From positions 2,240,001 through 2,304,000 of the forward strand of contig OZ242318.1 in the NCBI GenBank assembly GCA_965208105.1: 64,000 nucleotides of DNA. The letters run 5' to 3'. Positions 1 to 64,000 of the stretch are shown in pieces. This DNA is from Candidatus Latescibacterota bacterium (GTDB lineage: Bacteria; Latescibacterota; UBA2968; UBA8231). Positions within the stretch are counted from its first letter, which is position 1. Every line of letters starts with the position of its first letter. Made by a program: the position numbers and the translations under genes. The notes beneath the pieces were generated by a model. It was not told the origin of the DNA. It saw nothing but the letters and a program-made list of their open reading frames with translations, and did no database searches.

Positions 1-137
1 CACACCGAGACCACGTCATAGGTGGCGTCGCAGCGCAGAAACCCCATGTCGATAATGGGAATGCGGGCTTCGGTCAGGGCCACGTATTCGCCGTCGACCC
101 ACGCACAGCCACTCTCGAACCGTTCTCGCTCCTGCAT
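1..137 (-). CDS. PLP fold-type IV aminotransferase, (R)-amine transaminase-like; 5' part only, runs off the window
   Basis: Hand translation from ATG at 137: MQERERFESGCAWVDGEYVALTEARIPIIDMGFLRCDATYDVVSV, the typical class IV N-terminus (AWVDGEY..EARIP..D.GF...D.TYDV). Not in the ORF track because it is truncated. Confidence 0.85.
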   Translation of the reverse strand, partial: MQERERFESGCAWVDGEYVALTEARIPIIDMGFLRCDATYDVVSV

Positions 138-253
138 TGTACCGTCCTGACCTCCGGCGCCGAACCCGGAACCGGATTCGCCCTCCGGGAGCGCTGCGAC
201 CGGCCGCAACCGCCGTTTCCCGGTCGATTCTCCTCAGCGCTCTCCGGAATGTT

Positions 254-1072
254 TCACATGGCTTCGCGCAGGGTGTTGATGAAGCGAACATCGATCCGGG
301 TCAGATCCACCACCGTCTCCACGTCCTCGCCGCTGTACTCGCTGTGAAAGCTAATGGCCCCTTCGAAATCCAGCCGCTTCAGCGCGTGCAGCACGGCGGA
401 CCAGTCCACCAGTCCCTGACCCAGGCGCACCACACTCTTCCCCCAGGTGTATCTTCCGTTGCGCACGCTGCGCCGCTGCACCATGTCCTTGAAGGCCACT
501 ACCGCCAGGTAGTCGCGCACGATGTCCAGGGCCATGGCCGCGGGTTCGCCGCAGATGGAGAGGTGCCCCGGGTCGGAGAATACACCGACGAGCCGGGGGT
601 CGAATCCCCTCACGATATTCATCGCGGCGCAGGAGTTCAGGCCCATGGAGTTCCCCGAATGATTGTGCACCACGCTTTGCACTCCATGCTTGCGGGAAAG
701 CTCTTCGAAGCCTTCGACCCAGCTGCGAATCTGGTCCACCTGATCCCAGTAGTGCTGCTCCGCGCTCCAGTGCCAGTAGCCCAGCTTGATGTGCCTCACC
801 CCCGCTTCTCCGCAGGCCCCATAGAGCCGGTCCGCGTAGTCCATGTCGGGCCGGACGAAGTCTCCGGGCGCCGTGACCAGGGGAATCTCGAGACCTGCCT
901 CAGCGAACTGCCGCGCTGCCCGGGGCAGCGCGCTGGCGACATTCTGCGGATCGACCGGATATCCCGGACGCACGCACAAGTCCGCTCCATCGAGGCCGAG
1001 ACCCGTCAATGCCTGTATGAGGCCCGCCAGGTCCAGCCCTTCGAGATGCTTGGTGAACATGATGAAATGCAT
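254..1072 (-). CDS. Sugar phosphate isomerase/epimerase (xylose isomerase-like TIM barrel)
   Basis: ORF 254..1108; ATG at 1072 with GGAG upstream; motifs HNH, DPGH, FKD and HSEY. Confidence 0.85.
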   Translation of the reverse strand: MHFIMFTKHLEGLDLAGLIQALTGLGLDGADLCVRPGYPVDPQNVASALPRAARQFAEAGLEIPLVTAPGDFVRPDMDYADRLYGACGEAGVRHIKLGYWHWSAEQHYWDQVDQIRSWVEGFEELSRKHGVQSVVHNHSGNSMGLNSCAAMNIVRGFDPRLVGVFSDPGHLSICGEPAAMALDIVRDYLAVVAFKDMVQRRSVRNGRYTWGKSVVRLGQGLVDWSAVLHALKRLDFEGAISFHSEYSGEDVETVVDLTRIDVRFINTLREAM

Positions 1073-1314
1073 GAACTCGTTCTCCGGTGGCCGCGGAGCA
1101 ATGGACAAGGGACCGCAGGTTTTCTTATTCTAGGTGGTCGGCCCCGCCGAAATTCCTGGAATCCTCGCTCGCGTGAATCCCGGCCTTCGGCTTCGTGCGC
1201 TCCGGCGCCCGGGGCAATATAGATGCGCCGGGGAACGGGTGTCAAGAGCGGTCGCGCGGGCCGGGGAACCGTTCCGGCTGCGCTTCTGGCGCTGCCGTCC
1301 CGAGGGAGAAAACC

Positions 1315-2412
1315 GTGCAGCAGAGAAGCGAATTGGCAAGCCGGATCGACCGATTCAGCAAAGATCCAGGCGCTGCACCACCCCCCGCCGCCATTGTCGA
1401 ATCAGGCCTGGAAGTGCTCCCGGTTGTGCGCGATCTACTTTCCGCCGATCTGCCCCTGGAGGAAGCGGAGAGACTGGAGATGATCGCCAAGGCCGTGCTC
1501 AGGAAAAGCATGTCGGCGGGGACTTCCGGCGCGGTGGCGCGGCAGATCGCCCTATTTCAAAAAGAGCTCGGTTTCATCTTCAAATTCAAGCCCTACGCGG
1601 TCAAAGCCTCGGTCCCCCTGGGATACTCGATCTTCCTGCAGAACCCGGCCGAGGGCTTCAGCTTTCAGCAACATATCACCCACAAGGTCGAGGTTTTTCA
1701 CGTCCTGGAGGCCAAACCCGGAGGCTATGTTTTCCTGTGCGGCCTTTCCGATTGGAAAAGCCACTACGATCCATCCTCCTTTCGCCGCTGGCTGGAGGGC
1801 GAGCCGCACCATTTCTTCGACCGCTGCAGATTCACACCTCAAGCGGGCGACGTGTTCATCATTTCCGCGCTCGCTACGGTGCACACGGTCATCGGCTGCG
1901 TGCTGGAAGAATTCGCCACCGTTTCCACCGATATGGTCGACCGCCTGCACGACCAGAACGCGGGAAAATCCATTCCAACCCACTTCAACCGCGAATATGC
2001 CGAAATGCAGCTCGAGACCCTGGCGCTGCCGGGGAAAAACCGCGTGGTAGACATGTTTTCGCGCGGCGGCGGAATCCGCAGCCTCCATCCGGCCCGCGTT
2101 CCCGGAGGGACGGAAACGGTTCTCACCGACTCGTTTCTTCGGGCTTCCCACCGCACGGTAGAGCCGCGCAAAGAGAGCGCGATGGAGAAAGACCCCGGAC
2201 GCGCCGCGTTCGTTCGCGTACACGCCGGAGAGGGAAGAATCTTCATTGCCGCGGAGAACGAACTCGATCGTCCAGGCCGGACTTCGATCCCTCTTGCCGC
2301 GGGAGACCTGTTCATGATACCCCCCGGGATACACTACGGCTTCAAGAACGAGACCGACGATCCCCTGACCTGCTCCGAGCACCGGATCGAAACAGAAAAG
2401 GCATTCATATGA
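1315..2412 (+). CDS. Cupin protein, probable divergent type I mannose-6-phosphate isomerase
   Basis: GTG at 1315 after GGGAG. FSFQQH..K.E, GDVFII..TVH and D...RLHD resemble the bacterial PMI Zn-site pattern (Q,H,E,H). Second cupin at the C-terminus (GDLFMIPPGIHYGF). Lies directly upstream of ManC. Confidence 0.65.
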   Translation: MQQRSELASRIDRFSKDPGAAPPPAAIVESGLEVLPVVRDLLSADLPLEEAERLEMIAKAVLRKSMSAGTSGAVARQIALFQKELGFIFKFKPYAVKASVPLGYSIFLQNPAEGFSFQQHITHKVEVFHVLEAKPGGYVFLCGLSDWKSHYDPSSFRRWLEGEPHHFFDRCRFTPQAGDVFIISALATVHTVIGCVLEEFATVSTDMVDRLHDQNAGKSIPTHFNREYAEMQLETLALPGKNRVVDMFSRGGGIRSLHPARVPGGTETVLTDSFLRASHRTVEPRKESAMEKDPGRAAFVRVHAGEGRIFIAAENELDRPGRTSIPLAAGDLFMIPPGIHYGFKNETDDPLTCSEHRIETEKAFI

Positions 2413-2520
2413 GGCACTTCACCAGGACACGGACATGAACGCGACTTCGGACCGCTCCGCCACCAGGAATCGCAGCTCGCGGCCCACCACCATGGGGGAA
2501 CCTTGCGGGGGAAGAATTCC

Positions 2521-3600
2521 ATGAAATTCGTCATTCGCGCCGGCGGCATCGGCACCCGCCTGTGGCCATTCAGCCGGGTCCGGCGCCCCAAGCAATTCCA
2601 CGCCATGTCCGGAGAGCGCACCATGGTCCAGGATGCGTTCGCACGCCTGAAGCCGCTCGCGGCGCCGGAGGACATCTACGTCTCGACCGGTGCCGACCTG
2701 GCCGGCCTGGTGCGGGACCAGCTTCCCGGCCTGGCGCCGGACCACCTCATCGTCGAGCCTGCACTGCGCAACACCGGTCCCGCCGTGGGCCTGGAGTGCG
2801 CCCTTCTCGAAGCGCGCCATCCCGGCTGCACCGTCGCCAGCCTGGGATCCGATCACCACATAGGGAAGGAAGAGGAGTTTCGCCGCCTGCTCGAGATTGC
2901 GGCCGCCGCCCTGGAGCGCCATCCCCGGTACCTCTTCGCCCTCGGCGTCGCGCCCACCCGGGTGGAAACCGGTTACGGCTACATCTGTAAGGGAGAGCTG
3001 CTCGACGAGGTCGCGGGTGTGCCCATCCACACCGTTGCCCGCTTCACCGAGAAACCGGGGGAGGAACAGGCCCGGGCTTACCTGGAGAGCGGCCGCTACC
3101 TGTGGAACACCAACATGTTCGCCTGGAAGGCTGCGACCGTGCTCGATCTTTTTTCCCGCTTCGAACCGGAGATCCACCAGGCTCTCATGCGCATCAAGGC
3201 GGCGGCCGGGTCTTCCGCCGAGGAGGCCGTTATCGCGCGGGAATACCCCCGCCTAAAGTCGATCGCGGTGGACCACGCCATTCTCGAGCGCGCCGGGCAC
3301 GTGGCCGCCATAGAGGCCGAAATGGCCTGGGGCGACATCGGCAGCTGGGCGGCCCTCACCGACGTTCTGCCAGCGGACGAAGACGGCAATCTCTTCGCCG
3401 GCGAGGTCCTCGCCCTGGACACGCGCAATGTTACCGCCTACGGGGCAAGGGACAAGCTGGTTGCCCTGGTGGGAGTGGAGGACCTGGTGGTGGTTGATAC
3501 GGAAGACGCCCTGCTGGTGTGCCGCAAGGAAGAGGCGCAGCGCGTCAGGGAAGTTCTGGAGCGCTTGCAGCGCCGGGAGAAGTTCCGCCGCTATCTGTGA
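2521..3600 (+). CDS. manC: Mannose-1-phosphate guanylyltransferase (monofunctional)
   Basis: AGGIGTRLWP..R..RPKQF, EP..RNT, SDH, ETGYGYI, F.EKP, WNT.MF, W.D.GSW; C-terminal beta-helix; no fused PMI domain. Confidence 0.93.
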   Translation: MKFVIRAGGIGTRLWPFSRVRRPKQFHAMSGERTMVQDAFARLKPLAAPEDIYVSTGADLAGLVRDQLPGLAPDHLIVEPALRNTGPAVGLECALLEARHPGCTVASLGSDHHIGKEEEFRRLLEIAAAALERHPRYLFALGVAPTRVETGYGYICKGELLDEVAGVPIHTVARFTEKPGEEQARAYLESGRYLWNTNMFAWKAATVLDLFSRFEPEIHQALMRIKAAAGSSAEEAVIAREYPRLKSIAVDHAILERAGHVAAIEAEMAWGDIGSWAALTDVLPADEDGNLFAGEVLALDTRNVTAYGARDKLVALVGVEDLVVVDTEDALLVCRKEEAQRVREVLERLQRREKFRRYL

Positions 3601-3665
3601 CCGGACTGACCGCCGATCCTGCGGCAGCGGGAAGCGCTTCCGCCCGCGGGATGCCCCCTGTATAC

Positions 3666-3698
3666 CTCCGCCCGGCTCGACCTGCCTCGGAGGCGGAG
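3666..3698. terminator. Hairpin between convergent manC and tatC
   Basis: CTCCGCC (3666-3672) / GGCGGAG (3692-3698) inverted repeat; no U-tract. Confidence 0.3.
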
Positions 3699-3701
3699 TC
3701 A

Positions 3702-4601
3702 TCAATCCTCGCCAACCTCCTCGTCCGTCTCCTGCCGCGGCCGGGATACCTTCACCACCCAGATGCTGATTTCGTAGAGCAACAGGACGGGGAGCGCCAT
3801 CAGGATCTGGGACAGCGGATCGGGCGGTGTGAAGATGGCTGCCACGACGAAGATTGCGGCGATGGCATAGCGCCGGATCCGGCGCATGTAATCGGGGGTG
3901 AGCAGCCCGAGGCGGGAGAGGAAGAGGGCCACCACCGGCATCTCGAAGACCAGGCCGAATCCCACCAGCAGCCTTAATACAAAGCCGATATAGGTGTCCG
4001 CCGCCCATTGCGAGGTCATGTCCGGCGGTTCCAGGGCAAGGAAGAAGCGCAGCCCCAAGGGCAGCACGATCCAGTAGGCAACCAGGGCGCCGGCGGTGAA
4101 ACACAGGACGCTGAGGCCGATGAGCGGCAGGGCGATGCGCTTCTCGCTGCTCAGCAGGCCGGGTGCGACGAACCGCCAGACCTGGTAGAAGACCACCGGC
4201 AGGGCCAGCACGAGGCCGCCTATGAGGGCGATCTGCAGACTGATGAAAAAGTAGGTCATTGGCTTGAGCGACTGCAGCCGGCGCGAGTCGGGCAGAGCCT
4301 GATCGGGCTCCGAGATCCCTGACTCGGCCCCGGGAGACGGCGAGCCCATCCACTCCTCCAGCAGCTTCCGGACCGCATCCACGGCACCCGGAGGGCGCTC
4401 GCTCTCCAGGCTCCGGACCGCTTCCTCGTAGGGGTAGGTCAAAAGTTTCAGGAGTTGGTCGGAGAAAACGAAGCAGACCACAGCTCCCACGATGACCGCC
4501 GCCAGGGCTTTGAGGATGCACCAGCGCAGCTCCTCGAGGTGGCCCAGGAAGGGCATTTCCTTGCGATCTTTCTGCCTGGACTCGTCCAGAAGGTTCTCCA
4601 A
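3702..4601 (-). CDS. tatC: Twin-arginine translocase subunit TatC
   Basis: EMPFLGHLEELR, YQVWRFVAPGL..SEKR, GLVFEMP, AAIFTPPDP.SQ; about 6 TM segments. Confidence 0.95.
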   Translation of the reverse strand: MENLLDESRQKDRKEMPFLGHLEELRWCILKALAAVIVGAVVCFVFSDQLLKLLTYPYEEAVRSLESERPPGAVDAVRKLLEEWMGSPSPGAESGISEPDQALPDSRRLQSLKPMTYFFISLQIALIGGLVLALPVVFYQVWRFVAPGLLSSEKRIALPLIGLSVLCFTAGALVAYWIVLPLGLRFFLALEPPDMTSQWAADTYIGFVLRLLVGFGLVFEMPVVALFLSRLGLLTPDYMRRIRRYAIAAIFVVAAIFTPPDPLSQILMALPVLLLYEISIWVVKVSRPRQETDEEVGED

Positions 4602-4846
4602 TCTCTCGAAATCGATTTCCCCGGCGGCGGCGACTCGGAACCCCGTGCTTGAATCCCTGCCAGCTTCGCCCCGGGCGCATCCTACCCTCCCGCCTCGCGC
4701 ACCCGGGGGGCGCGGAAGGAGCGAGTTCCCTAGACCTTATGTATTGACGGAGATATGAAAGACCTCCTCCGACTCGGTTGTCGGGGGTTATCTTTGGGAA
4801 AACGGAGTTCACCCAAAGACCTATCCCCAGCGAGAAGGAGGAGGCC

Positions 4847-5986
4847 ATGCGTAAATCTACGAAATTCGTCGCCTTGGACATACATAAAGATTCGATCACC
4901 GTCGCCCTGGCCGGTGAAGGCCGAAAAGGGCCAGACCTGTATGGAACGATACCGTCTACGGGCGCCGCGTTGTCCAAGCTGGCGGGCCAACTGGCCCGTG
5001 GTGGGACCTCGTTGCGGTTTTGCTACGAGGCCGGACCCTGCGGCTACGGCGTCTACCGTCAGCTCACAGCCCTGGGGCACGCCTGCACGGTGGTGGCGCC
5101 CTCGCTGATCCCGCGTCGGCCGGGCGACCGCATCAAGACCGACCGCCGCGATGCTGTGTCTCTGGTGCGGCTTTTCCAACACGGCGAGTTGACCCCCGTG
5201 TGGGTGCCCGACGAAGCGCAGGAGGCGATGCGCGATCTGGAGCGCTGCCGGGAAGACTTCAAGCACGCCGAGCGCCGCGTGCGCCAGCGGCTGAACAGCT
5301 TCTTGCAGCGCCACGGCCGGATCTACTCCGGGCGCAGTCGCTGGACCCAAGCCCACTTTCGCTGGCTGGAGACCCAGCGCTTCGATCATCCGGCCCAGCA
5401 GATCGTCTTTCAGGAATACGTGGACGCGGTACAGGAAGCCCAAGGTCGGATCCAGGGGTTGGACCAGGCCCTGCAGCAGGCGCTGGAGGGATGGTCTTTG
5501 GAAGGGGAGACGCGGGCTATGAGGGCGCTGCGCGGGGTAGACACGCTCACCGCGGTTACGACCCTGGCCGAGTTGGGGGACCTCACCCGCTTTGACTCGC
5601 CGCGCCAACTGATGGCCTTCGTCGGTCTGGTCCCCAGCGAGCATTCCAGCGGCTCCCGCCAAAAGCGAGGGGCGATCACCAAGGCGGGCAACGCCCACGT
5701 GCGGCGCGTGCTGGTGGAAGCCGCCTGGTGCTATCGCTTTCCCGCCCGCAAGACGGCCGCCTTGCAACGACGCGCCGAACAGACCGCACCCCCCATACAG
5801 GCCATCGCCTGGAAGGCACAGAAACGCCTGTGTGGGCGCTATCGACGGCTGAGTGGGCGAGGGATGCCGAAAAACAAAGTCTGCACCGCGATCGCGCGGG
5901 AGCTTTTGGGTTTCATCTGGGCCATCGCCTGGGAGCAGAAACGCCCCGGCCGCCTCGTGGCCAGGAGGCCTCGGATCGCCGCCTGA
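4847..5986 (+). CDS. IS110-family DEDD recombinase/transposase
   Basis: AAGGAGGAGG RBS; RuvC-like D-E-D-D (ALDIHK, CYEAG, KTDRRDA); C-terminal GLVPSEHSSG catalytic-Ser loop; frame uninterrupted. Confidence 0.97.
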   Translation: MRKSTKFVALDIHKDSITVALAGEGRKGPDLYGTIPSTGAALSKLAGQLARGGTSLRFCYEAGPCGYGVYRQLTALGHACTVVAPSLIPRRPGDRIKTDRRDAVSLVRLFQHGELTPVWVPDEAQEAMRDLERCREDFKHAERRVRQRLNSFLQRHGRIYSGRSRWTQAHFRWLETQRFDHPAQQIVFQEYVDAVQEAQGRIQGLDQALQQALEGWSLEGETRAMRALRGVDTLTAVTTLAELGDLTRFDSPRQLMAFVGLVPSEHSSGSRQKRGAITKAGNAHVRRVLVEAAWCYRFPARKTAALQRRAEQTAPPIQAIAWKAQKRLCGRYRRLSGRGMPKNKVCTAIARELLGFIWAIAWEQKRPGRLVARRPRIAA

Positions 5987-6018
5987 TAAGCTCATCGTCT
6001 CAGAAGCCGGCATAGGAC

Positions 6019-6226
6019 CTTTGCTCATGTAAATCGAAACGGGACAGAAGGGACCGGTCAGGAGAATCCTCGAAGACACTATGAGGCGCCTATCAGGCTG
6101 ACCCTCGACTCTAGATTGAGGCCGCTCCGCGACGCACCCAGGACAGGCGGTAACCAACCCGCGAATATCAGTCGGATCAACCGTCGCTACAGCGTCCCTT
6201 CTGTTCCCGAACAAACTCATGCAAAG
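6019..6226 (+). ncRNA. Predicted bridge RNA/seekRNA of the IS1111-type element
   Basis: Enclosing stem CGGGACAGAAGGGAC (6040-6054) / GTCCCTTCTGTTCCCG (6194-6209). Internal GACACT (6075-6080), CTCTAG (6109-6114) and ATATCAG (6165-6171) match the target and donor junction sequences. Confidence 0.75.
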
Positions 6227-6281
6227 ATAACACCCGAAATGACCACCCCGGAGGGGGTTGACAACCGTCAATACATATCAG

Positions 6282-6441
6282 TGTCCCGTCGCAGAGATAG
6301 GTTGACGCAATTGGGCCGCCGAGGCGCCCGGCTCACAAGGCGCCTGAGCGAGTCGTACCAGTGGTGTACGGCGAGTGAAGGCAACGCCGTGAGCCGGGAT
6401 GGATCGGTGGAATAATGGCGACATATCTCTGCGACGGGACA
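6282..6441. mobile_element. ~160-bp palindromic MITE/REP-like element bounded by CTAG
   Basis: Terminal IR TGTCCCGTCGCAGAGATA (6282-6299) / TATCTCTGCGACGGGACA (6424-6441). Inner IRs CCCGGCTCAC (6327-6336) / GTGAGCCGGG (6389-6398) and GTCGTAC / GTACGGC. CTAG at 6442-6445, and CTAG is restored on the left when the IS is removed. Confidence 0.85.
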
Positions 6442-8040
6442 CTAGTTGCGCGCGAAAACCCCCTTCACTCTGACGGCAACCAAGCCGGCCAGGCAGACGA
6501 CCGCGCCCAGCAGCATGGCGCGGGCGAAGAGGTCGCCGTGGCGCGTGTAGAAGGTGAGACCGCCCCCGACGTCAACGTCTCCCACCCGCACGGCCGGCTC
6601 GAAAATCCCGGTGGCCTGGTAGGTTCGCCCGAAGGGATCAATGAATAGGGAAATCCCACTGGTGGCGCAACGGGCGATGGAGGTGCGGTTCTCGACGGCG
6701 CGAAGGACGGCCAGTTGCGCGTGCTGGTATGGTCCGGCGGTGCGCCCGAACCAGGAGTCGTTGGTGATGTTGATCAACAGCTGCGCCCCCGCCTGCACGC
6801 GCTGCCGCGCCAGATCGGGAAAGACGGATTCGAAACATATGAGCACGGCGAAGGTCGCTTCGGAATGGCTGAACAAGGTGTGTTCCCTGCCCCTGGCGAA
6901 CTCGGCCGGACCGAGATCGCCGGTGAGGGCGGTCCAGTCGATCCCGCGCAGCAGGGGGATGCTGTCCCGGAAGGGGGTGCGTTCGCCAAAGGGGACCAGG
7001 TGCATTTTGGCATAGACCTGCAGATCGGGGTGCCCGGGACTGGCGAAAAAGGCTGAATTATAGGGCTCGCCGCCCGATGGACCATAGTCCGAGGCCCCGG
7101 TGAGCAGGGGTATCCGCAGGTCCTTCACCAGTCGCTCCACCCTGCCCCTGCAACCGGGGCGCCAGCGCAGGTAACAGGGCAGGGCGGTCTCGGGCCAGAC
7201 GAGAAGGGCGGGATTCCGGGCAGCCGCCTGTCGCGACAAGCTCTCGAGGGTGGCAAAGCTGCGGCCGAGGCCGCCGGGCCCCCATTTCTCCTCGCGGGAC
7301 AGGTTGGGCTGGACCAGGGCGACCCGCATTTTCGGGCCCGGCAGGGACGAGGGCGGTATCGAAGCGCGGCCGTGGACCCAGGGTCCCGCTATCCACAGAA
7401 CCAGACCACCCAGCAGCGCCGTCCGCCGCCGGATCCCCATGGGAGCGGCGAGAATGAGAAATACCAGCACATTGACCAGGGCGAGCCAGAAGGAGACCCC
7501 GTAGACCCCGGTAATCGAGGCGTACTGGATCAGGGCGGGAAAGACCGCCTGGGTGTTGCCCAGAAGCAGCCAGGGGAATCCCAGCTCGCCCAGCGAGAGC
7601 AGGTACTCCTGGGCCGACCACAGGACGGGAGCCAGGAGCAGGGCGCGCCGGCCCCAGCGCTGCATCGAGCCGCCCAGCAATCCGGCGAATACGGCGATGA
7701 ACAGGCCCAGGTAGGCGGCCATGAGCACGGTGCCGCCTACTACGGCCGGTCCTCCTCCCTGGGTGTGGGCGACCCAGTAGAGACTGCACAGATTGAAGGT
7801 GAAGCCGGTAACCCATCCCCGCCGAAACCCCTCTTTGAAACCACAGCCCTGCAGGGCCGCGAACAGGGGGATCAGCGCAGTCCAGGCCCAGCCGCCGTGA
7901 TAGAGAATGGCCAGAGGATTTTCGGGATGGCAGGGAAAGGACAGGGCAAGCAGCATCCCCGACAGTATGGGGAGTATGCATCCGCGGAAATGCCGGTTGG
8001 AGCCGGTGAGGGCCAGGCTGGCTGCGGAGATCTGGAGCAT
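6442..8040 (-). CDS. lnt: Apolipoprotein N-acyltransferase
   Basis: N-terminal TM domain, GFPW, VQPN, WPET, K.HLVPFGE, ICFES, TNDSWFG...GPYQH, RAVENR. Start codon uncertain. Confidence 0.95.
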   Translation of the reverse strand: MLQISAASLALTGSNRHFRGCILPILSGMLLALSFPCHPENPLAILYHGGWAWTALIPLFAALQGCGFKEGFRRGWVTGFTFNLCSLYWVAHTQGGGPAVVGGTVLMAAYLGLFIAVFAGLLGGSMQRWGRRALLLAPVLWSAQEYLLSLGELGFPWLLLGNTQAVFPALIQYASITGVYGVSFWLALVNVLVFLILAAPMGIRRRTALLGGLVLWIAGPWVHGRASIPPSSLPGPKMRVALVQPNLSREEKWGPGGLGRSFATLESLSRQAAARNPALLVWPETALPCYLRWRPGCRGRVERLVKDLRIPLLTGASDYGPSGGEPYNSAFFASPGHPDLQVYAKMHLVPFGERTPFRDSIPLLRGIDWTALTGDLGPAEFARGREHTLFSHSEATFAVLICFESVFPDLARQRVQAGAQLLINITNDSWFGRTAGPYQHAQLAVLRAVENRTSIARCATSGISLFIDPFGRTYQATGIFEPAVRVGDVDVGGGLTFYTRHGDLFARAMLLGAVVCLAGLVAVRVKGVFARN

Positions 8041-8153
8041 CGGCTGCCGGGGTGGTGAGTTATGAGGCCGTGGAGAAGTGCGGAGACGGGCGCGGGCAGG
8101 GATGGAGCATGGCCGGCAAATATAGACCGGTGCGCGGCGGCGGGCAAGGAAGG

Positions 8154-8169
8154 TGGCACGAATTCTGCT
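8154..8169 (+). promoter_or_regulatory. Candidate sigma-54 (-24/-12) promoter upstream of radC
   Basis: TGGCACGAATTCTGCT, GG-N10-GC, one mismatch to TGGCACG-N4-TTGC; intergenic. Confidence 0.4.
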
Positions 8170-8498
8170 TCGACGGAGGTTGCCCGGTCCGTCCCGGATT
8201 TGGTGAAGGACCCGATTGCAATGGTAGCTGCAGGGCAGTGAGCGGGCTGTCCCCTTGAACCCCTTCCGCTGCCCCGGTCTTCCCCCGGGCCGGCGCAAAT
8301 GGAGGAAGGAAAATTCGCCCGGAAATTTCCTCATGGTTTCTTCCGGGTGCTATGTTGGCAGGAGAGGAGAACAGGAATGGTTCGTTTCTTACACGCATCG
8401 GCCGGAGAGGCAGGAGAATCATGCACTCGGAAGTAAGCTGGGAAGAAAAAAATTTGAACAACGGGGTCGGATGCCTGCCGCCAAGGAAAGGTTCCCCC

Positions 8499-9161
8499 AT
8501 GGCAGAAGTGGCTCCGGTGGAGCTGCCGAGGGAACGCCTGGCCAGGCACGGGGTCGAGGCGCTGAGGGACTGCGAGCTGCTGGCCATCTTGCTGGGCACG
8601 GGCTACCGGGGTCACAATGTCATGCAGGTGGCACAGGCCGTGCTCGACCGGCATCCGAAGGAGGAGCTGATCGCCATGCGACTGGAGGAGCTGAGCCGGC
8701 TGAAGGGACTGGGAAAAGTCAAGGCCGCTACCCTCGTGGCGGCCTTCGAGCTCGCCCGCCGTGGACTGCAACTGGGAATGGGGATCATGCCGGCCATTTC
8801 AACCCCGGCGGAAACCGTGCACCTGCTGGCTGAGATCAAGGACCAGCGCAAGGAATTCTTTCTTTGCCTCTACCTGAATGCGCGCAACCAGGTGATCCAC
8901 AAAGAGGTCATCTCCATCGGCAGTCTGTCGGCATCGATCGTGCACCCGCGCGAGGTCTTCCAGGTGGCGGTGCAGCACTCGGCCGCCGGGGTCATCCTGG
9001 CTCACAACCACCCATCGGGCGACGTGTCGCCGAGCAAAGACGATATCGACCTGACCAGGCGCCTGGTGCAGGCCGGCGACATCATGGGCATCGAGGTACT
9101 CGACCACATCATTATCGCCGCGGCCGATTTCCTCAGTCTCAAGGAGCGGCGGCTGATGTAG
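8499..9161 (+). CDS. radC: RadC family JAB-domain protein
   Basis: PRERL...G..AL.D.ELLAILL.TG, HhH segment, IG.L.ASIVHPREVF, HNHPSGD..PS..D, LDHII. Confidence 0.95.
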   Translation: MAEVAPVELPRERLARHGVEALRDCELLAILLGTGYRGHNVMQVAQAVLDRHPKEELIAMRLEELSRLKGLGKVKAATLVAAFELARRGLQLGMGIMPAISTPAETVHLLAEIKDQRKEFFLCLYLNARNQVIHKEVISIGSLSASIVHPREVFQVAVQHSAAGVILAHNHPSGDVSPSKDDIDLTRRLVQAGDIMGIEVLDHIIIAAADFLSLKERRLM

Positions 9162-9294
9162 GCCTGGCAGGACCGGGTATTGTATGCGGATTCAAATTTT
9201 ATTATTGTCTTTGAACAGGATGTTCGAGACAGGATCCGCCGTTCCCCCGTCCATTCGTCAGACCGAGGATTTGCTCCCGGCCAGGTAGGCGCCC

Positions 9295-10008
9295 ATGAAA
9301 CACGATGAAAAAGACCTGATACCGGTACAGATTCTCAGTATCTATCCGCAGGCTGAGCTGCAAAACGAAACCTTCATGGTTTTCCTCAAAAGCGAAAAGG
9401 ATAAGAGGATCGTTGCCATTACCATCGGCCGCAACGAAGGGCAGGCCCTGGTTCTGGCGGTGAAGCAGATCCCTCCTCCCCGCCCCTTGACGCACAATCT
9501 GTTGAGCGACTTCCTCGAGAAGATCAAGGCCAAGGTGCACAGGCTGGTCATTCACACCATGAAGGACGGAGTTTTCCACGCCTACTTGCTCGTTCAAACC
9601 TCGGAGCAGGTCCTCCATCTCCAGTGCCGGTCGAACGATGGGATAATCCTGGCCATCCTGATGGAGGTGCCGATCTACCTGAGCCCGGAGGTAATGGAGG
9701 AAGTCGGCCTTGAGTTCGAGCTGCCCGAGGTCTCCGAGTTGAACGCGGGTCTTGCCGGATTGATGGAAGGGCTGCAGATGAGCTCAAGCGGAGAGGCCGG
9801 CAAACCGGAGAAGCCAGGGCTGGAAGCGGAGGAGGGGAAGGTCGAGCCTGCCGGCGAGCCAGTCGCCGAAGTCGAGGCCGAGGAAGTGGTCGCCGGCAAG
9901 GACGAACTGGAAATACTCAAGGCCCAGCTCGACCGGCTCGTAGCCGAGGAAGCCTACGAGGAAGCCGCCAAGATCAGAGACCGGATCAGCGCCCTGGAAA
10001 GCAAGTAA
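9295..10008 (+). CDS. Bifunctional nuclease (DUF151) domain protein with C-terminal UvrB/UvrC motif
   Basis: I.IG..EG.A, PPRPLTH.L, GVFHA.L; acidic linker; L...VAEE.YEEAA.IRD.I. Confidence 0.85.
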   Translation: MKHDEKDLIPVQILSIYPQAELQNETFMVFLKSEKDKRIVAITIGRNEGQALVLAVKQIPPPRPLTHNLLSDFLEKIKAKVHRLVIHTMKDGVFHAYLLVQTSEQVLHLQCRSNDGIILAILMEVPIYLSPEVMEEVGLEFELPEVSELNAGLAGLMEGLQMSSSGEAGKPEKPGLEAEEGKVEPAGEPVAEVEAEEVVAGKDELEILKAQLDRLVAEEAYEEAAKIRDRISALESK

Positions 10009-10133
10009 GGCGAGGCAGTCCCCCCAGATCCTTCCGGTATCACATCCCAAAAATTCATCAGACCCGCCCTTCGTTCCCGGCACCGGGTCGCGACCTGAGA
10101 ACCTGCTTGCTTCCGGGCTGTCAGGGGGCCGAA

Positions 10134-10829
10134 TCAGTCGCTGCCCTCCAGCAGATAGGTCAGCACATCGGCCATCAGGCCGTTGATTGCCCGGTACCTG
10201 CCCCGGCCGGCCCCGAGGATGGTGGTCTCGGACTGTACATATCTGGACGGCGACAGTTCGTCGCGGCAGTTGGAGACCAGCGCCCGGGCCGATTCCGGCG
10301 TCGTCTCAAGGTGGAATTGCAGGCCGATAACGGAGCGGCCGAGCTGAAAGGCCTGGTTCTCACAGCCTGGGCTCCTGGCCAGCCGCACCGCCCCCGGCGG
10401 CAGGTCGAAGGTCTCGCCGTGCCAGTGGAATACCTCCACGGAGGAGGGGAAGCGGAATCCCGACCCCGCGCCGGACCCCACTCCCTGGATGGGAAACCAC
10501 CCGATCTCCTTGAAGCGATTCCCGAATACCCTGGCGCCCATGGAGCTGGCGATGAGCTGGGCCCCGAGGCAGACGCCCAGCACCGCCTTGCCGGCCTCGA
10601 TGGCTGCCCCGATGAACTGTTTTTCGCGGACGAGCCAGGGGAACTTCTTCTCATCGTTGACGCTCATGGGTCCGCCCATGGCAACGACCATATCCACGTC
10701 ATCGAGATCCGGCAGAATCTGAGATTCGAAAAAAGGGGTGCTGGTTATCTCGTAGCCCGCCTCCATGAACCAGGGCTCCATGCTCCCCAGACCTTCGAAC
10801 GGGACGTGCTGCAGGTAATGAACGCGCAT
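10134..10829 (-). CDS. Type 1 glutamine amidotransferase (GMP synthase-like, stand-alone)
   Basis: LQHVPFEGLG, MGGPMSVND, GVCLGAQL (Cys nucleophile), WHGETF, QFHLE (His-Glu). Confidence 0.92.
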   Translation of the reverse strand: MRVHYLQHVPFEGLGSMEPWFMEAGYEITSTPFFESQILPDLDDVDMVVAMGGPMSVNDEKKFPWLVREKQFIGAAIEAGKAVLGVCLGAQLIASSMGARVFGNRFKEIGWFPIQGVGSGAGSGFRFPSSVEVFHWHGETFDLPPGAVRLARSPGCENQAFQLGRSVIGLQFHLETTPESARALVSNCRDELSPSRYVQSETTILGAGRGRYRAINGLMADVLTYLLEGSD

Positions 10830-10860
10830 ACCCCACCTTTCTGTTGAATCGCCGCTCCCA

Positions 10861-13092
10861 TTATTTCAGATTGACGCTGACCACCTCGTGGATCTCCACT
10901 TTGGGCACCACGATGCTGCCGTCGCCGGCGACCTCCAGCTCCCGGTCCCTCATGGGTAGGGAAGCGCTGCGCACCTCGAAGGCGGGAAGGCGCACGATTA
11001 CGTCGTGGACCGGTGGGATCTCGTCCAGGTAGAAGTGGGTGCGGTGCTGCGCCACCGGCTGCGACCAGGGAAGGAAGGCGAGAGGATTGTTGAGCAGGTG
11101 AATGTTTATGGTCCCGGGCCCGAGCCGGGTCGCCGTCACCTCTATGGCTTTATGCGCCTGCACTTCTATGGGCTCCCGGGCCTGGCGCACCAGATAGGAG
11201 AGAAAGCGCCGCAGTTGGGGCAGGGGATGGCACTCGTAGCCCGCCCCCACGTCGCCGCAGATGTAGACGGCCGTGCCGCGGCCGAAGCTGTTGCTGGTGA
11301 CGGCCGGTTCCCCCGAATCGTAGTCCATTCCGGCGTAGAAGTTCTTGAGCGGGGCATCGCTTGTCCACCTCAGACTGCTCTTGGTGCAGAGGACCTGGGC
11401 GGCGCTGCCCGCTGGAACGGATACGGAGGACTGGGGCGCGCCGAAACAGACGGCCAGGCCGAAGCGGTCGCGCAACTCCCCGGTCTGGGGAACGTAGATA
11501 TTGCTCTCGTCCGCTTTGGCGATGCGGCCGTACCTCATCTCCTGGACCTGCCTGGTCTTCGCGTCGATTTCCTCGCCTTCGGCCGCCTCCGCAACGTGAT
11601 CGACGCCGAAGACGTCCGCGAGCAGGAAGTTGTCCCGTGCTTGGCCGAGCTCGTCGTAGAGCGAGGTCTGGTGCGTGGCGATCACCCTGCCGCCGCGCTC
11701 CACGAAGCGCCGGACGGCGTCTCCTTCGGCGCTGGAGAGACAGGCGCTGTTGGACAGGAAGAGGACCTCGTAGCCCTCCAGGGCATCGCCTTCCAGTTGG
11801 CGGTCGAACACGTACTCCATGAGGAACTGGGAGCGGCTCAGGATTTCGTGGCCGCCGCGCAAAAGCTGCCAGTAGCGGTCGGGCTCGTTGCGGTAGGCCG
11901 GGGCGAAGTCGCGGGTCTGCTGCGATACGTGCAGGGCGAGATACTTTACCGTCTCGTCTCCAACGTGGTCGCGCAGCCTGAGGAGCTCGGAGAAGACCGA
12001 TTTCAAGGTGTCGCCATAGAGGGTATGCTCGCCGGCATCGAGGCAGGTGGTGACCGAAGCGCCGCCGTGGGCGACCGCGGTCAGGCCGTAGATCATCGCC
12101 GAGTAGGGCTCGGGATAGGGCGCGCTGTGGGAGACGCAGTCCACCAGGGACTGGGTCGCCCACAGCCAGATGCCGAAGGGGACCCCCGTGGCCTGGCAGA
12201 TCTTGGTCGGCACGCCCGGACCCATGTTGTCGAGGCCTGCCTCCACGAACAGGCGGGTTCCCATGTCCATGGGATTGAGCGGGTGGCCCGTCATCCAGCC
12301 GATGTCGGGTCTGCCGTAGGGGCGGCAGTAGTAGTTGAAGTCGACGATGGCGTCGGGATGGCGCTGGTGCAGCTTCCGGGTGAAATGCTCCATAGCTTCG
12401 ACGAATTTTTCGTAGCGCCAGTTGACGAAGCGCCTGAAATCCGCCGAGTCCATGTCCACCTTGACCTGCAGCTCGCGACCCGTCTCCCTGCGGTAGAGAT
12501 CGCGGCAGTAGGAGCAGTGGCAGCCGCCGGTGCGGCGCTGGTTGTGGTCCGAGTGCGACCCCCAGTTCATGTCGTCGAAGTAGATCCCGTCGAAGTCGAG
12601 ATGGTCGAGGATCTCGCTCAGGTACTCCGGCAGCCAGTCGCGGAAGGGCGAGTTCCAGCAGAACCAGCCCTCGTTCCAGACCTCTTCGCCGCCGTCGTCG
12701 AGCATCTGGATCATCCACTCGGGACGGAGATCGGCCAACTGGTAGTTGAAGATGAAAGGGTAGTAGGTCAAAACGATCATGCCCTTTTCGTGGGCCATGT
12801 CCAGAAAGCGCGGAATCGCCTCCAGGTCCAACTCGTCGGGCGGGGTGAGAATCTTCGACGGGTAGAGGGGGATTCCCCGGGTCCTGAATCCGGATATGGC
12901 CCAGACCTCGGTGCCCGCCGCGTGGATGGCCTCGACCTCCTCTTCCATGGAAGGACAGGGAACGGACTCGTCCACCGGACCCAATATCCTGTCCGGGGCG
13001 AGGCACCTGGGGTAGTGCTCTATGCGGCAGACTCGTTTGTCGTAGGGCATCGCCTGCAGACGCTGGGCGGTTGATCCTTTGCCATGCTCCAT
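10861..13092 (-). CDS. Glycoside hydrolase-like protein (GHL6/GH42-like barrel plus beta-galactosidase trimerisation domain)
   Basis: 743 aa; CWNSPFR, DFDGIYFD, C.C..C Zn motif, class-I GATase-like trimerisation segment (FVERGG.VIA..TSLYDE.G). Confidence 0.75.
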   Translation of the reverse strand: MEHGKGSTAQRLQAMPYDKRVCRIEHYPRCLAPDRILGPVDESVPCPSMEEEVEAIHAAGTEVWAISGFRTRGIPLYPSKILTPPDELDLEAIPRFLDMAHEKGMIVLTYYPFIFNYQLADLRPEWMIQMLDDGGEEVWNEGWFCWNSPFRDWLPEYLSEILDHLDFDGIYFDDMNWGSHSDHNQRRTGGCHCSYCRDLYRRETGRELQVKVDMDSADFRRFVNWRYEKFVEAMEHFTRKLHQRHPDAIVDFNYYCRPYGRPDIGWMTGHPLNPMDMGTRLFVEAGLDNMGPGVPTKICQATGVPFGIWLWATQSLVDCVSHSAPYPEPYSAMIYGLTAVAHGGASVTTCLDAGEHTLYGDTLKSVFSELLRLRDHVGDETVKYLALHVSQQTRDFAPAYRNEPDRYWQLLRGGHEILSRSQFLMEYVFDRQLEGDALEGYEVLFLSNSACLSSAEGDAVRRFVERGGRVIATHQTSLYDELGQARDNFLLADVFGVDHVAEAAEGEEIDAKTRQVQEMRYGRIAKADESNIYVPQTGELRDRFGLAVCFGAPQSSVSVPAGSAAQVLCTKSSLRWTSDAPLKNFYAGMDYDSGEPAVTSNSFGRGTAVYICGDVGAGYECHPLPQLRRFLSYLVRQAREPIEVQAHKAIEVTATRLGPGTINIHLLNNPLAFLPWSQPVAQHRTHFYLDEIPPVHDVIVRLPAFEVRSASLPMRDRELEVAGDGSIVVPKVEIHEVVSVNLK

Positions 13093-13283
13093 GTCTGGTC
13101 CTTCCGGGAATGGAATCCGGCTCGACTGCCGGTTTCAGGCGCAAGTATATCCCGGCCCAGGAGCAGCGTCAAGTGCGCTTTCCGGATGGGTGGAAGTATT
13201 TACATTGCGCCGGAAAATGGCCAATATCTATCTCACCCGAGCACCGCGAAACACACCACCACTCAGCCGAGGGGCAGCGCCCA

Positions 13284-14294
13284 ATGACCGATCCCAGGCC
13301 CGTCAAATGGGGCATACTCAGCACCGCCAGAATCGGCGTCACCGCCTTCATCCCCTCGGCCCGCGCAACTCCCGGCGCCTTGGTCCAGGCGGTGGCCAGC
13401 CGCAGCCAGGACACCGCCGACGCCTTCGCCCGGAAGCACCAGGTCCCGGTCGCCCTGGGCAGCTACCAGGCCCTTCTCGACCACCCCGAGGTCGACGCGG
13501 TCTACATCTCCCTGCCCAACTCGCTGCACGCCGAATGGACCATCAAGGCCGCCCAGGCCGGCAAGCACGTCTTCTGCGAAAAGCCCCTGGGCCTCACCGC
13601 GGAGGAGGGCCGGCGGATGGTGGACGCCTGCCGCCGGGCCGGGGTGCTGCTCTTCGAGGCTTTCGTCTTCCTGCACCATCCCCAGAGCCGGCGCCTCAGG
13701 GAAATCATCGCGGCGGGAGAAATAGGCGCCCTGCGCCACATCAACGCCGGCATGACCTTCCTCCTGGACAGGCCGGGCGACATCCGCCTCAACCCTGAGC
13801 TGGGCGGCGGCTGCATCTACGACGGCGGGGTATATCCCATCACCTTCTCCCGCTTCATCGCCGGCGCCGAGCCCCTCAGCGTCCAGGCCCACATGCGCTT
13901 CCACCCCGAGGCCGGGGTGGATGTGGCCACCTCGCTCATCCTGGAGTACCCCGATGGTCTCACCGCCACCCTGTACTGCGGCTTCGAGGGCCGCGGCGGT
14001 TCCCACGCCCATATTACCGGGGACCGCGGCCGCCTGGTGGTGCCCGTTCCCTACCATCCCGGCACCGAGGACGGATTCGAGGTGGTCATCGGCCCCAACG
14101 AGAACTGCCTGAGACGCACCGAGACCCTGCGCACCGGCGTGCCGCCCTTCCAGCCCGCCATCGACTTCTTCCAGCAATGCCTGCGTGGAGAGGAGACCCC
14201 CGCCTACATGGCCGACCACGCCGAAGGCACGCTCAAGGTGGTCGAAGCCGCCTTCGAGTCGGCGCGCAGCGGACGGCGGGTGGAGCTGGCCTGA
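13284..14294 (+). CDS. Gfo/Idh/MocA family oxidoreductase
   Basis: WGILSTARIG, DAVYISLPNSLH.EW, GKHVFCEKP, GGG...D.G.Y. Confidence 0.93.
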   Translation: MTDPRPVKWGILSTARIGVTAFIPSARATPGALVQAVASRSQDTADAFARKHQVPVALGSYQALLDHPEVDAVYISLPNSLHAEWTIKAAQAGKHVFCEKPLGLTAEEGRRMVDACRRAGVLLFEAFVFLHHPQSRRLREIIAAGEIGALRHINAGMTFLLDRPGDIRLNPELGGGCIYDGGVYPITFSRFIAGAEPLSVQAHMRFHPEAGVDVATSLILEYPDGLTATLYCGFEGRGGSHAHITGDRGRLVVPVPYHPGTEDGFEVVIGPNENCLRRTETLRTGVPPFQPAIDFFQQCLRGEETPAYMADHAEGTLKVVEAAFESARSGRRVELA

Positions 14295-14367
14295 GAGAAC
14301 GGGGAAGATCGTTACCAGGACCGGAGGGAGCGGGACGGGGGAACTTCAATCGGAAGAAGAGGGCCCG

Positions 14368-16584
14368 CTACTCCGCCACCTCGACCAGGAGCACCTCGTG
14401 CAGCTCCACCTGCGGGACCACCACCCGCGCCGGCTCTCCACTCACTTCCAGAGATATATCCTGCAATGGCAGCCGCGCCGACTTGACCTCGAAGTCGTTG
14501 AAGCGGATGGTGACGTTGTGAATGGGATTCACTTCCTGGAGAGCAAAGAAGGTGGTCATGTCCCTTCCCACCCGCGAATCTTCGCCGATGCGCCAGGGCA
14601 GCAGGGGGGTGGGATTGTTCACCAGGTGGACCATCAGCTCCCCCGAGCTGCGGCGGGCGGCGGTGGCCTCTATGGCCTCCGGGGCCTCAATCTCGACGGG
14701 GGGCCTGGTTTTCCGCACCAGGTGGGCAAGAAATCTCTTCAGCGGCGGGTAGGGGTTGTTCATGTAGGCGCTGCCCACGTCGCCGCCGATGTATATGGCC
14801 CGCCCCCTGCCGCAGCGATGCAGGGTGACGGTTGGCTCGAAGGTGTCGTGGCCCCCGTCGGGTTCGAAGTTGTCGAGGGGGTCCTTGCCCCAGACCGTGC
14901 CGTTTTTCCACGGCGGTTCGGCCTTGAGGCTGCTTCGGGTGCAGAGGACCTCGACCTCGGCCCCGGGGCGCGGGCGCACTGCCGACTCCTCTCCTGAAAA
15001 ACAGACCACGTGGCCGAGCTCCCGGCGCATGTCCTTATCGTGGGGCAGGTAGATGACCGGGTGGGCTTCCCCCTCGTTCTGCCGGGCGCCCCTGTAGTCC
15101 ACTCCCAGCACCTCGGCCAGGGCGAAGTTGTCCCGCCTGCGGCCCAACTCGTCAAGCAGGGAGGTCTCGTGGGCGGCAACGAGGGTACCGCCGTCTTCGA
15201 CGAACTTCCCGATCGCCGCGCACTGCTTCTCGGAGAGGCAGGTGCTGGTTGAGAGAACCAGCACTTTGTACTGGGACAGGGTCTCCCACGCGAGATTCTC
15301 GTCAAGGACGAGGTCGAGCAATACGTGCGAGCGGTTGAGCATCTCGTAGGCGCCGAGGGCGTCCTTCTGCCCCAGCTCGCCGCGGTGCGCCCGCCGCCAG
15401 TTGCGGTGCAGCTCCGAGGGCCGGAAGTCCCTGCTCTGCTGGGAGTAGTGCAGGGCGGCGTACTTGACCGTGTCCCCCTCGATGTAGTCCGCCCTCTGCT
15501 TGAGCTCGGTGAAGAGCCACTGCATGGTTTCCTTCTGGATGGCGAGGGGATGCCCGATGGGAAGACCGCAGGGCTGGCCTCCGTTGGCTACGGCCGAAAA
15601 GGAGAAGACCGCCGCGGAAAAGCGCTCGGCGTAGGGGGCGGCGCCGAATCCCTCCAGGGTCTGGCAGAGGTTGCGGAAGACGGAGAAGGGCGCCCCGGTG
15701 GACCGCAGCACCTTGGCCACCAGGCCGGGCTCGCGCAGGGACCGCCCGGTGCAGTCGAAGAGGTATGCGCCGGCCTTCTCGATGTGGAGGGGGTTGAGAG
15801 GATGCCCGAGGGACCAGTCCGCGGTGGGCTCCATGTAGGTCTGCACCTCGAGGATGGCCTCGGGATGTTTCTCCCTGATCCTGCCCAGCAGGTGGAGGAT
15901 GAAGTCCCTGAACTTGGCGTAGCGCCAGTTGACGAAATGCCTGAAATCGACCGAGTCGAAGTCCACCCTGCGGGGTATCTCCAGCCCCGTCTCCGCGGCA
16001 AAGAGCTTCTCGCAGTAGCGGCAGCAGCAGGAGGGATACCACGGTCCCTTCTCGTGCGACCCCCAGTTGAGATCGTCGAAGTAGAGCCCGTCCAGGTCGA
16101 GATTGTCGAGCGTCTCGTTGAGGTACTCGGGGAGCCAGTCGCGGAAGGGAGAGTTGAAGCAGAACCAGCCCAGGTTCTCCTCCGGCGGCCTGCCGTCGTC
16201 CAGCATCTGCATCAGCCACTCCGGGCGCAGGAGCTTGAGCGGCTTGCAGTAGTTGACGGCGTAGTAGCCGATGAGGATCATGCCCTTGCGGTGGGCCGCC
16301 TCCAGGTACCTGGGCAGGAGCTCCTGGTCGACGTTGGGATGAGGCGGGAGCATGCGGGAGCGGAAACGGGGCGTGCCCCGGTCGATGACCGGGAGCACCA
16401 CCTGCACCTCCAGGCCCACCTCGTGGATGGCCTCGACGAAATCCTGAATGGCTTCTTCCGCGCCGGGAGCGGCGCAGGCGGGCGGCAGATAGGACAGGCA
16501 TTCCGGGTAGAACTCCGCCCGGCACACTCGCTTTTCGTAGGGCAACTGCCGCAACCTCCGGGAGGTCGAGCCGACTCGCTTCAT
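14368..16584 (-). CDS. Glycoside hydrolase-like protein, paralog of 10861..13092
   Basis: 738 aa; GWFCFNSPFRDWLPEYL, DGLYFDD.NWGSH, CCCRYC; same domain order as the paralog. Confidence 0.75.
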   Translation of the reverse strand: MKRVGSTSRRLRQLPYEKRVCRAEFYPECLSYLPPACAAPGAEEAIQDFVEAIHEVGLEVQVVLPVIDRGTPRFRSRMLPPHPNVDQELLPRYLEAAHRKGMILIGYYAVNYCKPLKLLRPEWLMQMLDDGRPPEENLGWFCFNSPFRDWLPEYLNETLDNLDLDGLYFDDLNWGSHEKGPWYPSCCCRYCEKLFAAETGLEIPRRVDFDSVDFRHFVNWRYAKFRDFILHLLGRIREKHPEAILEVQTYMEPTADWSLGHPLNPLHIEKAGAYLFDCTGRSLREPGLVAKVLRSTGAPFSVFRNLCQTLEGFGAAPYAERFSAAVFSFSAVANGGQPCGLPIGHPLAIQKETMQWLFTELKQRADYIEGDTVKYAALHYSQQSRDFRPSELHRNWRRAHRGELGQKDALGAYEMLNRSHVLLDLVLDENLAWETLSQYKVLVLSTSTCLSEKQCAAIGKFVEDGGTLVAAHETSLLDELGRRRDNFALAEVLGVDYRGARQNEGEAHPVIYLPHDKDMRRELGHVVCFSGEESAVRPRPGAEVEVLCTRSSLKAEPPWKNGTVWGKDPLDNFEPDGGHDTFEPTVTLHRCGRGRAIYIGGDVGSAYMNNPYPPLKRFLAHLVRKTRPPVEIEAPEAIEATAARRSSGELMVHLVNNPTPLLPWRIGEDSRVGRDMTTFFALQEVNPIHNVTIRFNDFEVKSARLPLQDISLEVSGEPARVVVPQVELHEVLLVEVAE

Positions 16585-16603
16585 CTCTCACCTGTCTTTC
16601 GGG

Positions 16604-16684
16604 AGCGTTGGGTATTCAGGCGGACGGCCATCCTCGCCCGACTGGTATCCGGTTACCGATAGCGTTGGGTATTCAGGCGGACGG
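16604..16684. repeat. Two perfect 24-bp direct repeats, 33 bp apart
   Basis: AGCGTTGGGTATTCAGGCGGACGG at 16604-16627 and 16661-16684. Confidence 0.9.
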
Positions 16685-16726
16685 ACCTTGTCCTCCGGAT
16701 TGTAGTGCCCGCTGGCCTGGCTTCCC

Positions 16727-17545
16727 TTATCGCGGCAGCAGCTCGCGCAGGTGGGCGGCGGCGCGGGCGATGACCTCCCGGTCTCCGCAGGAGTTGACCC
16801 CCCTGCCCTCGAACACCACCTCCATGATGCCGTTGAACCCGGCGTCCGCCAGAATCGCGACGATGCGCTCGTAATCCAGCCACTCCTCCCGGCCGCTGTC
16901 GATCTTGAAGAACTTTGCCCGGACATGGGTGGCGTAGGGCGCGGTCTGCTCCATGAAGCGGTAGATCCGGTCCCCCGCAGTCGGTCCGGGAGGATCGCCG
17001 TAGGCGGCGCAGCCGGTCCACTGTCCGGTGTCCAGAATGTGGGTGAAGTTGTCCCGGTCGACCTGCTCCAGGAGCCGCAGGATGTTGTCTCCGCTGCATG
17101 GGTGATTCTGCAGGCCGACGATGACGCCCCTGTCGGCGGCGATGTCGCAGCACTCCCGCAGGCAGCGGATCTCCGCTTCCTGCTCCCCTGTGCTCCCGGG
17201 TTTCTCGCCGCAGAACACGCGGATGGCCGGGGCTCCGAGAAGGACTGCCCTCTCGATATCCTCCGCCACGAAGTCGATCTTGGCCCGGAGCTCCTCCTCG
17301 GGACCGGTGAAATGCCCCCGCGAGGCCAGGTAGCCGATGGGCAGTCCCGACTGGTGGCAGCGCAGCTTCAGGTCCAGCAGCTGCTGCCTTCCCCCTCTGC
17401 CTACGCTCCCGAAGCCCACGTCGCTGCGGAAGTCGATGGCGTCCAGCCTCAGCTCGCGGGCCAGATCGACAAAGCCGTCGACGCTCTCCAGCTCCGGGGA
17501 GTCCCCCTTGCCGAACATGGACGAGTAGAGGCCCACCTTAATCAC
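16727..17545 (-). CDS. Sugar phosphate isomerase/epimerase (TIM barrel)
   Basis: LGAPAIRVF.G, LQNH, LDTGQW, H..AK, LDY.RIV.IL...GF.G...V.FEG. Confidence 0.85.
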   Translation of the reverse strand: MIKVGLYSSMFGKGDSPELESVDGFVDLARELRLDAIDFRSDVGFGSVGRGGRQQLLDLKLRCHQSGLPIGYLASRGHFTGPEEELRAKIDFVAEDIERAVLLGAPAIRVFCGEKPGSTGEQEAEIRCLRECCDIAADRGVIVGLQNHPCSGDNILRLLEQVDRDNFTHILDTGQWTGCAAYGDPPGPTAGDRIYRFMEQTAPYATHVRAKFFKIDSGREEWLDYERIVAILADAGFNGIMEVVFEGRGVNSCGDREVIARAAAHLRELLPR

Positions 17546-17632
17546 GATGGCACCACCACCGGGGCCCGTTCCAAGCCGCCATGTCCGGAGAGCCGCCCGC
17601 GGAGCAGGCCGGCAGATCCTGAAAGAGCGCTT

Positions 17633-18508
17633 TCACGCCCACTTCTCCCGCTCCCACTGCTTCTCCGATATCCGTTCCACGTACTCTTCACCCTTGTGCT
17701 CCAGCAGCCACGCCTTCAGCGGCACGTCGGCGTCGGTGGGCTGCCACCACCCTTTCACGTCGACCCCGTCGCCGAGCAACTGGCGCCGGATCGGGCCGCA
17801 TTTGGCCAGGATCTCCGGGGGCATGAGGTTGTAATCGAGACCGCGCAGCCAGCGGTAGCTGTAGCCCAGGAACAGCACCTTGCGGGTCACCTCGGAGGTG
17901 TTGGTGCCGCGCGCGTGCCACATGCGCCGGTCGAAGAGCACCGCGGTTCCCGCCTTTACCTGAACCTGCAGCGCCCCCTCCGGATCGGCCTGGGGCTCGG
18001 AGTCCGGCGGGCGGTCGCGCCTGTGACTCCCCGGGACGATGCGGATGCCGCCGCGCTCCGGCTCGTCGATGTCCGTCAGCCAGAAGGCCACCTTCAACGA
18101 CAGGCGCGGATGCGGGCGCTCCATTTCCGGCACCGGGCGGCCGCCGTCCTGGTGCCAGTGGCGGCGCCGGTCCGGTTTGCCGTCGGGCTCGGGGGGATAG
18201 TAGATCAGGTGGGAAATGTAGTGCTGCACGTTCCAGCCGAGAATGTCCCAGATCAGCGGAAAGGTCCGGGGCCAGTCGAGGAGCTCCAGGAAGACCTCGT
18301 CCTCGACGATGGCGCGGAACTTGCTGAGGACGCCGTGGTCCCCCAGCTTTCGAGTCCGGCGCTCGCGCCGGTCCACGCGGTCGGCGGCCGCGGTCAGGCG
18401 CCCGATCATTTCGGCATCCAGGGCGTTTTCGATGACCAGGTATCCTTCCTGGTCGAAGAAGTCGCGTTGCGCCGCGGTCATGCAGTACTGCAGGCAGCCG
18501 GCATCCAT
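17633..18508 (-). CDS. Phytanoyl-CoA dioxygenase (PhyH)-family Fe(II)/2OG oxygenase
   Basis: F.QEGYLVIENAL, WHQD (HxD), VPGSH, AGTAVLFD.R.WH. Confidence 0.9.
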   Translation of the reverse strand: MDAGCLQYCMTAAQRDFFDQEGYLVIENALDAEMIGRLTAAADRVDRRERRTRKLGDHGVLSKFRAIVEDEVFLELLDWPRTFPLIWDILGWNVQHYISHLIYYPPEPDGKPDRRRHWHQDGGRPVPEMERPHPRLSLKVAFWLTDIDEPERGGIRIVPGSHRRDRPPDSEPQADPEGALQVQVKAGTAVLFDRRMWHARGTNTSEVTRKVLFLGYSYRWLRGLDYNLMPPEILAKCGPIRRQLLGDGVDVKGWWQPTDADVPLKAWLLEHKGEEYVERISEKQWEREKWA

Positions 18509-18609
18509 ACTACCTCCTCTTGACCCTCGTGCCCGAAGGCATTTAATAGGTTCCAGCTTGCGGCCCTCGAACCGCGCAGCCCGACCTTTGCTCGAAGGGA
18601 GAAGAACCC

Positions 18610-19728
18610 ATGCAGGTAACGGATATCAAGGTATATCCCGTCAAGTCCTATCGCAACAGCGGCATCCCCTCGCCTTGGATTCTGCTGCAGGTGTTCACCG
18701 ACGAAGGCCTGGTGGGGGTGGGGGACGCGACCAACTGGCCCGGCGGTCGGATCATCGCCAGGGCCATCGAGGAACTCGGCAGCCTGGTGATCGGAGAGGA
18801 CCCCTTTCACATCGAGTACCTCTACCACCGCATGTATCACGCCCTGCACCAGATCGGCCAGACCGGGGCGGTGATAGCCGCCATCAGCGGCATCGAAATC
18901 GCGCTGTGGGACATCGTGGGAAAGGCCCTAGGCCGCCCCATCTACGACCTCCTGGGCGGCCCCTGCCGCGACCGCGTGAGGTTCTACAGCCACGCCGACC
19001 AGCCCCAGGGCTGCGTCCGTCTGGCGCAGAAGGGTTGCACTGCCATCAAGGCCTACTTCCCCGGCGGGCGGCCGCGCCGGGGCGAGCGTATCGAGATTCC
19101 GACCTCAATCACCCTGGGCGATGAAATGAAAGCCCTGGAGCACATGCGCCACTGCCGCCGGGCGGTGGGGGACGAGGTGGACATCGCCACCGATCTGGGG
19201 GCGCGCTACACCACCAGCGCGGCCATCCGCCTGGGGCGGCGGCTGGAGGAGATCGGGCTGCTGTTCTTCGAGGAGCCCGTTGGACCGGAGAACATCGATG
19301 CCCTGGCCAAGGTGAGGGCGGCCATAAACGCGCCCGTCTGCGTCGGCGAGCGGCGCTACACCCGCTTCGGCTTCCGCGACCTGATCGCGGCCCAGGCGGT
19401 AGACATGATCATGCCCGACGTGGTCCGCGCCGGCGGCATTCTGGAGACCAAGAAGATCGCCGCCATGGCCGAGAGCTACTACATGCAGGTATCTCCCCAC
19501 AATCCCAACAGCGCCGTCTCCACTCTCGCCAGCCTGCAGTTGATGGCCAATATCCCCAACGGCCTGGTGCTGGAATACGTCGATGACGAACAGGACGCCC
19601 CCTGGCGCAACGATCTGCTCAGCCACCCTCCGCAAGTGGAAGACGGCTGCCTTCTCGTCCCCGCCAGGCCGGGCCTTGGCACCGAGCTGGTGATGAAAGA
19701 AGTGGAGAAGTACCGCTTCGAGGGCTGA
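18610..19728 (+). CDS. Mandelate racemase/MLE-family enzyme (acid-sugar dehydratase-like)
   Basis: SGIEIALWDI.GK..G.P.Y.LLGG; metal ligands D, E (FEEP), E (GER); MPD and SPH dyad; PGLG. Confidence 0.9.
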   Translation: MQVTDIKVYPVKSYRNSGIPSPWILLQVFTDEGLVGVGDATNWPGGRIIARAIEELGSLVIGEDPFHIEYLYHRMYHALHQIGQTGAVIAAISGIEIALWDIVGKALGRPIYDLLGGPCRDRVRFYSHADQPQGCVRLAQKGCTAIKAYFPGGRPRRGERIEIPTSITLGDEMKALEHMRHCRRAVGDEVDIATDLGARYTTSAAIRLGRRLEEIGLLFFEEPVGPENIDALAKVRAAINAPVCVGERRYTRFGFRDLIAAQAVDMIMPDVVRAGGILETKKIAAMAESYYMQVSPHNPNSAVSTLASLQLMANIPNGLVLEYVDDEQDAPWRNDLLSHPPQVEDGCLLVPARPGLGTELVMKEVEKYRFEG

Positions 19729-19827
19729 AGTAACGGGAAAGCGCGGGGAGGTGTCACAGCCAACGGGACCAGGTTGCGGGCCCCGCGGTGCTCAGTGGCC
19801 GCGCCTTGGCTGCCACCTCGCCCGGGC

Positions 19828-20823
19828 TCAGCGGCAAACGGAAAATTCGCTGCTCTCCCGGTCGTAAATCAGCTTCTTGCCGGCGCACAGTTCGTCGGCA
19901 TCCACCCCGATCAGGCGCAATGGATTGTAAAACCCCAGAAGATGGAGATCGGCCCCGGTGAGAAATCCCAGGGAGGAGAGGTGGTTCATCGCCGCCAGCA
20001 TGTCCATGCCGGCGCCGGCGAGACAGTCCCGCTGTGGGTTGTAGACCCGCCCCGACCGCTCCAGCACGACCCGGCTGCCCCAGTAGTGGTATTCTCCGGG
20101 AGGAAGCCCGGCCAGGGGCGACAGGTCGCTGGTGACCACCGTGGTGTCAATGCCCTTGGCGCGCAGAACCACCTTGAGCAGGGACGGAGGCAGGTGATGG
20201 CCGTCGGCGATGATCATGGCCATCAGGCCGTCGTTGGCGAGGCCGGCCCAGATGGGATTGTGGTGGCGGTGGAGCTCGTTGGCCAGGCCGTTTCCCAGGT
20301 GGGTGAGGGCCCGGGCACCGGCGCCGGCCATTCGGGCGAGATCCTCCTCGGAAAAGGCGGAGTGCCCCACGGACACCACCATGCCCAGGTCGCGGGCGCA
20401 GTGGGCAAGCTCCTCCGCTCCGGGCAGCTCGGCCGCCAGGGTGAGCATGCGGATGTTCCCCCGGGCCCATTCCTGCATCCGCAGCAGCAGCGAAGGATCG
20501 GGCGGGCGCACGTGGCGCCCATCGTGGGCGCCCACGAAACCAGGTTCTCTGCTGATGAAAGGACCCTCCAGGTGGATGCCGGGCAATCTGCCGCGGAATT
20601 CACCGGACTCGATCGCGTCCGCGATCAGGGCGAGGTTGCGCCTGTATACCGCCAGCGGGCAGGTGACCAGGGTAGGCAGAAAGGCGGCCGTGCCCCTCTC
20701 CAGGAGATAGTTGCAGGCCTGGGCGAATTTGTCCCTGGTGAGCTCCGGGCTGGAGAAATCCGCGCCCATGGCGCCGTTGACCTGCAGGTCGACGAAACCG
20801 GGAATGGAACCTTCGGCGCTCAT
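19828..20823 (-). CDS. nagA: N-acetylglucosamine-6-phosphate deacetylase
   Basis: [39 protein letters not shown]; ATGA overlap with the nagB stop. Confidence 0.9.
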
Positions 20824-21563
20824 GACCGCCGGCTCAGCAGGGACAGGGCCGGCTCGTCGGCAAAGAGCCGGGCATCGGGGTGTCGCTGCAGGATGGAGGC
20901 GGGGACCGTGTCGACCACCTCTCCTTCGAGGGCATGCTTCAGCGCCCGCGCCTTGCGCCGGTCGGGAACGGTGCATACGATGCAGCGCGCCTTCATGATC
21001 TGCCGCACGCTCATGGAGATGGCTCGTTCAGGCACATCGTCCATGGAGGAAAACCAGCCCTCCCCCACCTGCTGCCGGCGGCAGGCTTCGTCCAGCTCCA
21101 CGACGATGAAGGGATCCTCCACGGTGAAGTCAGCCGGGGGATCGTTGAAGGCGATGTGGCCGTTCTCGCCTATGCCGATGCAGGCCAGGTCGATGCGCGC
21201 GCCTTGAATGAGGGCGCCCAGGCGGCGGCACTCAGCGACCGGGTCGGCAGCCTCGCCGTCGATGTAGTGGAACCTGCGCAAGGCCGGGACCTTGGCCGCG
21301 AAGCGGTCGCGCAAATACCTCCTGAAGCTGGCGGGATGATCCAGGGGGAGTCCGACGTACTCGTCCAGATGGAAGACCGTCACCCTGGACCAGTCCACCT
21401 CCCGCAGCACCAGGCTGGAAAGCATCTCGAACTGACTGGCGCCCGTGGCCAGCACCAGGTGGGCTTCTCCGCGGTCCTCGACGGCCTGGTTGATAATCCC
21501 GGCGGCGCAGGCGGCCGCAGCCCTTCCCATTTCATTCTTGGTGGTGAACGCGCGAACTTCCAC
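20820..21563 (-). CDS. nagB: Glucosamine-6-phosphate deaminase
   Basis: [39 protein letters not shown]. Confidence 0.92.
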
Positions 21564-21961
21564 CGCGACGGTCTCCCTCTCGATACGGTGAAAAAACGTG
21601 GGGTGTCAAAAGACTCCCGAATCCTGGTGGAAATGTAAGAGGCGTCCCTGCCGGGTCAACTAATCCGCAACGGGGCGGCTTGCAGCGCATCGGCGGCGAC
21701 CGTGGAGAGATCGCCATCGATACCGGGGCCGGCGGGGTGCGCCTTGCGGGCAACTGACCCTCGCGGTCCTGGAGGGTCGAGGATCTGTGCCGTACCACGA
21801 ATCCCGTTCCGGGCGGCGGTCGAATTAGCGGTCAATTATGCTGTCATAAAACGGTGTAATTTGTCTCGTATACTTGCTTTTACGATATAGATACTATTAA
21901 TTTTAAATAGGTTACAACTTTATGTTTCCCGCCAGGTTGATTGTCAAATAAGAGGCCAAAT

Positions 21962-23152
21962 ATGAACTGGGAAAAGTTTTCTTTTGACTTCCGCTTCGAC
22001 CCGAAAGATCTCTTTCACGATCTTGTCGCCATAGAAGCCTATAAAGAGGCTTCCATGAATCTGGCGTTTCCCCAGGAGTGGCAACGGCAACTCGACCGGC
22101 TGAATCGAGTGCGCGCGGTACATGGAACGACTGCCATAGAAGGCAATCCCCTTTCCGAGGCAGAAGTCGCCCTGCAGATGGAGCGTCTCGAACAACAAGA
22201 CCATGACGACAGAAAAACTGCGACAAAGGAACAGTTGCAGATCAGGAATGCCGGGGAAGCTCAGACCTGGGTGAGACAACGGTTCCTTCCAAACAGTCAG
22301 CCTGTTGGCCTGGGAGACATCTGCAAGATGCACGAAATGATCACCCGGGATTCGGATACGGTCAACAATATCCCCGGAAGATTCCGCGATTTTCCAGTGG
22401 TGGTGGGGACGGATGATCTGGGAGGAGTGCACAGAGGCGCCCCACACGAAAGGCTGCCGCGCTTAACGGAGGACTATATCCGCTTTATCAACTCTCCCGA
22501 CCTCGAAGGTAATCATCCGGTTATACGCGCATTACTCGCCCACTTCTTCCTGGTGACCATTCACCCCTTCGGAGACGGAAACGGCAGAGTCTCCCGGCTC
22601 GTCGAAGCGGGCATCCTCTTTCAGCGCGGGTATAATGTCCATGGATTTTACGGGCTCTCCAACTACTTCTACCGTCACGAAGAGCAATACAAATCAATCC
22701 TCCAACAGTGCCGGAAAATTCAGCCCTTCGATTTGACGCCATTCATCCGCTTTGGGGTGGTCGGCTTTGCGAGCGAACTCAAAGGTATAAACAATTTCAT
22801 CAAAGCACGGATCAATCGGCTGGTATACCGGACGATGATTGTCCGTGCTTTCAATAAAAAGACGGGGGTCCGGCGCCGGCTCCTGAATCAAAGAGAATAC
22901 AATCTCCTCGACTTTCTCCTGAGCGAGACCGAGCCGGCAGATCCCTTCTCGGATATCCCGTCCCGCAGAATCGAGCTGTCAGAGTTAATGGAATCCAGTT
23001 ACGTGCGGTCGGCGTACCAGAATGTCACCTGGCGAACTTTTCAGAGGGAGTTGATACGGCTGAGTGAATTGGGGTTTATCCGCTTTGCCAGGGATGAGTC
23101 GGTTCAGGACTGGGTCGTGGAATTGGATTTCGCCGCCATCTCAAAATACTGA
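21962..23152 (+). CDS. Fic family protein (class II, N-terminal inhibitory motif, C-terminal wHTH-like region)
   Basis: Canonical HPFGDGNGRVSR; inhibitory TTAIEGN; lower GC than the flanks. Confidence 0.93.
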   Translation: MNWEKFSFDFRFDPKDLFHDLVAIEAYKEASMNLAFPQEWQRQLDRLNRVRAVHGTTAIEGNPLSEAEVALQMERLEQQDHDDRKTATKEQLQIRNAGEAQTWVRQRFLPNSQPVGLGDICKMHEMITRDSDTVNNIPGRFRDFPVVVGTDDLGGVHRGAPHERLPRLTEDYIRFINSPDLEGNHPVIRALLAHFFLVTIHPFGDGNGRVSRLVEAGILFQRGYNVHGFYGLSNYFYRHEEQYKSILQQCRKIQPFDLTPFIRFGVVGFASELKGINNFIKARINRLVYRTMIVRAFNKKTGVRRRLLNQREYNLLDFLLSETEPADPFSDIPSRRIELSELMESSYVRSAYQNVTWRTFQRELIRLSELGFIRFARDESVQDWVVELDFAAISKY

Positions 23153-23188
23153 CGGCGGAACGGCGTCCCGGCGTACGCAAGCTCCGCC

Positions 23189-24529
23189 TTAAAACCTCAA
23201 GGTGAAAACCGTTTCCTGGTCGGCTCCGGAGCGGGCGCTGATGGTCCCCCGGTGCAGACGCATGATCTGCCGGCACAGGCTCAACCCGATTCCGGAGCCC
23301 TCCCGCTTGGTAGTGAAGAACGGAATGAAGATCTTCTCCAGGGCTTCCTCCGTAATTCCCGCACCGTTGTCGCTAACTTCTATGGCGATCCGCCCCCCGG
23401 CGTCCATCCTTCCCTTCAGTGCGATCCGCGCCCGGTCCCGTCCTTCCACGGCCTGGATGGCATTCTGCAGCAGATTGATCAGAACCTGGTCGATCTGCTC
23501 GGGGTCGGCGCTCAACTCCAGACTCTCGGGCTCGACCTCGCTGCGGAAGTCGATGTGAGCCTGCCTCAACGAGGTGCGCATTAGCTGCTCTACCCGGTCG
23601 AAAAGCTCGGTCAGGGGAAAGATCTGGAAGTCGGGAGTGGGCAGGCGGGTGAGCTTCCTGTAGTCCTGGACGAAGTGGAGGAGGCCCTCGCTGCGCCGCT
23701 GGATGGTGTGCACCGCGTCGCGCACGTCGCCCACGGTTTCGAGATCGAATCCGCCGTTTTCGGCCTCACTGTTCAGCATGGTGTCCGCCGTGGATGCCAG
23801 GGAGGCGATGGGGGTGATGGAGTTCATGATCTCGTGGGTGAGGACGCGGATGAGGTTCTGCCAGGCCTCTACTTCCTTCTCTTCAAGCTCGCTCTGGATG
23901 TTCTGCAGAGAGATCAGAGTGTACTGCTGTCCGTGCAGGCGGAAGGCGGTGGCGGACACGGCCAACTGCAGCGGCTCGCCCCTGCTTTCGATTTTGAGCA
24001 GGGTCTTCTCCTGCGGCTTGAGCTGCAGCAGGGTCCGCACCTGGTCGGCGCTGAGCACCTTCAGGGCGCGCATGTTCTTCACCTGGCCCACTTCCAGAAG
24101 ACGCTGGGCCGCGGTGTTGATCAGGTCCACCGCGCCGTCCGGGCGGAAGGCGACGAGGCCGACGCCCACGTGCTGCACCACGGTCTGCAGGTAGCGGAAA
24201 TGCTCCTCTTTTTCGGCGCGGGTGCGGCGGAAAGCGTCCAGGACCTCGTTGAAGGTATGGCGCAATTCGTCGAAGGACGATCCCGCCCCGGCGCCGCCAA
24301 AGGTCTGGGAGAAGTCGGAGTATTTTATGGTCTCGAAGAAGCGGCTCAAATCGCGGTTGGTGGTTTCAACGTAGCGAATCAGAGCGTAGATCTGGTAAAC
24401 CGCGAGCAAGCCCGCGACCAGGGCGGCGACGCGGGAGCCCTCGAGCAAGACATAGAAGAAGAGGCCGAGGCTGGCGCCGAGGAGCACAATGCGGCCGACG
24501 CACTGAATGCGGAAGCGCCTATAGACCAT
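23189..24529 (-). CDS. Sensor histidine kinase (2 TM, PAS-like, HisKA/HATPase)
   Basis: [13 protein letters not shown]-box, NLLQNA, DNG.G, FFTTK, GSGIGL; overlaps the regulator stop. Confidence 0.95.
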
Positions 24530-25898
24530 ACTTCTCCATGCGGCGGTAGAGGGAGGTGCGAGTCAGCCCCAGTTCCCGCGCCGCCCGGCTGACGTTGCCC
24601 CTGTACTGCTGCAGCGCCATGCCGATCACCTGCTTTTCCATCTCTTCCAGGTTGTAGCTGGCAAAGCCCGTGTCTCCTTCCACCTTCTGGTCCGCGGCCG
24701 AGAGCAGGAAATCCTCGGGCCGCAGGGTGGAGTCCTCGTTCATGATGAGGGCGCGTTCGGCGGCGTGCTGGAGCTCGCGCACGTTGCCGGGCCAATGGTA
24801 TTGCTCCAGCTTGCTGCGCCCCGCCGAACTCAACTTTTTCTCCGGCTTCTTGTACTTCATTGCGTAGACCTTCAGGAAGTGGTCGAGCAGCAGCGGGATG
24901 TCCTCCGGGCGCTGGCGCAGAGGCGGCAGGTGAATCTCCACGGTGTTGATGCGGTAGAGCAGGTCCTGGCGGAACTGCCGCGAGGCGGCCATGTCGCCAA
25001 TGGGCATGTTGGTGGCGCAGATGAGACGAACGTCGACGGCCACCGGCTCGTTGGCGCCCAGGGGAGTGATCCGGCGATTCTGCAGGGCGCTGAGGAGTTT
25101 GGCCTGCAGGGACAGGGAGAGGTTGCCGATCTCGTCGAGGAAGAGGGTGCCGCCCGAGGCAATCTCGAAGCGCCCGGCGCGGTCAGCCTTGGCATCGGTG
25201 AAGGCCCCCTTGACGTGGCCGAAGAGCTCGCTTTCGAAGAGGGTCTCGCTGAGACCTCCCATGTCCACCCCGATGAAGACCTCGTCGGCGCGCAGTGACT
25301 GGCGATGGATCTCGTGGGCGACCAACTCCTTGCCGGTGCCGTTTTCGCCCAGGATGAGGACATTGGCGTCGGTGGCGGCGACCTTGCGGATGGTGGCGAA
25401 GACCTCCTGCATGGCGGGGGACCGGCCGATGAATTCGCTGAAGGGCTGGGCCAGATCGGCGCTGAGCTGCCGCTGACGGGAGCGCAGGCGCTGGGCCTCC
25501 CGGCGCGCCTGGCGCAGGCTCACCGCCGCCGAGAGGGTGGCCAGGAGCTTTTCGTTGTTCCAGGGCTTGAGGACGAAGTCGGTGGCCCCCGCCTTGATGG
25601 CGCGCACCGCCATTTCCACGTCCCCATAGGCGGTGGTGAGCACCACAACCGCTTCCGGGTCCAGGGCGCGGATCTCCTGGAGCCAGTAAAACCCCTCGCG
25701 GCCGCTGCTGGCGTCCTGGGTAAAGTTCATGTCCAGCAGAATGACGTCCCAGGACGCGGCCCGAAGCCGAGCCGGAATGCGGCGGGGATCTTTTTCGCAG
25801 TGGACCTCGTAGTTGTGCTGCTGGAGCAGAAGACGCGCGGCCAGAAGTACGTCGTCGTCGTCGTCGACGATGAGGATTTTTTCAGCATTCTGGGTCAT
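24519..25898 (-). CDS. Sigma-54-dependent NtrC-family response regulator
   Basis: Receiver (VDDD, LLDMN, LKP); AAA+ (GENGTGKE, GAFTDA, FLDEIG, FR.DL.YR, WPGNVREL); Fis-type HTH. Confidence 0.96.
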   Translation of the reverse strand: MTQNAEKILIVDDDDDVLLAARLLLQQHNYEVHCEKDPRRIPARLRAASWDVILLDMNFTQDASSGREGFYWLQEIRALDPEAVVVLTTAYGDVEMAVRAIKAGATDFVLKPWNNEKLLATLSAAVSLRQARREAQRLRSRQRQLSADLAQPFSEFIGRSPAMQEVFATIRKVAATDANVLILGENGTGKELVAHEIHRQSLRADEVFIGVDMGGLSETLFESELFGHVKGAFTDAKADRAGRFEIASGGTLFLDEIGNLSLSLQAKLLSALQNRRITPLGANEPVAVDVRLICATNMPIGDMAASRQFRQDLLYRINTVEIHLPPLRQRPEDIPLLLDHFLKVYAMKYKKPEKKLSSAGRSKLEQYHWPGNVRELQHAAERALIMNEDSTLRPEDFLLSAADQKVEGDTGFASYNLEEMEKQVIGMALQQYRGNVSRAARELGLTRTSLYRRMEKYGL

Positions 25899-25967
25899 GT
25901 ATATTCCTCTGACAGCAAGATAGCACGGATTAGAGCGCAAACCAAATCCGCGGAAGGCACGTGGAAA

Positions 25968-26087
25968 TGTCCGCAGGCGTACACCGGATGTATCACCAGC
26001 GGACACCCCGGCAATGGGAGCTCAAAGTGATATTCTCTGTAAGTCTTTTAAAAACAGATGCAGATTGATTATGGCACGGTTGTTGCA
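25968..26087 (+). promoter_or_regulatory. Sigma-54 promoter module P1: tandem enhancer sites, IHF-like site, -24/-12
   Basis: TGTCCGCAGGCGTACA (25968-25983), TGTATCACCAGCGGACA (25989-26005), AT-rich CTGTAAGTCTTTTAAAAACAG (26037-26057), perfect TGGCACGGTTGTTGCA (26072-26087). Confidence 0.88.
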
Positions 26088-26163
26088 ATAGATTGCAATA
26101 GCTATCTCAATCAGATATGCTCACAATCCTCAAGCACTCAACGGGGATTCGGGAAGTTACCCT

Positions 26164-28569
26164 ATGTGGAAGAGCAACCTGATCATTGCCCTGCGCGTTT
26201 TGAGGCTCAACAAGACGATCTCGCTGATCAACATCGCCGGCCTGTCCGTGGCCTTTGCCGTGGCGGTCCTGTGTCTGCTGTTCGTGCGCCACGAGACATC
26301 TTTCGACGCTTGGCACGAAAAAGGGGACCGGATATTCGCCATCTATCTTGATCGGCTTGACGCCGACCCCAGTAGTGGCTCTTTCAACCGCATGATGATG
26401 ATGGGTTACCATCTGCGCGAGGCCGTGCGCAATAAAATCACCGGCATCCGCGAATCGGTTTCCATGATGGAGGGATACGGCAAAGTCTCCTATGGCGATG
26501 CGGACCTTGACGGGGACTTCCTCGCTGTCGATCCAGCCTTCCTCACCATGTTCACCTTGCCGCTGGCCGCGGGCGATGCGGCGACAGCCCTCGACGATCC
26601 CCAGAGCGTTGTTCTCGCCCACGAGACGGCGCATAAGTACTTCGGCCCCGATGTCCCTGCCCACGCCATGCTGGGCGAGCGCATCCGGCTGCACCTGGTC
26701 GAGCGGGACTACTCGACATCGCCATGGAAGGAGACGCCTATCGAGGTGGAGCGCACCATTGCGGGTGTGCTGGCACCTCTGCCGGGGCCTTCTATTTTGC
26801 ATCTGGATATACTCGTGCCCGCAGTAGCGGCTGAGGCGCTGCACTTCAGCGGCCTGGAGGGGCTTTTTGTCGAACTTGAAGAGGGCGTGGAGCCTGCCGA
26901 AGTGGAAGCGCGGCTTGAGCATACCCTGATCTCGCGGGAGGACCGATGGAAGTTGCAGCCTTTTTCAGGCGCTCACTTAGGACCCAGAATAGCGGGACCC
27001 GCCGGCTTCGGCTACGGCACGGTCGAGCATGTCAATCTGCTGGCAGGACTGGCCGCGCTCGTCCTGCTGGTCGCTGCCATCAACTTCGTCAATTTCGCCA
27101 TGAGCCGCGCCATGACGCGGACCTTGGAAGTCGGGGTGCGCAAGGCGATCGGCGCGACACGCCACCAGCTTTCCAACCAATTCCTCGCCGAAGCAATCGT
27201 GGTGAGCCTGATCGCCATCGTCGTTGGTATGGTCCTTGCCGAAGTCCTGTTACCGACCTTTAACGCGGTCGTGCATCAGCGGCTGGACATCGAATGGCTG
27301 TCGGTCGAGACCGGGATAGGCGCCTTGACCCTGGCCTTGGTAGTCGGCGTACTCTCGGGCTTGTATCCTGCCCAAGTCGTTGCTCGGCTTCATCCCGTCT
27401 GGGCACTGGCCGGAAAGACCCCCCAACCCGGTCGCGGTCTGCTCGGCCGCAGTCTGATTGTCGTGCAGTTTGCTCTGTCGGCCCTCCTAGTCGTCGTGAC
27501 GATCACTATGGAGCGACAGCTCGATTTCATGCGCACCAAGGACTTGGGCTTCGACGGCGACCAGGTCGTGCTGGTTTACTCCTCAAAAGGCGATCAAAAT
27601 GCTTTGCAGATCGAGCACCTCGCCCACGAGATCAAGTCCCGGCCAGGACTTGTCAAGGGAGTCTCCGGTGCCTCGCCAGCACCCGGCTTTGGCGCCTCGA
27701 ACCTCAAACTACTCCAGTCCGGTGAGAAAGCACTCCGCGCCAAGCCCTTCTACGTAAGTCCAGACTTTTTGAGCGTCATGGGTATCGAGATCCTCTCCGG
27801 GCAGGACTTCGATCCCAATCTGCCGCACGGTGTCCTGCTCAACGAGACCGCCGCACGCTTCTTCGGCCCTGAAGATCTCATCGGTCGCATCTTGACGCTC
27901 CCTGATGATAACGACGAGCCGGTGACGGTAATCGGCATCGTCGAGGATTTCCACTTCGTAGATATGCGCCATACGATAGGGCCAGCCTTCCTGACGACGC
28001 TTATGCCTAAGACCGACTTGCGGGGAGACTGGTTCATGCACACCCTGTTCCGGCTCGACCGTGCCGACCTGCCCGCGGCGGTCGAGGAGGTGAAGGCGCT
28101 GTGGAAGCGGGTCCTGCCGGAATATGAATTAGACGGCGTGCGCTTCCTCGACGAAGCTTTTGCAGCGAGATACGAGACCGAGCGGCGCGTCGGTCGTGTC
28201 CTGGGATGGATGAGTGCCGTCGCCATTGCGATCTCTTGCATGGGGCTTTTTGGCTTGGTCGCCCTAGCGGCCGTGCGGCGCACCAAGGAAATCGGAATCC
28301 GCAAGGTGCTCGGAGCTACGACCGGCAGCGTGCTGCTGTTGGTGTCGCGCGAATTCGGCTGGCTGGTGGTGGCTAACGTCATTGCCTGGCCGGTTGCCTA
28401 TTTCATCTTGAACCACTGGCTCGCGTTCTACGCCTATCGCATCGACATTGGCTTGTCTTGGTTTGTGCTGGCGGGGGTGGGGGTACTCGCCGTGGCGCTG
28501 GTCACCGTCAGCGGCCAGACGTGGCTGGCTGCGCGGGCAAATCCGGTGGACGCGTTGAGATACGAGTAG
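26164..28569 (+). CDS. MacB/FtsX-type ABC permease (duplicated PCD+FtsX), copy 1
   Basis: 801 aa; INI.GL, NFVN, EVGVRK..GA, DLGFD, RRTKEIGIRKVLGA, NPVDALRYE. Confidence 0.93.
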   Translation: MWKSNLIIALRVLRLNKTISLINIAGLSVAFAVAVLCLLFVRHETSFDAWHEKGDRIFAIYLDRLDADPSSGSFNRMMMMGYHLREAVRNKITGIRESVSMMEGYGKVSYGDADLDGDFLAVDPAFLTMFTLPLAAGDAATALDDPQSVVLAHETAHKYFGPDVPAHAMLGERIRLHLVERDYSTSPWKETPIEVERTIAGVLAPLPGPSILHLDILVPAVAAEALHFSGLEGLFVELEEGVEPAEVEARLEHTLISREDRWKLQPFSGAHLGPRIAGPAGFGYGTVEHVNLLAGLAALVLLVAAINFVNFAMSRAMTRTLEVGVRKAIGATRHQLSNQFLAEAIVVSLIAIVVGMVLAEVLLPTFNAVVHQRLDIEWLSVETGIGALTLALVVGVLSGLYPAQVVARLHPVWALAGKTPQPGRGLLGRSLIVVQFALSALLVVVTITMERQLDFMRTKDLGFDGDQVVLVYSSKGDQNALQIEHLAHEIKSRPGLVKGVSGASPAPGFGASNLKLLQSGEKALRAKPFYVSPDFLSVMGIEILSGQDFDPNLPHGVLLNETAARFFGPEDLIGRILTLPDDNDEPVTVIGIVEDFHFVDMRHTIGPAFLTTLMPKTDLRGDWFMHTLFRLDRADLPAAVEEVKALWKRVLPEYELDGVRFLDEAFAARYETERRVGRVLGWMSAVAIAISCMGLFGLVALAAVRRTKEIGIRKVLGATTGSVLLLVSREFGWLVVANVIAWPVAYFILNHWLAFYAYRIDIGLSWFVLAGVGVLAVALVTVSGQTWLAARANPVDALRYE

Positions 28570-28646
28570 CAGGTGGAACTTCCGCCAACATTTGCAGAAA
28601 TGAATAACGACGGTTACCAGGATCCCCCGGAGGTGGTCTTAACGAG

Positions 28647-31022
28647 ATGATTGGAAACTATTTCAAAATAGCCCTCCGCAACTTCATGCGCAGCAAGACC
28701 GTCTCCATGTTCAGTCTGCTGGGCCTTTCGGCAGGAATGGCCTGCTGCATTCTGAGTTCCATCTATGTGCTGGACGAATTGAGCTATGACCGGCACCACG
28801 AAAACGCCCACCGTATTTTCAGGGTGGCCGAGGAGATCACTACAGCAGGAACAACACGTCAAGTTGCCATCACGCCATTTTCTTTGGGACCTACCCTGGT
28901 CGATGATTATCCCGAAGTGATCGATGCCGTCAGGTTTTTTCGACAAATATGGAGCGCGAAGGGAATGCTGGTAGGGAACCCCCCGCATCTCTTCTTCGAA
29001 AAAGGTGTCGCATGGGTCGACCACAACGTATTTGACCTGTTCGATTTTCCCTTGAGTGCTGGAGACCCCCAGAGCGCCCTGATGCGTTCATTCTGTGTCG
29101 TACTCTCCCAGGAGATGGCGGATAAATATTTCGACGAGCAGAATCCGTTGGGCCAGACGCTATCGATGGGTGGACAGGATTTCGAGGTCACAGGTGTTTT
29201 GGCCGCAACGAAACAGAATACCCATCTCGAATTCGATTTCTTAGCGACGGCATCTCTAGAACCACCTCCGGGGAGAAAATGGGAAACTCATCAGTATTAC
29301 ACTTACCTGCTGTTGAAAGACAAAGACTCTGCAACAGACCTTGAAGCAAAATTTTCCAGCTTTGTCGATCGACACATGAAGTCCCTGAATGCGGTCGGTT
29401 TTCAAGCCAAGCCGTTCTTGCAACCTTTGACGGATATCAACCTGTATTCCGATCTGGAATTCGAGTTCAGTCCAAATGGAGATGTTCGCAGAGTCTATCT
29501 ATTCATCGCCATCGCCTGTGCCGTTCTCCTACTGGCCTGCGTCAACTTTGTCAGCGTATCCACGGCCCGGGCGCCGCGGCGGTCCAGGGAGATAGGGCTG
29601 CGCAAGGTGCTGGGTGCCCAGCGCCGGCAATTGACCGCACAGTTTTTGTTCGAGTCCGTCCTGTTCGCCCTCGTCGCATTATCTGTTGCCCTGGTAGTGG
29701 TCCACTTTACCTTGCCTCTGTGCAGCGCAATCCTCGGCTATGACCTGACCTACGATGCGGTAACCCACTGGAAGATGGCTGCGCTATTTGGAGGCATTGT
29801 CCTTCTAGCCGGTCTGTTAGCGGGAAGCTACCCCGCCCTGGTGTTGTCGTCCTTTCAGCCCGTGCAAACGCTCAAGGAGCACCTGGCTGCTGGGTCCAGC
29901 AAGGCAACCCTGCGCAAAGTCATCGTAGTGTTTCAATTTGCCCTGGCCATTCTGTTGCTTATCGGAACGGCGGTCATCTATCAACAGTCCCGCTTCCTGC
30001 GCCAGATGGATCTGGGGTTGGATAAGGAGCACGTTGTCGTGATGCCCGTACCCAGAAATGACAGCGACCTGATCGAACGCTATCGTTTGAGTTTGTCGGG
30101 ATATAAGCAGGTCGTAAGTGCCTCGGTATCGTCGGCAGTTCCCGGCCGAAAGACTACCGCCGAGCTTTTCCGTCCTCCGCTCGCGCATGATGACGAGACC
30201 CAATTACTAAACGTTATTTATGCCGATTACGACTTCGTTCAAACCTTTGGCCTCGAAATTGCAGAGGGGAGAAACTTTTCCAAGGAAATTGCCAGCGATA
30301 AAACGGGAGCATTCATCTTGAACGAAGCCGCCATGAAAGAACTGGGGTGGACCTCAGTCAGGCAGAAGGAACTTGATGAGGTTGATATCCTAAAAGGAGA
30401 AGTGGTCGGGGTAGTCCGGGATTTTATCTTTCAACCGCTGCATTTATCGGTCAGTCCATTAGTCATTGCAATGAAGAGAGACTGGCCAAATTATTTTTCC
30501 ATCAGGATCGCACCTGGAAATCCGGCCGACATTTTGACCCTGCTGAAGACCAAGTGGCAGGAAACAGCTCCGGACGAGCCATTCGATTACTTTTTCCTGG
30601 ATGAGACCTTTGACGAGATGTATCGCACCCAGGACCGCCTGGGCCAGCTCCTGAGCGTCTTTGCCGGCTTTACCGTTTTCATCGCCGGCCTGGGCTTCCT
30701 GGGATTGGCACTGCAGACGGTGCATTCGCGCCTCAAAGAAATTGGCATGCGCAAAATCCTCGGGGGCACAACCACCAGCATCATCGGCCTGTTGTCCAGA
30801 GAGTTCCTGGGGCTCATCGTTCTGGCCAACATCATTGCCTGGCCCCTGGCCTACTACGGCGCCCGCTCGTGGCTCGACTACTTTGCCTACCGCATTGACA
30901 TAGGGTTCGCCCCCTTCGTGTTCGGCGCTTCCCTGGCCCTGCTGGTGGCCGTGGTCAGCACCAGCTACCAGGTTTGGCATGCGGCCCGCATCAACCCCAC
31001 CCAAATCCTGCAAATGCAATAA
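28647..31022 (+). CDS. MacB/FtsX-type ABC permease, copy 2
   Basis: 791 aa; same architecture; ends INPTQILQMQ. Confidence 0.93.
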   Translation: MIGNYFKIALRNFMRSKTVSMFSLLGLSAGMACCILSSIYVLDELSYDRHHENAHRIFRVAEEITTAGTTRQVAITPFSLGPTLVDDYPEVIDAVRFFRQIWSAKGMLVGNPPHLFFEKGVAWVDHNVFDLFDFPLSAGDPQSALMRSFCVVLSQEMADKYFDEQNPLGQTLSMGGQDFEVTGVLAATKQNTHLEFDFLATASLEPPPGRKWETHQYYTYLLLKDKDSATDLEAKFSSFVDRHMKSLNAVGFQAKPFLQPLTDINLYSDLEFEFSPNGDVRRVYLFIAIACAVLLLACVNFVSVSTARAPRRSREIGLRKVLGAQRRQLTAQFLFESVLFALVALSVALVVVHFTLPLCSAILGYDLTYDAVTHWKMAALFGGIVLLAGLLAGSYPALVLSSFQPVQTLKEHLAAGSSKATLRKVIVVFQFALAILLLIGTAVIYQQSRFLRQMDLGLDKEHVVVMPVPRNDSDLIERYRLSLSGYKQVVSASVSSAVPGRKTTAELFRPPLAHDDETQLLNVIYADYDFVQTFGLEIAEGRNFSKEIASDKTGAFILNEAAMKELGWTSVRQKELDEVDILKGEVVGVVRDFIFQPLHLSVSPLVIAMKRDWPNYFSIRIAPGNPADILTLLKTKWQETAPDEPFDYFFLDETFDEMYRTQDRLGQLLSVFAGFTVFIAGLGFLGLALQTVHSRLKEIGMRKILGGTTTSIIGLLSREFLGLIVLANIIAWPLAYYGARSWLDYFAYRIDIGFAPFVFGASLALLVAVVSTSYQVWHAARINPTQILQMQ

Positions 31023-31061
31023 TGACCGTCCACAGGATCCCCCGGAAGTAATTGCAACAAG

Positions 31062-33440
31062 ATGATTCGAAACTATTTCAAAATTGCCCTCCGCAACCTC
31101 CTACGCAGCAAGACCGTCTCCATGTTCAGTCTGCTGGGCCTTTCGGCAGGAATGGCCTGCTGCATTCTGAGCTCCATCTATGTGCTGGACGAGTTGAACT
31201 ACGACCGGCACCACGAAAACGCCCATCGCATTTTCAGGGTGGCTGTGGAAGCCACTACAGCGGGAGCAACACGCCGGGCCGCTATCACGCCATTTCCTAT
31301 GGGCCCTGCCCTTGTCGATGACTTTCCCGAAGTGATCGATGCGGTCAGATTTGATAGACGAATATGGAACGCAAAGGGAATGCTCGTAGGGAAACCACCC
31401 CATCTCTTCTTCGAAAAAGGTGTCGCATGGGTCGATGAGAACGCCTTTGACCTGTTCAACTTTCCTTTGGGAGCGGGAGACCCCGAAAGCGCCCTGGCGC
31501 GTCCAGCCTCTGTCATAATCTCCCAGGAGATGGCGGATAAATATTTCAACGACCAGAATCCGATAGGCCAGACCCTCTCGATGGGTGGACAGGATTTCGA
31601 GGTTACAGGTGTTCTGGCTGCAACGAAACAGAATTCACATCTCGAATTCGATTTCTTATCAACTGGAATAGTAGGAGAAAAGGACAATTGGAGAAGTCAC
31701 GAGTACTACACTTATCTGCTATTGAAGAACAAAGCCTCTGCAAAAGACCTTGAAGCCAAGTTGCCCACCTTTGTCGATCAACACAGAAAATCCGCGAAGA
31801 CGGACGGTTTTCAACCCAAATTTTTTTTGCAGCTCTTGACGGATATTCACCTCCATTCCGACCTGGAATTCGAGTTCAGTGCAAATGGAGATATTCGGAA
31901 GGTTTATCTTTTCACCGCCATCGCCTGTGCCGCTCTCCTCCTGGCCTGCGTCAATTTTGTCAGCGTATCCACGGCTCGGGCGCTGCGGCGCTCCAGGGAA
32001 ATAGGCCTGCGCAAAGTTTTGGGGGCCCAGCGCCGGCAATTGGTCGCCCAGTTTTTATTTGAATCCGTCGTGTTCGCCCTCATCGCATTATCTGCAGCCC
32101 TGGCTATCGTCCACCTCACCTTGCCTCTATGCAGCGCAATCCTGGGCTATGGCCTGACCTACGATGCGGTAGCCCACTGGAAGATAGCCGCGCTATTTGG
32201 AGGCATTGTCCTTCTGGGCGGCCTGATAGGGGGAAGCTATCCTGCCCTGGTTTTGTCGTCCTTTAAGCCCGTGCAAACGCTCAAAGAGCACCTGCCCGGT
32301 GGTTCCAACAAGGGGACCCAGCGCAAGGCCATCGTGGTGTTTCAGTTCGCCCTTTCCATCCTCTTGCTCATAGGAACGAGTATCGTCTTTCAACAGTCCC
32401 GCTTCCTGCGCCAGATGGATCTAGGGTTGGATAAGGAACACGTCGTCGTGATCCCCGTACCCGGAAATGACAGGGACCTGATCGAGCGCTATCGTTCGAG
32501 CTTGTCGGGATATAAGCAAGTCGTAAGTACCACGGTATCATCTGCGGTGCCCGGCCGGCAGACTACCGCCGATCTTTTCCGTCCTCCGCTCGGGCATGGT
32601 GACGAGACCGTGTTGCTGAACGTTATTCATGCCGACTGCGACTTCGTTCATACCCTTGGTCTTGAAATTGTGGAGGGAAGGGATTTTTCAAGAGATATTA
32701 CCCACGATAGAGCGAAAGCCTTCATCTTGAACGAAGCCGCCATGAAGGCGTTGGGGTGGACTTCCGTCAAGCAAAAAGAACTTGGTGAGGAAGGGAATGA
32801 GGTCGTGTCCAAAGGAGAAGTAGTTGGAGCAGTCAAAAATTTTGTCTATCAACCGCTGCATCTGTCGGTCAGTCCATTGGTTATTGCAACACCGGGAAAC
32901 TGGGCAAATTATTTCTCCATCAGGATCGCACCCGGCGACCCGGCCCACACCTTGACTCTGCTGAAGACCAAGTGGCAGGAGACAGCTCCGGACGAGCCAT
33001 TCGACTACTTTTTCCTGGATGAAACCTTTGACGAGATGTATCGCACCCAGGACCGCCTGGGTCAGCTCCTGAGCGTCTTTGCCGGGTTTACCGTTTTCAT
33101 CGCCGGCCTGGGCTTCCTGGGGCTGGCCTTGCAGACGGTGCATCTGCGCCTCAAGGAGATAGGCATGCGCAAAATCCTCGGAGGCACAACCGCCAGTATC
33201 ATCGGCCTGCTGTCCAGAGAGTTCCTGGGGCTCATCTTTCTGGCCAATATCATTGCCTGGCCCCTAGCATACTACGGCGCCCGCTCATGGCTCGATTACT
33301 TTGCCTACCGCATCGACATAGGGCTCGCACCCTTCGTGTTCGGCGCTTTCCTGGCCTTGGTAGTGGCCGTTGTCAGCACCAGCTACCAGGTCTGGCATGC
33401 GGCCCGCATCAACCCCACCCAAATCCTGCAGATGCAGTAA
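31062..33440 (+). CDS. MacB/FtsX-type ABC permease, copy 3 (recent tandem duplicate of copy 2)
   Basis: 792 aa; long identical nucleotide tracts with 28647..31022; shared upstream CAGGATCCCCCGGA. Confidence 0.93.
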   Translation: MIRNYFKIALRNLLRSKTVSMFSLLGLSAGMACCILSSIYVLDELNYDRHHENAHRIFRVAVEATTAGATRRAAITPFPMGPALVDDFPEVIDAVRFDRRIWNAKGMLVGKPPHLFFEKGVAWVDENAFDLFNFPLGAGDPESALARPASVIISQEMADKYFNDQNPIGQTLSMGGQDFEVTGVLAATKQNSHLEFDFLSTGIVGEKDNWRSHEYYTYLLLKNKASAKDLEAKLPTFVDQHRKSAKTDGFQPKFFLQLLTDIHLHSDLEFEFSANGDIRKVYLFTAIACAALLLACVNFVSVSTARALRRSREIGLRKVLGAQRRQLVAQFLFESVVFALIALSAALAIVHLTLPLCSAILGYGLTYDAVAHWKIAALFGGIVLLGGLIGGSYPALVLSSFKPVQTLKEHLPGGSNKGTQRKAIVVFQFALSILLLIGTSIVFQQSRFLRQMDLGLDKEHVVVIPVPGNDRDLIERYRSSLSGYKQVVSTTVSSAVPGRQTTADLFRPPLGHGDETVLLNVIHADCDFVHTLGLEIVEGRDFSRDITHDRAKAFILNEAAMKALGWTSVKQKELGEEGNEVVSKGEVVGAVKNFVYQPLHLSVSPLVIATPGNWANYFSIRIAPGDPAHTLTLLKTKWQETAPDEPFDYFFLDETFDEMYRTQDRLGQLLSVFAGFTVFIAGLGFLGLALQTVHLRLKEIGMRKILGGTTASIIGLLSREFLGLIFLANIIAWPLAYYGARSWLDYFAYRIDIGLAPFVFGAFLALVVAVVSTSYQVWHAARINPTQILQMQ

Positions 33441-33455
33441 GGGCGGGAACTTACC

Positions 33456-33863
33456 ATGACCCAAAAGGCCGGTACAATCCTCATCGTCGACGACGACCGC
33501 GACGTGCTCCTGGCCGCCCGCCTTCTACTCAAGCAGCACCACTATCAAGTCCACACCGAAAAAGAGCCGCGCCGCCTGCCGGCCCTGCTCCGGGAGCAGA
33601 CCTACGACGTCATCCTCCTCGACATGAACTTCACCCAAGACGCCAGCAGCGGCGGCGAAGGGTTCTACTGGCTACAGGTGATCCGTGCCCTGGACCCGGA
33701 GGCCGAGGTGGTTCTCATCACCGCCTACGGGGACGTGGAAATGGCGGTGCGCGCCATGAAGGCGGGGGCCGCCGACTTCGTCCTCAAGCCCTGGCACAAC
33801 GAAAAGCTCCTGGCTTCCCTCGCCGCCGCGGTCACCCGGCGCCGGTCCGAGCCCGCCCTCTAG
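33456..33863 (+). CDS. Stand-alone receiver domain, close paralog of the NtrC regulator N-terminus
   Basis: 135 aa; about 24 differences over the first 126 aa versus 24519..25898 (manual count); acidic pocket, phospho-Asp (LLDMN), Thr and Lys retained; no AAA+ or HTH. Confidence 0.88.
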   Translation: MTQKAGTILIVDDDRDVLLAARLLLKQHHYQVHTEKEPRRLPALLREQTYDVILLDMNFTQDASSGGEGFYWLQVIRALDPEAEVVLITAYGDVEMAVRAMKAGAADFVLKPWHNEKLLASLAAAVTRRRSEPAL

Positions 33864-33889
33864 CGCCGCCGTCGGCCCTCCGGCAGAAA

Positions 33890-34009
33890 CGTCCGCTGGC
33901 GTACACCTGCTGTATCACCAACGGACATCCAAAAGCTGAAGTTCAATGGAAACTTCTACTGTAACTCCTTTAAAAACAGCCATAAGACTATTATGGCCCA
34001 ATTATTGCA
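33890..34009 (+). promoter_or_regulatory. Sigma-54 promoter module P2 (duplicate of P1)
   Basis: CGTCCGCTGGCGTACA (33890-33905), TGTATCACCAACGGACA (33911-33927), CTGTAACTCCTTTAAAAACAG (33959-33979), TGGCCCAATTATTGCA (33994-34009); same spacing as P1. Confidence 0.85.
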
Positions 34010-34049
34010 GTACCTCATCATACAGAAACATAATTCAAGGTGGCAGCGC

Positions 34050-35327
34050 ATGAGCACGGGAATGGATCGCCAGTTAAAAAAGAAGAAGTGGCCGCGGCGA
34101 AAGATCGCCGGGCTGGGATTGGCCGCCCTTTTCATGGTCCTGTCCCTCTACGGGTTTCTGCGCAACAGCGGCGTATCCAGGCTCAACGTGGAGCTCGACA
34201 AGATCACCATCTCCCGGGTCGAGCAGGGGCCCTTTCAGGAGTTCATCCCGGTGCGGGGGAGGGTGCTACCGCTGCACACCATCTATCTGGACGCACTGCA
34301 GGGCGGACAGGTCGAGGCGATCTTCGTGGAGGAGGGCAGCATGGTGGAGCGAGGAGAGGCCATCCTCGAGCTGAACAATGCGGACCTGCAACTGGAGGTC
34401 ATGTCACAGGAGGCCAAACTGGCCGACCAGATCAGCGCCCTGCGCAACGCCCAGTTGAGCGCCGAGCAGAGTCTGCTGCAGTCGCGCCAGCAACTGGCGG
34501 AGATCGACTTCAAGGTCCAGAGCGCCCAGCGGCGCTACAAGCGCTACGCAACCCTGTCGGAGAGGGATCGAATCGCCATAATCTCGCGCCAGGAGTACGA
34601 AAAGCTCAGGGATGAGTACGAGTACCACCGCATGCGCAGGAAACTCACCATGGAGACCCAGAAGCAGGACTCCCTGCTTTCGGCTCTGCAGGTCCGGCGG
34701 CTGGAGACCGCGGTGGAGCAGATGCGCAAAAACAGCGAGATGGTGCACAAAAGTCTGGGCGATCTCATTCTCCGCGCCCCGATTGCGGGCCAGTTGAGCT
34801 TGCTGAACGCGGAGATGGGCGAGACCAAGAACCCGGGAGAGCGCCTGGGTCAGATCGATGCGCTGGACGGATTCAAGGTGCGGGCGGCGATCGACGAGCA
34901 CTACATCGCCCGCATCTACAAGGGAAGGCGCGGCACCTTCGAGCCGGCCAACTCCGAGACTTCCTATGGCCTGGTCATCCGCAAGGTCTACCCGGAGGTG
35001 CGGGAGGGACGCTTCGAGATCGACCTGGTGTTCGACGGGGAACCGCCGGCGGGGATTCGCCGCGGTCAGACCTTGCACATCCGCCTGGAACTGGGCGACA
35101 TGGAAGACGCGGTGCTTTTGGCGCGGGGCGGATTCTACCAGCAGACCGGAGGCCACTGGGTCTACCTTGTGGACGAGTCAGGAGAGCGCGCGGTGAAGCA
35201 GCCCATCCGCCTGGGACGCCAGAATCCACGGGTCTTCGAGGTGCTGGAAGGACTGCAGCCGGGCAATCGAGTGATCACCTCGAGCTACGACAATTTCGGC
35301 GATATGGATCTGCTGATCCTGCGCTGA
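34050..35327 (+). CDS. Membrane-fusion/periplasmic adaptor protein (HlyD/MacA-like)
   Basis: N-terminal basic stretch plus TM, lipoyl half-motifs (G.V..IFVEEG; RAPI.G), long coiled coil, EVLEGL.PG.RVI. Confidence 0.92.
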   Translation: MSTGMDRQLKKKKWPRRKIAGLGLAALFMVLSLYGFLRNSGVSRLNVELDKITISRVEQGPFQEFIPVRGRVLPLHTIYLDALQGGQVEAIFVEEGSMVERGEAILELNNADLQLEVMSQEAKLADQISALRNAQLSAEQSLLQSRQQLAEIDFKVQSAQRRYKRYATLSERDRIAIISRQEYEKLRDEYEYHRMRRKLTMETQKQDSLLSALQVRRLETAVEQMRKNSEMVHKSLGDLILRAPIAGQLSLLNAEMGETKNPGERLGQIDALDGFKVRAAIDEHYIARIYKGRRGTFEPANSETSYGLVIRKVYPEVREGRFEIDLVFDGEPPAGIRRGQTLHIRLELGDMEDAVLLARGGFYQQTGGHWVYLVDESGERAVKQPIRLGRQNPRVFEVLEGLQPGNRVITSSYDNFGDMDLLILR

Positions 35328-35347
35328 AGGGGATAAAGGAGGAAATC

Positions 35348-36025
35348 ATGATCAAGACCAGAGAGTTGAAGAAAGTCTACGCCACGGAAGAGGTGGAGAC
35401 GACCGCCCTCAACGAAGTAGACCTGGAGATTCAGGGAGGTGAGTTCGTGGCCATCATGGGGCCATCGGGCTGCGGCAAGTCCACCCTGCTGAACCTGCTG
35501 GGCCTTCTGGACAATCCGACGGAGGGGGAATACTACCTGCTCGACCACGAGGTATCGAGATATTCCGAACGCCAGCGCGCCAACCTGCGCAAGGCCAACA
35601 TCGGCTTCGTGTTCCAGAGCTTCAACCTGATCGACGAACTCACGGTGTACGAGAACGTGGAGCTGCCCCTGCTCTATTTGGGCATGTCGTCCTCCGAGCG
35701 CAAAAAGCGGGTCACCGAGGTGCTGGACAGTATGGAGATCACCCACCGCAGAAATCACTTCCCGCAGCAGTTGTCCGGCGGCCAGCAGCAGCGCGTGGCG
35801 GTGGGGCGGGCGGTAATCGCCCAGCCCAAGCTGATTCTGGCGGACGAGCCCACGGGCAACCTGGACTCCAAGAACGGCGAGGAGGTGATGACCTTGCTCA
35901 CCGAGTTGAACGCAGCCGGCACCACGGTCGCCATGGTGACCCACTCGGCGGCCGATGCGGAATACAGCCGCCGCATCATTCACCTCTTCGATGGACGCAT
36001 AGTCAGCGAGGACCTCAAGGAGTAG
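35348..36025 (+). CDS. ABC ATP-binding protein (LolD/MacB-NBD family) 1
   Basis: [30 protein letters not shown]. Confidence 0.96.
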   Translation: MIKTRELKKVYATEEVETTALNEVDLEIQGGEFVAIMGPSGCGKSTLLNLLGLLDNPTEGEYYLLDHEVSRYSERQRANLRKANIGFVFQSFNLIDELTVYENVELPLLYLGMSSSERKKRVTEVLDSMEITHRRNHFPQQLSGGQQQRVAVGRAVIAQPKLILADEPTGNLDSKNGEEVMTLLTELNAAGTTVAMVTHSAADAEYSRRIIHLFDGRIVSEDLKE

Positions 36026-36141
36026 TCCCGTGTCGAGGAGAATTGGCAAGGTCCCCTGACGAAGAATTGCAAATAGGGGTTCCATAGCACACCCTGTGGC
36101 GCAATACATTTTTGCAAACCTGATCCAGAAAGGAGTAGACC

Positions 36142-36357
36142 GTGGCCAAGATCGAAAGGGAACGGGTGGAGCGCGTCGCCCGGATCTATTCGAGCAACCA
36201 GGAAGCCAGCCAGGCTCTCGGCATCGTCATGCAGAGCTTCGGACGTCTCTGCCGCGAGTACGGCATAGAATCTCCCTATGCGCGCAGGCGCCGGCTGCGC
36301 CAGCGCCCGTCAGTCCGCAGCGAATCAACCAGATCCAGTAGAAGGAGGGAATCGTGA
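36142..36357 (+). CDS. Small Fis-type helix-turn-helix protein
   Basis: GTG after AAGGAG; ERVARIYSSNQEASQALGIVMQSFGRLCREYGI aligns with the HTH_8 pattern A...LG....S..R....YG; stop overlaps the next start (GTGA). Confidence 0.7.
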   Translation: MAKIERERVERVARIYSSNQEASQALGIVMQSFGRLCREYGIESPYARRRRLRQRPSVRSESTRSSRRRES

Positions 36358-37022
36358 TTCGTCTGCAAGGCATTGAGAAGTACTACTCGTCCGGCCTGGT
36401 AAAGACCTTTGTGCTGCGCAGGGTCAATCTCGAAATAAGGGAGGGGGAATTCGTCTCCATCATGGGACCTTCGGGTGCCGGCAAGTCCACCCTGCTCCAC
36501 ATCACCGGCATGTTGGAGAGCGCATCGAACGGAGAGTATTACTTTCTGGACCAGCCGGTGCACAATCTGAAGGAAAGGGAACGCACCGAGCTGCACAAGC
36601 AGTACATCGGCTTCGTATTCCAGGCCTACCACCTGGTCGACGAACTGACGGTGTACGAAAACCTGGAGATGCCCCTGCTCTACAAGAAGGCAAAGGGCTC
36701 GGAGCGCAAGAGCCTGGTCAGCCGCATGCTGGACCGCTTCCAGATGGTGGCCAAGAAAGATCTCTTTCCGCATCAACTCTCCGGCGGCGAGCAGCAGTTG
36801 GTAGGAATTGCGCGTGCCCTGATCGTCAGCCCGAAGCTGATCCTGGCGGACGAACCAACAGGCAATCTGAACTCCGGGCAGGGCGAGGAGATCATGGAAA
36901 CCCTCAAGAAGCTGAATGAAGAAGGAACCACCATTGTCCAGGTGACCCACTCGGAGAAGAACGCCGCCTATGGGCAACGGCTAATTAACATGGTAGACGG
37001 CTGGATTGAGGAAGGCGAATAG
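36354..37022 (+). CDS. ABC ATP-binding protein (LolD/MacB-NBD family) 2
   Basis: [28 protein letters not shown]; AAGGAGG RBS. Confidence 0.95.
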
Positions 37023-37024
37023 GG

Positions 37025-39517
37025 ATGTTCAGAAACTACCTCGTCATTGCGGTGCGGAATCTGCTGCGGCATCGCCTGCCCACGGTTATCAACCTCGCGG
37101 GACTGGGACTGGGCATGGCGTTCTGCCTGCTCGCCTGGCGCTTCGCCTCCCAGGAGTGGTCCTTCGATCGATTCCACGGTAAAGCGGATCGGATCTATCG
37201 CGTCTACCTGAAGGCCGTGGGCCCCGAGGGGTTGGTGCGTACTGCCGACGCCATTGAATTCGCATTCGCGCCCGAGCTCGAGGCGATCTCTCCTCAGGTG
37301 GAGCGCACGACACGTCTCAGCGCGGGCCGGGGGAACGACAGGACTGGTCGCGTTGCGCGCACGACCTATGGAGACATCTCAAGCGACGAAGAATTCCTCC
37401 TCGTCGATCCCGCCTTTTTCGAGATCTTCGACTTCCCCTTCGAGCGGGGGAACGCCTCCACGGCGCTGGCGGAGCGCAACTCCGTCGTCCTCAGCCACCA
37501 GATGGCCCGGCGTCTGTTTGGTGACTCCGATCCGCTTGGCCGTAGCCTGACGATCGCCTCATTGAAAAGCCACGACACCGAGGACTTCACCATCACCGGG
37601 GTTGCTGCCCCTGTTCCGCGTACTTCGTCGATTCAGTTCAATATGCTGCTGCCCTTCAACAACACGGTCTTCTTCTTCCACCGCTCCCCGAATGCGCGGG
37701 AAGGCTCGTGCAACACCTACGTCCTCCTTGCGCCAGGAACTGATCCCGCTGAGTTGGCGCCTCCCCTCGCACAGATTGGACAGATTTATCTCCAACGCTG
37801 GAAAGATGAGATTCCGGTGGAACTGCCGGAAGACTTTTCTCCGTTTCACCTGCAGCCGCTGACCCACCTGCGCTCGGATACCGGCCTGCTGCAGTGGATC
37901 GGGCACGGCGTGGTGGAGCCCAAGGACCCGTACATCTCGTACGTGCTCGGCAGTATTGCCCTGGCGATCCTGCTGATGGGGTGCATCAACTTTGTCAACA
38001 TGGCCATCGGCCGGGCGTCCCTGCGCGCACCCGAAGTCGGTGTGCGCAAGGCGGCAGGTGCCGGACGCGGACAGTTGATGTGCCAATTCATCGGCGAGAC
38101 TGGGGTGCTCTCCGTTTTCGGGTTGGGCACCGGGTGTGCGCTGGCGGCTCTGCTGCTCCCGGCGTTCAACACCACCTTCTCCCGGGAGTTATCCCTCGGT
38201 TTGAGCGAGCCGAGTACGCTGGGCGCCTTAGTGGCGTTGCTGCTACTCGTCAGCCTGGCTGCGGGCTGGTATCCGGCCCTCGTTCTCTCCCGCCTGACGC
38301 CCATGGACGCCATCCAGCGAAGTGTGTCAATGGTCGGGATAACTCGGCTCAGCCGCGCGCTCGTCGGTGTCCAGTTGGCCATTTCCGTGGGGTTGATCAC
38401 CTGCACCCTGATCATTTACCACCAGCTCGACCACGTCATGGCCCGCGACCTGGGGCTCGACCAGGAACGCATCATCGCGGTGCACACGTCCTCCCTTTAC
38501 GACTCCAAGCCCGATCATCCCCTACTTGTGGAGGCTTTCCTCCGCCATAGCCGGATCTCCTCGGTCACCCTTGTGGAGGACGACTTCCTGCAAGGGCGTC
38601 ACCGGCCCGACTACCGAGCGGTAACCGCGGACGGCCGGGGGACCATGGTCCGGCCCTACGTTGTAGACCACAACTTCGTTCAGACCATGAGCCTCAAGCT
38701 GGTTCGCGGCCGGGACTTCTCCCTCGCGCAGGGAGACAAGCAGAATCTCGCTCTGATCTCCGAGACCGCCGCGGCACACCTGGGACTCACGGACCCGGTT
38801 GATGAGATGATCAATGTGGGGTGGATGTCGGAGTCGGACCTCAAGCCGATGAGTGAGGCCGGTGGATCCGGGACACGCATCATCGGCGTCGTCGAGGATT
38901 TTACCTTCGAGTCAGGGTACGAAGAGGTTCCCCCGGGGCTGCTTCTCCTCAATCCCTACCTGGGACCAAACCACTTCGAAGCCGATCTCATGCTCGTGCG
39001 CCTGAGACCGGGGGACCTGCAGGAGGTCATCCACTACATGGGGGAAACCTGGAGCAGCATCGTCGATTACGCCGACTTCGACTTCTCCTTTCTGCAGCAG
39101 GATATTGAAGCCCACTACCGGGACGAGCTTCGCTTGCGCCGGCTCGTCACCTGGACTGCGGCCGGAGCCGTGTTAATCTCCGCCCTCGGTGCCTTTGGGC
39201 TCACTGCTCTCGCTGCCGGTCGCCGCACCAAGGAGATCGGAATCCGCAAGGCTCTGGGCGCCACCGTTCTTGGCCTCACTACAATGATGACACGCGAGTT
39301 TGCCTGTCTCGCCATGATCGGCTCGGCCGTGGCTTGGCCACTGTCCTGGTGGTGGATGCGAGACTGGCTGAACGGCTTCTCCTTCCGCATCGACCTGTCG
39401 GCGTGGCATTTTGCCGCCGGCACTGCAATCGCGCTGGTGGCGGTTCTGGTCAGCTCCGGCCATCAGGCCCACAAAGCCGCCAGAGCGAACCCAGTGGAAG
39501 CCCTGCGCTACGAATGA
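37025..39517 (+). CDS. MacB/FtsX-type ABC permease, copy 4
   Basis: 830 aa; NFVN, EVGVRK, RRTKEIGIRKALGA, NPVEALRYE. Confidence 0.93.
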   Translation: MFRNYLVIAVRNLLRHRLPTVINLAGLGLGMAFCLLAWRFASQEWSFDRFHGKADRIYRVYLKAVGPEGLVRTADAIEFAFAPELEAISPQVERTTRLSAGRGNDRTGRVARTTYGDISSDEEFLLVDPAFFEIFDFPFERGNASTALAERNSVVLSHQMARRLFGDSDPLGRSLTIASLKSHDTEDFTITGVAAPVPRTSSIQFNMLLPFNNTVFFFHRSPNAREGSCNTYVLLAPGTDPAELAPPLAQIGQIYLQRWKDEIPVELPEDFSPFHLQPLTHLRSDTGLLQWIGHGVVEPKDPYISYVLGSIALAILLMGCINFVNMAIGRASLRAPEVGVRKAAGAGRGQLMCQFIGETGVLSVFGLGTGCALAALLLPAFNTTFSRELSLGLSEPSTLGALVALLLLVSLAAGWYPALVLSRLTPMDAIQRSVSMVGITRLSRALVGVQLAISVGLITCTLIIYHQLDHVMARDLGLDQERIIAVHTSSLYDSKPDHPLLVEAFLRHSRISSVTLVEDDFLQGRHRPDYRAVTADGRGTMVRPYVVDHNFVQTMSLKLVRGRDFSLAQGDKQNLALISETAAAHLGLTDPVDEMINVGWMSESDLKPMSEAGGSGTRIIGVVEDFTFESGYEEVPPGLLLLNPYLGPNHFEADLMLVRLRPGDLQEVIHYMGETWSSIVDYADFDFSFLQQDIEAHYRDELRLRRLVTWTAAGAVLISALGAFGLTALAAGRRTKEIGIRKALGATVLGLTTMMTREFACLAMIGSAVAWPLSWWWMRDWLNGFSFRIDLSAWHFAAGTAIALVAVLVSSGHQAHKAARANPVEALRYE

Positions 39518-39537
39518 AAAAATGAAGGAGGAATGAG

Positions 39538-41985
39538 ATGCTGCGCAACTACCTGCTCGTCGCATTGCGCACCCTGTTGCGGCACAAAAGCTACAGTCTC
39601 ATCAACCTGTTCGGGCTGAGCATCGGGGTTGCCTGCTGCACGTTGATTTACCTGTACGTCGATCACGAGTTGCGCTTTGACTCCTTTCACGAAAAAGGCG
39701 ACCGGATCTATAGGCTTCTGCTCGAAGACCGGACAGAAAAGAACACCGGAACACTGCTCCCCGGTGCCATGACACGGGCAGTTGGCAAGGATGTCGCTGG
39801 AGTGAGCAAGGCGGCGGCATTCATTCTCTCCTCGGCGCGCGTGCGCTGGAAGGACTCGGTACTGCACGAGTCGATCGGTCTCGTCAACCCGGAATTTCTC
39901 GAAGTTTTCAGCTTTCCGCTCTTGCACGGCGATCCGGCTACAGCGATGGAGCGCCGTGAGGCGGTGGTGATCAGCAGATCCGCAGCGGCGCGACTTTTCG
40001 GCGAGCAGGGAGCAGGACTCGCCGATGTCATCGGTCGAACCATTTCCGTAAAAGGCCGAAACCACGTCGTCACCGGCATCGTCGAGGACGTGCCGAAGTT
40101 CTCGAGCCTGCGCTTCGATTATCTCGTCTCCTACGAGAATCGTTGGGGTTACTTCCTCGACACGAACAACATTGGAGAGACTTCGATCTTTGTCGAGCTC
40201 GAGCCGGGAATCGATGTCCAAGACGTCGAAATTGCAATGACCCACCTGATTCGGACACAGCTTATTTCGCTCATTCAAAGCGGATTCTCTTCGCAAGTGG
40301 CTCCCGAGGTTCTGTCAGAGGTGTTGAGGCGCTTGAGAGCCCACTTCACCGACGAGCGTCTGGGGGGATATACCATGCGTCTGCAGCCTCTTCCAGATAT
40401 TCACTTCGACCAAAGTGTCGAGAGCCACTATATCTCGCTGGGGAGCTCGACCTATGCCTATTTGCTGGCGGGGATGGGGCTGTTGGTGCTGCTGGTGGCG
40501 TGCATAAATTTCACCACCCTGTCCATTGGCGCGTCGGCGGGTCGTACATTGGAAGTGGGTATCCGCAAGGTTCTCGGGGCGCAACGGGAGCATTTGGTAC
40601 AGCAGTTTTGGGGCGAGGCACTTTTGCTGGTCCTCGGGGCGGCTGTTGTCGGCATGGGGTGGGCAAGCTTGGCATTGCCCACCTTCACCGCGCTGGTCGA
40701 GAAGCCACTTTCGATGGCGCAATTGGAAGGTTGGGGCGGTCCCGCGTTCCTGCTTGGGATGCTCCTGGCGACAGGTGTGGCCGCCGGGTGGTATCCGGCG
40801 ATGGTAATGTCCCGGCCTCCAGCGGTAGTGGTACTAAAGGGGCAAAGCGGCAAAGCGCGCCGTCGGCGTTTCACTCAGGCCATGCTGGTGGTCCAGTATG
40901 TTTTGGCCGTCGGGTTGATAGCAAGTTCGGTGATGGTACTGCGCCAGTGGGATTTCATGCGCACCGGGAATTTGGGTTTCGACTCCGAAGACGTGCTCGT
41001 CGTGCCGGTTCCGGGGGAGAAAGCGGCAAAGCGTTTCCAGGTCGCGGCCAAGGGGCTGAGCTCGGTAGTGAGCACAGCAGCCAGTGATCGCTCTTTCACC
41101 AGCGGGTGGCGATTACTCTCGCTGGAGAATCCAGCCTCGGGCGAGAAACAGCATGCCAGAGTTATCCGCGTAGATTCGGGCTACCTACCTACCTTTGGGA
41201 TGGAACTGGTCAGTGGAAGGAACTTCGAGCAGGGGCGTTCCGGGGAAATCGAGAGAACGGCCATTATCAACGAACGCCTTGCCGACATCCTGGGATGGCC
41301 CGATCCCCTCGGGCGCACCTTGCCGATCTCAAATGTCGAGAACCTGCCAAGCCCGACCGTTATCGGCGTTGTGAAAGACTTCCATTTCGACCCGCTGCAC
41401 CGGGACATTCAGCCTCTCTTCCTGACCCAAGACCCGGCCTTTCATGGATTGTACTACGTGTTCGTGCGCTTCCACCCCGGGGCCAAGGAGCGAGTATTGC
41501 GCGAACTCGAGGAGGCCTGGGCCGGTGTGGCTTCCGGAAATCCGTTCGCATGGTCTTCCCTCGATACCAACCTGGAAGCGCAGTACGGGGAGGAAGAGCG
41601 CTGGACCAGAATCCTCAGTTTTTCAGCCGCATTCGTGGTCGCAATCACCTGTCTGGGCCTGTTGGGGCAGGTGACCATGGCGGTGACGCGACGCGCCAAA
41701 GAAATCGGTATTCGCAAGGTCATGGGGGCAACGGCCGCTCAGGTTGTGACGCTGATGGCAGCAGAATCCGTGGTTCTTCTCGGCCTGGCGAGCGCCGTGA
41801 GCTGGCCGCTGAGCTACGTGGCGCTGCAAAACTGGCTCGAGCGCTTTGCCTACCGGGCCGACCTGACACTCTGGGTTTTTGTTCTGGCCACCGGAGCTGT
41901 TATGATACTGACCCTGCTCCTGGTCACTTTACAATCGGCCAGAGCGGCGCTGAGGTCACCGGTGGAAAGTCTGCGATACGAGTGA
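39538..41985 (+). CDS. MacB/FtsX-type ABC permease, copy 5
   Basis: 815 aa; EVGIRKVLGA, KEIGIRKVMGA, SPVESLRYE. Confidence 0.93.
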   Translation: MLRNYLLVALRTLLRHKSYSLINLFGLSIGVACCTLIYLYVDHELRFDSFHEKGDRIYRLLLEDRTEKNTGTLLPGAMTRAVGKDVAGVSKAAAFILSSARVRWKDSVLHESIGLVNPEFLEVFSFPLLHGDPATAMERREAVVISRSAAARLFGEQGAGLADVIGRTISVKGRNHVVTGIVEDVPKFSSLRFDYLVSYENRWGYFLDTNNIGETSIFVELEPGIDVQDVEIAMTHLIRTQLISLIQSGFSSQVAPEVLSEVLRRLRAHFTDERLGGYTMRLQPLPDIHFDQSVESHYISLGSSTYAYLLAGMGLLVLLVACINFTTLSIGASAGRTLEVGIRKVLGAQREHLVQQFWGEALLLVLGAAVVGMGWASLALPTFTALVEKPLSMAQLEGWGGPAFLLGMLLATGVAAGWYPAMVMSRPPAVVVLKGQSGKARRRRFTQAMLVVQYVLAVGLIASSVMVLRQWDFMRTGNLGFDSEDVLVVPVPGEKAAKRFQVAAKGLSSVVSTAASDRSFTSGWRLLSLENPASGEKQHARVIRVDSGYLPTFGMELVSGRNFEQGRSGEIERTAIINERLADILGWPDPLGRTLPISNVENLPSPTVIGVVKDFHFDPLHRDIQPLFLTQDPAFHGLYYVFVRFHPGAKERVLRELEEAWAGVASGNPFAWSSLDTNLEAQYGEEERWTRILSFSAAFVVAITCLGLLGQVTMAVTRRAKEIGIRKVMGATAAQVVTLMAAESVVLLGLASAVSWPLSYVALQNWLERFAYRADLTLWVFVLATGAVMILTLLLVTLQSARAALRSPVESLRYE

Positions 41986-42147
41986 ATCCATCGAGCGACG
42001 GTAAATAGTTCGCATCCAGCCGCGCAATGTACAATTGGCTTCAGCAAATATTTACCCGCACTCGATCCGACTTGTGCCGAAAGGCACCAATATTAGCCCG
42101 AGTGAAACCACAGCTCTCGTGTTGCCTGGAAAAGAAGGAGAGAGAAA

Positions 42148-44556
42148 ATGCTAACCAACTACCTTGTTACGGCCATACGCCATCTTTTCAAGCACAAGGT
42201 CTACACCCTGATAAATATCTCGGGGCTGGCAACTGGCATTGCCTCATGCTTATTGGCCTTCCTTTATGTCTACAGCGAATCGAGGTACGACGTATTTCAC
42301 CAACACGCCGACAACATCTATCGAATTTATGAAAAAACGAAATCCCCCCAGGGCAGCGTATCCTACCACGCGCAAACCTCAAACCCCCTGGGCAACGCCC
42401 TTAAAAGCCATAATCCCGGTCTGGCCGTAGCTCGCCTGTATGAGAAAGAAGGATGGCTCGCGCGCAACGGCCGTGCCTTCAAGGAGAAAATCCTCTTCAT
42501 CGACCCGGAATTTTTCGACATCTTCACCTTCTCCCTCGAGCGCGGGAATTTCCGCTCCCCTCTGCCCAACCTCAACTCCCTGCTCATCAGCGAGAAGATG
42601 GCCGAAAAGTACTTCGGCGACTCCGACCCCATTGGACAGGTACTGACCATCGACAGCCACTACGACCTCACAGTCACGGGGGTATTGCAGCCGGCGCCGG
42701 AAAATTCCAGCATTCGCTTCGACTTTCTGGCCCCTTTCGCTGCCCTGGTCAAGGTGGATCCAGAGATTCGAGAAGAGATTCAGGAGGCTTGGGGGTCATT
42801 GGGCACATATACCTACGTGCGGTGCTCGGACACTTTTACGGCCCGCGAGCTCCAGGCGGAACTGGACCGCATTAAAAAGATATATTTGCCGGAGTTCTTG
42901 AAGGAGAGGATCGAATTTCTCGTACAGCCGCTGACCAGCGTTCACCTCACCCCCGGCATCATGGGGGAAATGGTCGAGGGTAACACCACCCTGACTCTGT
43001 ACACCGTTCTGGTGATTGCTCTCTCCATTTTGCTCATTGCCTGTTTCAACTATTTGAACCTGTCCACCGCGCTCTACGAAGAGCGGTCGAAAGAAATCGG
43101 CCTGCGCAAGGTTTTCGGTGCTTACCGTCCCCAGCTCATTCTACAGTTCCTGGGTGAGACCGCTTTTCTGAGTTTTGTCTCCCTGGCTGTCGGCATTGTG
43201 CTGGTGGAACTGGTCCTTCCAGGTTTTAACGCGGTCATGGGCACGCACCTGCTCCTGGTGGATGCGCTGGATCCGTCCAAGGTTGCGGCGGTCGTCGCTC
43301 TCGGCCTTTTGATCACCCTGTGCGCCGGCATGTATCCCGCCTTTATTCTCTCCTCTTTCCAGCCCATGTCCGCCTTCAAGCAACGCCAGAAAACGCAAAG
43401 GAACAGATTCACCCTCCGCCAGGTGCTGATCTTCATCCAATTCGCCATCGTTATAGCTCTGCTCATCTGCGAGTCGGTCATCATCGCACAGGTGAACTTC
43501 ATGCAGGCCAAGAATCTGGGTTTCAACCCCGACCGGGTGGTCGTCGTTCCGACCACCTCGACATCCCGTGCAGACTCGGCCAAAATCGCCAACTACGCAC
43601 ACACCCTGCACGTCAACGGCAGCCGGGTGGGGATTCAGTCCGTGAGCGTATCGGAAGATGTTCCGGGCCTTAACTTCCGCAACACCTTTGGGATCATACC
43701 AGAGGGTTGGGACGACGAGGACCCGCTGGTTATGGTGGTCACCGCCATAGACGGCAACTTCCTCGATCAGTACGAGATAGGGATCGCCGAGGGGCGCAAC
43801 TTCTCGCCGAGCTTCGCCACCGACACGAAGCGGTCGGTCCTTCTGAACGAGGCGGCGATGCGCAAGATCGGCTGGTCTTTCGCCGTGGGAAAGAGCATCA
43901 GATACGTGCATGACTACGAGGATTTAAGCGTCGTGGGCGTAGTGAAAAACAGCCATTTTCGCTCCCTCCACAACGAAATAGAGCCTCTGGTTTATCGCTT
44001 CGCTGACGACGTTTACCGGACAAACTATATCTCAGTTAAAATTAGCGACAGGAATATTCCATCTGCCCTTCTCTTCATGGAGAGACAATGGTCGAATGTG
44101 CTTGGAGACACCCCTTTCGAGTATTTTTTCTTGAGTGATGCATTGCGCGCCAACTACGAGGTAGACGAAAAGACGGCCTGGATTGTCGGCGGTTTCTCTT
44201 GCCTGGCCATCCTCCTCAGCGTTATTGGCCTGCTGGGATCGACGGCCCTTAACGTCACTCAAAGGACGAAGGAGATCGGAATACGCAAAGCATTGGGCGC
44301 CTCGGCCACACAAATCGTCCTTTTGATTTCCAGGGACTATTCCTGGCAGGTCGCTATCGCCACCTTGATCGCCTGGCCAGTGGCCTTCTATGCGATGAGA
44401 GACTGGTTGCAGGGGTACGCGTATCGGATCGATTTGGGACCGGGAGTCTTTGTCTTCTGCGAGGTGGTAGTAGTGCTGATAACCTTTTTGGCTATCGCGT
44501 CCCAGGTGCTCAAGGTCGCCATGGCCACTACCATTAAAGCATTGCGCTACGAATAG
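42148..44556 (+). CDS. MacB/FtsX-type ABC permease, copy 6
   Basis: 802 aa; KEIGLRKVFGA, RTKEIGIRKALGA, ALRYE. Confidence 0.93.
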   Translation: MLTNYLVTAIRHLFKHKVYTLINISGLATGIASCLLAFLYVYSESRYDVFHQHADNIYRIYEKTKSPQGSVSYHAQTSNPLGNALKSHNPGLAVARLYEKEGWLARNGRAFKEKILFIDPEFFDIFTFSLERGNFRSPLPNLNSLLISEKMAEKYFGDSDPIGQVLTIDSHYDLTVTGVLQPAPENSSIRFDFLAPFAALVKVDPEIREEIQEAWGSLGTYTYVRCSDTFTARELQAELDRIKKIYLPEFLKERIEFLVQPLTSVHLTPGIMGEMVEGNTTLTLYTVLVIALSILLIACFNYLNLSTALYEERSKEIGLRKVFGAYRPQLILQFLGETAFLSFVSLAVGIVLVELVLPGFNAVMGTHLLLVDALDPSKVAAVVALGLLITLCAGMYPAFILSSFQPMSAFKQRQKTQRNRFTLRQVLIFIQFAIVIALLICESVIIAQVNFMQAKNLGFNPDRVVVVPTTSTSRADSAKIANYAHTLHVNGSRVGIQSVSVSEDVPGLNFRNTFGIIPEGWDDEDPLVMVVTAIDGNFLDQYEIGIAEGRNFSPSFATDTKRSVLLNEAAMRKIGWSFAVGKSIRYVHDYEDLSVVGVVKNSHFRSLHNEIEPLVYRFADDVYRTNYISVKISDRNIPSALLFMERQWSNVLGDTPFEYFFLSDALRANYEVDEKTAWIVGGFSCLAILLSVIGLLGSTALNVTQRTKEIGIRKALGASATQIVLLISRDYSWQVAIATLIAWPVAFYAMRDWLQGYAYRIDLGPGVFVFCEVVVVLITFLAIASQVLKVAMATTIKALRYE

Positions 44557-44621
44557 ACCCATAGCACCAGGAACTTGACGGAAACCGAGGCGGCCGGCCA
44601 CATTTTTGAAGGAGGAAAACG

Positions 44622-45737
44622 ATGACAACGAAACGCTTGTTGTTGAGCTCAATGCTTAGCGTGCTGGCGCTGGTGGCAGCGGCGCGGTTACCGGCCCAGG
44701 AGGTGGAGCGGCTGCGCGGATCGGAGGTTGCGGTCTACAACCTGGCGGGGCGCATGGAGATCGTCGCCGGAGAGGGCACCGACGTGGTGGTGCACGTCAG
44801 CCGCGGCGTCGACGACGCTGCCGCGTTACGCATCGAAACCGGCGAGATCCGCGGTCGCCAGACCCTGCGCGTCGTTTATCCGGGCGACGAGATCGTCTAT
44901 CCGGAGCTCGGCCGCCGTGCTAGCACGAAGGTGAGGGTAGGCGACGACGGCACCTTTTCAGATGGAAGCGGGGGAGGAGACCGGGTCACCATCCGGGGTT
45001 CCGGAGACGGAATCGAAGCCTGGGCCGACCTGGTGATCGAGTTGCCGCCCGGGCAGCGTGCAGCGGCCTTCCTTGGAGGAGGCACCATCGACGCGCGCGG
45101 AGTCCGCGGCCGCCTGGAAATCCGCACAGGAGTGGGGGCCGTGACGGCGACAGACATGACCGGCGCCCTTGCCATCGACACCGGCTCGGGGCAGGTGCGG
45201 GTGAGCGCCATGAGTGGAGACCTGAGCGTCGATACCGGAGCGGGAAGTATCCACGTCGAGAACCATAGTGGAGGCGAAAAAATCGAGCTCGACACCGGGT
45301 CGGGAGACATCGAGGTCAAAAACCTGAGGGATGGCGGCGATGTCGAGATCGATACCGGATCGGGGAGCGTGAGCACTCGCGGGCTGCATGCCCGTCGCTT
45401 GCTCGTGGACACCGGAGCCGGCAGTGTGGACCTGGAGGGTGTCGCGGCGCCCGAAATCGAGGTCGACACCGGAGCCGGGTCGGTGGAGTTGGAGCTCCTC
45501 ACCGACGTCGACGCTCTCGAGGTCGATACCGGGGCGGGGTCGGTCACCGTATCGGTTCCCGCCGAGCTTGGTGCCACCGTCGAGATCGACAGCGGCATCG
45601 GCGGCATTGACGTAGACGGCGTAATCATGGAAAAGCTCTCCATGCAGCGGGACCATGTCAGCGGCCGCATCGGCGACGGCAGCGGCAAGATCGCCATCGA
45701 TACCGGCGCCGGCAGCGTGCGCCTGGTGGGTAAATGA
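44622..45737 (+). CDS. Secreted DUF4097-type beta-strand repeat (adhesin-like) protein
   Basis: Signal peptide (..LPA/QE); about 11 repeats of (I/V)DTG(S/A)G.(V/I) at 19-21 aa spacing; AAGGAGG RBS. Confidence 0.85.
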   Translation: MTTKRLLLSSMLSVLALVAAARLPAQEVERLRGSEVAVYNLAGRMEIVAGEGTDVVVHVSRGVDDAAALRIETGEIRGRQTLRVVYPGDEIVYPELGRRASTKVRVGDDGTFSDGSGGGDRVTIRGSGDGIEAWADLVIELPPGQRAAAFLGGGTIDARGVRGRLEIRTGVGAVTATDMTGALAIDTGSGQVRVSAMSGDLSVDTGAGSIHVENHSGGEKIELDTGSGDIEVKNLRDGGDVEIDTGSGSVSTRGLHARRLLVDTGAGSVDLEGVAAPEIEVDTGAGSVELELLTDVDALEVDTGAGSVTVSVPAELGATVEIDSGIGGIDVDGVIMEKLSMQRDHVSGRIGDGSGKIAIDTGAGSVRLVGK

Positions 45738-45788
45738 ACCTCGCGCTTTCGGCGGACAAGGACTTGACCTGTCCGAGGAGGAAAACAG

Positions 45789-47021
45789 TTGGCGAATCTG
45801 GCAATCAACGGCGGAACTCCGCTCCTGGCCCGGAGGCTGCAGCCGCGCTGGCCCATATTCGGCGAGGCGGAGAAGGAGGGGCTGCTCGAGGTGCTGCACA
45901 GCGGGCGCTGGTGCAGCATGGGCAACAGCGAGGGCAAGGTGGCACAGTTCGAGCGCAGCTTCGCCCGGTTCATCGGCACCGAATACGCCACCGCCGTTCC
46001 CACCGGGACCGACGCCCTCGAGCTCGCCTTCAGGTCATGCGGCCTGGAAGCCGGCGACGAGGTCATCGTCCCGGCGGTGACTTTCATCGCCTCTGCTTCA
46101 GCCGTGGTGCTGGCTTCGGGTGTGCCGGTATTCGTCGACGTCGACCCCGAAACCTACCAGATCTCCCCCGAGGCGGCCGAAGCCGCCATCACCTCCCGCA
46201 CCAGGGCCATCGAAGTGGTCCACTACGGCGGCTACCCCGCCGACATGGACCGCATCATGGAGATCGCCGAAAAGCACGGCCTCCTGGTGGTGGAGGACTG
46301 CGCCGAGGCCCATGGCTCGGAGTGGAGAGGGAAGAAGGTCGGCTCCTTCGGCTCCATGGGCTGCTTCAGCTTTCAGATGGGCAAGCCCCTGACCTGCGGC
46401 GAGGGCGGCGCCGTCACCTACAGCGACGAGGAGCTGGCGCTGCAGTGCTACTCCTGGTCCCGGCTGGGACGCAGGCCCGGAGGTGAACAGTACGAGCACC
46501 ACATCCCGGCGGGAAATTTCCGCATGTCCGAGTTCCTCGGCGCCATTCTCCTGAGCCAGCTCGACCGCCTGGAGGAACAGACCCGGCTGCGACACGAGAA
46601 CGGCGAGTACCTCGCCCACGAGTTGGAAAAGATAGAGGGCATTTCCGCCTTGAAGAGGGACCCCAGGGTGACCGGGAGGGGATACTACTTCTATTTCATG
46701 CGCTACGACTCCTCCGGGTGGAACCAGGTACACCGCGACAGATTCATGGCCGCCCTCGAGGCCGAGGGCATTCCCTGCGGCACGGCGCACAGCTCCCCGC
46801 TCTACCGGAATCCCGCCTTCCGCGACATTAAGAAGAGCCTGCTGCACCGCAGCCAGATCGACTATTCCACCATGCGATGCCCCGAAGCCGAGCGCATCTA
46901 CGCCAACGAGGTGGTGGCCCTGACCAAGGACCTGCTCCTGCAAAAGGAGGACGTGGACAAGGTCCTGGAGGGGATAGTCAAGCTGCGCGAAAACCTGGAT
47001 GAGTTGAGCGCCCCCTCCTGA
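45789..47021 (+). CDS. DegT/DnrJ/EryC1/StrS PLP aminotransferase
   Basis: TTG start after GAGGAGG; LAINGG.P, GDEVIVPA.TF, EDCAEAHG, FSFQ.GK.L..GEGG, NFRMSE. Confidence 0.93.
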   Translation: MANLAINGGTPLLARRLQPRWPIFGEAEKEGLLEVLHSGRWCSMGNSEGKVAQFERSFARFIGTEYATAVPTGTDALELAFRSCGLEAGDEVIVPAVTFIASASAVVLASGVPVFVDVDPETYQISPEAAEAAITSRTRAIEVVHYGGYPADMDRIMEIAEKHGLLVVEDCAEAHGSEWRGKKVGSFGSMGCFSFQMGKPLTCGEGGAVTYSDEELALQCYSWSRLGRRPGGEQYEHHIPAGNFRMSEFLGAILLSQLDRLEEQTRLRHENGEYLAHELEKIEGISALKRDPRVTGRGYYFYFMRYDSSGWNQVHRDRFMAALEAEGIPCGTAHSSPLYRNPAFRDIKKSLLHRSQIDYSTMRCPEAERIYANEVVALTKDLLLQKEDVDKVLEGIVKLRENLDELSAPS

Positions 47022-47147
47022 TTGCGGCGACCATGCCCATCTCTTGATGGGGGGCAAGCAAATTCCTACCCTAAAAATTGGATCCGCCGCAAAGGCGAGC
47101 CTGGACCAGGCGGAGTCTCGCAGGAAACAGGAAAAGGAGGAAGTCTC

Positions 47148-47897
47148 TTGCTCTCTTCCGGCCTCGCTTCGGTCACCTTCAGAAAGCTGTCCCCGGCGCG
47201 GATCATCGACCTCGTGGTCCAGGGCGGGCTCGACGGCATCGAATGGGGCGGGGACGTCCACGTGCCCCACGGCGACCTTGCCGCGGCGCGCCAGGTGCGG
47301 CGCATGACCCTCGACGCCGGACTGGAGGTACTTGCCTACGGCTCCTACTACCGGGTCGGCGACGACGATCCGGCCACCTTCGAGCCCATCCTGAGCACCG
47401 CCGTCGAGCTCGGCGCCCCGACCCTGAGGGTGTGGTGCGGCAGCCGCGCCTCCGCCGACGCCGACTCCGGATACCGCGGCCTCGTCGCCCGGGACTCGCG
47501 CCGGATAGCCTCCCTCGGCGCGGCCAGTGGGGTCTTCGTCGCCTACGAGTACCACATCGGCACCCTGACCGATACCCCCGCCTCGGCCAGGACGCTGCTG
47601 GAGACGGTCGCGCACGAGAATCTGGGGACCTACTGGCAGGTCTACGGCAACGCCGAGCAGGCCCTGCATTCCCTCGACACCATACTTCCCTGGCTGCGCA
47701 ACGTCCACGCCTACCACACCGTCGAAGGGGAGCGCAGGCTCATGGCCGAGCGCCGGGAGGACTGGGAGCGCTACCTCCGCAAGATAGAATCCAGCGGACG
47801 CGACCACGCGGTGATGGTGGAGTTCGTCAGGGACGAGTCGCCCAAGATCTTCCTGCAGGAAGCCGAGACTTTGAGGGGCTGGATCCGGTCCTCCTAG
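47148..47897 (+). CDS. Sugar phosphate isomerase/epimerase (TIM barrel)
   Basis: TTG after AAGGAGG; GLASVTFR, GIEWGGDVH, YGSYY, RVWCG, EYH, YWQ, H, EFV. Confidence 0.85.
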   Translation: MLSSGLASVTFRKLSPARIIDLVVQGGLDGIEWGGDVHVPHGDLAAARQVRRMTLDAGLEVLAYGSYYRVGDDDPATFEPILSTAVELGAPTLRVWCGSRASADADSGYRGLVARDSRRIASLGAASGVFVAYEYHIGTLTDTPASARTLLETVAHENLGTYWQVYGNAEQALHSLDTILPWLRNVHAYHTVEGERRLMAERREDWERYLRKIESSGRDHAVMVEFVRDESPKIFLQEAETLRGWIRSS

Positions 47898-47996
47898 CTG
47901 CCGCGGGAGAAGCGGGAATCGCTCGAGTTCGCCCCATTCACCCACGTCAAATACATCTCAAGCTGGAAGTCGTTACCCTGAACCGAGGAGCCCGAA

Positions 47997-49106
47997 ATGA
48001 GCGATAATGGCAGGGAAGTCGAGGACCGCGGATCGCGGATTCGCGTAGAAGGGCTGCGCGCCATTCCCGTGGGACCCAAGGGCTACGTCAAGATCGAGAC
48101 CAACATGGGAGTGGCGGGGTGGGGCGAGATCAACAATGTCGAAACGCAGGTGGCCTGCGCCCTCGCCGGCTCGCTGGGCAGGCTGCTGGAGGGCGAAAAT
48201 CCGACCCGCATCGAGCATCTCTGGCAGCTGCTGTTCAGGGCCCACCGAAACCTGCGCGGCGGCGGCTTGATGCTGCACGTGATCGCGGCCATCGATATGG
48301 CCCTGTGGGACATCGCCGGCAAGCTCTACGGGGTTCCGGTCTACCGTCTCCTCGGCGGCCCCTGCCGCGACAAGATCTGGATGTATCCGAGTCCGAAGGC
48401 GGTCAAGATCGGTCCCGGGGGCTCGCATCCCTTTGCCGGCACTCCTGCGCAGATCGAGCGTCTGGTCCGCGAGGTGCACCGGGCGCGCGAGAAGGTCGGC
48501 CCCGACGGCGCCGTGATGTTCGACGCCCACAGTTGCCTGCCCCCTCCCATCGTAGCCCAGTTCGCGTCACACCTGGAGGCCGACGACCTTCTCTTTCTGG
48601 AGGAAGCGTGGGTGCCCGGCAACATCGAGGTCATGCGCAAGGTGCGCGAGTCGGTGAGCGTACCTCTGGCCACCGGCGAGCGCGACCGCACGATCTGGGA
48701 GGTCCGCGAGATTCTCGAAGCCCAGGTGATCGACGTGCTGCAGCCGGATTGCGGCCACGGCGGCGGCATCAGCCAGATGAAGAAAGTAGCCGCCCTTGCC
48801 GAAGCCCATCACGTGCCGCTGGCTCCCCATTGCACCATGTCCTATCTGGGTCTCAGCGCCAGCCTGCACGTGGCGGCGTCGGTGCCGTTTTTCCTGATCC
48901 ACGAGGGCTACAGCGACCGGATGAGACCGGGGGTGGCGCACAAGACCTGGGAGATGGACGACGAGGGGTACGTTTCGCTGCCCCAGGGGCCGGGCCTGGG
49001 AGTGGAGGTGGACGAGGAGCGCGCCGTCGCCGTGGGCAAGGATCCGGCCCTGCAGTTCCGCTGGGAAGGCCACTTCCTGGAGGACGGCTCGGTGGCGGAC
49101 TATTGA
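47997..49106 (+). CDS. Mandelate racemase/MLE-family enzyme, galactonate dehydratase (DgoD)-like
   Basis: AIDMALWDIAGK..G.PVY.LLGG, FDAH, EE, TGER, QPD, APH, IHE, DGSVADY C-terminus. Confidence 0.88.
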   Translation: MSDNGREVEDRGSRIRVEGLRAIPVGPKGYVKIETNMGVAGWGEINNVETQVACALAGSLGRLLEGENPTRIEHLWQLLFRAHRNLRGGGLMLHVIAAIDMALWDIAGKLYGVPVYRLLGGPCRDKIWMYPSPKAVKIGPGGSHPFAGTPAQIERLVREVHRAREKVGPDGAVMFDAHSCLPPPIVAQFASHLEADDLLFLEEAWVPGNIEVMRKVRESVSVPLATGERDRTIWEVREILEAQVIDVLQPDCGHGGGISQMKKVAALAEAHHVPLAPHCTMSYLGLSASLHVAASVPFFLIHEGYSDRMRPGVAHKTWEMDDEGYVSLPQGPGLGVEVDEERAVAVGKDPALQFRWEGHFLEDGSVADY

Positions 49107-49315
49107 TTTTGCCCCGGCAGGTCGAACATGCCGGCCGCCGGGCAGGGGCGCCCTATATTGGTGATGCCGGTCTCCCCGTTGCTGCAGGTGAAGCGGGATG
49201 GGATTCCCCCCGCTGGCCCCCTTCCTCGCCTTTACCCCCTGGAATTTTTGGCATATTTTGTCCAAAATCGAGCACCGAAGACCTGGCCAGAACCTCAAAA
49301 AAAGAAGGTGACTCC

Positions 49316-50947
49316 ATGGACGAGCAACGGCAGCAGGCCCGCTGGCGGAGAAGGCGGATCATCTACAACAACGACGGCGACGATGCCCTGGAAGCCCGAT
49401 CCGGGATTGAGCACGAGCACGACGTAGCGGAATCCCTGGCCGTACGCGCCTCGGGGGACCTGGTCCAGGACTTCCTCGACGCCCGCAGCACTCCCCTGAT
49501 CGGATCCCAGGTGGACAGCAACTGGTACGCCAGCTGCATGGCGGGACTCACCTTCTCGCACCACACCAAGCTGGGAGGGTTCTACGGCAAGGAGATTCCC
49601 CTGGAGCTGGTCGAGAACTACGGCCGCGACGCCCTGCAGGTACAACTGGATTTCAGCCGCGAGCACGGCATGGAGGCGGTCTGGGCCCTGCGCATGAACG
49701 ACTGCCACGACGCCTATCCCCCCGGATCGCGCCGCTGGACCTATGGCCTCGCCCCCTTCAAGCGCGAGCACCCCGAGTTCATGATGGGCAAGGAAGGCGA
49801 CTGGGAGAAGAACAACCCGCCCTTTCCCTGGACGCGCCTGGACTTCGCCTTCCCCCAGGTTCGCGACCACATCTTCGCCATCATCGAGGAGGTCGCGCTG
49901 AACTACGACGTGGACTGCATCGGCATGGAGTTCTTCAAATATTACCCTTTGTTCCGCGAGTCATTGCAGGGAGACCCGGTGGAGCCTCAGCACCTGGACC
50001 TGATGAACGATCTCCTGCGCCGCATCCGCCGAATGGCCGACGAGGTCGCCAGGCAACGGGGCCGCCCCCTCCTTCTGGCAGCTCACACACCCTTCAGCGC
50101 CGCCGACTCGCTCCACGTCGGCGTCGACCTGGAGACCTGGCTGGCGGAGGGGCTGATCGACCAGCTCATGCCAGGGGGCAACGCCGAGTCGCCTTTCAGC
50201 AACTCCTACAGCGAAATCATCGCCCTTGGTCACAAGTACGAGGTCCCGGTTTACCCCTGCCTGTCCTGGGGCTTGCAGGACCGCTGGGCTTTTCTCGACC
50301 TCAGCGCCGGCAAATACCGGAACTTCCTCTCCTGGATCGAGACCCTCTACGGCGGCCAGCCGGACCGCCTCGGCAAACCCTCCTACATCCTGGTCTTCAA
50401 CGGCTGGGAAGGCACCTTCCCCGCTTGGCGCGGTGCGGCATTGAACATGTTCAATGCCGGAGCCGACGGCCTCTACCTCTTCAATCCCGCCCTCGGCGAG
50501 CCCCAATGGTGGCGGGAAATCGGCGAGACGAAGACCATGGCCGGGAAAGACAGGATCTACGGGATCACCTCATTCGAGGGCGAGAACAGCTTCAAGGGGG
50601 TCGACAAGCTGACCATTGAGCCTGGATCCAGCGCCGAGGCCACCTTTCAGGTGGGGGAAGATCCGAGAGCCGCCAGGACGGAGAACCTGGATTTCCGCAT
50701 CCACCTTTGGGACCAGGTTGCCGGCGACGACATCGAGGTCAGCCTCAATGGCGGGACCCTCGGCGCCCTGGAACCGGCGGACCCTGGAAGAAGTCCCCGC
50801 GAGGGGCAGTGGCTCCAAGGCAGGCTCGATCCCTCCCAGGTCAGACAGGGAGAGAACCATCTCCAGGTGGTCCTGAAAAAGCGCGGGGAGTCCGCTTCGA
50901 CCGCCCTCGTCCTCGACGCGGTGCAGTTGCGCTTTCGCTGCGGGTAG
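49316..50947 (+). CDS. Glycoside hydrolase-like (GHL10-type) TIM-barrel protein
   Basis: ATG 49316 after GAAGG; RRIIYNNDG, LRMNDCHD, HPEF, LDFAFPQVRD, YDVD; C-terminal beta-sandwich. Confidence 0.65.
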   Translation: MDEQRQQARWRRRRIIYNNDGDDALEARSGIEHEHDVAESLAVRASGDLVQDFLDARSTPLIGSQVDSNWYASCMAGLTFSHHTKLGGFYGKEIPLELVENYGRDALQVQLDFSREHGMEAVWALRMNDCHDAYPPGSRRWTYGLAPFKREHPEFMMGKEGDWEKNNPPFPWTRLDFAFPQVRDHIFAIIEEVALNYDVDCIGMEFFKYYPLFRESLQGDPVEPQHLDLMNDLLRRIRRMADEVARQRGRPLLLAAHTPFSAADSLHVGVDLETWLAEGLIDQLMPGGNAESPFSNSYSEIIALGHKYEVPVYPCLSWGLQDRWAFLDLSAGKYRNFLSWIETLYGGQPDRLGKPSYILVFNGWEGTFPAWRGAALNMFNAGADGLYLFNPALGEPQWWREIGETKTMAGKDRIYGITSFEGENSFKGVDKLTIEPGSSAEATFQVGEDPRAARTENLDFRIHLWDQVAGDDIEVSLNGGTLGALEPADPGRSPREGQWLQGRLDPSQVRQGENHLQVVLKKRGESASTALVLDAVQLRFRCG

Positions 50948-51116
50948 AGGTTGGGAAGCGGCCCGATCCAGGTTGCACCGCCGCAGGTGTCGGCTTAAGA
51001 TTTTTGTCACGCCCCGGTTGGCATTCGGGGCGAGGCCGTCACGGCGAACGGCCCCCAGGCGCACAACTCCGCAGTCCAGTACCTCCCACCCACTGATGCC
51101 AGAATTGGAGGATGCC

Positions 51117-51992
51117 ATGCAAGCGACCCAAGTAAAGATGGAGGGGCATGAAGAGATCCCTTTCATGAACATCGATGAAACCGATTTCGGCGCGCTGACC
51201 CTGGGGCAAAAGATCCGTCATCTGGAGGTGGAAGGATACGTCGTCCTTCCAGACGTGCTCGACCCCGAGTCCATCGAGCGCATCAATGAGCAGATGGCCG
51301 ATGCACCGATGCAGACCAAGGATTACAGCGATGCGCAGACCTACTTTCTGGAACCGCAGTGGCACAGCCAGGCGCTGGCCGAGGTGATCGCAAACCCTCC
51401 GATGATCGAGTTCCTCGAGGTCTTGATGGGGCCGGATATCGTCTTCACCCGCGGGTTCTTCACCCGCACCCTGGCCGGCTCGCCGCCCATCTCACTGCAC
51501 ACCGACGGCCAGCCCTTCGGCTCCTCCATCTTCGGATACGAGGGCAGCTCCCCGCGCCTGCTCCGGGTGCTCTACTACCTGGACGACCTGACCCCCGACC
51601 GCGCTCCCTTCCGCCTGTTGCCGCGCTCCCACCTCTCCTTTCACGCCGAGGCCAATCCCTACGTACGCTACAAGTGGCATCCAGGCGAGATCACCCTGTG
51701 TCCCCGGGCCGGAACAGCGGTGATCATGCCCATCAACCTGTTTCACGGCACCCATCCCAACAAATCCCAATCGCAGCGAACCCTCGTCCAGTTGGGATAC
51801 CGTCCGGCCTGGGCGGGACCGATCAAGCCGATGGAGGAGTGGAACCCCGAGCTGGTGGCCGCGGCGCCCCCGGCTGCGAGGCGTTTTCTGCAGAGCCCGA
51901 ATACAACGGGCCTCGAGTGGGAACAGGCGCACAAGCCCAAGGGAATGAGGACGGACGCCGCCGCCATCGACCCCTGGCGCTGGGACAATTGA
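51117..51992 (+). CDS. PhyH-family Fe(II)/2OG dioxygenase
   Basis: GGAGG RBS; EGYVVLPDVL, LHTD (HxD), PRSH, AGTA...LFHG. Confidence 0.88.
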   Translation: MQATQVKMEGHEEIPFMNIDETDFGALTLGQKIRHLEVEGYVVLPDVLDPESIERINEQMADAPMQTKDYSDAQTYFLEPQWHSQALAEVIANPPMIEFLEVLMGPDIVFTRGFFTRTLAGSPPISLHTDGQPFGSSIFGYEGSSPRLLRVLYYLDDLTPDRAPFRLLPRSHLSFHAEANPYVRYKWHPGEITLCPRAGTAVIMPINLFHGTHPNKSQSQRTLVQLGYRPAWAGPIKPMEEWNPELVAAAPPAARRFLQSPNTTGLEWEQAHKPKGMRTDAAAIDPWRWDN

Positions 51993-52228
51993 AAAGGGAG
52001 AATCGCCGCGCATGCCCCGCACCAGATCGGCTTAGACACCATCGTAGCCGCCTTCGTCCAATTGCGGCAAATCTTCGTCGACTTCCTCTCTCCTGTGCGC
52101 CGCACCAGGTGCAGGGCATCTTTCTCAAAACCGACCATGCACTCCTCGAATACATAGTGGCGGCGGCGAGACGGTGGAGACCCACTTTGCTGAAAATGCC
52201 GCTTTGTTCAGCGCGGTGATGAACCGGC

Positions 52229-52654
52229 TCAAAGCGCCATCTCCCACACATCCAGCGATGCCAACCGTATCTTGCCTCCATAGGCGAAGATTCCGATCCT
52301 GTCGCTCCGCGGGTCCGAGGGATAGACCCTGTGGGTCAGCGCTACTCCATTTTCCGCAAAAATCTCCAGAACTGAACGATCGAGGAACACATCGAGGACG
52401 ACCGTGTCGCCGCGAGCTGTGAACGATGTTTGGCTGTCGCCCGGCGCCGCCGGCCCTGCCCCCATACTCAAATTTTCAGATAAGGTGCGGTTCGCCACCA
52501 CCAGCATTTCCCGAGTCCGATCGATCGTGATCAGCGTGAACTCACGAAAATCGGGAGCGCAGAACACGACGAGTCCGCCCTGTTTGGCAGAGCACAACTC
52601 GAGTTTTGCGAGAATCTCGACACTGGTCCCGCATATGTTCTCGAAGATCTTCAC
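52229..52654 (-). pseudogene. Orphan GH32 C-terminal beta-sandwich fragment
   Basis: LDVFLDRSVLEIFA.NG..LT.RVYP...L..LDVWEM; the catalytic beta-propeller is absent. Confidence 0.7.
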
Positions 52655-52898
52655 AGCGCCGGTTCTTCAACGAGGTTCGACCCCAATTCCTCAAACTCGC
52701 CGCGGAGTTGAACAGCGACCTCGTTCGCATTGTGGACTTGTCCCGATATTTCGCCGACCATGGCGAAGATCTCTCTTCTACGATTATTGCCACTACACCG
52801 ACCGCGGAAACGAACTCCTTGGCCAGGCCTTCGCCCGCGAGCTCAGACACATGGCCGTTCCCGGCCTCAATCCCCCACGAAGGCTGGAACGACGATGA
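52650..52898 (+). pseudogene. Frameshifted C-terminal fragment of an SGNH/GDSL hydrolase
   Basis: ...VRIVDLSRYFADHGEDL in one frame continues as FYDYCHYTDRGNELLGQAFA (DxxH block V) after a 2-bp slip in CTCTCT at about 52771-52776. Confidence 0.6.
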
Positions 52899-52928
52899 CC
52901 GCAATTGGCCGGCGATGACCTTCCTGCA

Positions 52929-54902
52929 TTACCACCTGTGCAGGCGGTGGCCCCTTACTGGAAACCAGATCATGTCCACCCACATCGAAAGCACCACCCC
53001 GAGCACATAACCGATGGCCAGTCCATAAAATAAAGGCTTTCCTCTCAGGTAAGCCTGCACCCCGCCATAGTACAGCAGCGTCCCCTTGACGAGCCACACC
53101 AGCAGCAGACTGAACCAGTAGAGCCAGGCTCCAAAGGAGTACTGGAAGGCCAGCCCCAGGGGATGCAGCGGAAACCAGTGGAAGCGCGCCCGCAAAAACG
53201 TGATCCCGGCCGCCTCGAAAAACCCGAAGAGCCACACCCCCCACTTCTCCCAATCCGCAACGGTGCGGTTGTGCATCGCCAGGACCATCTGATCGAAGAC
53301 AGGGTTCGCGCCCGCGAAAAGTACCGCCCCCTCCTCATAGCCCCGCTCGATGGCCGCCCCCGCAGCCACAAAAAAGCCCACCGGAAAGGCCACGACCACC
53401 GCCGCGGTCGTCCACGCGGGCTGCTGCCGCAGGGAAAAAATGCGCAGATGATGGGCCATCGCCGGCCACGCCGGCATGCGGATCGTGCCGAAGAAGGCCT
53501 GGCTGGTAAAGAGCTTGAAGGCGATCAGGCTGCGAGGCGACAGGTGGATCGAACCGATCAGGTCGACGATGAAGGTCTCGCCCTTCATGTTCGTAAAGTG
53601 GGGAAAGAGGTAGGCGAACCCCGTGGCCGCCATGAGCTTGACCGTGACGAAATAGACCAGCGTCATCAGCAGGAACGCGCCCACCGCCAATGGCAGGCTC
53701 ATCCCCAGGCCCACCACCCAGTGGATCACGTAGGCTGCCGATAGCACCAGACCGACAAGGGCAAAGCGGTAGTGGGCGACCTGGCGGCGGTCCCCTTCCC
53801 CTTTGCGCACCTGCCACCACACCTGCCGCAAATGCCCTCGCGCCAGCCAGATCGACCACAGGGCCAGAAAGATCAGGGCCCCGTAGCTCTCCATGAAGAG
53901 GACTTCCCGCCCCTCGATCTGCTGGCCGGCCATGCCCGCGGAAAACCCCGTTCGCAGCACAGCCCAATCCTTGAGTACAGCCAGCCAGTAGAAGACGATC
54001 AGGCTGGCCAGGATATCCAGCGGACACAGGTAGGCCACGGCCAGCACAACAGGCATTAACCGCATTCCTATATCCCGGGAAAGGGATGCGGGCGATGTAA
54101 GAATATGACGCTGCCAGAAGACATCCAGCGGCGGCAGCCCCGGCGCGAAATAGGTCGCGATATTGTAGAGCGTTGGCAGGAAAACCACTCCCACCCCGAT
54201 CCAGAACAGCGGCGAATAGAAGATCAGAGGCATGCGCCGCGGTCCGTCAAAGCCCCGGGTCAGGTCCAGCGGCAACTGCGCCAGGGGAAAGGTGAGCTTC
54301 TCGACCGCCACCCACTGGCGCTGAAACAACACGAAGAGACAGAAGCCGAACACCACCAGGCCCAAAGAGACTCCCAGCCACTGGCCGATCACGCCCAGCC
54401 AATCCATCCACGGCACCGAGGCGCCTTCCTCCGCCCCGAACCAGAACCCGTCGATCACCCGGGGTGACGTGGGGGCAAAGACGTGCCAGGGCAGCAAATC
54501 GAAGAAGGTCTCGACCCACTGGTTTTCAGAAGAGGCAAAGTGAGACGGCGCGGCCACTACCGATGCCCAGTCGAGGATCCACCCTTCTCGCGGCATGGTG
54601 CCCACCACCCAGGTCATGGAGAAGATGGTCAGCAGTTCGCCCCGCCGCAGGGCCCTGTGGGGGAAGAGCCGTTTGAGGCCGACATTGACAAAGAGCCAAA
54701 GCACGAACGACGAGAACGCCACCATGGTAAACTGGGCTGTGACATTGATATCCATCCAGTAGAACATGGCGGCAATGGTCAGGGCTCCCAGCACGAGGGC
54801 GCGCAGAGTGATGAAAGGCGACCCTTCACCGGCCTTCCTTCCGGGCAGAGGCTGCCGGACCTCTGCTGCTTTGTTCTGTGACAGAAGAGGATTCTTGACC
54901 AT
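52929..54902 (-). CDS. Polytopic membrane protein, DUF6785/DUF6784-like (putative OPT-related transporter)
   Basis: More than 15 hydrophobic segments; RQW...EKL.FPL..LP, W.PLHPLG, L.YGG...Y....P.F.GL..G. Confidence 0.65.
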   Translation of the reverse strand: MVKNPLLSQNKAAEVRQPLPGRKAGEGSPFITLRALVLGALTIAAMFYWMDINVTAQFTMVAFSSFVLWLFVNVGLKRLFPHRALRRGELLTIFSMTWVVGTMPREGWILDWASVVAAPSHFASSENQWVETFFDLLPWHVFAPTSPRVIDGFWFGAEEGASVPWMDWLGVIGQWLGVSLGLVVFGFCLFVLFQRQWVAVEKLTFPLAQLPLDLTRGFDGPRRMPLIFYSPLFWIGVGVVFLPTLYNIATYFAPGLPPLDVFWQRHILTSPASLSRDIGMRLMPVVLAVAYLCPLDILASLIVFYWLAVLKDWAVLRTGFSAGMAGQQIEGREVLFMESYGALIFLALWSIWLARGHLRQVWWQVRKGEGDRRQVAHYRFALVGLVLSAAYVIHWVVGLGMSLPLAVGAFLLMTLVYFVTVKLMAATGFAYLFPHFTNMKGETFIVDLIGSIHLSPRSLIAFKLFTSQAFFGTIRMPAWPAMAHHLRIFSLRQQPAWTTAAVVVAFPVGFFVAAGAAIERGYEEGAVLFAGANPVFDQMVLAMHNRTVADWEKWGVWLFGFFEAAGITFLRARFHWFPLHPLGLAFQYSFGAWLYWFSLLLVWLVKGTLLYYGGVQAYLRGKPLFYGLAIGYVLGVVLSMWVDMIWFPVRGHRLHRW

Positions 54903-55030
54903 GGTATTGCCCGTCACTCGGGGGAATATTAGCAAGAATGAAAGACAGTTCCAAATTCCAATGGATAACCTGACCAGTTTGCACTGCGGGCTATTCTTTC
55001 ACCTTAATTCGAACATACAGGAGAGAAACG

Positions 55031-55401
55031 ATGCTCACCGGCGATCAGTTGAAAGAGAAGCTCCGCGGTCCCGTCGTGGCGATGACTACCCACTTCAAGG
55101 AAGACTATTCGGTGGATCTGGATGCCATGAAGCGCCTGACGGAGTTTTACGTTGAGCAAAAAATCGCGACGGTCATCGTCACCGGCAGCACGGGCGAGTT
55201 CTTCTCACTGACCGACGACGAACGCAGGCAGGTGCAGAAAACGGTCATCGATGCGGCGAGAGGAAGCGGGATGATCGTCATTGCAGGCACCGCCCATGCC
55301 GGGTCCCATATGACCATCGAGTTGACCAGGTACGCCGAAGACATCGGCGCGGACGGCGCCATGCTTCTGCCGCCCTACTACGGCACCAGCGGCGGCGGGC
55401 T
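55031..55401 (+). pseudogene. 3'-truncated DHDPS/NAL-family aldolase
   Basis: GSTGEF, IAGT, ADGAMLLPPYY; homology stops at about 55401, before the catalytic Tyr and Schiff-base Lys. The remainder is not found in the window. Confidence 0.8.
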
Positions 55402-55560
55402 GGTATTGTACCTATTGATTTTTCCAGTCAGGGTGAGGATTCCCCCTGATCCCATCGGTGCAAGAGAGGGGTGCTTCACGGAAGGAGTGAGTTCAGAAGA
55501 GTTCCACCCAAGGGTTCTGGAGGTGAACGAGCTAGGAGGCAACGATCCACCTGAGGAGGT
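55400..55560 (+). mobile_element. Probable orphan IS110-type left end (bridge-RNA-like) without recombinase
   Basis: Begins with CT then TATTGT (-10-like) exactly where the DHDPS homology breaks; several stems; ends at AGGAGG (55554-55559) with no start codon. Confidence 0.45.
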
Positions 55561-55812
55561 CCGGGCTTAGTTTTGATCTCGGCATCTCTCAATGCCAAGA
55601 GGGGAAAAGTAAGCCGCGCCCTCGCTTTGTCTGCTGTCCGGACCTTTGAGCGGCTGTCCTTCCTGCGTCGCCTCGACAAGCCCCTTGTCGTTTCCGAGTG
55701 GGACGAGCCGTGGCCGAACGAATAACGCCCCCAGACCTCCATCCCCATGCCTGCAGTATAGCCTCCTTCCAGGGCTGGACCAGATTCACCAGGCGCGCCG
55801 GCACTCGTTACC

Positions 55813-57930
55813 TCAAAGCCAGGCGTGCAACCCTTCCTGGCGCACCGTCCACGATCCATCTGCGGGAAAGCCCGGCGCGTGGCTCTTTGGACCTCCCCGC
55901 CAGCCGGCCGCCATCAGCGCCACCGCGGCCAGCAGGCCACAATTCCCGGGCAGGTAGACCGAATACTGCCATCCCGCATTGTGGCCGTTGGCCAGGTAGG
56001 TGTTCATAGGTGTATCCATCAATAGCATATCAACCGCCATCCGGGGCTCGCCCACCCGCGCCGCGGTCATGGCCGCCGTGAAGAAGTCCGTACCCCAGTT
56101 TTTCTCCCACTGCCACACATGGCGAACCTTCCGCAAAGTGCGGCGCATGATTTCGCGATCCACGCGCGGACCGGGTATCACGCCCATTGCATTGAGCATT
56201 ACCGCGTGGTCCCAGTTCCTTTCGGTGTAGGTCTGCGGGCAGTTTTCGTGAGCGAGGTAGACGCCGTCCTTCACTGGCAGGGGCGCCAGTTTCGTTCTGA
56301 CCTCTTCCCAGCTTGAATCCCGCTCCATGCCGAGGCGGTGGCGCCATTGCTGCGCCAATTCCAGGCCATAGACCCAGTACTCCAACTCATATGTGGGATT
56401 CCAGGTCTCCCTTGGCGGGTGATTTTCCTGCATGGGAATGACCGGCGGCCCCAGGTCGTAGTACCCGGTCCGTGGATTCAGAACCGCGTAAGAGGCCATG
56501 AAATCGGCCGTTGCAAAGACGATCTCCCGGTAGTTTTCCAGGGTATGGCGATGGGGATGCTCGCGGTAGAACAAATCGGCAAAAACGATGGGATGGGGCT
56601 GCTGCCAGATCAGTAGAGGAGCGATTGAGGAAGGACTGTCGCGTCCCTCCGGCCCGACCATCTTGGGCCAGCGCGCGCCGGCATAACCCTGGGACTGTGC
56701 CCGCTTTCGCGCTTTGGGCAGGATCTCTTGGTACCAGGGCATCCACCTTTCAAAGAGGTGGGTACGTCCCCACAGAGCAAAGTGGACCCCATGCCACCAG
56801 GCCATCTCCAGGTGAAACTTGCCATGCCAACTGTTGCAGGTCAGCCCTGTTTCCTGCGGCGGCAGCGAACCCGAGCACTGAATCGTTGCGAGGTATTGCG
56901 ACAGTACGAGGCGCCGCTCCAGTTCGGGCGCGCGCTCATCGCGACTGCCTGCCACTTCGACGGCGCCGCCCGTGGACCAGAAGCGGGCCCAGTGTTCGGC
57001 ACTTGCGCAGAAGGTCTGCTGCGGCGACGGCAGGGATTCCACCGCTTCCCTGGAGGAAAAAGCCACTTGGAACTCGAAGCAGCGGCCGGACTTGGCCGGA
57101 CGCAGAAGAAAATCGTGCGCCTCTTCCTGCTGAAAATCGGCTTTCCCGCTCCAGGCGAGGCGAACGAAATACTGGTCTTCGTCCAGGCGGCGCTGCAGGC
57201 GGGCCGTCTCGGAAGCGCGTCGGAAAAGGTGGGTTGCGTGGCGCTCTGGGCGGGCCCAGTCGGCAGTGATCATATCCTTGCGGGGCGAGCCATAAGGGAA
57301 GGCCAATACGATTTCCAATTGTCCGCGTTCGATCAGCGCCGAATCGATGCGCACCGCCAGCATATCGATCCGCGGATGAGAGCATGTCTCCACGACCACA
57401 CCTTCGCCGCCGGCGCGAAAGCGGCTTTCCAGGAGGCCCGTCCACAGGTCCAGCGTCTGCTTGATTTCATCGAGTCCCCCCGCTTCCAGCACGCCCCCAT
57501 CCCGTCCCCGCAGGCGCAGGCCAATCCGCCCCAGATGCAGCCTGTGGGGATTCTGCCGCAGCCAGTTGTGGAGTTCCTCCTGGCCTTGGGCGCGTGTGGG
57601 GTACCCCACCGGGCGGCCATGCGCGTCGTAGATCTCCATCTGGTAGTCCGAGGGGCTCTGTCCTTCCGGCAAGGGAAAGGTATGCCAGCCCCACTGGGAT
57701 TGGGTGCACAGTGGCACGCTATCATGGCTGGTTTGTCCAGGTCCCTTCAGATGGGACCGTGCGCCGGATATGACGCTGGGGTCATAGAGCTCGGGAAAAC
57801 TCTGCAGACCAGTAGCGTCGGCCGTAAAGGCGAACTCGCCATTGCCTACGGAGAGAGGCGAAACAGGATCGAAGTCTCGAAGCACGGGATTGTGCCGGCG
57901 AACCAGGGCCTGGCGGTCAATGCAATCCAT
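55813..57930 (-). CDS. Six-hairpin glycoside hydrolase (GH65/GH95-like)
   Basis: IDR.ALV.RHN, SPLSVGNGEFAFTAD.TGLQ, PPQETGLT.NSW.GKFHLEM, GARWPKM, LIWQQPH, YLPGN.GLL. Confidence 0.75.
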   Translation of the reverse strand: MDCIDRQALVRRHNPVLRDFDPVSPLSVGNGEFAFTADATGLQSFPELYDPSVISGARSHLKGPGQTSHDSVPLCTQSQWGWHTFPLPEGQSPSDYQMEIYDAHGRPVGYPTRAQGQEELHNWLRQNPHRLHLGRIGLRLRGRDGGVLEAGGLDEIKQTLDLWTGLLESRFRAGGEGVVVETCSHPRIDMLAVRIDSALIERGQLEIVLAFPYGSPRKDMITADWARPERHATHLFRRASETARLQRRLDEDQYFVRLAWSGKADFQQEEAHDFLLRPAKSGRCFEFQVAFSSREAVESLPSPQQTFCASAEHWARFWSTGGAVEVAGSRDERAPELERRLVLSQYLATIQCSGSLPPQETGLTCNSWHGKFHLEMAWWHGVHFALWGRTHLFERWMPWYQEILPKARKRAQSQGYAGARWPKMVGPEGRDSPSSIAPLLIWQQPHPIVFADLFYREHPHRHTLENYREIVFATADFMASYAVLNPRTGYYDLGPPVIPMQENHPPRETWNPTYELEYWVYGLELAQQWRHRLGMERDSSWEEVRTKLAPLPVKDGVYLAHENCPQTYTERNWDHAVMLNAMGVIPGPRVDREIMRRTLRKVRHVWQWEKNWGTDFFTAAMTAARVGEPRMAVDMLLMDTPMNTYLANGHNAGWQYSVYLPGNCGLLAAVALMAAGWRGGPKSHAPGFPADGSWTVRQEGLHAWL

Positions 57931-57946
57931 GGTCCTTTTCCTCGGG

Positions 57947-60667
57947 TTAGCCTTCTTCGCCGACCGCGCGGAACTCGTATGAGCCAGACCCCACTTCAAA
58001 GGTCACATAGTCGTGAGATTCTCGGCCCCCGGTTATGCCTTCGACAGCGGCGATGTAGCCGCCGTCCTTCCAGATAGTTTCATCGCCCTCTTTGACGCTG
58101 ACATTCCGCAGGCCGATTTTTGGGACGCTTACTGTCGACTTGCAGTTGACCGGAATAACTACCCTCATATCCATTGCCGAGTCTCCCCTCTCCCACTGCA
58201 CCGCCACCATCCCCCTAACGGTGCGGGTCCATGCCTTGACCCAGGTCAAGTCGCCCACGGGGCTGGGTTTGACCGCCAAGCGCCTGAAGCCGGGTGCCTC
58301 GGGGCGGATGCCGGCCAGATCTTTGTAGAAGAACTTGTCGATGCTGCAGAAGATCTTCATGTTGCAGCTCAGCCGCTGCCGCGGGTCCCCGTCCCAGGTT
58401 TCCCAGACCGTGGTGGCGCCGCGCTCGATCTGATAGCCCCAACCGGGAAAGGTGGTCTGGGTGGCAATGCGGTACAAGACGTCGGCGGCGGCGCAGCGAG
58501 GCAGGGCGTGTGCCAGGGCGTTGGTGCCGACCAGGCCGGTGGACAGGTGCCCGTTGTGCCGCTTGGCGATGTCGTCGAGCAGATTCTTTGCCACCGCTTC
58601 CACCCGGTCTTCGGGGACCATGTCGAAAGCAAGGGGCAGCGCGTTGGCCGTTTGGCTGCCGGAAGCATATTGGTTGGTGTCTCCGTGCAAGAATTCCCTA
58701 TTGAACGCCTCCTTGATCTCCGCGGCTAGTGCTGAAAAGTCTTCGGCGTCTCCGTTCTTGCCGAGAATCTCCGCCGCACGGGCCGCGATGCAGGCGTCGA
58801 GATAGTAGTAGGCCGTTGAAGTGAGCGCCGTCGGCGTGTGAAGAGGGCGGTGGCTGGTGGTGCCGTCGGCTTGGGGTTCCATGTGGTCGCCGAGTCCTGC
58901 GGAAATGATGTGATCCGTCGACTGGGCCCGCAGGAATTCCACCAGCTTGACTACGCCGTCGTAGTGTGTCGCCAGGATGCGTTCGTCGTCGTAGAATTGG
59001 TAGACCTGCCAGACCACGAGCGGGTAGGTGCTCTTCCACACGGGCATCATTCTGAAAGCATCGTGGGTTCGGCGCCAGTGCAGTGGACAGATGACTGGAA
59101 TGTCTCCGTCGGGCTTCTGCGCATCTTTCAAGTCGTCTGCCCATTTCGTCCAGAAGCTGGCGGTATCGAAGTTGAAGATGTAGTCCTCGGGTATGGGATC
59201 GCCCAACCATCCGACCCGTTCGGCGCGGTCCGCCGCATCCTGGGGAAAGCCCTGCATACTGCTGGCAAGGGTCCAGCAGATGTTGTGGTGAATCTGGTTG
59301 ACCAGGGCGTTGGAACAAGCGAAACTTCCGGCGGTATCCACCGACGAATGGACGACCCGCCCCTCCACGCTGTCCAGGTCCGCCGCGCCTGAATATCCGT
59401 CCAGTGCTACATAGCGAAAGCCGTGCAGGGTAAAGCGCGGTTCCCACACCTCGGCGCCTGCGCCTTTGGCGATATAGGTATCGGTCTGCCTGGCAATATG
59501 GTCGGTGCGCCCCTGGTCAAAGAGGTTGCTCCTGGCATCCAGGGTTCCATCGTCGTAAACCCTGGCGCCGTGTCTCAAGCTAATCCGCGAACCCCTTGGT
59601 CCCCGCAGGCGCAGTCTGCACCAGCCGCTGAAATGCTGGCCGAAATCAAAAACATGGGTGCCCACCCCCGAATGGAAGCACCCCACCGGCTTCAGGGTCC
59701 TCATCACCCTGATCGGCGGCAGCGCCTGCGCGGTCAGGACCCCGCCTGGCGCCTCTGCAGATTCAGCCGGTCCCCAGGCCGAGTCGTCGAAGCCGGTCCT
59801 GTCCCAGGCAGGCGCTTCCAGGCGTGCGTCGTAGGTTTCCCCGTGGCAGTAGTCGTTGTAGGTGATCGGCCCGCCCACCACTTTCCAAGTCTCGTCGCTG
59901 GCGACATAGACCTGCGTTCCGTCGACCAATTCCACGTTCATCTGCAGCAGCAGACGAGGCCGTTCGCCATAGGGTTCGCGGTGCATCGGCGCCTGGGGGA
60001 TATCGGCTTCGGCGCTGTACCATCCATTGCCCAGCATTACCCCGAATGCGTTGGCCCCGGTCTGGAGTTGGTCGCGCACATCGTAGGTCACGTAAAAAAC
60101 CCGCGCACCCAGCTCCACGGGCTGGTCGTTGTTGTAGTAGGTGGTGGCCGGGTCGAGGACGTGATCGCCTATTCTCTCACCGTTGATGTGGAGTTCGTAG
60201 TATCCCAGGCCTGAGATGTAGACCTTTGCGGTCTTGACTTTCTCTTGGAGGGTGAATTCCTTGCGCAGGAGCGGCGCGGAGATTTCCTCGGGGGCGGCAA
60301 TCCATTTGCCCATCCAGTCGCCAGCCTCCAACAATCCCATGCTGAAGGTGGCCGATTCGCTCCAGGGACCGGGGCCGTCTTCTGTATCCCACGCCCTCAC
60401 CTTCCAGCAACAGGTTTCGCAACTACCTAAGGTCTCCCCAGAATAGACCACGTTCACCGACCGCTCCGACCCTACCTTGCCACTGTCCCACTTGTCGCCC
60501 TTGGCAGAGGCCACGGCCTTTTCAGTGGTGGAGACGAGGATTTGGTAGGCGGACTGCATTTGTCCGCGCCGCTCCGTCTCCAGCAGCCAAGAAAATCGCG
60601 GCCGCGGCACGTCGATGCCCAGGGGATTGACGGCGTACTCGCACTTCAACTTTACGGGCGTCAGCAT
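57947..60667 (-). CDS. Alpha-L-rhamnosidase (GH78)
   Basis: L.CEY..NPLGID..PRFSW, GLGYYEL, DFGQ.F.G, FT.HGFRY, P.D...R.ER.GW.GD, GATT.WE.W. Confidence 0.92.
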   Translation of the reverse strand: MLTPVKLKCEYAVNPLGIDVPRPRFSWLLETERRGQMQSAYQILVSTTEKAVASAKGDKWDSGKVGSERSVNVVYSGETLGSCETCCWKVRAWDTEDGPGPWSESATFSMGLLEAGDWMGKWIAAPEEISAPLLRKEFTLQEKVKTAKVYISGLGYYELHINGERIGDHVLDPATTYYNNDQPVELGARVFYVTYDVRDQLQTGANAFGVMLGNGWYSAEADIPQAPMHREPYGERPRLLLQMNVELVDGTQVYVASDETWKVVGGPITYNDYCHGETYDARLEAPAWDRTGFDDSAWGPAESAEAPGGVLTAQALPPIRVMRTLKPVGCFHSGVGTHVFDFGQHFSGWCRLRLRGPRGSRISLRHGARVYDDGTLDARSNLFDQGRTDHIARQTDTYIAKGAGAEVWEPRFTLHGFRYVALDGYSGAADLDSVEGRVVHSSVDTAGSFACSNALVNQIHHNICWTLASSMQGFPQDAADRAERVGWLGDPIPEDYIFNFDTASFWTKWADDLKDAQKPDGDIPVICPLHWRRTHDAFRMMPVWKSTYPLVVWQVYQFYDDERILATHYDGVVKLVEFLRAQSTDHIISAGLGDHMEPQADGTTSHRPLHTPTALTSTAYYYLDACIAARAAEILGKNGDAEDFSALAAEIKEAFNREFLHGDTNQYASGSQTANALPLAFDMVPEDRVEAVAKNLLDDIAKRHNGHLSTGLVGTNALAHALPRCAAADVLYRIATQTTFPGWGYQIERGATTVWETWDGDPRQRLSCNMKIFCSIDKFFYKDLAGIRPEAPGFRRLAVKPSPVGDLTWVKAWTRTVRGMVAVQWERGDSAMDMRVVIPVNCKSTVSVPKIGLRNVSVKEGDETIWKDGGYIAAVEGITGGRESHDYVTFEVGSGSYEFRAVGEEG

Positions 60668-60846
60668 GGAGGGAAAATAAGACCTCGCTCTGGTGCGGTG
60701 TCAACGAACACAGCCTTTGCGCGTTTCTGCTGAAAGCTCGTCGTTTGCGGGGCACCCCGCATTGGACCATTCGGCGTGTACGCTCCTCGCTCTGCGGCTT
60801 CTTATCCACTTGGGGCTCAAAGAGATTTGCCCACCTGAATACAACC

Positions 60847-60876
60847 TTGACAATTTCATACCGTAGATCATATTAT
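60847..60876 (+). promoter_or_regulatory. Sigma-70-type promoter
   Basis: TTGACA (60847-60852), 18 bp spacer, TATTAT (60871-60876), about 110 bp upstream of ATG 60987. Confidence 0.6.
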
Positions 60877-60986
60877 ATTCTGTCTTGTGTGACCAGTCCG
60901 TCGCCGAAAACCTCATTGCGCTACTAGATCGGAAAAACTTGAGCATGCGCATGGATTCCAAACCCTCAAGCCAAGGAGGAAGCCTC

Positions 60987-62864
60987 ATGCATAGATTGCG
61001 CGCTAGTTCGTTCGGATGGATCCTGTTCCTGCTGGTCCCGGGGGCTGTGTGGGCGCAGGAGTATCCCCAATCGACTACGTGGGATGGTGTAACCATCGTA
61101 CCGCCCACGGTATCCGGAGTGTTCAACGTCCTGGAAATCGCTACCCAGGATGTGGAGTGGGATGGAAGCGGCAGTGTAACCATTCCCTTCACCATCAACC
61201 AGCGCGGCACGGTGTGGATGGCGGTGTACAGGAAGGGCTCGAACGAAGTCGGGCGGAGGGGGCCCGGCGGCGGCTGGCTGCGGCTGGAGCCGCAGGATTT
61301 ATTCGTAGCACGCACTCCTGGGATCTCCGTGGAGGCCGGCCGGAACTCCATTACCTGGGATGGGATAGATTTCGAAGGCAATCCAGCCGGCTCCGGCGCC
61401 TACGAATTTGACCTGATCGGAGTCAACAATGTCGACAATTCCTCTCTGGCCGGTCCGGCATCTCCTGGTGGCGGTTGGACCGAGAATTCCATCGACGTAC
61501 GCCTCGACCCCCCCGAAGTCTGGGTCCATGAACATCACAATCCCCAACCCGATATTGGGCGCTCGGGAGCTGATATGATCCGAGGCACCCTTGGCACGGA
61601 CTATATCGCCAATCCCAGCGCTTGGGAGCGTTGGAACTACAGGGAGGTATTTGACTTTGAAGGCGCCCATACCTGGGGCGGCACCAAAGTCGACGACGTC
61701 GATCCCGAGATCTGGTGGACGAATCACCGGCGGGGTGAAATGGCCGGACTCTTCAAGATGCAGAAACAGGCCGCCACCAAGACCTTTTCCCGCGTCACCG
61801 ATTTTGGAGAAAACGGCTGGTCCAAGGCCGTGGAGGACAACCGCATCGTGGGCATCGCGCCCTGGGGAGAGGCGGTTTACCAGGTGAACTGGAGCGTGGC
61901 CGACAATCCCACCACCGGCATCCACAGATACGACAAGGCTACCGGCGAATTTCTCAGCTCCTGGGATACCAACGAGTTCTACACTTTTGTCGCCGTCGAC
62001 GATCAAGGGAATGAGCAGATCAGAACGCTGGGACCTGGAAAGATACACGTAAACGAAAGGGGAATGTGGATTTCTGCCTGGAGAACCACCTCTCCCGTCC
62101 TTCACATGAACCACGAAGGTACGCCGATCTGGGCGCACTTCCCAGGCGATGGGGTCGCCGGCTCGGTCTCCTTTGAGCAGGCCGAAGAGTTTGGCGTCGC
62201 CGCGCACATTGGAATTGTAATACACACGCGAGCCGACCGCAGTGGTAAGGTCGTGTTTCTGAGCGAAACCGAAAGGCCTGACGAAGCCGTGTTCGCCATG
62301 CTTGGCCGCGATGGCAGCGGCATCGCACCGGTATCCATGGCGCCCGGGACGGGACCATGGCAACCCGGACCCTATGTCTGGTACCTGAATATCGTTTCCG
62401 CAGGCAGCAGCTGGGACGGCCTGTACAAAGGCACGGGCATGAATATTCTCACCCACGACTATGAACACCCGGAGGAAGGGAACGCCAACCCGGGCATGAT
62501 GATGTATATTCCCTATGGGGTAGGTTCCGGCAGGCTTGGTGACGGGGCGACGGCAGTGCAAGAGATCCAGGCTTCCGGTCTGCCCAGCAGCTACAGCCTG
62601 AGGGCGGCCTATCCAAACCCGTTCAACCCGGATACCACCATCGAGTTTGCCCTGCCGGCTGACGATTTCGTGAAGATCCATGTGTTCAACACAGCCGGCC
62701 AGTTTATAACCCGCTTGGTGCATGAGTCGCTCAGCGCAGGTGCGTACAAGACCACGTGGAACGGGCGCGACCAGCTAGGCAAGCCGGTTGCCAGCGGGGT
62801 CTACTTCTATCGGATGCAGGCGGGGGCGTTTACTGCAACGCACTCGGCGACTTTGTTGAAATAG
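60987..62864 (+). CDS. Secreted protein with FlgD-Ig-like domains (C-terminal T9SS-CTD-like)
   Basis: AAGGAGG RBS; signal peptide (AVWA/QE); C-terminal AYPNPFNP.TTI.F.LP...WNGRD..G.PVASGVYFYRM; a second FlgD-like segment near the N-terminus (ITWDG.D..GNP..SG.Y). Confidence 0.85.
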   Translation: MHRLRASSFGWILFLLVPGAVWAQEYPQSTTWDGVTIVPPTVSGVFNVLEIATQDVEWDGSGSVTIPFTINQRGTVWMAVYRKGSNEVGRRGPGGGWLRLEPQDLFVARTPGISVEAGRNSITWDGIDFEGNPAGSGAYEFDLIGVNNVDNSSLAGPASPGGGWTENSIDVRLDPPEVWVHEHHNPQPDIGRSGADMIRGTLGTDYIANPSAWERWNYREVFDFEGAHTWGGTKVDDVDPEIWWTNHRRGEMAGLFKMQKQAATKTFSRVTDFGENGWSKAVEDNRIVGIAPWGEAVYQVNWSVADNPTTGIHRYDKATGEFLSSWDTNEFYTFVAVDDQGNEQIRTLGPGKIHVNERGMWISAWRTTSPVLHMNHEGTPIWAHFPGDGVAGSVSFEQAEEFGVAAHIGIVIHTRADRSGKVVFLSETERPDEAVFAMLGRDGSGIAPVSMAPGTGPWQPGPYVWYLNIVSAGSSWDGLYKGTGMNILTHDYEHPEEGNANPGMMMYIPYGVGSGRLGDGATAVQEIQASGLPSSYSLRAAYPNPFNPDTTIEFALPADDFVKIHVFNTAGQFITRLVHESLSAGAYKTTWNGRDQLGKPVASGVYFYRMQAGAFTATHSATLLK

Positions 62865-63363
62865 GCCTCGCCGTGTTGGGGCTGGAGACCGTTGGCGCGA
62901 GGATGCCGCCTCTCCGCTGACACTGTTGAAAGCCGGGTCGGAATGCGGCTCTCTGGAAAGGCCAGTTCTGAGGGAGTGAGTTGGATGGGTTCACTTCCCG
63001 CGGAACTGGCTTTTCTCTGGTGTGCCGACAGGAGAATAATTTGCCAGGCAGGATGCACCGAGCCGCCCGGCTGGCAGTGCGCTCGAGCCAGGAATACTGG
63101 TTGGTACGGCGAGCCAAGGCAACGACCCGAGCCCGCGTGGATTGGCGCCGGAAAGCGCGCCCTAGCCAGGCGAAATTTTCGGCGGCGAAATACAACCAAT
63201 GCCGCAAAACGGCGCAATAGAGCCTTCGCGTCCAAGTCGCGATCAGAGCGGTAGGCAAAAACATGCGATCGGTCGAACGGAACTTGGTCTCCAAGGGTGG
63301 ACACTGGTCCGGGATGGAGAGCTGCCGGCACCAGGTTTTTTCCGACAAAGGTGTGTGCGGACC

Positions 63364-64000
63364 ATGAGCTACAAAAGCTGGGCCTGGCTCCTGCAGCTAT
63401 TGGGGGCCATGTGCGCCAGTGCCGTGGGAGGACAGGACCAGGGAGACCGCGTGCGCCTGCGCGAGGTGGAATCGTCGAGGCCCTTTCTGCGCCTCCAGCG
63501 CCCCGCTTACCGCAACTTTGCGCGAGACCCTTTTGAAAACTACGACAACCACACCTTTCCCTACTCGAGTACGCGCAGGGGTTTCTACGACTTCATGGGC
63601 GAATACCTTATCCGGGGCTACGAACTCTACAACTGGACGGAAAGGCGTTCGCCAGGGCTGCAATACGGTAGCGCCGCTGCAAAGGATCTGCTCATGTTCC
63701 GGGACGTCATCGATCACCTGGTGGTGGCCCGGGACGGATATGGTTCGTGGGGCTACAGTGCCATTGTTGGCGACGCCCTGATCGCTCGCTTCACGCCCCT
63801 GACCCTATCCATGACCACCTTCAACGGAGCGCGCTTCGATCTGTCCATGCCCCGCTACAAGCTCACCCTGCTGGGATCGCGCATTGAAAAACCCGTCGAC
63901 GCCACGAATACTTCCCTCGTTTTCATAGGCGGCGATCCTTCGATCAGCCAGGAAGACTACTGGTATACCTTCTTCGCCGATGCGTCCGTCATGCTTCTTG
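63364..64000 (+). CDS. Secreted or outer-membrane hypothetical protein, 5' part only
   Basis: Open frame from ATG 63364 to the window end: MSYKSWAWLLQLLGAMCASAVGG (signal-like)...FTPLTLS...FNGARFD; aromatic-rich. Confidence 0.75.
   Translation, partial: MSYKSWAWLLQLLGAMCASAVGGQDQGDRVRLREVESSRPFLRLQRPAYRNFARDPFENYDNHTFPYSSTRRGFYDFMGEYLIRGYELYNWTERRSPGLQYGSAAAKDLLMFRDVIDHLVVARDGYGSWGYSAIVGDALIARFTPLTLSMTTFNGARFDLSMPRYKLTLLGSRIEKPVDATNTSLVFIGGDPSISQEDYWYTFFADASVMLL

Follow-up and report, generated by a model that had tools for sequence, protein, structure and literature searches.

The locus raises the question of how an insertion sequence (IS) came to lie exactly at the end of another, far smaller mobile element, and whether an RNA could have directed it there. 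We have investigated this in a window of 64,000 nucleotides (the whole stretch of DNA that was analysed) from a Candidatus Latescibacterota bacterium, and then across the genome and related elements in other genomes.

RESULTS

An IS1111-type element lies at the end of a 162-bp MITE

The IS and its parts are as follows:

4734 to 6279, plus strand: 1546-bp element of the IS110 family, IS1111 type, neither copy of the AG core counted
4738 to 4750, plus strand: left inverted repeat of 13 bp, subterminal by 4 bases, pairing with 6265-6277
4847 to 5986, plus strand: transposase open reading frame (ORF), 379 aa, with PF01548 and PF02371 matches
6265 to 6277, plus strand: right inverted repeat of 13 bp, subterminal by 2 bases
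6280 to 6281, plus strand: second copy of the AG core, present in 12 of 12 IS copies; its G (6281) doubles as the first MITE base

Judged by these features, the element is a member of the IS110 family, IS1111 type, with a predicted DEDD transposase. The profile search placed PF01548 (the DEDD, RuvC-like, N-terminal domain) at transposase residues 8-155 with an E value of 5.7e-13 and recovered the PF02371 C-terminal domain with an E value of 1.8e-22. The model NF033542, "IS110 family RNA-guided transposase," gave 263 bits against a cut-off of 140, and the C-terminal domain matched the solved ISCro4 and IS621 recombinases (E 2e-5 for IS621). The translation contains GLVPSEHSSG, an instance of the GLxPxxxxSG (GL-P----S(T)G) motif that is described as a trait of IS1111 transposases (PMC11187229).

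The layout agreed with this assignment. The non-coding DNA measures 113 nt to the left of the gene vs. 293 nt to its right (downstream), and a long non-coding region 3' of the transposase gene is the layout given for IS1111 elements (PMC11187229; PMC11208160). The 13-bp subterminal repeats fall inside the 7-17 bp reported for the IS1111 group (PMC11208160). AG is found on both sides of the IS (4732-4733 and 6280-6281), and in 37 related elements from other genomes the ends follow the same pattern, again with AG as the core. A sigma-70 pattern scan of 4700-6460 returned no promoter-like site.

The surroundings of the IS comprise three further features:

4730 to 4733, plus strand: left target half CTAG, with flank base C, TA duplication at 4731-4732 and first AG core at 4732-4733
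6281 to 6442, no strand assigned: MITE-A, 162 bp, non-coding, with inverted ends of about 19 bp and TA flanks
6438 to 6445, minus strand: empty 8-bp target, reading CTAGTGTC on the minus strand, at the other MITE end

The initial annotation had removed the IS with one AG and rejoined the flanks, obtaining 22 bp that recur inverted at the other end of the small element. This reconstruction held. Positions 6280-6299 read AG and then TGTCCCGTCGCAGAGATA, and the reverse complement of 6424-6445 equals CTAG plus 6282-6299 in 22 of 22 bases, which fixes the insertion point and the AG core. The same junctions recur in 12 of 12 IS copies, always between CTAG on the left and AGTG on the right, so that the agreement goes well beyond coincidence. 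The second MITE end had been called an empty target, and GACACTAG (6438-6445) is indeed a perfect and free copy of the 8-bp target. The "160-bp palindrome" of the same account had to be amended: the inverted ends exist, but the sequence is not palindromic throughout, and the actual element spans 162 bp (6281-6442) between a left TA, now at 4731-4732, and a right TA at 6443-6444.

MITE-A is a repeat family with a TA duplication

BLAST searches with MITE-A gave 188 matches that merged into 135 loci, 90 of them of at least 155 bp, the threshold taken here for a full-length copy. The element is hence no single-copy palindrome. The flanks of these 90 copies fit a TA duplication in a YTAR site: CTAG stands on both sides in 35, identical flanks other than CTAG occur in 2, and the discordant xTAG/CTAy flanks of 13 copies are explicable only by a TA duplication. 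By this duplication, as read from the flanks, MITE-A is of the IS630/Tc1-mariner kind. The family was also found in 9 of the 18 other genomes of the same taxonomic family.

All IS copies share one type of site

The copy census identified 12 near-full IS copies in the whole genome, with 95.6-100% identity. Since seven of them are at least 99.4% identical and the transposase ORF is intact in 10 of the 12, recent activity is suggested, and we regard the IS at 4734-6279 as very probably an active or recently active insertion sequence with a downstream bridge/seekRNA.

Every one of the 12 copies lies at a CTAG|TG end of a TA-flanked element with inverted repeats, and the orientation is constant, with the IS right end always adjoining the MITE body. 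MITE-A is the neighbor in ten cases (three at one end type and seven at the other). One copy lies at a 745-bp element that has 10 copies and encodes a DDE_3 (IS630-type) domain, and one at a different MITE of 121 bp with 2 copies. A degenerate remnant of the IS right (3') end adjoins a MITE end of a sister family; no copy was seen in unrelated flanks. A 39-bp fragment of the IS left end is also preceded by CTAG.

Public sequencing runs added a further, independent case: in run X5, a DNA contig of 1769 bp has a different left flank and places the IS between CTAG and the MITE end. Contigs of the RNA libraries X15 and X16 span the transposase gene and the non-coding region, though contigs cannot demonstrate transcription. 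Among the assembled public-run contigs, neither a circle joint (right end to left end) nor an IS-less joint was listed, a result that carries no weight. The tatC-lnt spacer of a same-genus genome measures 131 bp and contains neither IS nor MITE; it is too diverged for base-by-base alignment and shows the absence of both rather than the exact empty site.

The downstream non-coding region has a conserved fold

Four features were delimited downstream of the transposase gene:

6059 to 6186, plus strand: predicted bridge/seekRNA-like non-coding RNA (ncRNA), conserved core of 128 nt with two stem-and-internal-loop domains
6073 to 6081, plus strand: T guide, putative 5' strand of the target-binding loop; GACACTA at 6075-6081 complements top-strand TAGTGTC
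6109 to 6115, plus strand: B guide, putative 3' strand of the target-binding loop; CTCTAG (6109-6114) equals the left target plus core
6165 to 6171, plus strand: ATATCAG in the second internal loop, a candidate strand for donor binding; its letters equal the right end of the IS followed by the core

The structure came only from alignment, the single-sequence fold of the whole non-coding region being no better than those of shuffles (z -1.33). Across 55 distinct relatives, the aligned core has 27 consensus pairs with 95.8% of cells paired. Compensatory changes were found at 11 of the 27 pairs, and the covariation score was reached by 0 of 500 shuffles. We predict that this region specifies a bridge/seekRNA-like ncRNA, which is presumably transcribed. 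The ATATCAG strand is present in 48 of the 55 relatives; the 5' strand of the presumed donor loop gave no convincing match to the IS left end. No Rfam match was obtained within 4000-7000, an interval that includes MITE-A and the IS non-coding region.

A further candidate guide, the 8-base complement of the MITE end ACGGGACA (6039-6046), is probably not one. The single-sequence fold pairs it with 6190-6210 in a long stem, its position is outside the conserved core, and matches of 8 bases to the target are not uncommon (p of about 0.16).

The guide strands covary with the targets of relatives

Non-redundant relatives were used for the covariation analysis, 47 for the T guide and 35 for the B guide. 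The T-guide columns matched the element's own right flank with a mean of 4.23/6, compared with 1.74/6 for the flanks of other elements, and the B-guide columns gave means of 2.69/4 and 1.36/4, respectively. For each guide, the observed match sum was reached by 0 of 10,000 permutations. In a relative from another taxonomic family, the guide ACGACACTA and the flank TAGTGTCGT match in 9 of 9 bases. Poor flank matches were found for L004 and L029 (1/6 each) and for L031 and L058 (2/6 each), part of these low scores being a one-base register shift that stems from the choice of columns.

The base that follows CTCTAG in the B guide is A, the first base of the IS left end. Two copies in this genome (G000 2701797 and 2923420) have CCATAG in place of CTCTAG and still lie at CTAG. 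The target match is imperfect in 2 of the 12 insertions (TAGTGGT and TAGTGTT); the IS copies at the two non-MITE-A sites have no compensating T-guide change, and no reprogramming within the genome was seen. At one locus in this genome, an older IS copy has the MITE within its guide loop.

The comparison across relatives supported that the target loop of the ncRNA guides target choice. The description of the IS as RNA-guided fits guide strands that match the target and change along with the targets across 47 relatives, and the proposal that it is programmed against CTAG-bounded MITE ends, one mobile element living on another, is supported as well, by comparison and not by experiment.

Evolved specialization or a chance association

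Does the IS have any evolved link to the MITE? It might simply recognize a short word of which the MITE happens to carry most copies, CTAG being rare. The genome has 3,298 CTAG, compared with 33,912 expected from base composition, and 72 of its 87 free perfect CTAGTGTC sites are MITE-A ends. Free and occupied sites taken together, MITE-A holds 82 of 97, and the finding of 10 of 10 perfect-site insertions in MITE-A is within the expectation from that share (about 0.19). The guides appear to specify just about 8-9 bp (C, TA, GTGTC), and we saw no sign of MITE recognition beyond these. Hence "aimed at the MITE" can only mean aimed at 8-9 bp that the MITE supplies.

What speaks against an association by chance is its recurrence. 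MITE-like TAGTGTC termini, with guides adjusted to them, also adjoin relatives from a different genus (G016) and from a different taxonomic family (G024). Across the clade, 7 of 46 distinct right-flank termini (this one included) have an inverted copy downstream that is followed by TA, and five of these seven are MITEs, 65-163 bp long, whose terminus is a different one, from records labelled Gammaproteobacteria and Desulfobulbaceae. There are signs that several relatives target similar termini. Such recurrence is hard to obtain by accident, and we consider it rather unlikely that the IS lacks any evolved link to the MITE.

A wider reading can be put forward tentatively, as a conceivable but not a favored account: an IS1111-type sub-clade, spread over several phyla, would have specialized on the junction of TA duplication and terminus of IS630/Tc1-mariner elements, in a relationship that runs both ways. 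The near-invariant guide parts (the CTA 3' end, and TAG-A on the other strand) would read TA and the first base after it, with the variable parts retuned to each host MITE terminus, so that the target would exist only after host insertion. In the opposite direction, the TTAG/CTAG of the guide loop itself would serve as an IS630-type target.

The nature of the 162-bp repeat has also been considered. It is very unlikely to be a palindromic unit of the REP/BIME type that a tyrosine transposase moves, despite the fact that known IS110-family targets are often REPs (PMC11208160) and that this genome yielded no autonomous IS630-type element with exactly the inverted ends of MITE-A. The ends, inverted over about 19 bp, and the flanks, which fit a TA duplication in a YTAR site, argue for an IS630-type MITE. 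The genome has 13 DDE_3 matches, and the DDE_3 elements examined (745-bp and roughly 1250-bp) start with the same TA-GTG, their inverted ends being different from those of MITE-A. The sister MITE family, moreover, has an interior in common with MITE-A and other ends of the same type. An autonomous partner of MITE-A may exist in other genomes.

That the target is chosen by the protein or the subterminal repeats, with incidental matches in the non-coding region, is likewise very unlikely. In the window alone the matches are short (p of about 0.04-0.16 when k-mers shared with the target were compared with shuffles), and the transcript is a predicted one. Yet the same two sets of columns track the targets of the 47 and 35 relatives and form the two sides of an internal loop whose closing stems carry compensatory changes, and RNA guidance of IS1111-type elements has been experimentally demonstrated elsewhere (PMC11187229).

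Finally, it is scarcely credible that the IS and the 162-bp element form one composite unit or that the latter derives from the IS: the two adjoin in 10 of 12 IS copies, but 80 of the 90 full-length MITE-A copies have no IS, both MITE ends as well as two further element types serve as sites of the IS, four genomes of the same taxonomic family (G002, G008, G011 and G014) have the MITE family but gave no IS match, and the MITE and IS ends show, by eye only, no likeness past the 8-bp target word.

Proposed mechanism

The anatomy, copy census, site specificity, conserved RNA fold and guide-target covariation established here support RNA-guided insertion into MITE ends, which would proceed along the following lines. 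By analogy with characterized family members, the IS would excise as a circle, its ends joined via the AG core, and the transcribed ncRNA would then hold donor and target together. GACACTA, in the 5' strand of the first internal loop, would pair with the top strand of TAGTGTC, and CTCTAG, in the 3' strand, with the left target plus core on the bottom strand. Strand exchange by the recombinase would take place at AG. The site C-TA-GTGTC is the junction of the TA target duplication and the IS630-type MITE terminus; for this reason, the target site arises mainly at MITE insertions into CTAG. Any benefit of this target choice might lie in the ends of another mobile element being a plentiful and harmless landing pad for the IS.

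DISCUSSION

The locus provides a natural case in which the guide, the target, and both free and occupied targets can be read straight from the genome. About 47 natural guide-target pairs from one clade, on a common RNA scaffold, should be useful for the pairing rules of IS1111-type bridge RNAs, which have been studied less than that of IS621. The finding leaves the known mechanism unchanged. It adds IS630-type MITEs, in an uncultured phylum about which little is known, to the list of "element within element" targets and shows that the scar left by the host element's insertion can be part of the target.

Partridge and Hall reportedly described, in 2003, that IS4321/IS5075 insert at the terminal inverted repeats of transposons. 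The habit of these IS1111-type elements is the same: they enter the inverted end of another transposon, with both position and orientation fixed. The host element of IS4321/IS5075 is a large Tn3-family transposon, whereas here a 162-bp MITE takes that place, with its TA duplication included in the site. The transposases have only 26-27% identity over 61% of the length.

That IS1111 elements are guided by an RNA was published in 2024 (PMC11187229). As far as the published descriptions go, ISEc11, ISPa11, ISKpn4 and ISPst6 (PMC11187229) and the IS1111 group (PMC11208160) resemble the present element in the DEDD transposase, PF02371, the GLxPxxxxSG motif, the subterminal repeats and the long downstream non-coding region. 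The seekRNA order is alike, with the top-strand complement 5' of the bottom-strand complement and an overlap at the crossover, and each characterized IS1111-type element has its own specific site, as here (PMC11187229). The lineage differs from these types, being found in uncultured records labelled Latescibacterota, Gemmatimonadota and Proteobacteria; the best plasmid match is 60% identical, and the protein has 379 aa compared with the 330-350 aa given for IS1111 transposases (PMC11187229). The target also sets the element apart, being an IS630-type MITE terminus, known here from sequence alone.

IS621, of the IS110 group (structures 8WT6 and others), is alike in its two-loop RNA, in the use of both strands of target and donor, and in its 2-nt core; the core is AG here, written on the transposase strand. 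The IS621 RNA lies upstream of the gene with the guide order reversed (PMC11187229), whereas the RNA would lie downstream here.

The IS1111 of Coxiella burnetii comes close in its choice of host, as 20 of its 21 copies are associated with QMITE2 (PMC5896051). It is likewise an IS1111-type element with nearly all copies in a MITE. According to the same report, however, its site is a GTAG palindrome (REP) inside QMITE2, in contrast to the terminus plus TA duplication used here, and QMITE2 has direct repeats of 7-11 nt and variable sequence instead of the TA duplication of MITE-A. RNA guidance in IS1111 elements, insertion in transposon inverted repeats and the Coxiella IS1111 in a MITE are known already; what is new, besides the indications that similar termini are targeted by several relatives, is the IS630-type target that spans both the TA duplication and the terminus.

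Anatomy and insertion site of the IS

The 1,546-bp insertion sequence (IS) belongs to the IS110 family, IS1111 type, and the AG core is repeated at both of its junctions. Its features in the window are as follows.

4730-4733: CTAG, the left boundary
4734-6279: the IS
4738-4750: left subterminal inverted repeat, 13 bp
4847-5986: the single long ORF inside the IS, 379 aa
6265-6277: right subterminal inverted repeat, 13 bp
6280-6299: right boundary, AG then TGTCCCGTCGCAGAGATA

The initial annotation had placed the IS in the terminus of a MITE because of a 22-bp identity. CTAG plus 6282-6299 equals the reverse complement of 6424-6445 at 22/22 positions, and the observation is therefore exact.

The ORF carries the Pfam domains PF01548 and PF02371, both of IS110-family transposases, and scored 263 bits with NCBIfam NF033542 ("IS110 family RNA-guided transposase"; cut-off 140). 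Its C-terminal domain matched the solved recombinases ISCro4 and IS621. The protein contains GLVPSEHSSG, and the non-coding sequence comprises 113 nt upstream and 293 nt downstream of the gene. Features such as these are described for the IS1111 group in PMC11187229 (section 6) and PMC11208160.

IS copies in the genome

A BLASTN search of the whole genome (one contig, 4,846,116 bases) returned 12 near-full IS copies with 95.6-100% identity, plus a few fragments. The proposed targeting of one kind of end held across the genome, all 12 copies lying between a left CTAG and a right AGTG rather than in unrelated flanks; a 39-bp left-end fragment likewise has CTAG before it. The 162-bp inverted-repeat element that adjoins the IS in the window (MITE-A) adjoins 10 of the 12, three at one MITE end and seven at the other, always with its body on the IS right-end side (10/10). 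One further copy adjoins a 745-bp repeat, present in 10 copies and encoding a DDE_3 (IS630-type) domain, and one a distinct 121-bp inverted-repeat element with 2 copies in the genome. A degenerate IS right-end remnant is next to a terminus belonging to a sister family of MITEs.

Seven copies showed at least 99.4% identity. The ORF is intact in 10/12 (379 aa in seven, 410 aa in three), frameshifted in one and shortened by an in-frame deletion in another. The 410-aa form uses an upstream ATG that a single inserted base, near window position 4772, has put into frame; the copies concerned (G000:C1:2701797-2703344, 3964970-3966516 and 2089784-2091330, G000:C1 being the contig of this genome) include both of those at non-MITE-A sites. 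One of the 12 copies has a 120-bp internal deletion. In the copy at G000:C1:1994950-1996375 the stretch between IS positions 1095 and 1187 is deleted, and in a same-genus genome the HSPs of a 94%-identical copy break at these same positions (L090/L004). This suggests that the internally deleted IS is a non-autonomous derivative that persisted or spread.

MITE-A and its sister family

The palindrome is not single-copy but a family: its 188 BLAST matches collapsed to 135 loci, including 90 at full length. CTAG stands on both sides of 35 of the 90, discordant flanks (xTAG on one side, CTAy on the other) occur in 13, and identical flanks other than CTAG in only 2. The discordant flanks fit a 2-bp TA duplication in a YTAR site, not a 4-bp duplication. 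A TA target duplication is a signature of the IS630/Tc1-mariner superfamily. By this flank pattern the element itself thus spans 6281-6442 (162 bp) between two TA dinucleotides, and the "160-bp palindrome" first described has inverted ends but is not palindromic throughout.

The sister family (14-15 copies of ~176 bp, e.g. at G000:C1 852-948, 142615-142711 and 3325866-3325962) is ~86% identical to MITE-A in its interior; its inverted ends differ but still begin TA-GTG, which suggests that ends or interiors may have been exchanged between the two. No intact IS was found at intact sister copies among these 14-15 loci, and no autonomous element with exactly MITE-A ends was found in this genome. 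The MITE-A family predates the IS. Of 18 further genomes in this taxonomic family, 9 contain the MITE family and 6 have any IS match.

A MITE-A copy at G000:C1:69610-69775 lies directly 3' of a tRNA gene ending in CCA. On a contig of the public run X1, the far end of the MITE (window 6280-6441) is joined back to its start, 162 positions earlier, as would fit two tandem copies somewhere in that sample. At a nested locus outside the window (L089:1456-3322; G000:C1:3999566-4001432), a MITE-A copy interrupts an older, ~85%-identical IS non-coding-RNA remnant exactly at the TTAG of the remnant's own B-guide loop, and a young IS copy sits in the CTAG end of that MITE-A; thus the MITE also inserts into the IS.

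In the window, IS and MITE lie between a tatC-like ORF (3702-4601) and a minus-strand long ORF (6442-8334) that we take, from its translation, to be apolipoprotein N-acyltransferase-like. The orthologous tatC-lnt spacer of a same-genus genome is 131 bp, without IS or MITE. The TAG stop codon of the minus-strand ORF (6442-6444) overlaps the CTAG at the free MITE end; insertion of the MITE apparently took place at the stop codon, which the TA duplication preserved. The second MITE end had been proposed as an empty target, and 6438-6445 is indeed a free perfect site.

Predicted guide RNA and its covariation with the targets

Transposase relatives sharing 57-85% identity came from 80 loci, in records labelled Gemmatimonadota, Latescibacterota, Nitrospiraceae, Gammaproteobacteria and others. 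Simple end patterns defined the element ends in 37, all with an AG core. A conserved core of 128-141 nt, in 55 distinct versions, lies ~200-225 nt before the IS right end (window 6059-6186). RNAalifold predicted two domains, the first with two stems around an internal loop and the second also with an internal loop. In this structure 95.8% of cells pair, with compensatory changes at 11 of 27 pairs; its covariation score was reached by 0/500 shuffles, and sliding the partner columns lowered pairing to 33-48%.

The variable parts of the RNA are the two strands of the first loop. The 5' strand (T guide, 6073-6081, of which GACACTA at 6075-6081 pairs) is the reverse complement of T + AG + right flank, and the 3' strand (B guide, CTCTAG, 6109-6114) is identical to left flank + AG. 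Across 47 non-redundant elements, the T guide matched its own right flank at a mean of 4.23 of 6 variable positions vs. 1.74 for the flanks of others; for the B guide and left flank (35 elements) the means were 2.69 of 4 and 1.36. Each match sum was reached by 0/10,000 permutations. These figures are rough, given the kinship of the relatives and a one-base column offset in a few; despite this, the guide-target covariation read from these alignments is plain. Two IS copies have a B-guide variant mismatching their own site, and some relatives a poor guide-flank match. ATATCAG, equal to the IS right end plus core, is found in the second, presumed donor, loop of 48/55 versions; a partner strand for it was sought in that loop and not found.

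Sequence specified by the guides

The word read by both guides together, C-T-A-G-T-G-T-C, comprises a single flank base, the TA duplication of the MITE and the five outermost bases of its terminus. The genome holds 87 free CTAGTGTC sites, 72 of them MITE-A ends, and the IS lands in MITE ends because its target word is there. All 10 perfect-site insertions fall in the MITE, a result compatible with expectation (about 0.19), and there is therefore no sign that more than 8-9 bp are recognised; the copies at the two other elements use one-mismatch or wobble versions of the word. The suggestion that the IS is programmed against CTAG-bounded MITE/IS ends agrees with the guides. CTAG itself occurs about ten times less often in this genome than base composition predicts (3,298 vs. 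33,912), and a sizeable share of these occurrences lies at ends of IS630-type elements.

Relatives and public runs

Elsewhere in the taxonomic family, an 81%-identical IS of a different genus shares the T guide and lies at a MITE-A-like end. For a relative from a different taxonomic family, guide ACGACACTA matches site TAGTGTCGT at 9/9, and a same-genus copy whose guide differs is inserted at TAGTGTGCC. Seven of 46 distinct right-flank termini in the clade, that of the window included, have an inverted copy downstream (at most one mismatch) followed by TA; a chance match to a 14-mer within about 1.1 kb, one mismatch allowed, has an expectation of the order of 1e-4. Five of the seven belong to elements measuring 65-163 bp whose terminus is a different one (records labelled Gammaproteobacteria and Desulfobulbaceae), and one to a 1178-bp element. 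This suggests that targeting TA-flanked termini may be a recurrent habit of the clade. In the right flanks of loci L006, L007, L016, L025 and L027, from records so labelled, related IS stand at the ends of TA-flanked 65-163-bp elements with terminus GGAGNCTGTCGGAC, which their T guides match.

Near-identical sequence was found in runs labelled sponge and coral-reef metagenomes. A DNA contig of public run X5 has the IS between CTAG and a MITE end, with a different left flank. Gene and non-coding region are both represented in contigs of two RNA libraries, though contigs cannot show transcription, starts or ends.

Comparison with known elements

Publications of 2024 (PMC11187229 and PMC11208160) described target choice by RNA guides in elements of the IS1111 and IS110 groups. 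Section 9 of PMC11187229 places the top-strand match of the IS1111 seekRNA 5' of the bottom-strand match, with overlap at the crossover, and the guide order found here fits that part of the description. According to PMC5896051, 20 of 21 Coxiella IS1111 copies are in the MITE QMITE2, at an internal GTAG palindrome. IS4321/IS5075 insert into the terminal inverted repeats of transposons. The transposase is only 26-27% identical to those of IS4321/IS5075, and at best 60% to those of plasmid-borne relatives. The mechanism and the habit of an element within an element are already known; the host element type, its TA scar inside the target and the lineage are new. A literature survey of partial coverage found no paper in which an IS110/IS1111 element targets the termini of IS630-type MITEs. 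With the mechanism known, we therefore count this IS with the known IS1111 elements, its novelty lying in target and lineage.

Follow-up and report, generated by a model that had tools for sequence, protein, structure and literature searches.

A conserved, probably RNA-guided architecture in the 3' non-coding end of an IS1111-type insertion sequence

The window, that is, the whole 64,000-nucleotide stretch of DNA analysed here, contains an IS110-family insertion sequence of IS1111-type build at positions 4734-6281 on the forward strand (1548 bp, counting the right-hand AG). It lies between two frames on the reverse strand, 3702-4601 and 6442-8334, whose translations look like a TatC-type translocase subunit and an apolipoprotein N-acyltransferase, and the gap between these frames contains both the element and a palindromic repeat. 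The genome (4.85 Mb, one contig) carries 12 copies of the element with identical junctions. Eight copies are 1548 bp long, two are 1549 bp, one is 1550 bp and one, with an internal deletion, is 1428 bp. The full recombinase frame of 379 codons is intact in 10 of the 12, while one copy is frameshifted and one has lost 120 bp, and the insertion sequence looks active. Two tail fragments were also found in the genome. One (G000:C1:3931346-3931510) corresponds to window positions 6118-6283 at 92% identity and includes the donor loop described below and the right end, without the target loop; the other (G000:C1:4001325-4001432) corresponds to positions 6000-6108 at 85% identity and lies inverted about 150 bp past one of the copies (c02). 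Both are probably remnants of decayed element copies.

Two observations fix the bounds 4734-6281 and the shared AG (CT on the bottom strand): the 12 genomic copies have these bounds in common, and unoccupied repeat ends have the sequence CTAG-TGTCCC. Both element junctions contain AG. On the left, CTAG at 4730-4733 precedes all 12 copies, and its AG (4732-4733) is one copy of the core dinucleotide common to target and element. Subterminal inverted repeats of 13 bp are present at both ends. The left one, TATGTATTGACGG (4738-4750), begins 4 nt in from the left end and is the reverse complement of the right one, CCGTCAATACATA (6265-6277), which is followed by TC and the core AG (6280-6281). Both repeats are also found in relatives, and their length is within the range of 7-17 bp that PMC11208160 gives for the IS1111 group. 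The non-coding ends are of unequal length, 113 nt on the left (4734-4846) and 295 nt on the right (5987-6281), so that the longer one is downstream of the recombinase gene. This long downstream non-coding end, together with the subterminal repeats, points to the IS1111-type build as described in PMC11208160 and PMC11187229.

On its right side the element abuts a repeated palindromic element of 160 bp (6282-6441) with inverted ends of about 22 bp (TGTCCCGTCGCAGAGATA...), after which CTAG occurs again (6442-6445). Bordered by CTAG on both sides, the palindrome resembles a small transposon, one that is non-autonomous and has a 4-bp duplication. The insertion point is exactly between CTAG and the palindrome tip, and either end of the repeat can be occupied. 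After the element, 10 of the 12 copies run into TGTCCCGTNGCAGA (N varies between copies), the tip of the palindromic repeat; the remaining two run into TGGTCG and TGTTGT, where only 2 or 3 of the 4 right-flank bases are matched. Genome-wide there are 226 repeat ends (at most 2 mismatches), 109 of them preceded by CTAG and 10 by the ATATCAG of the element. CTAG is rare in this genome of 61.6% G+C (3298 sites). The 8-bp site CTAGTGTC occurs 87 times, and since 75 of these occurrences extend to CTAGTGTCCC, the start of the repeat's end sequence, the short site is nearly restricted to repeat tips. Repeat-tip targeting thus points to an ecological strategy by which the element lands where harm is slight.

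The recombinase gene (4847-5986, forward strand) encodes 379 amino acids plus a stop, with a DEDD/RuvC-like domain and a Tnp domain in Pfam and NCBIfam searches. PF01548 covers residues 8-155 (E = 5.7e-13) and PF02371 residues 226-296 (E = 1.8e-22), and the NCBIfam model NF033542, 'IS110 family RNA-guided transposase', scores 263 bits against a cut-off of 140. The protein is only distantly similar to the solved chains of ISCro4 (E = 1.4e-8) and IS621 (E = 2e-5). The alignment with ISCro4 places the D, E, D, D and SG columns of the two proteins opposite each other (alDihK/iDvsK, cyEag/cmEat, ktDrrDa/ktDavDa and GLvPsehsSG/GLtPrryeSG), and the aligned acidic residues and serine would correspond to D11, E60, D102, D105 and S241 of IS621. 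The GL-P----SG motif is present, and the length of 379 aa is outside the 330-350 aa quoted for the IS1111 family. No sigma-70-like promoter was found in a scan of positions 4650-6450.

Relatives were collected by scanning one genome per species, which gave 235 loci, and the best 80 of the 235 were kept. The recombinases of these 80 loci are 57-85% identical to that of the window and come from several phyla. Replicons of Azospirillum and Cupriavidus carry relatives with 56-60% identity. The element ends were parsed in 71 of 81 sequences (the 80 loci plus the window); the other 10 were dropped when the right end was absent from the available DNA or was not within 150-600 nt of the stop codon. 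The ends are conserved in the family, with AG followed by ACAT.ATG... on the left and ...CATATCAG as the terminus on the right, and the right-hand flanking DNA varies by lineage. One locus with a mis-parsed anchor (L073) was excluded from the first guide-flank count. The RNA alignment contains 45 distinct sequences from 55 stretches; omitted were six Bryobacterales sequences whose first module has an insertion, three near-duplicates and L073.

A group of Bryobacterales MAG loci (L092-L108) has a duplicated piece in the target-loop module, the left end AGAAGATGG and non-coding ends of 500-590 nt, and its donor guide ACUCUG pairs with both core bases, unlike the guides of the 45 aligned lineages. 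In several relatives (L043, L049, L065, L078, L097, L104 and others) joining of the ends places TTGACA from the right end 17 nt from CATAAT or CATCAT of the left end. TTGACA-17 nt-CATAAT, seen where the left end begins with ACATAAT, would be a putative junction promoter toward the recombinase gene. A promoter of this kind was rejected for the lineage of the window: its left end is ACCTTA, and no such -10 box forms.

In the right non-coding end, the minimum free energy (MFE) fold contains a core of 167 nt (6041-6207, forward strand), closed by a basal stem of 6041-6058 with 6189-6207. This basal stem would carry two stem-enclosed internal loops, the target loop first and the donor loop second. 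Below the target loop are two stems with 5' strands within 6061-6073, GGAG (6061-6064) pairing with 6125-6128 and CCUCGA (6068-6073) pairing with 6116-6121. In the latter stem compensatory changes were observed from UA to CG in 7 sequences and from CG to UA in 10. The target internal loop itself has 8 nt per side, 6074-6081 and 6108-6115, in the fold of 5987-6281, and is capped by an inner stem-loop (6082-6107) in which all 8 alignment pairs have changed on both sides. The outer stem of the donor loop begins with the 5' strand GCGACG (6129-6134), pairing with 6182-6187, and its closing pair varies between GC (22 sequences), AU (16) and CG (3). At the apex is a hairpin (6147-6162) of GCGG, the loop UAACCAAC and CCGC, one pair of which has changed from CG to UA in 7 sequences. 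An 8-mer in this region, CAACCGTC (6178-6185), is repeated at 6262-6269 near the right repeat; we set this match aside, as such an 8-mer is expected about 0.4 times by chance (an estimate).

RNAalifold on the 45 aligned sequences returned the same stems as the single-sequence MFE fold. Across the 45 lineages, paired cells made up 94.3%, compared with 86.8% in shuffled alignments (0 of 500 reached the observed value) and 34-46.5% after sliding the partners by 1-3 columns, and changes on both sides were found at 13 of 26 pairs, a number reached by 0 of 500 shuffles. The basal stem is too variable to align, yet despite differing sequences at least 8 bp of it formed in the own fold of 42 of the 45 lineages. 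The stems also contain G.U pairs (for example, in 12 sequences at one pair), which fit the recombinase strand only, since on the other strand they would be C.A. These patterns point to a conserved structured RNA in the 3' non-coding end. The fold energy of 5987-6281 was unremarkable (z = -1.30; 22 of 200 shuffles fold as well). An Rfam search of 4500-6600 gave no relevant family, its five matches having E values of 2-9.3 and scores far under the gathering scores.

Part of the element is contained in eight RNA-library runs. Contigs from four runs in four studies span the gene and the tail at 90-99% identity; they give neither transcript ends nor strand nor level, DNA carry-over is possible, and they were not counted in favour of a discrete RNA. 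Contigs of related elements from sponge and marine metatranscriptomes (runs X1 and X2) differ from the window at positions 6109, 6110 and 6116, which places the left-flank guide among the more variable spots between close relatives.

Four short segments of this tail had been singled out from the window alone by an earlier note, and each is where the note had put it: GACACT at 6075-6080, CTCTAG at 6109-6114, ATATCAG at 6165-6171 and again at 6275-6281, and AGGACA at 6140-6145. The bottom-strand target that it had read, GGGACA-CT-AGGG, likewise agrees with the flanks of the window, CCCTAG on the left (4728-4733) and TGTCCC on the right (6282-6287). How often such matches arise was estimated with 3000 dinucleotide-preserving shuffles of 5987-6264, the tail minus its terminal 17 nt. 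A core-spanning 7-mer complementary to the target occurred in 280 of the 3000 shuffles, one identical to the donor end in 360, and both together in 35. CTCTAG and AGGACA hold only exact runs of 4 nt, for which the chance counts were 2395 and 2790 of 3000. Because of these chance rates the window by itself is only suggestive, and it is the covariation in the family, across related loci, that is decisive.

Target guide 1, GACACUA (6075-6081), is complementary to T(-3)-AG-TGTC of the top strand and forms 7 bp with TAGTGTC in the window; viewed from the bottom strand, it is the 'left target guide' of IS621. In the alignment the right-flank positions +1 to +6 are paired in 38/44, 36/44, 37/44, 35/42, 25/42 and 18/42 lineages, and positions -3 to -1 in 33-35 of 37. 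When each distinct guide is represented by a single flank, the matches at +1 to +6 number 31, 28, 30, 30, 21 and 14 of 35 lineages. The resulting mean of 4.40 of 6 compares with 1.78 +/- 0.20 when the flanks were shuffled among the 35 lineages, and 0 of 10,000 shuffles were as high. Nine of the 35 lineages have at most 3 of 6 matches in this fixed-register count, and several of them are one-base register shifts of the fixed-offset parsing. A one-base shift of the flank is also seen in L032, the nearest relative that shares the guide of the window. Another candidate for the right flank, GGACA (6141-6145) as the complement of TGTCC, was rejected as a coincidence, as the relative L031 has the same guide and a different flank.

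Target guide 2, CUCUAG with A6115 (6109-6115), has the same sequence as the left flank plus core on the top strand, so its pairing partner is the bottom strand. Its agreement with the flank of the window covers -6, -4, -3 and the core and fails at -5; in the family it matches at -6 in 14/46, at -5 in 24/46, at -4 in 41/46, at -3 in 45/46 and at the core in 45/46. The left-flank mean was 2.92 of 4 against 1.42 +/- 0.15 after shuffling (26 lineages), and again 0 of 10,000 shuffles were as high. The earlier note had proposed guide-flank covariation in homologous elements as a check on its reading, and this covariation is thus present for both flanks. The assignment of GACACT and CTCTAG as target guides is further borne out by a blind mutual-information (MI) scan, in which 209 RNA columns were compared with 22 positions of the target and 24 of the donor. 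The six strongest signals (6111/-4, 6078/+1, 6077/+2, 6075/+4, 6076/+3 and 6110/-5) all fall within the two target guides. The base after the left-flank guide, A6115, equals the first element base in 37 of 37 lineages; this agreement is compatible with a handshake guide, but as both bases are invariant it is no test of one.

Within the genome the covariation was too weak to be informative. The guides of the 12 copies differ only at 6110 and 6111 (CTCTAG, with CCCTAG in copy c10 and CCATAG in copies c08 and c11) and track their own flanks poorly, and the CCAUAG of c08 and c11 mismatches its own flank at -4. RNA supplied in trans by other copies would blur such a guide-flank signal within one genome.

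Donor guide 2, AUAUCAG (6165-6171), is identical to the last seven bases of the right end of the element (6275-6281). The proposal that this segment represents the donor holds across the family, with the guide equal to the right end in 43 of 45 lineages (the exceptions are L061 and L076). Seven lineages have an end other than ATATCAG (listed are ATAACAG once, ATACCAG four times and ATATCAA once), and the guide follows the variant end in six of the seven. MI between 6168 and position -4 of the right end is 0.50, with an identity of 0.98. The support from these variants is moderate because they represent about three independent changes. The base after AUAUCAG agrees with the target, as in a handshake-type match, in 8 of 44 lineages, which is the chance level, and T6172, the eighth matching base in the window, was for this reason taken as chance.

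Donor guide 1, AGGACAG (6140-6146), shows partial complementarity to C-AG-ACCT, the top strand across the circle junction. Of its 7 positions 5 are paired in the window, and the other two, facing core base 1 and element base +1, are A.A mismatches. The earlier note had already seen that AGGACA matches the left donor end only in part, and the partial match turns out to be a property of the whole family. Pairing is found at -3 in 28/45 lineages, at core base 1 in 0/45 and at core base 2 in 43/45, and on the element side at +1 in 31/37, at +2 in 37/37, at +3 in 15/37 and at +4 in 28/37. Opposite the first core base the donor guide presents A.A in 43 of 45 lineages and C.A in 2 of 45; the target loop, by contrast, is paired at that base in 34 of 37. 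Covariation is uninformative for donor guide 1, since the left end hardly varies, and the MI signals there are only diffuse. Three classes of left end occur, ACAT, ACCT and AGAA (the last outside the alignment), and the guide base facing +2 is G, G and C, respectively.

The weakness of donor guide 1 is an argument for a different reading, in which the RNA guides only the choice of target, the recombinase recognises its own ends through the 13-bp repeats, and the donor loop is mainly a scaffold with AUAUCAG as the sole real pairing. Such a division of labour would accommodate the poor pairing at core base 1 and at +3, as well as the long and conserved subterminal repeats, and the nearly constant left end gives covariation no test there; moreover, a short seekRNA of 82 nt sufficed for ISEc11 in the experiments described in PMC11187229. 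However, donor guide 2 follows the variant right ends in most of the lineages that have them, and the guide base facing +2 changes with the left-end class. Imperfect pairing is also not unusual, and that of donor guide 1 has a precedent, because its IS621 counterpart, the right donor guide, pairs discontiguously according to PMC11208160. We consider guidance of the target alone rather unlikely.

The preferred reading is that the 3' non-coding end (core 6041-6207, on the recombinase strand) encodes a bridge RNA, or seekRNA, of an IS1111-type element. From the sequence comparisons above we estimate its probability at roughly 0.88. It is highly improbable that the segments instead act as DNA, be it as protein-binding sites, as alternative ends (compare the B/B' boxes of ISPpu9) or as single-strand DNA guides of the IS200/IS605 kind. 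Complementarity between guide and flank taken alone separates neither RNA from DNA nor the strand that is read, the internal GAATATCAG-T looks much like the actual right end, and the RNA-library contigs give no transcript ends. On the other hand, G.U pairs persist in the stems and would read C.A on the opposite strand, no genomic copy or fragment ends at 6171, and the relatives of this recombinase family described in PMC11208160 and PMC11187229 work with RNA. That the matches arose by chance, in a tail that merely forms a common 3' untranslated structure (a terminator or stabiliser, for example), is barely tenable: each 7-mer match alone turns up in 9-12% of the tail shuffles and the z value of the fold energy is only -1.30, but the guide-flank covariation was twice unequalled in 10,000 shuffles and the MI scan selects exactly these columns.

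For the bridge RNA, a working scheme can be drawn by analogy with studied elements. The element would excise as a circle in which the right end is joined to the left at AG. Recombinase dimers would assemble on the two loops, with the joined ends bound at the second and the target at the first, and would bring the circle and the target together. At the target loop, GACACUA would read the top strand and (C)UCUAG (6110-6114) would pair with the left flank plus core on the bottom strand. The two target pairings would overlap at the AG core and jointly read about 8-10 bp, CTAG/TGTC. At the donor loop, AGGACAG (6140-6146) would pair imperfectly with the core and left end on the top strand. Strand exchange would then take place at AG, by analogy with IS621 (PMC11208160, PMC11208158) and ISEc11 (PMC11187229). 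Transcription, processing and protein binding of the guide RNA, and the chemistry of the exchange, are likewise inferred from these systems.

A further complementarity was found between the donor loop and the recombinase leader. The leader of the window has a hairpin at 4766-4797 followed by UUAUCUUU, a terminator-like match, and a leader hairpin is conserved in relatives. The hairpin of the window contains CGGGGGTTA, which is complementary at 7 of 8 positions to AACCCGCG in the donor-loop hairpin, and the motif is located in the 3' strand of the terminator-like hairpin. Most relatives (for example, L104, L078 and L106) have, at about +32 of the element, a stem CCTCAAGC...GCTTGAGG with the loop ACGYGGGTTA. 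This loop is complementary to AACCCRCG of the apical donor-loop hairpin, and in 21 of 36 lineages 8-9 nt match exactly at this fixed position. The variable Y/R position shows the leader/donor combinations T/A in 13, C/G in 7, T/G in 13 and C/A in 0 lineages, and of 4 changes at another variable position, 3 lack compensation. Because the leader motif is complementary to the donor-loop apex, the guide RNA and the recombinase mRNA could pair. Pairing of the leader CGYGGGUUA with the apical AACCCRCG could couple guide folding to recombinase expression, and the unpaired first core base in the donor loop could bias the DNA accepted by each loop, or the direction of the reaction. We regard it as doubtful that the clade adds regulation to the bridge-RNA scheme through this asymmetry of the donor-loop core and the leader/donor-loop pairing.

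The RNA-guided recombinases gain a well-documented natural clade with this element. In about 35 lineages, which span several phyla, one scaffold is combined with different guides. They form a natural retargeting series and show where the DNA is read, namely from -5 to -1 and from +1 to +4, at times up to +6. The earlier note had called the recombinase and its RNA a reprogrammable pair, and this stands as natural retargeting among relatives and in that sense alone. For genome engineering, the clade supplies a further recombinase and RNA scaffold that could be tried. Biologically it is a confirmation and not a discovery, since the architecture, the guide order and natural retargeting were already published in 2024 and the element reveals no new mechanism.

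The closest published systems are the seekRNAs described for the IS1111-family elements ISEc11, ISPa11, ISKpn4 and ISPst6 (Siddiquee et al. 2024, PMC11187229). As in that description, the non-coding region is downstream of the recombinase gene and the inverted repeats are subterminal, two short segments match opposite target strands and overlap at the insertion point, the segment complementary to the top strand is placed 5' of the other, and related elements are naturally redirected by changes in the guide segments. The order of target loop and then donor loop, which the earlier note had taken from known bridge RNAs, also agrees with what is reported there for IS1111-type seekRNAs. Unlike the family as characterised in that paper (330-350 aa), the recombinase here has 379 aa; the RNA is deduced from sequence here, and insertion takes place at the tip of a palindromic repeat of 160 bp.

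With the IS621 bridge RNA as described in PMC11208160, the RNA proposed here would share two internal loops, target then donor, with one guide per DNA strand and the core included in all of them, as well as a bottom-strand core CT with the left guide 5' and the right guide 3', and one donor guide that pairs imperfectly. A6115 after the right target guide equals the donor base beside the core, as a handshake guide would (PMC11208158). In contrast to IS621 as presented in these papers, the RNA would be in the right end and not the left, the subterminal repeats are long, the protein similarity is distant (E = 2e-5), none of the 45 aligned lineages pairs its donor guide with core base 1, and the base after the donor guide matches the target at chance level (8/44).

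ISPpu9 of Pseudomonas putida, as described in PMC12288879, is also an IS110-family element inserted in repeated palindromes with the crossover at a shared AG. Its bridge RNA, unlike the one proposed here, lies in the transcript upstream of the recombinase gene, and its downstream RNA, Ssr9, is reported in the same paper to be dispensable for transposition. Overall, the differences between this element and the described cases are small: a recombinase of 379 aa, a conserved A in the donor loop that stays unpaired at the first core base, and a conserved leader hairpin complementary to the donor apex.
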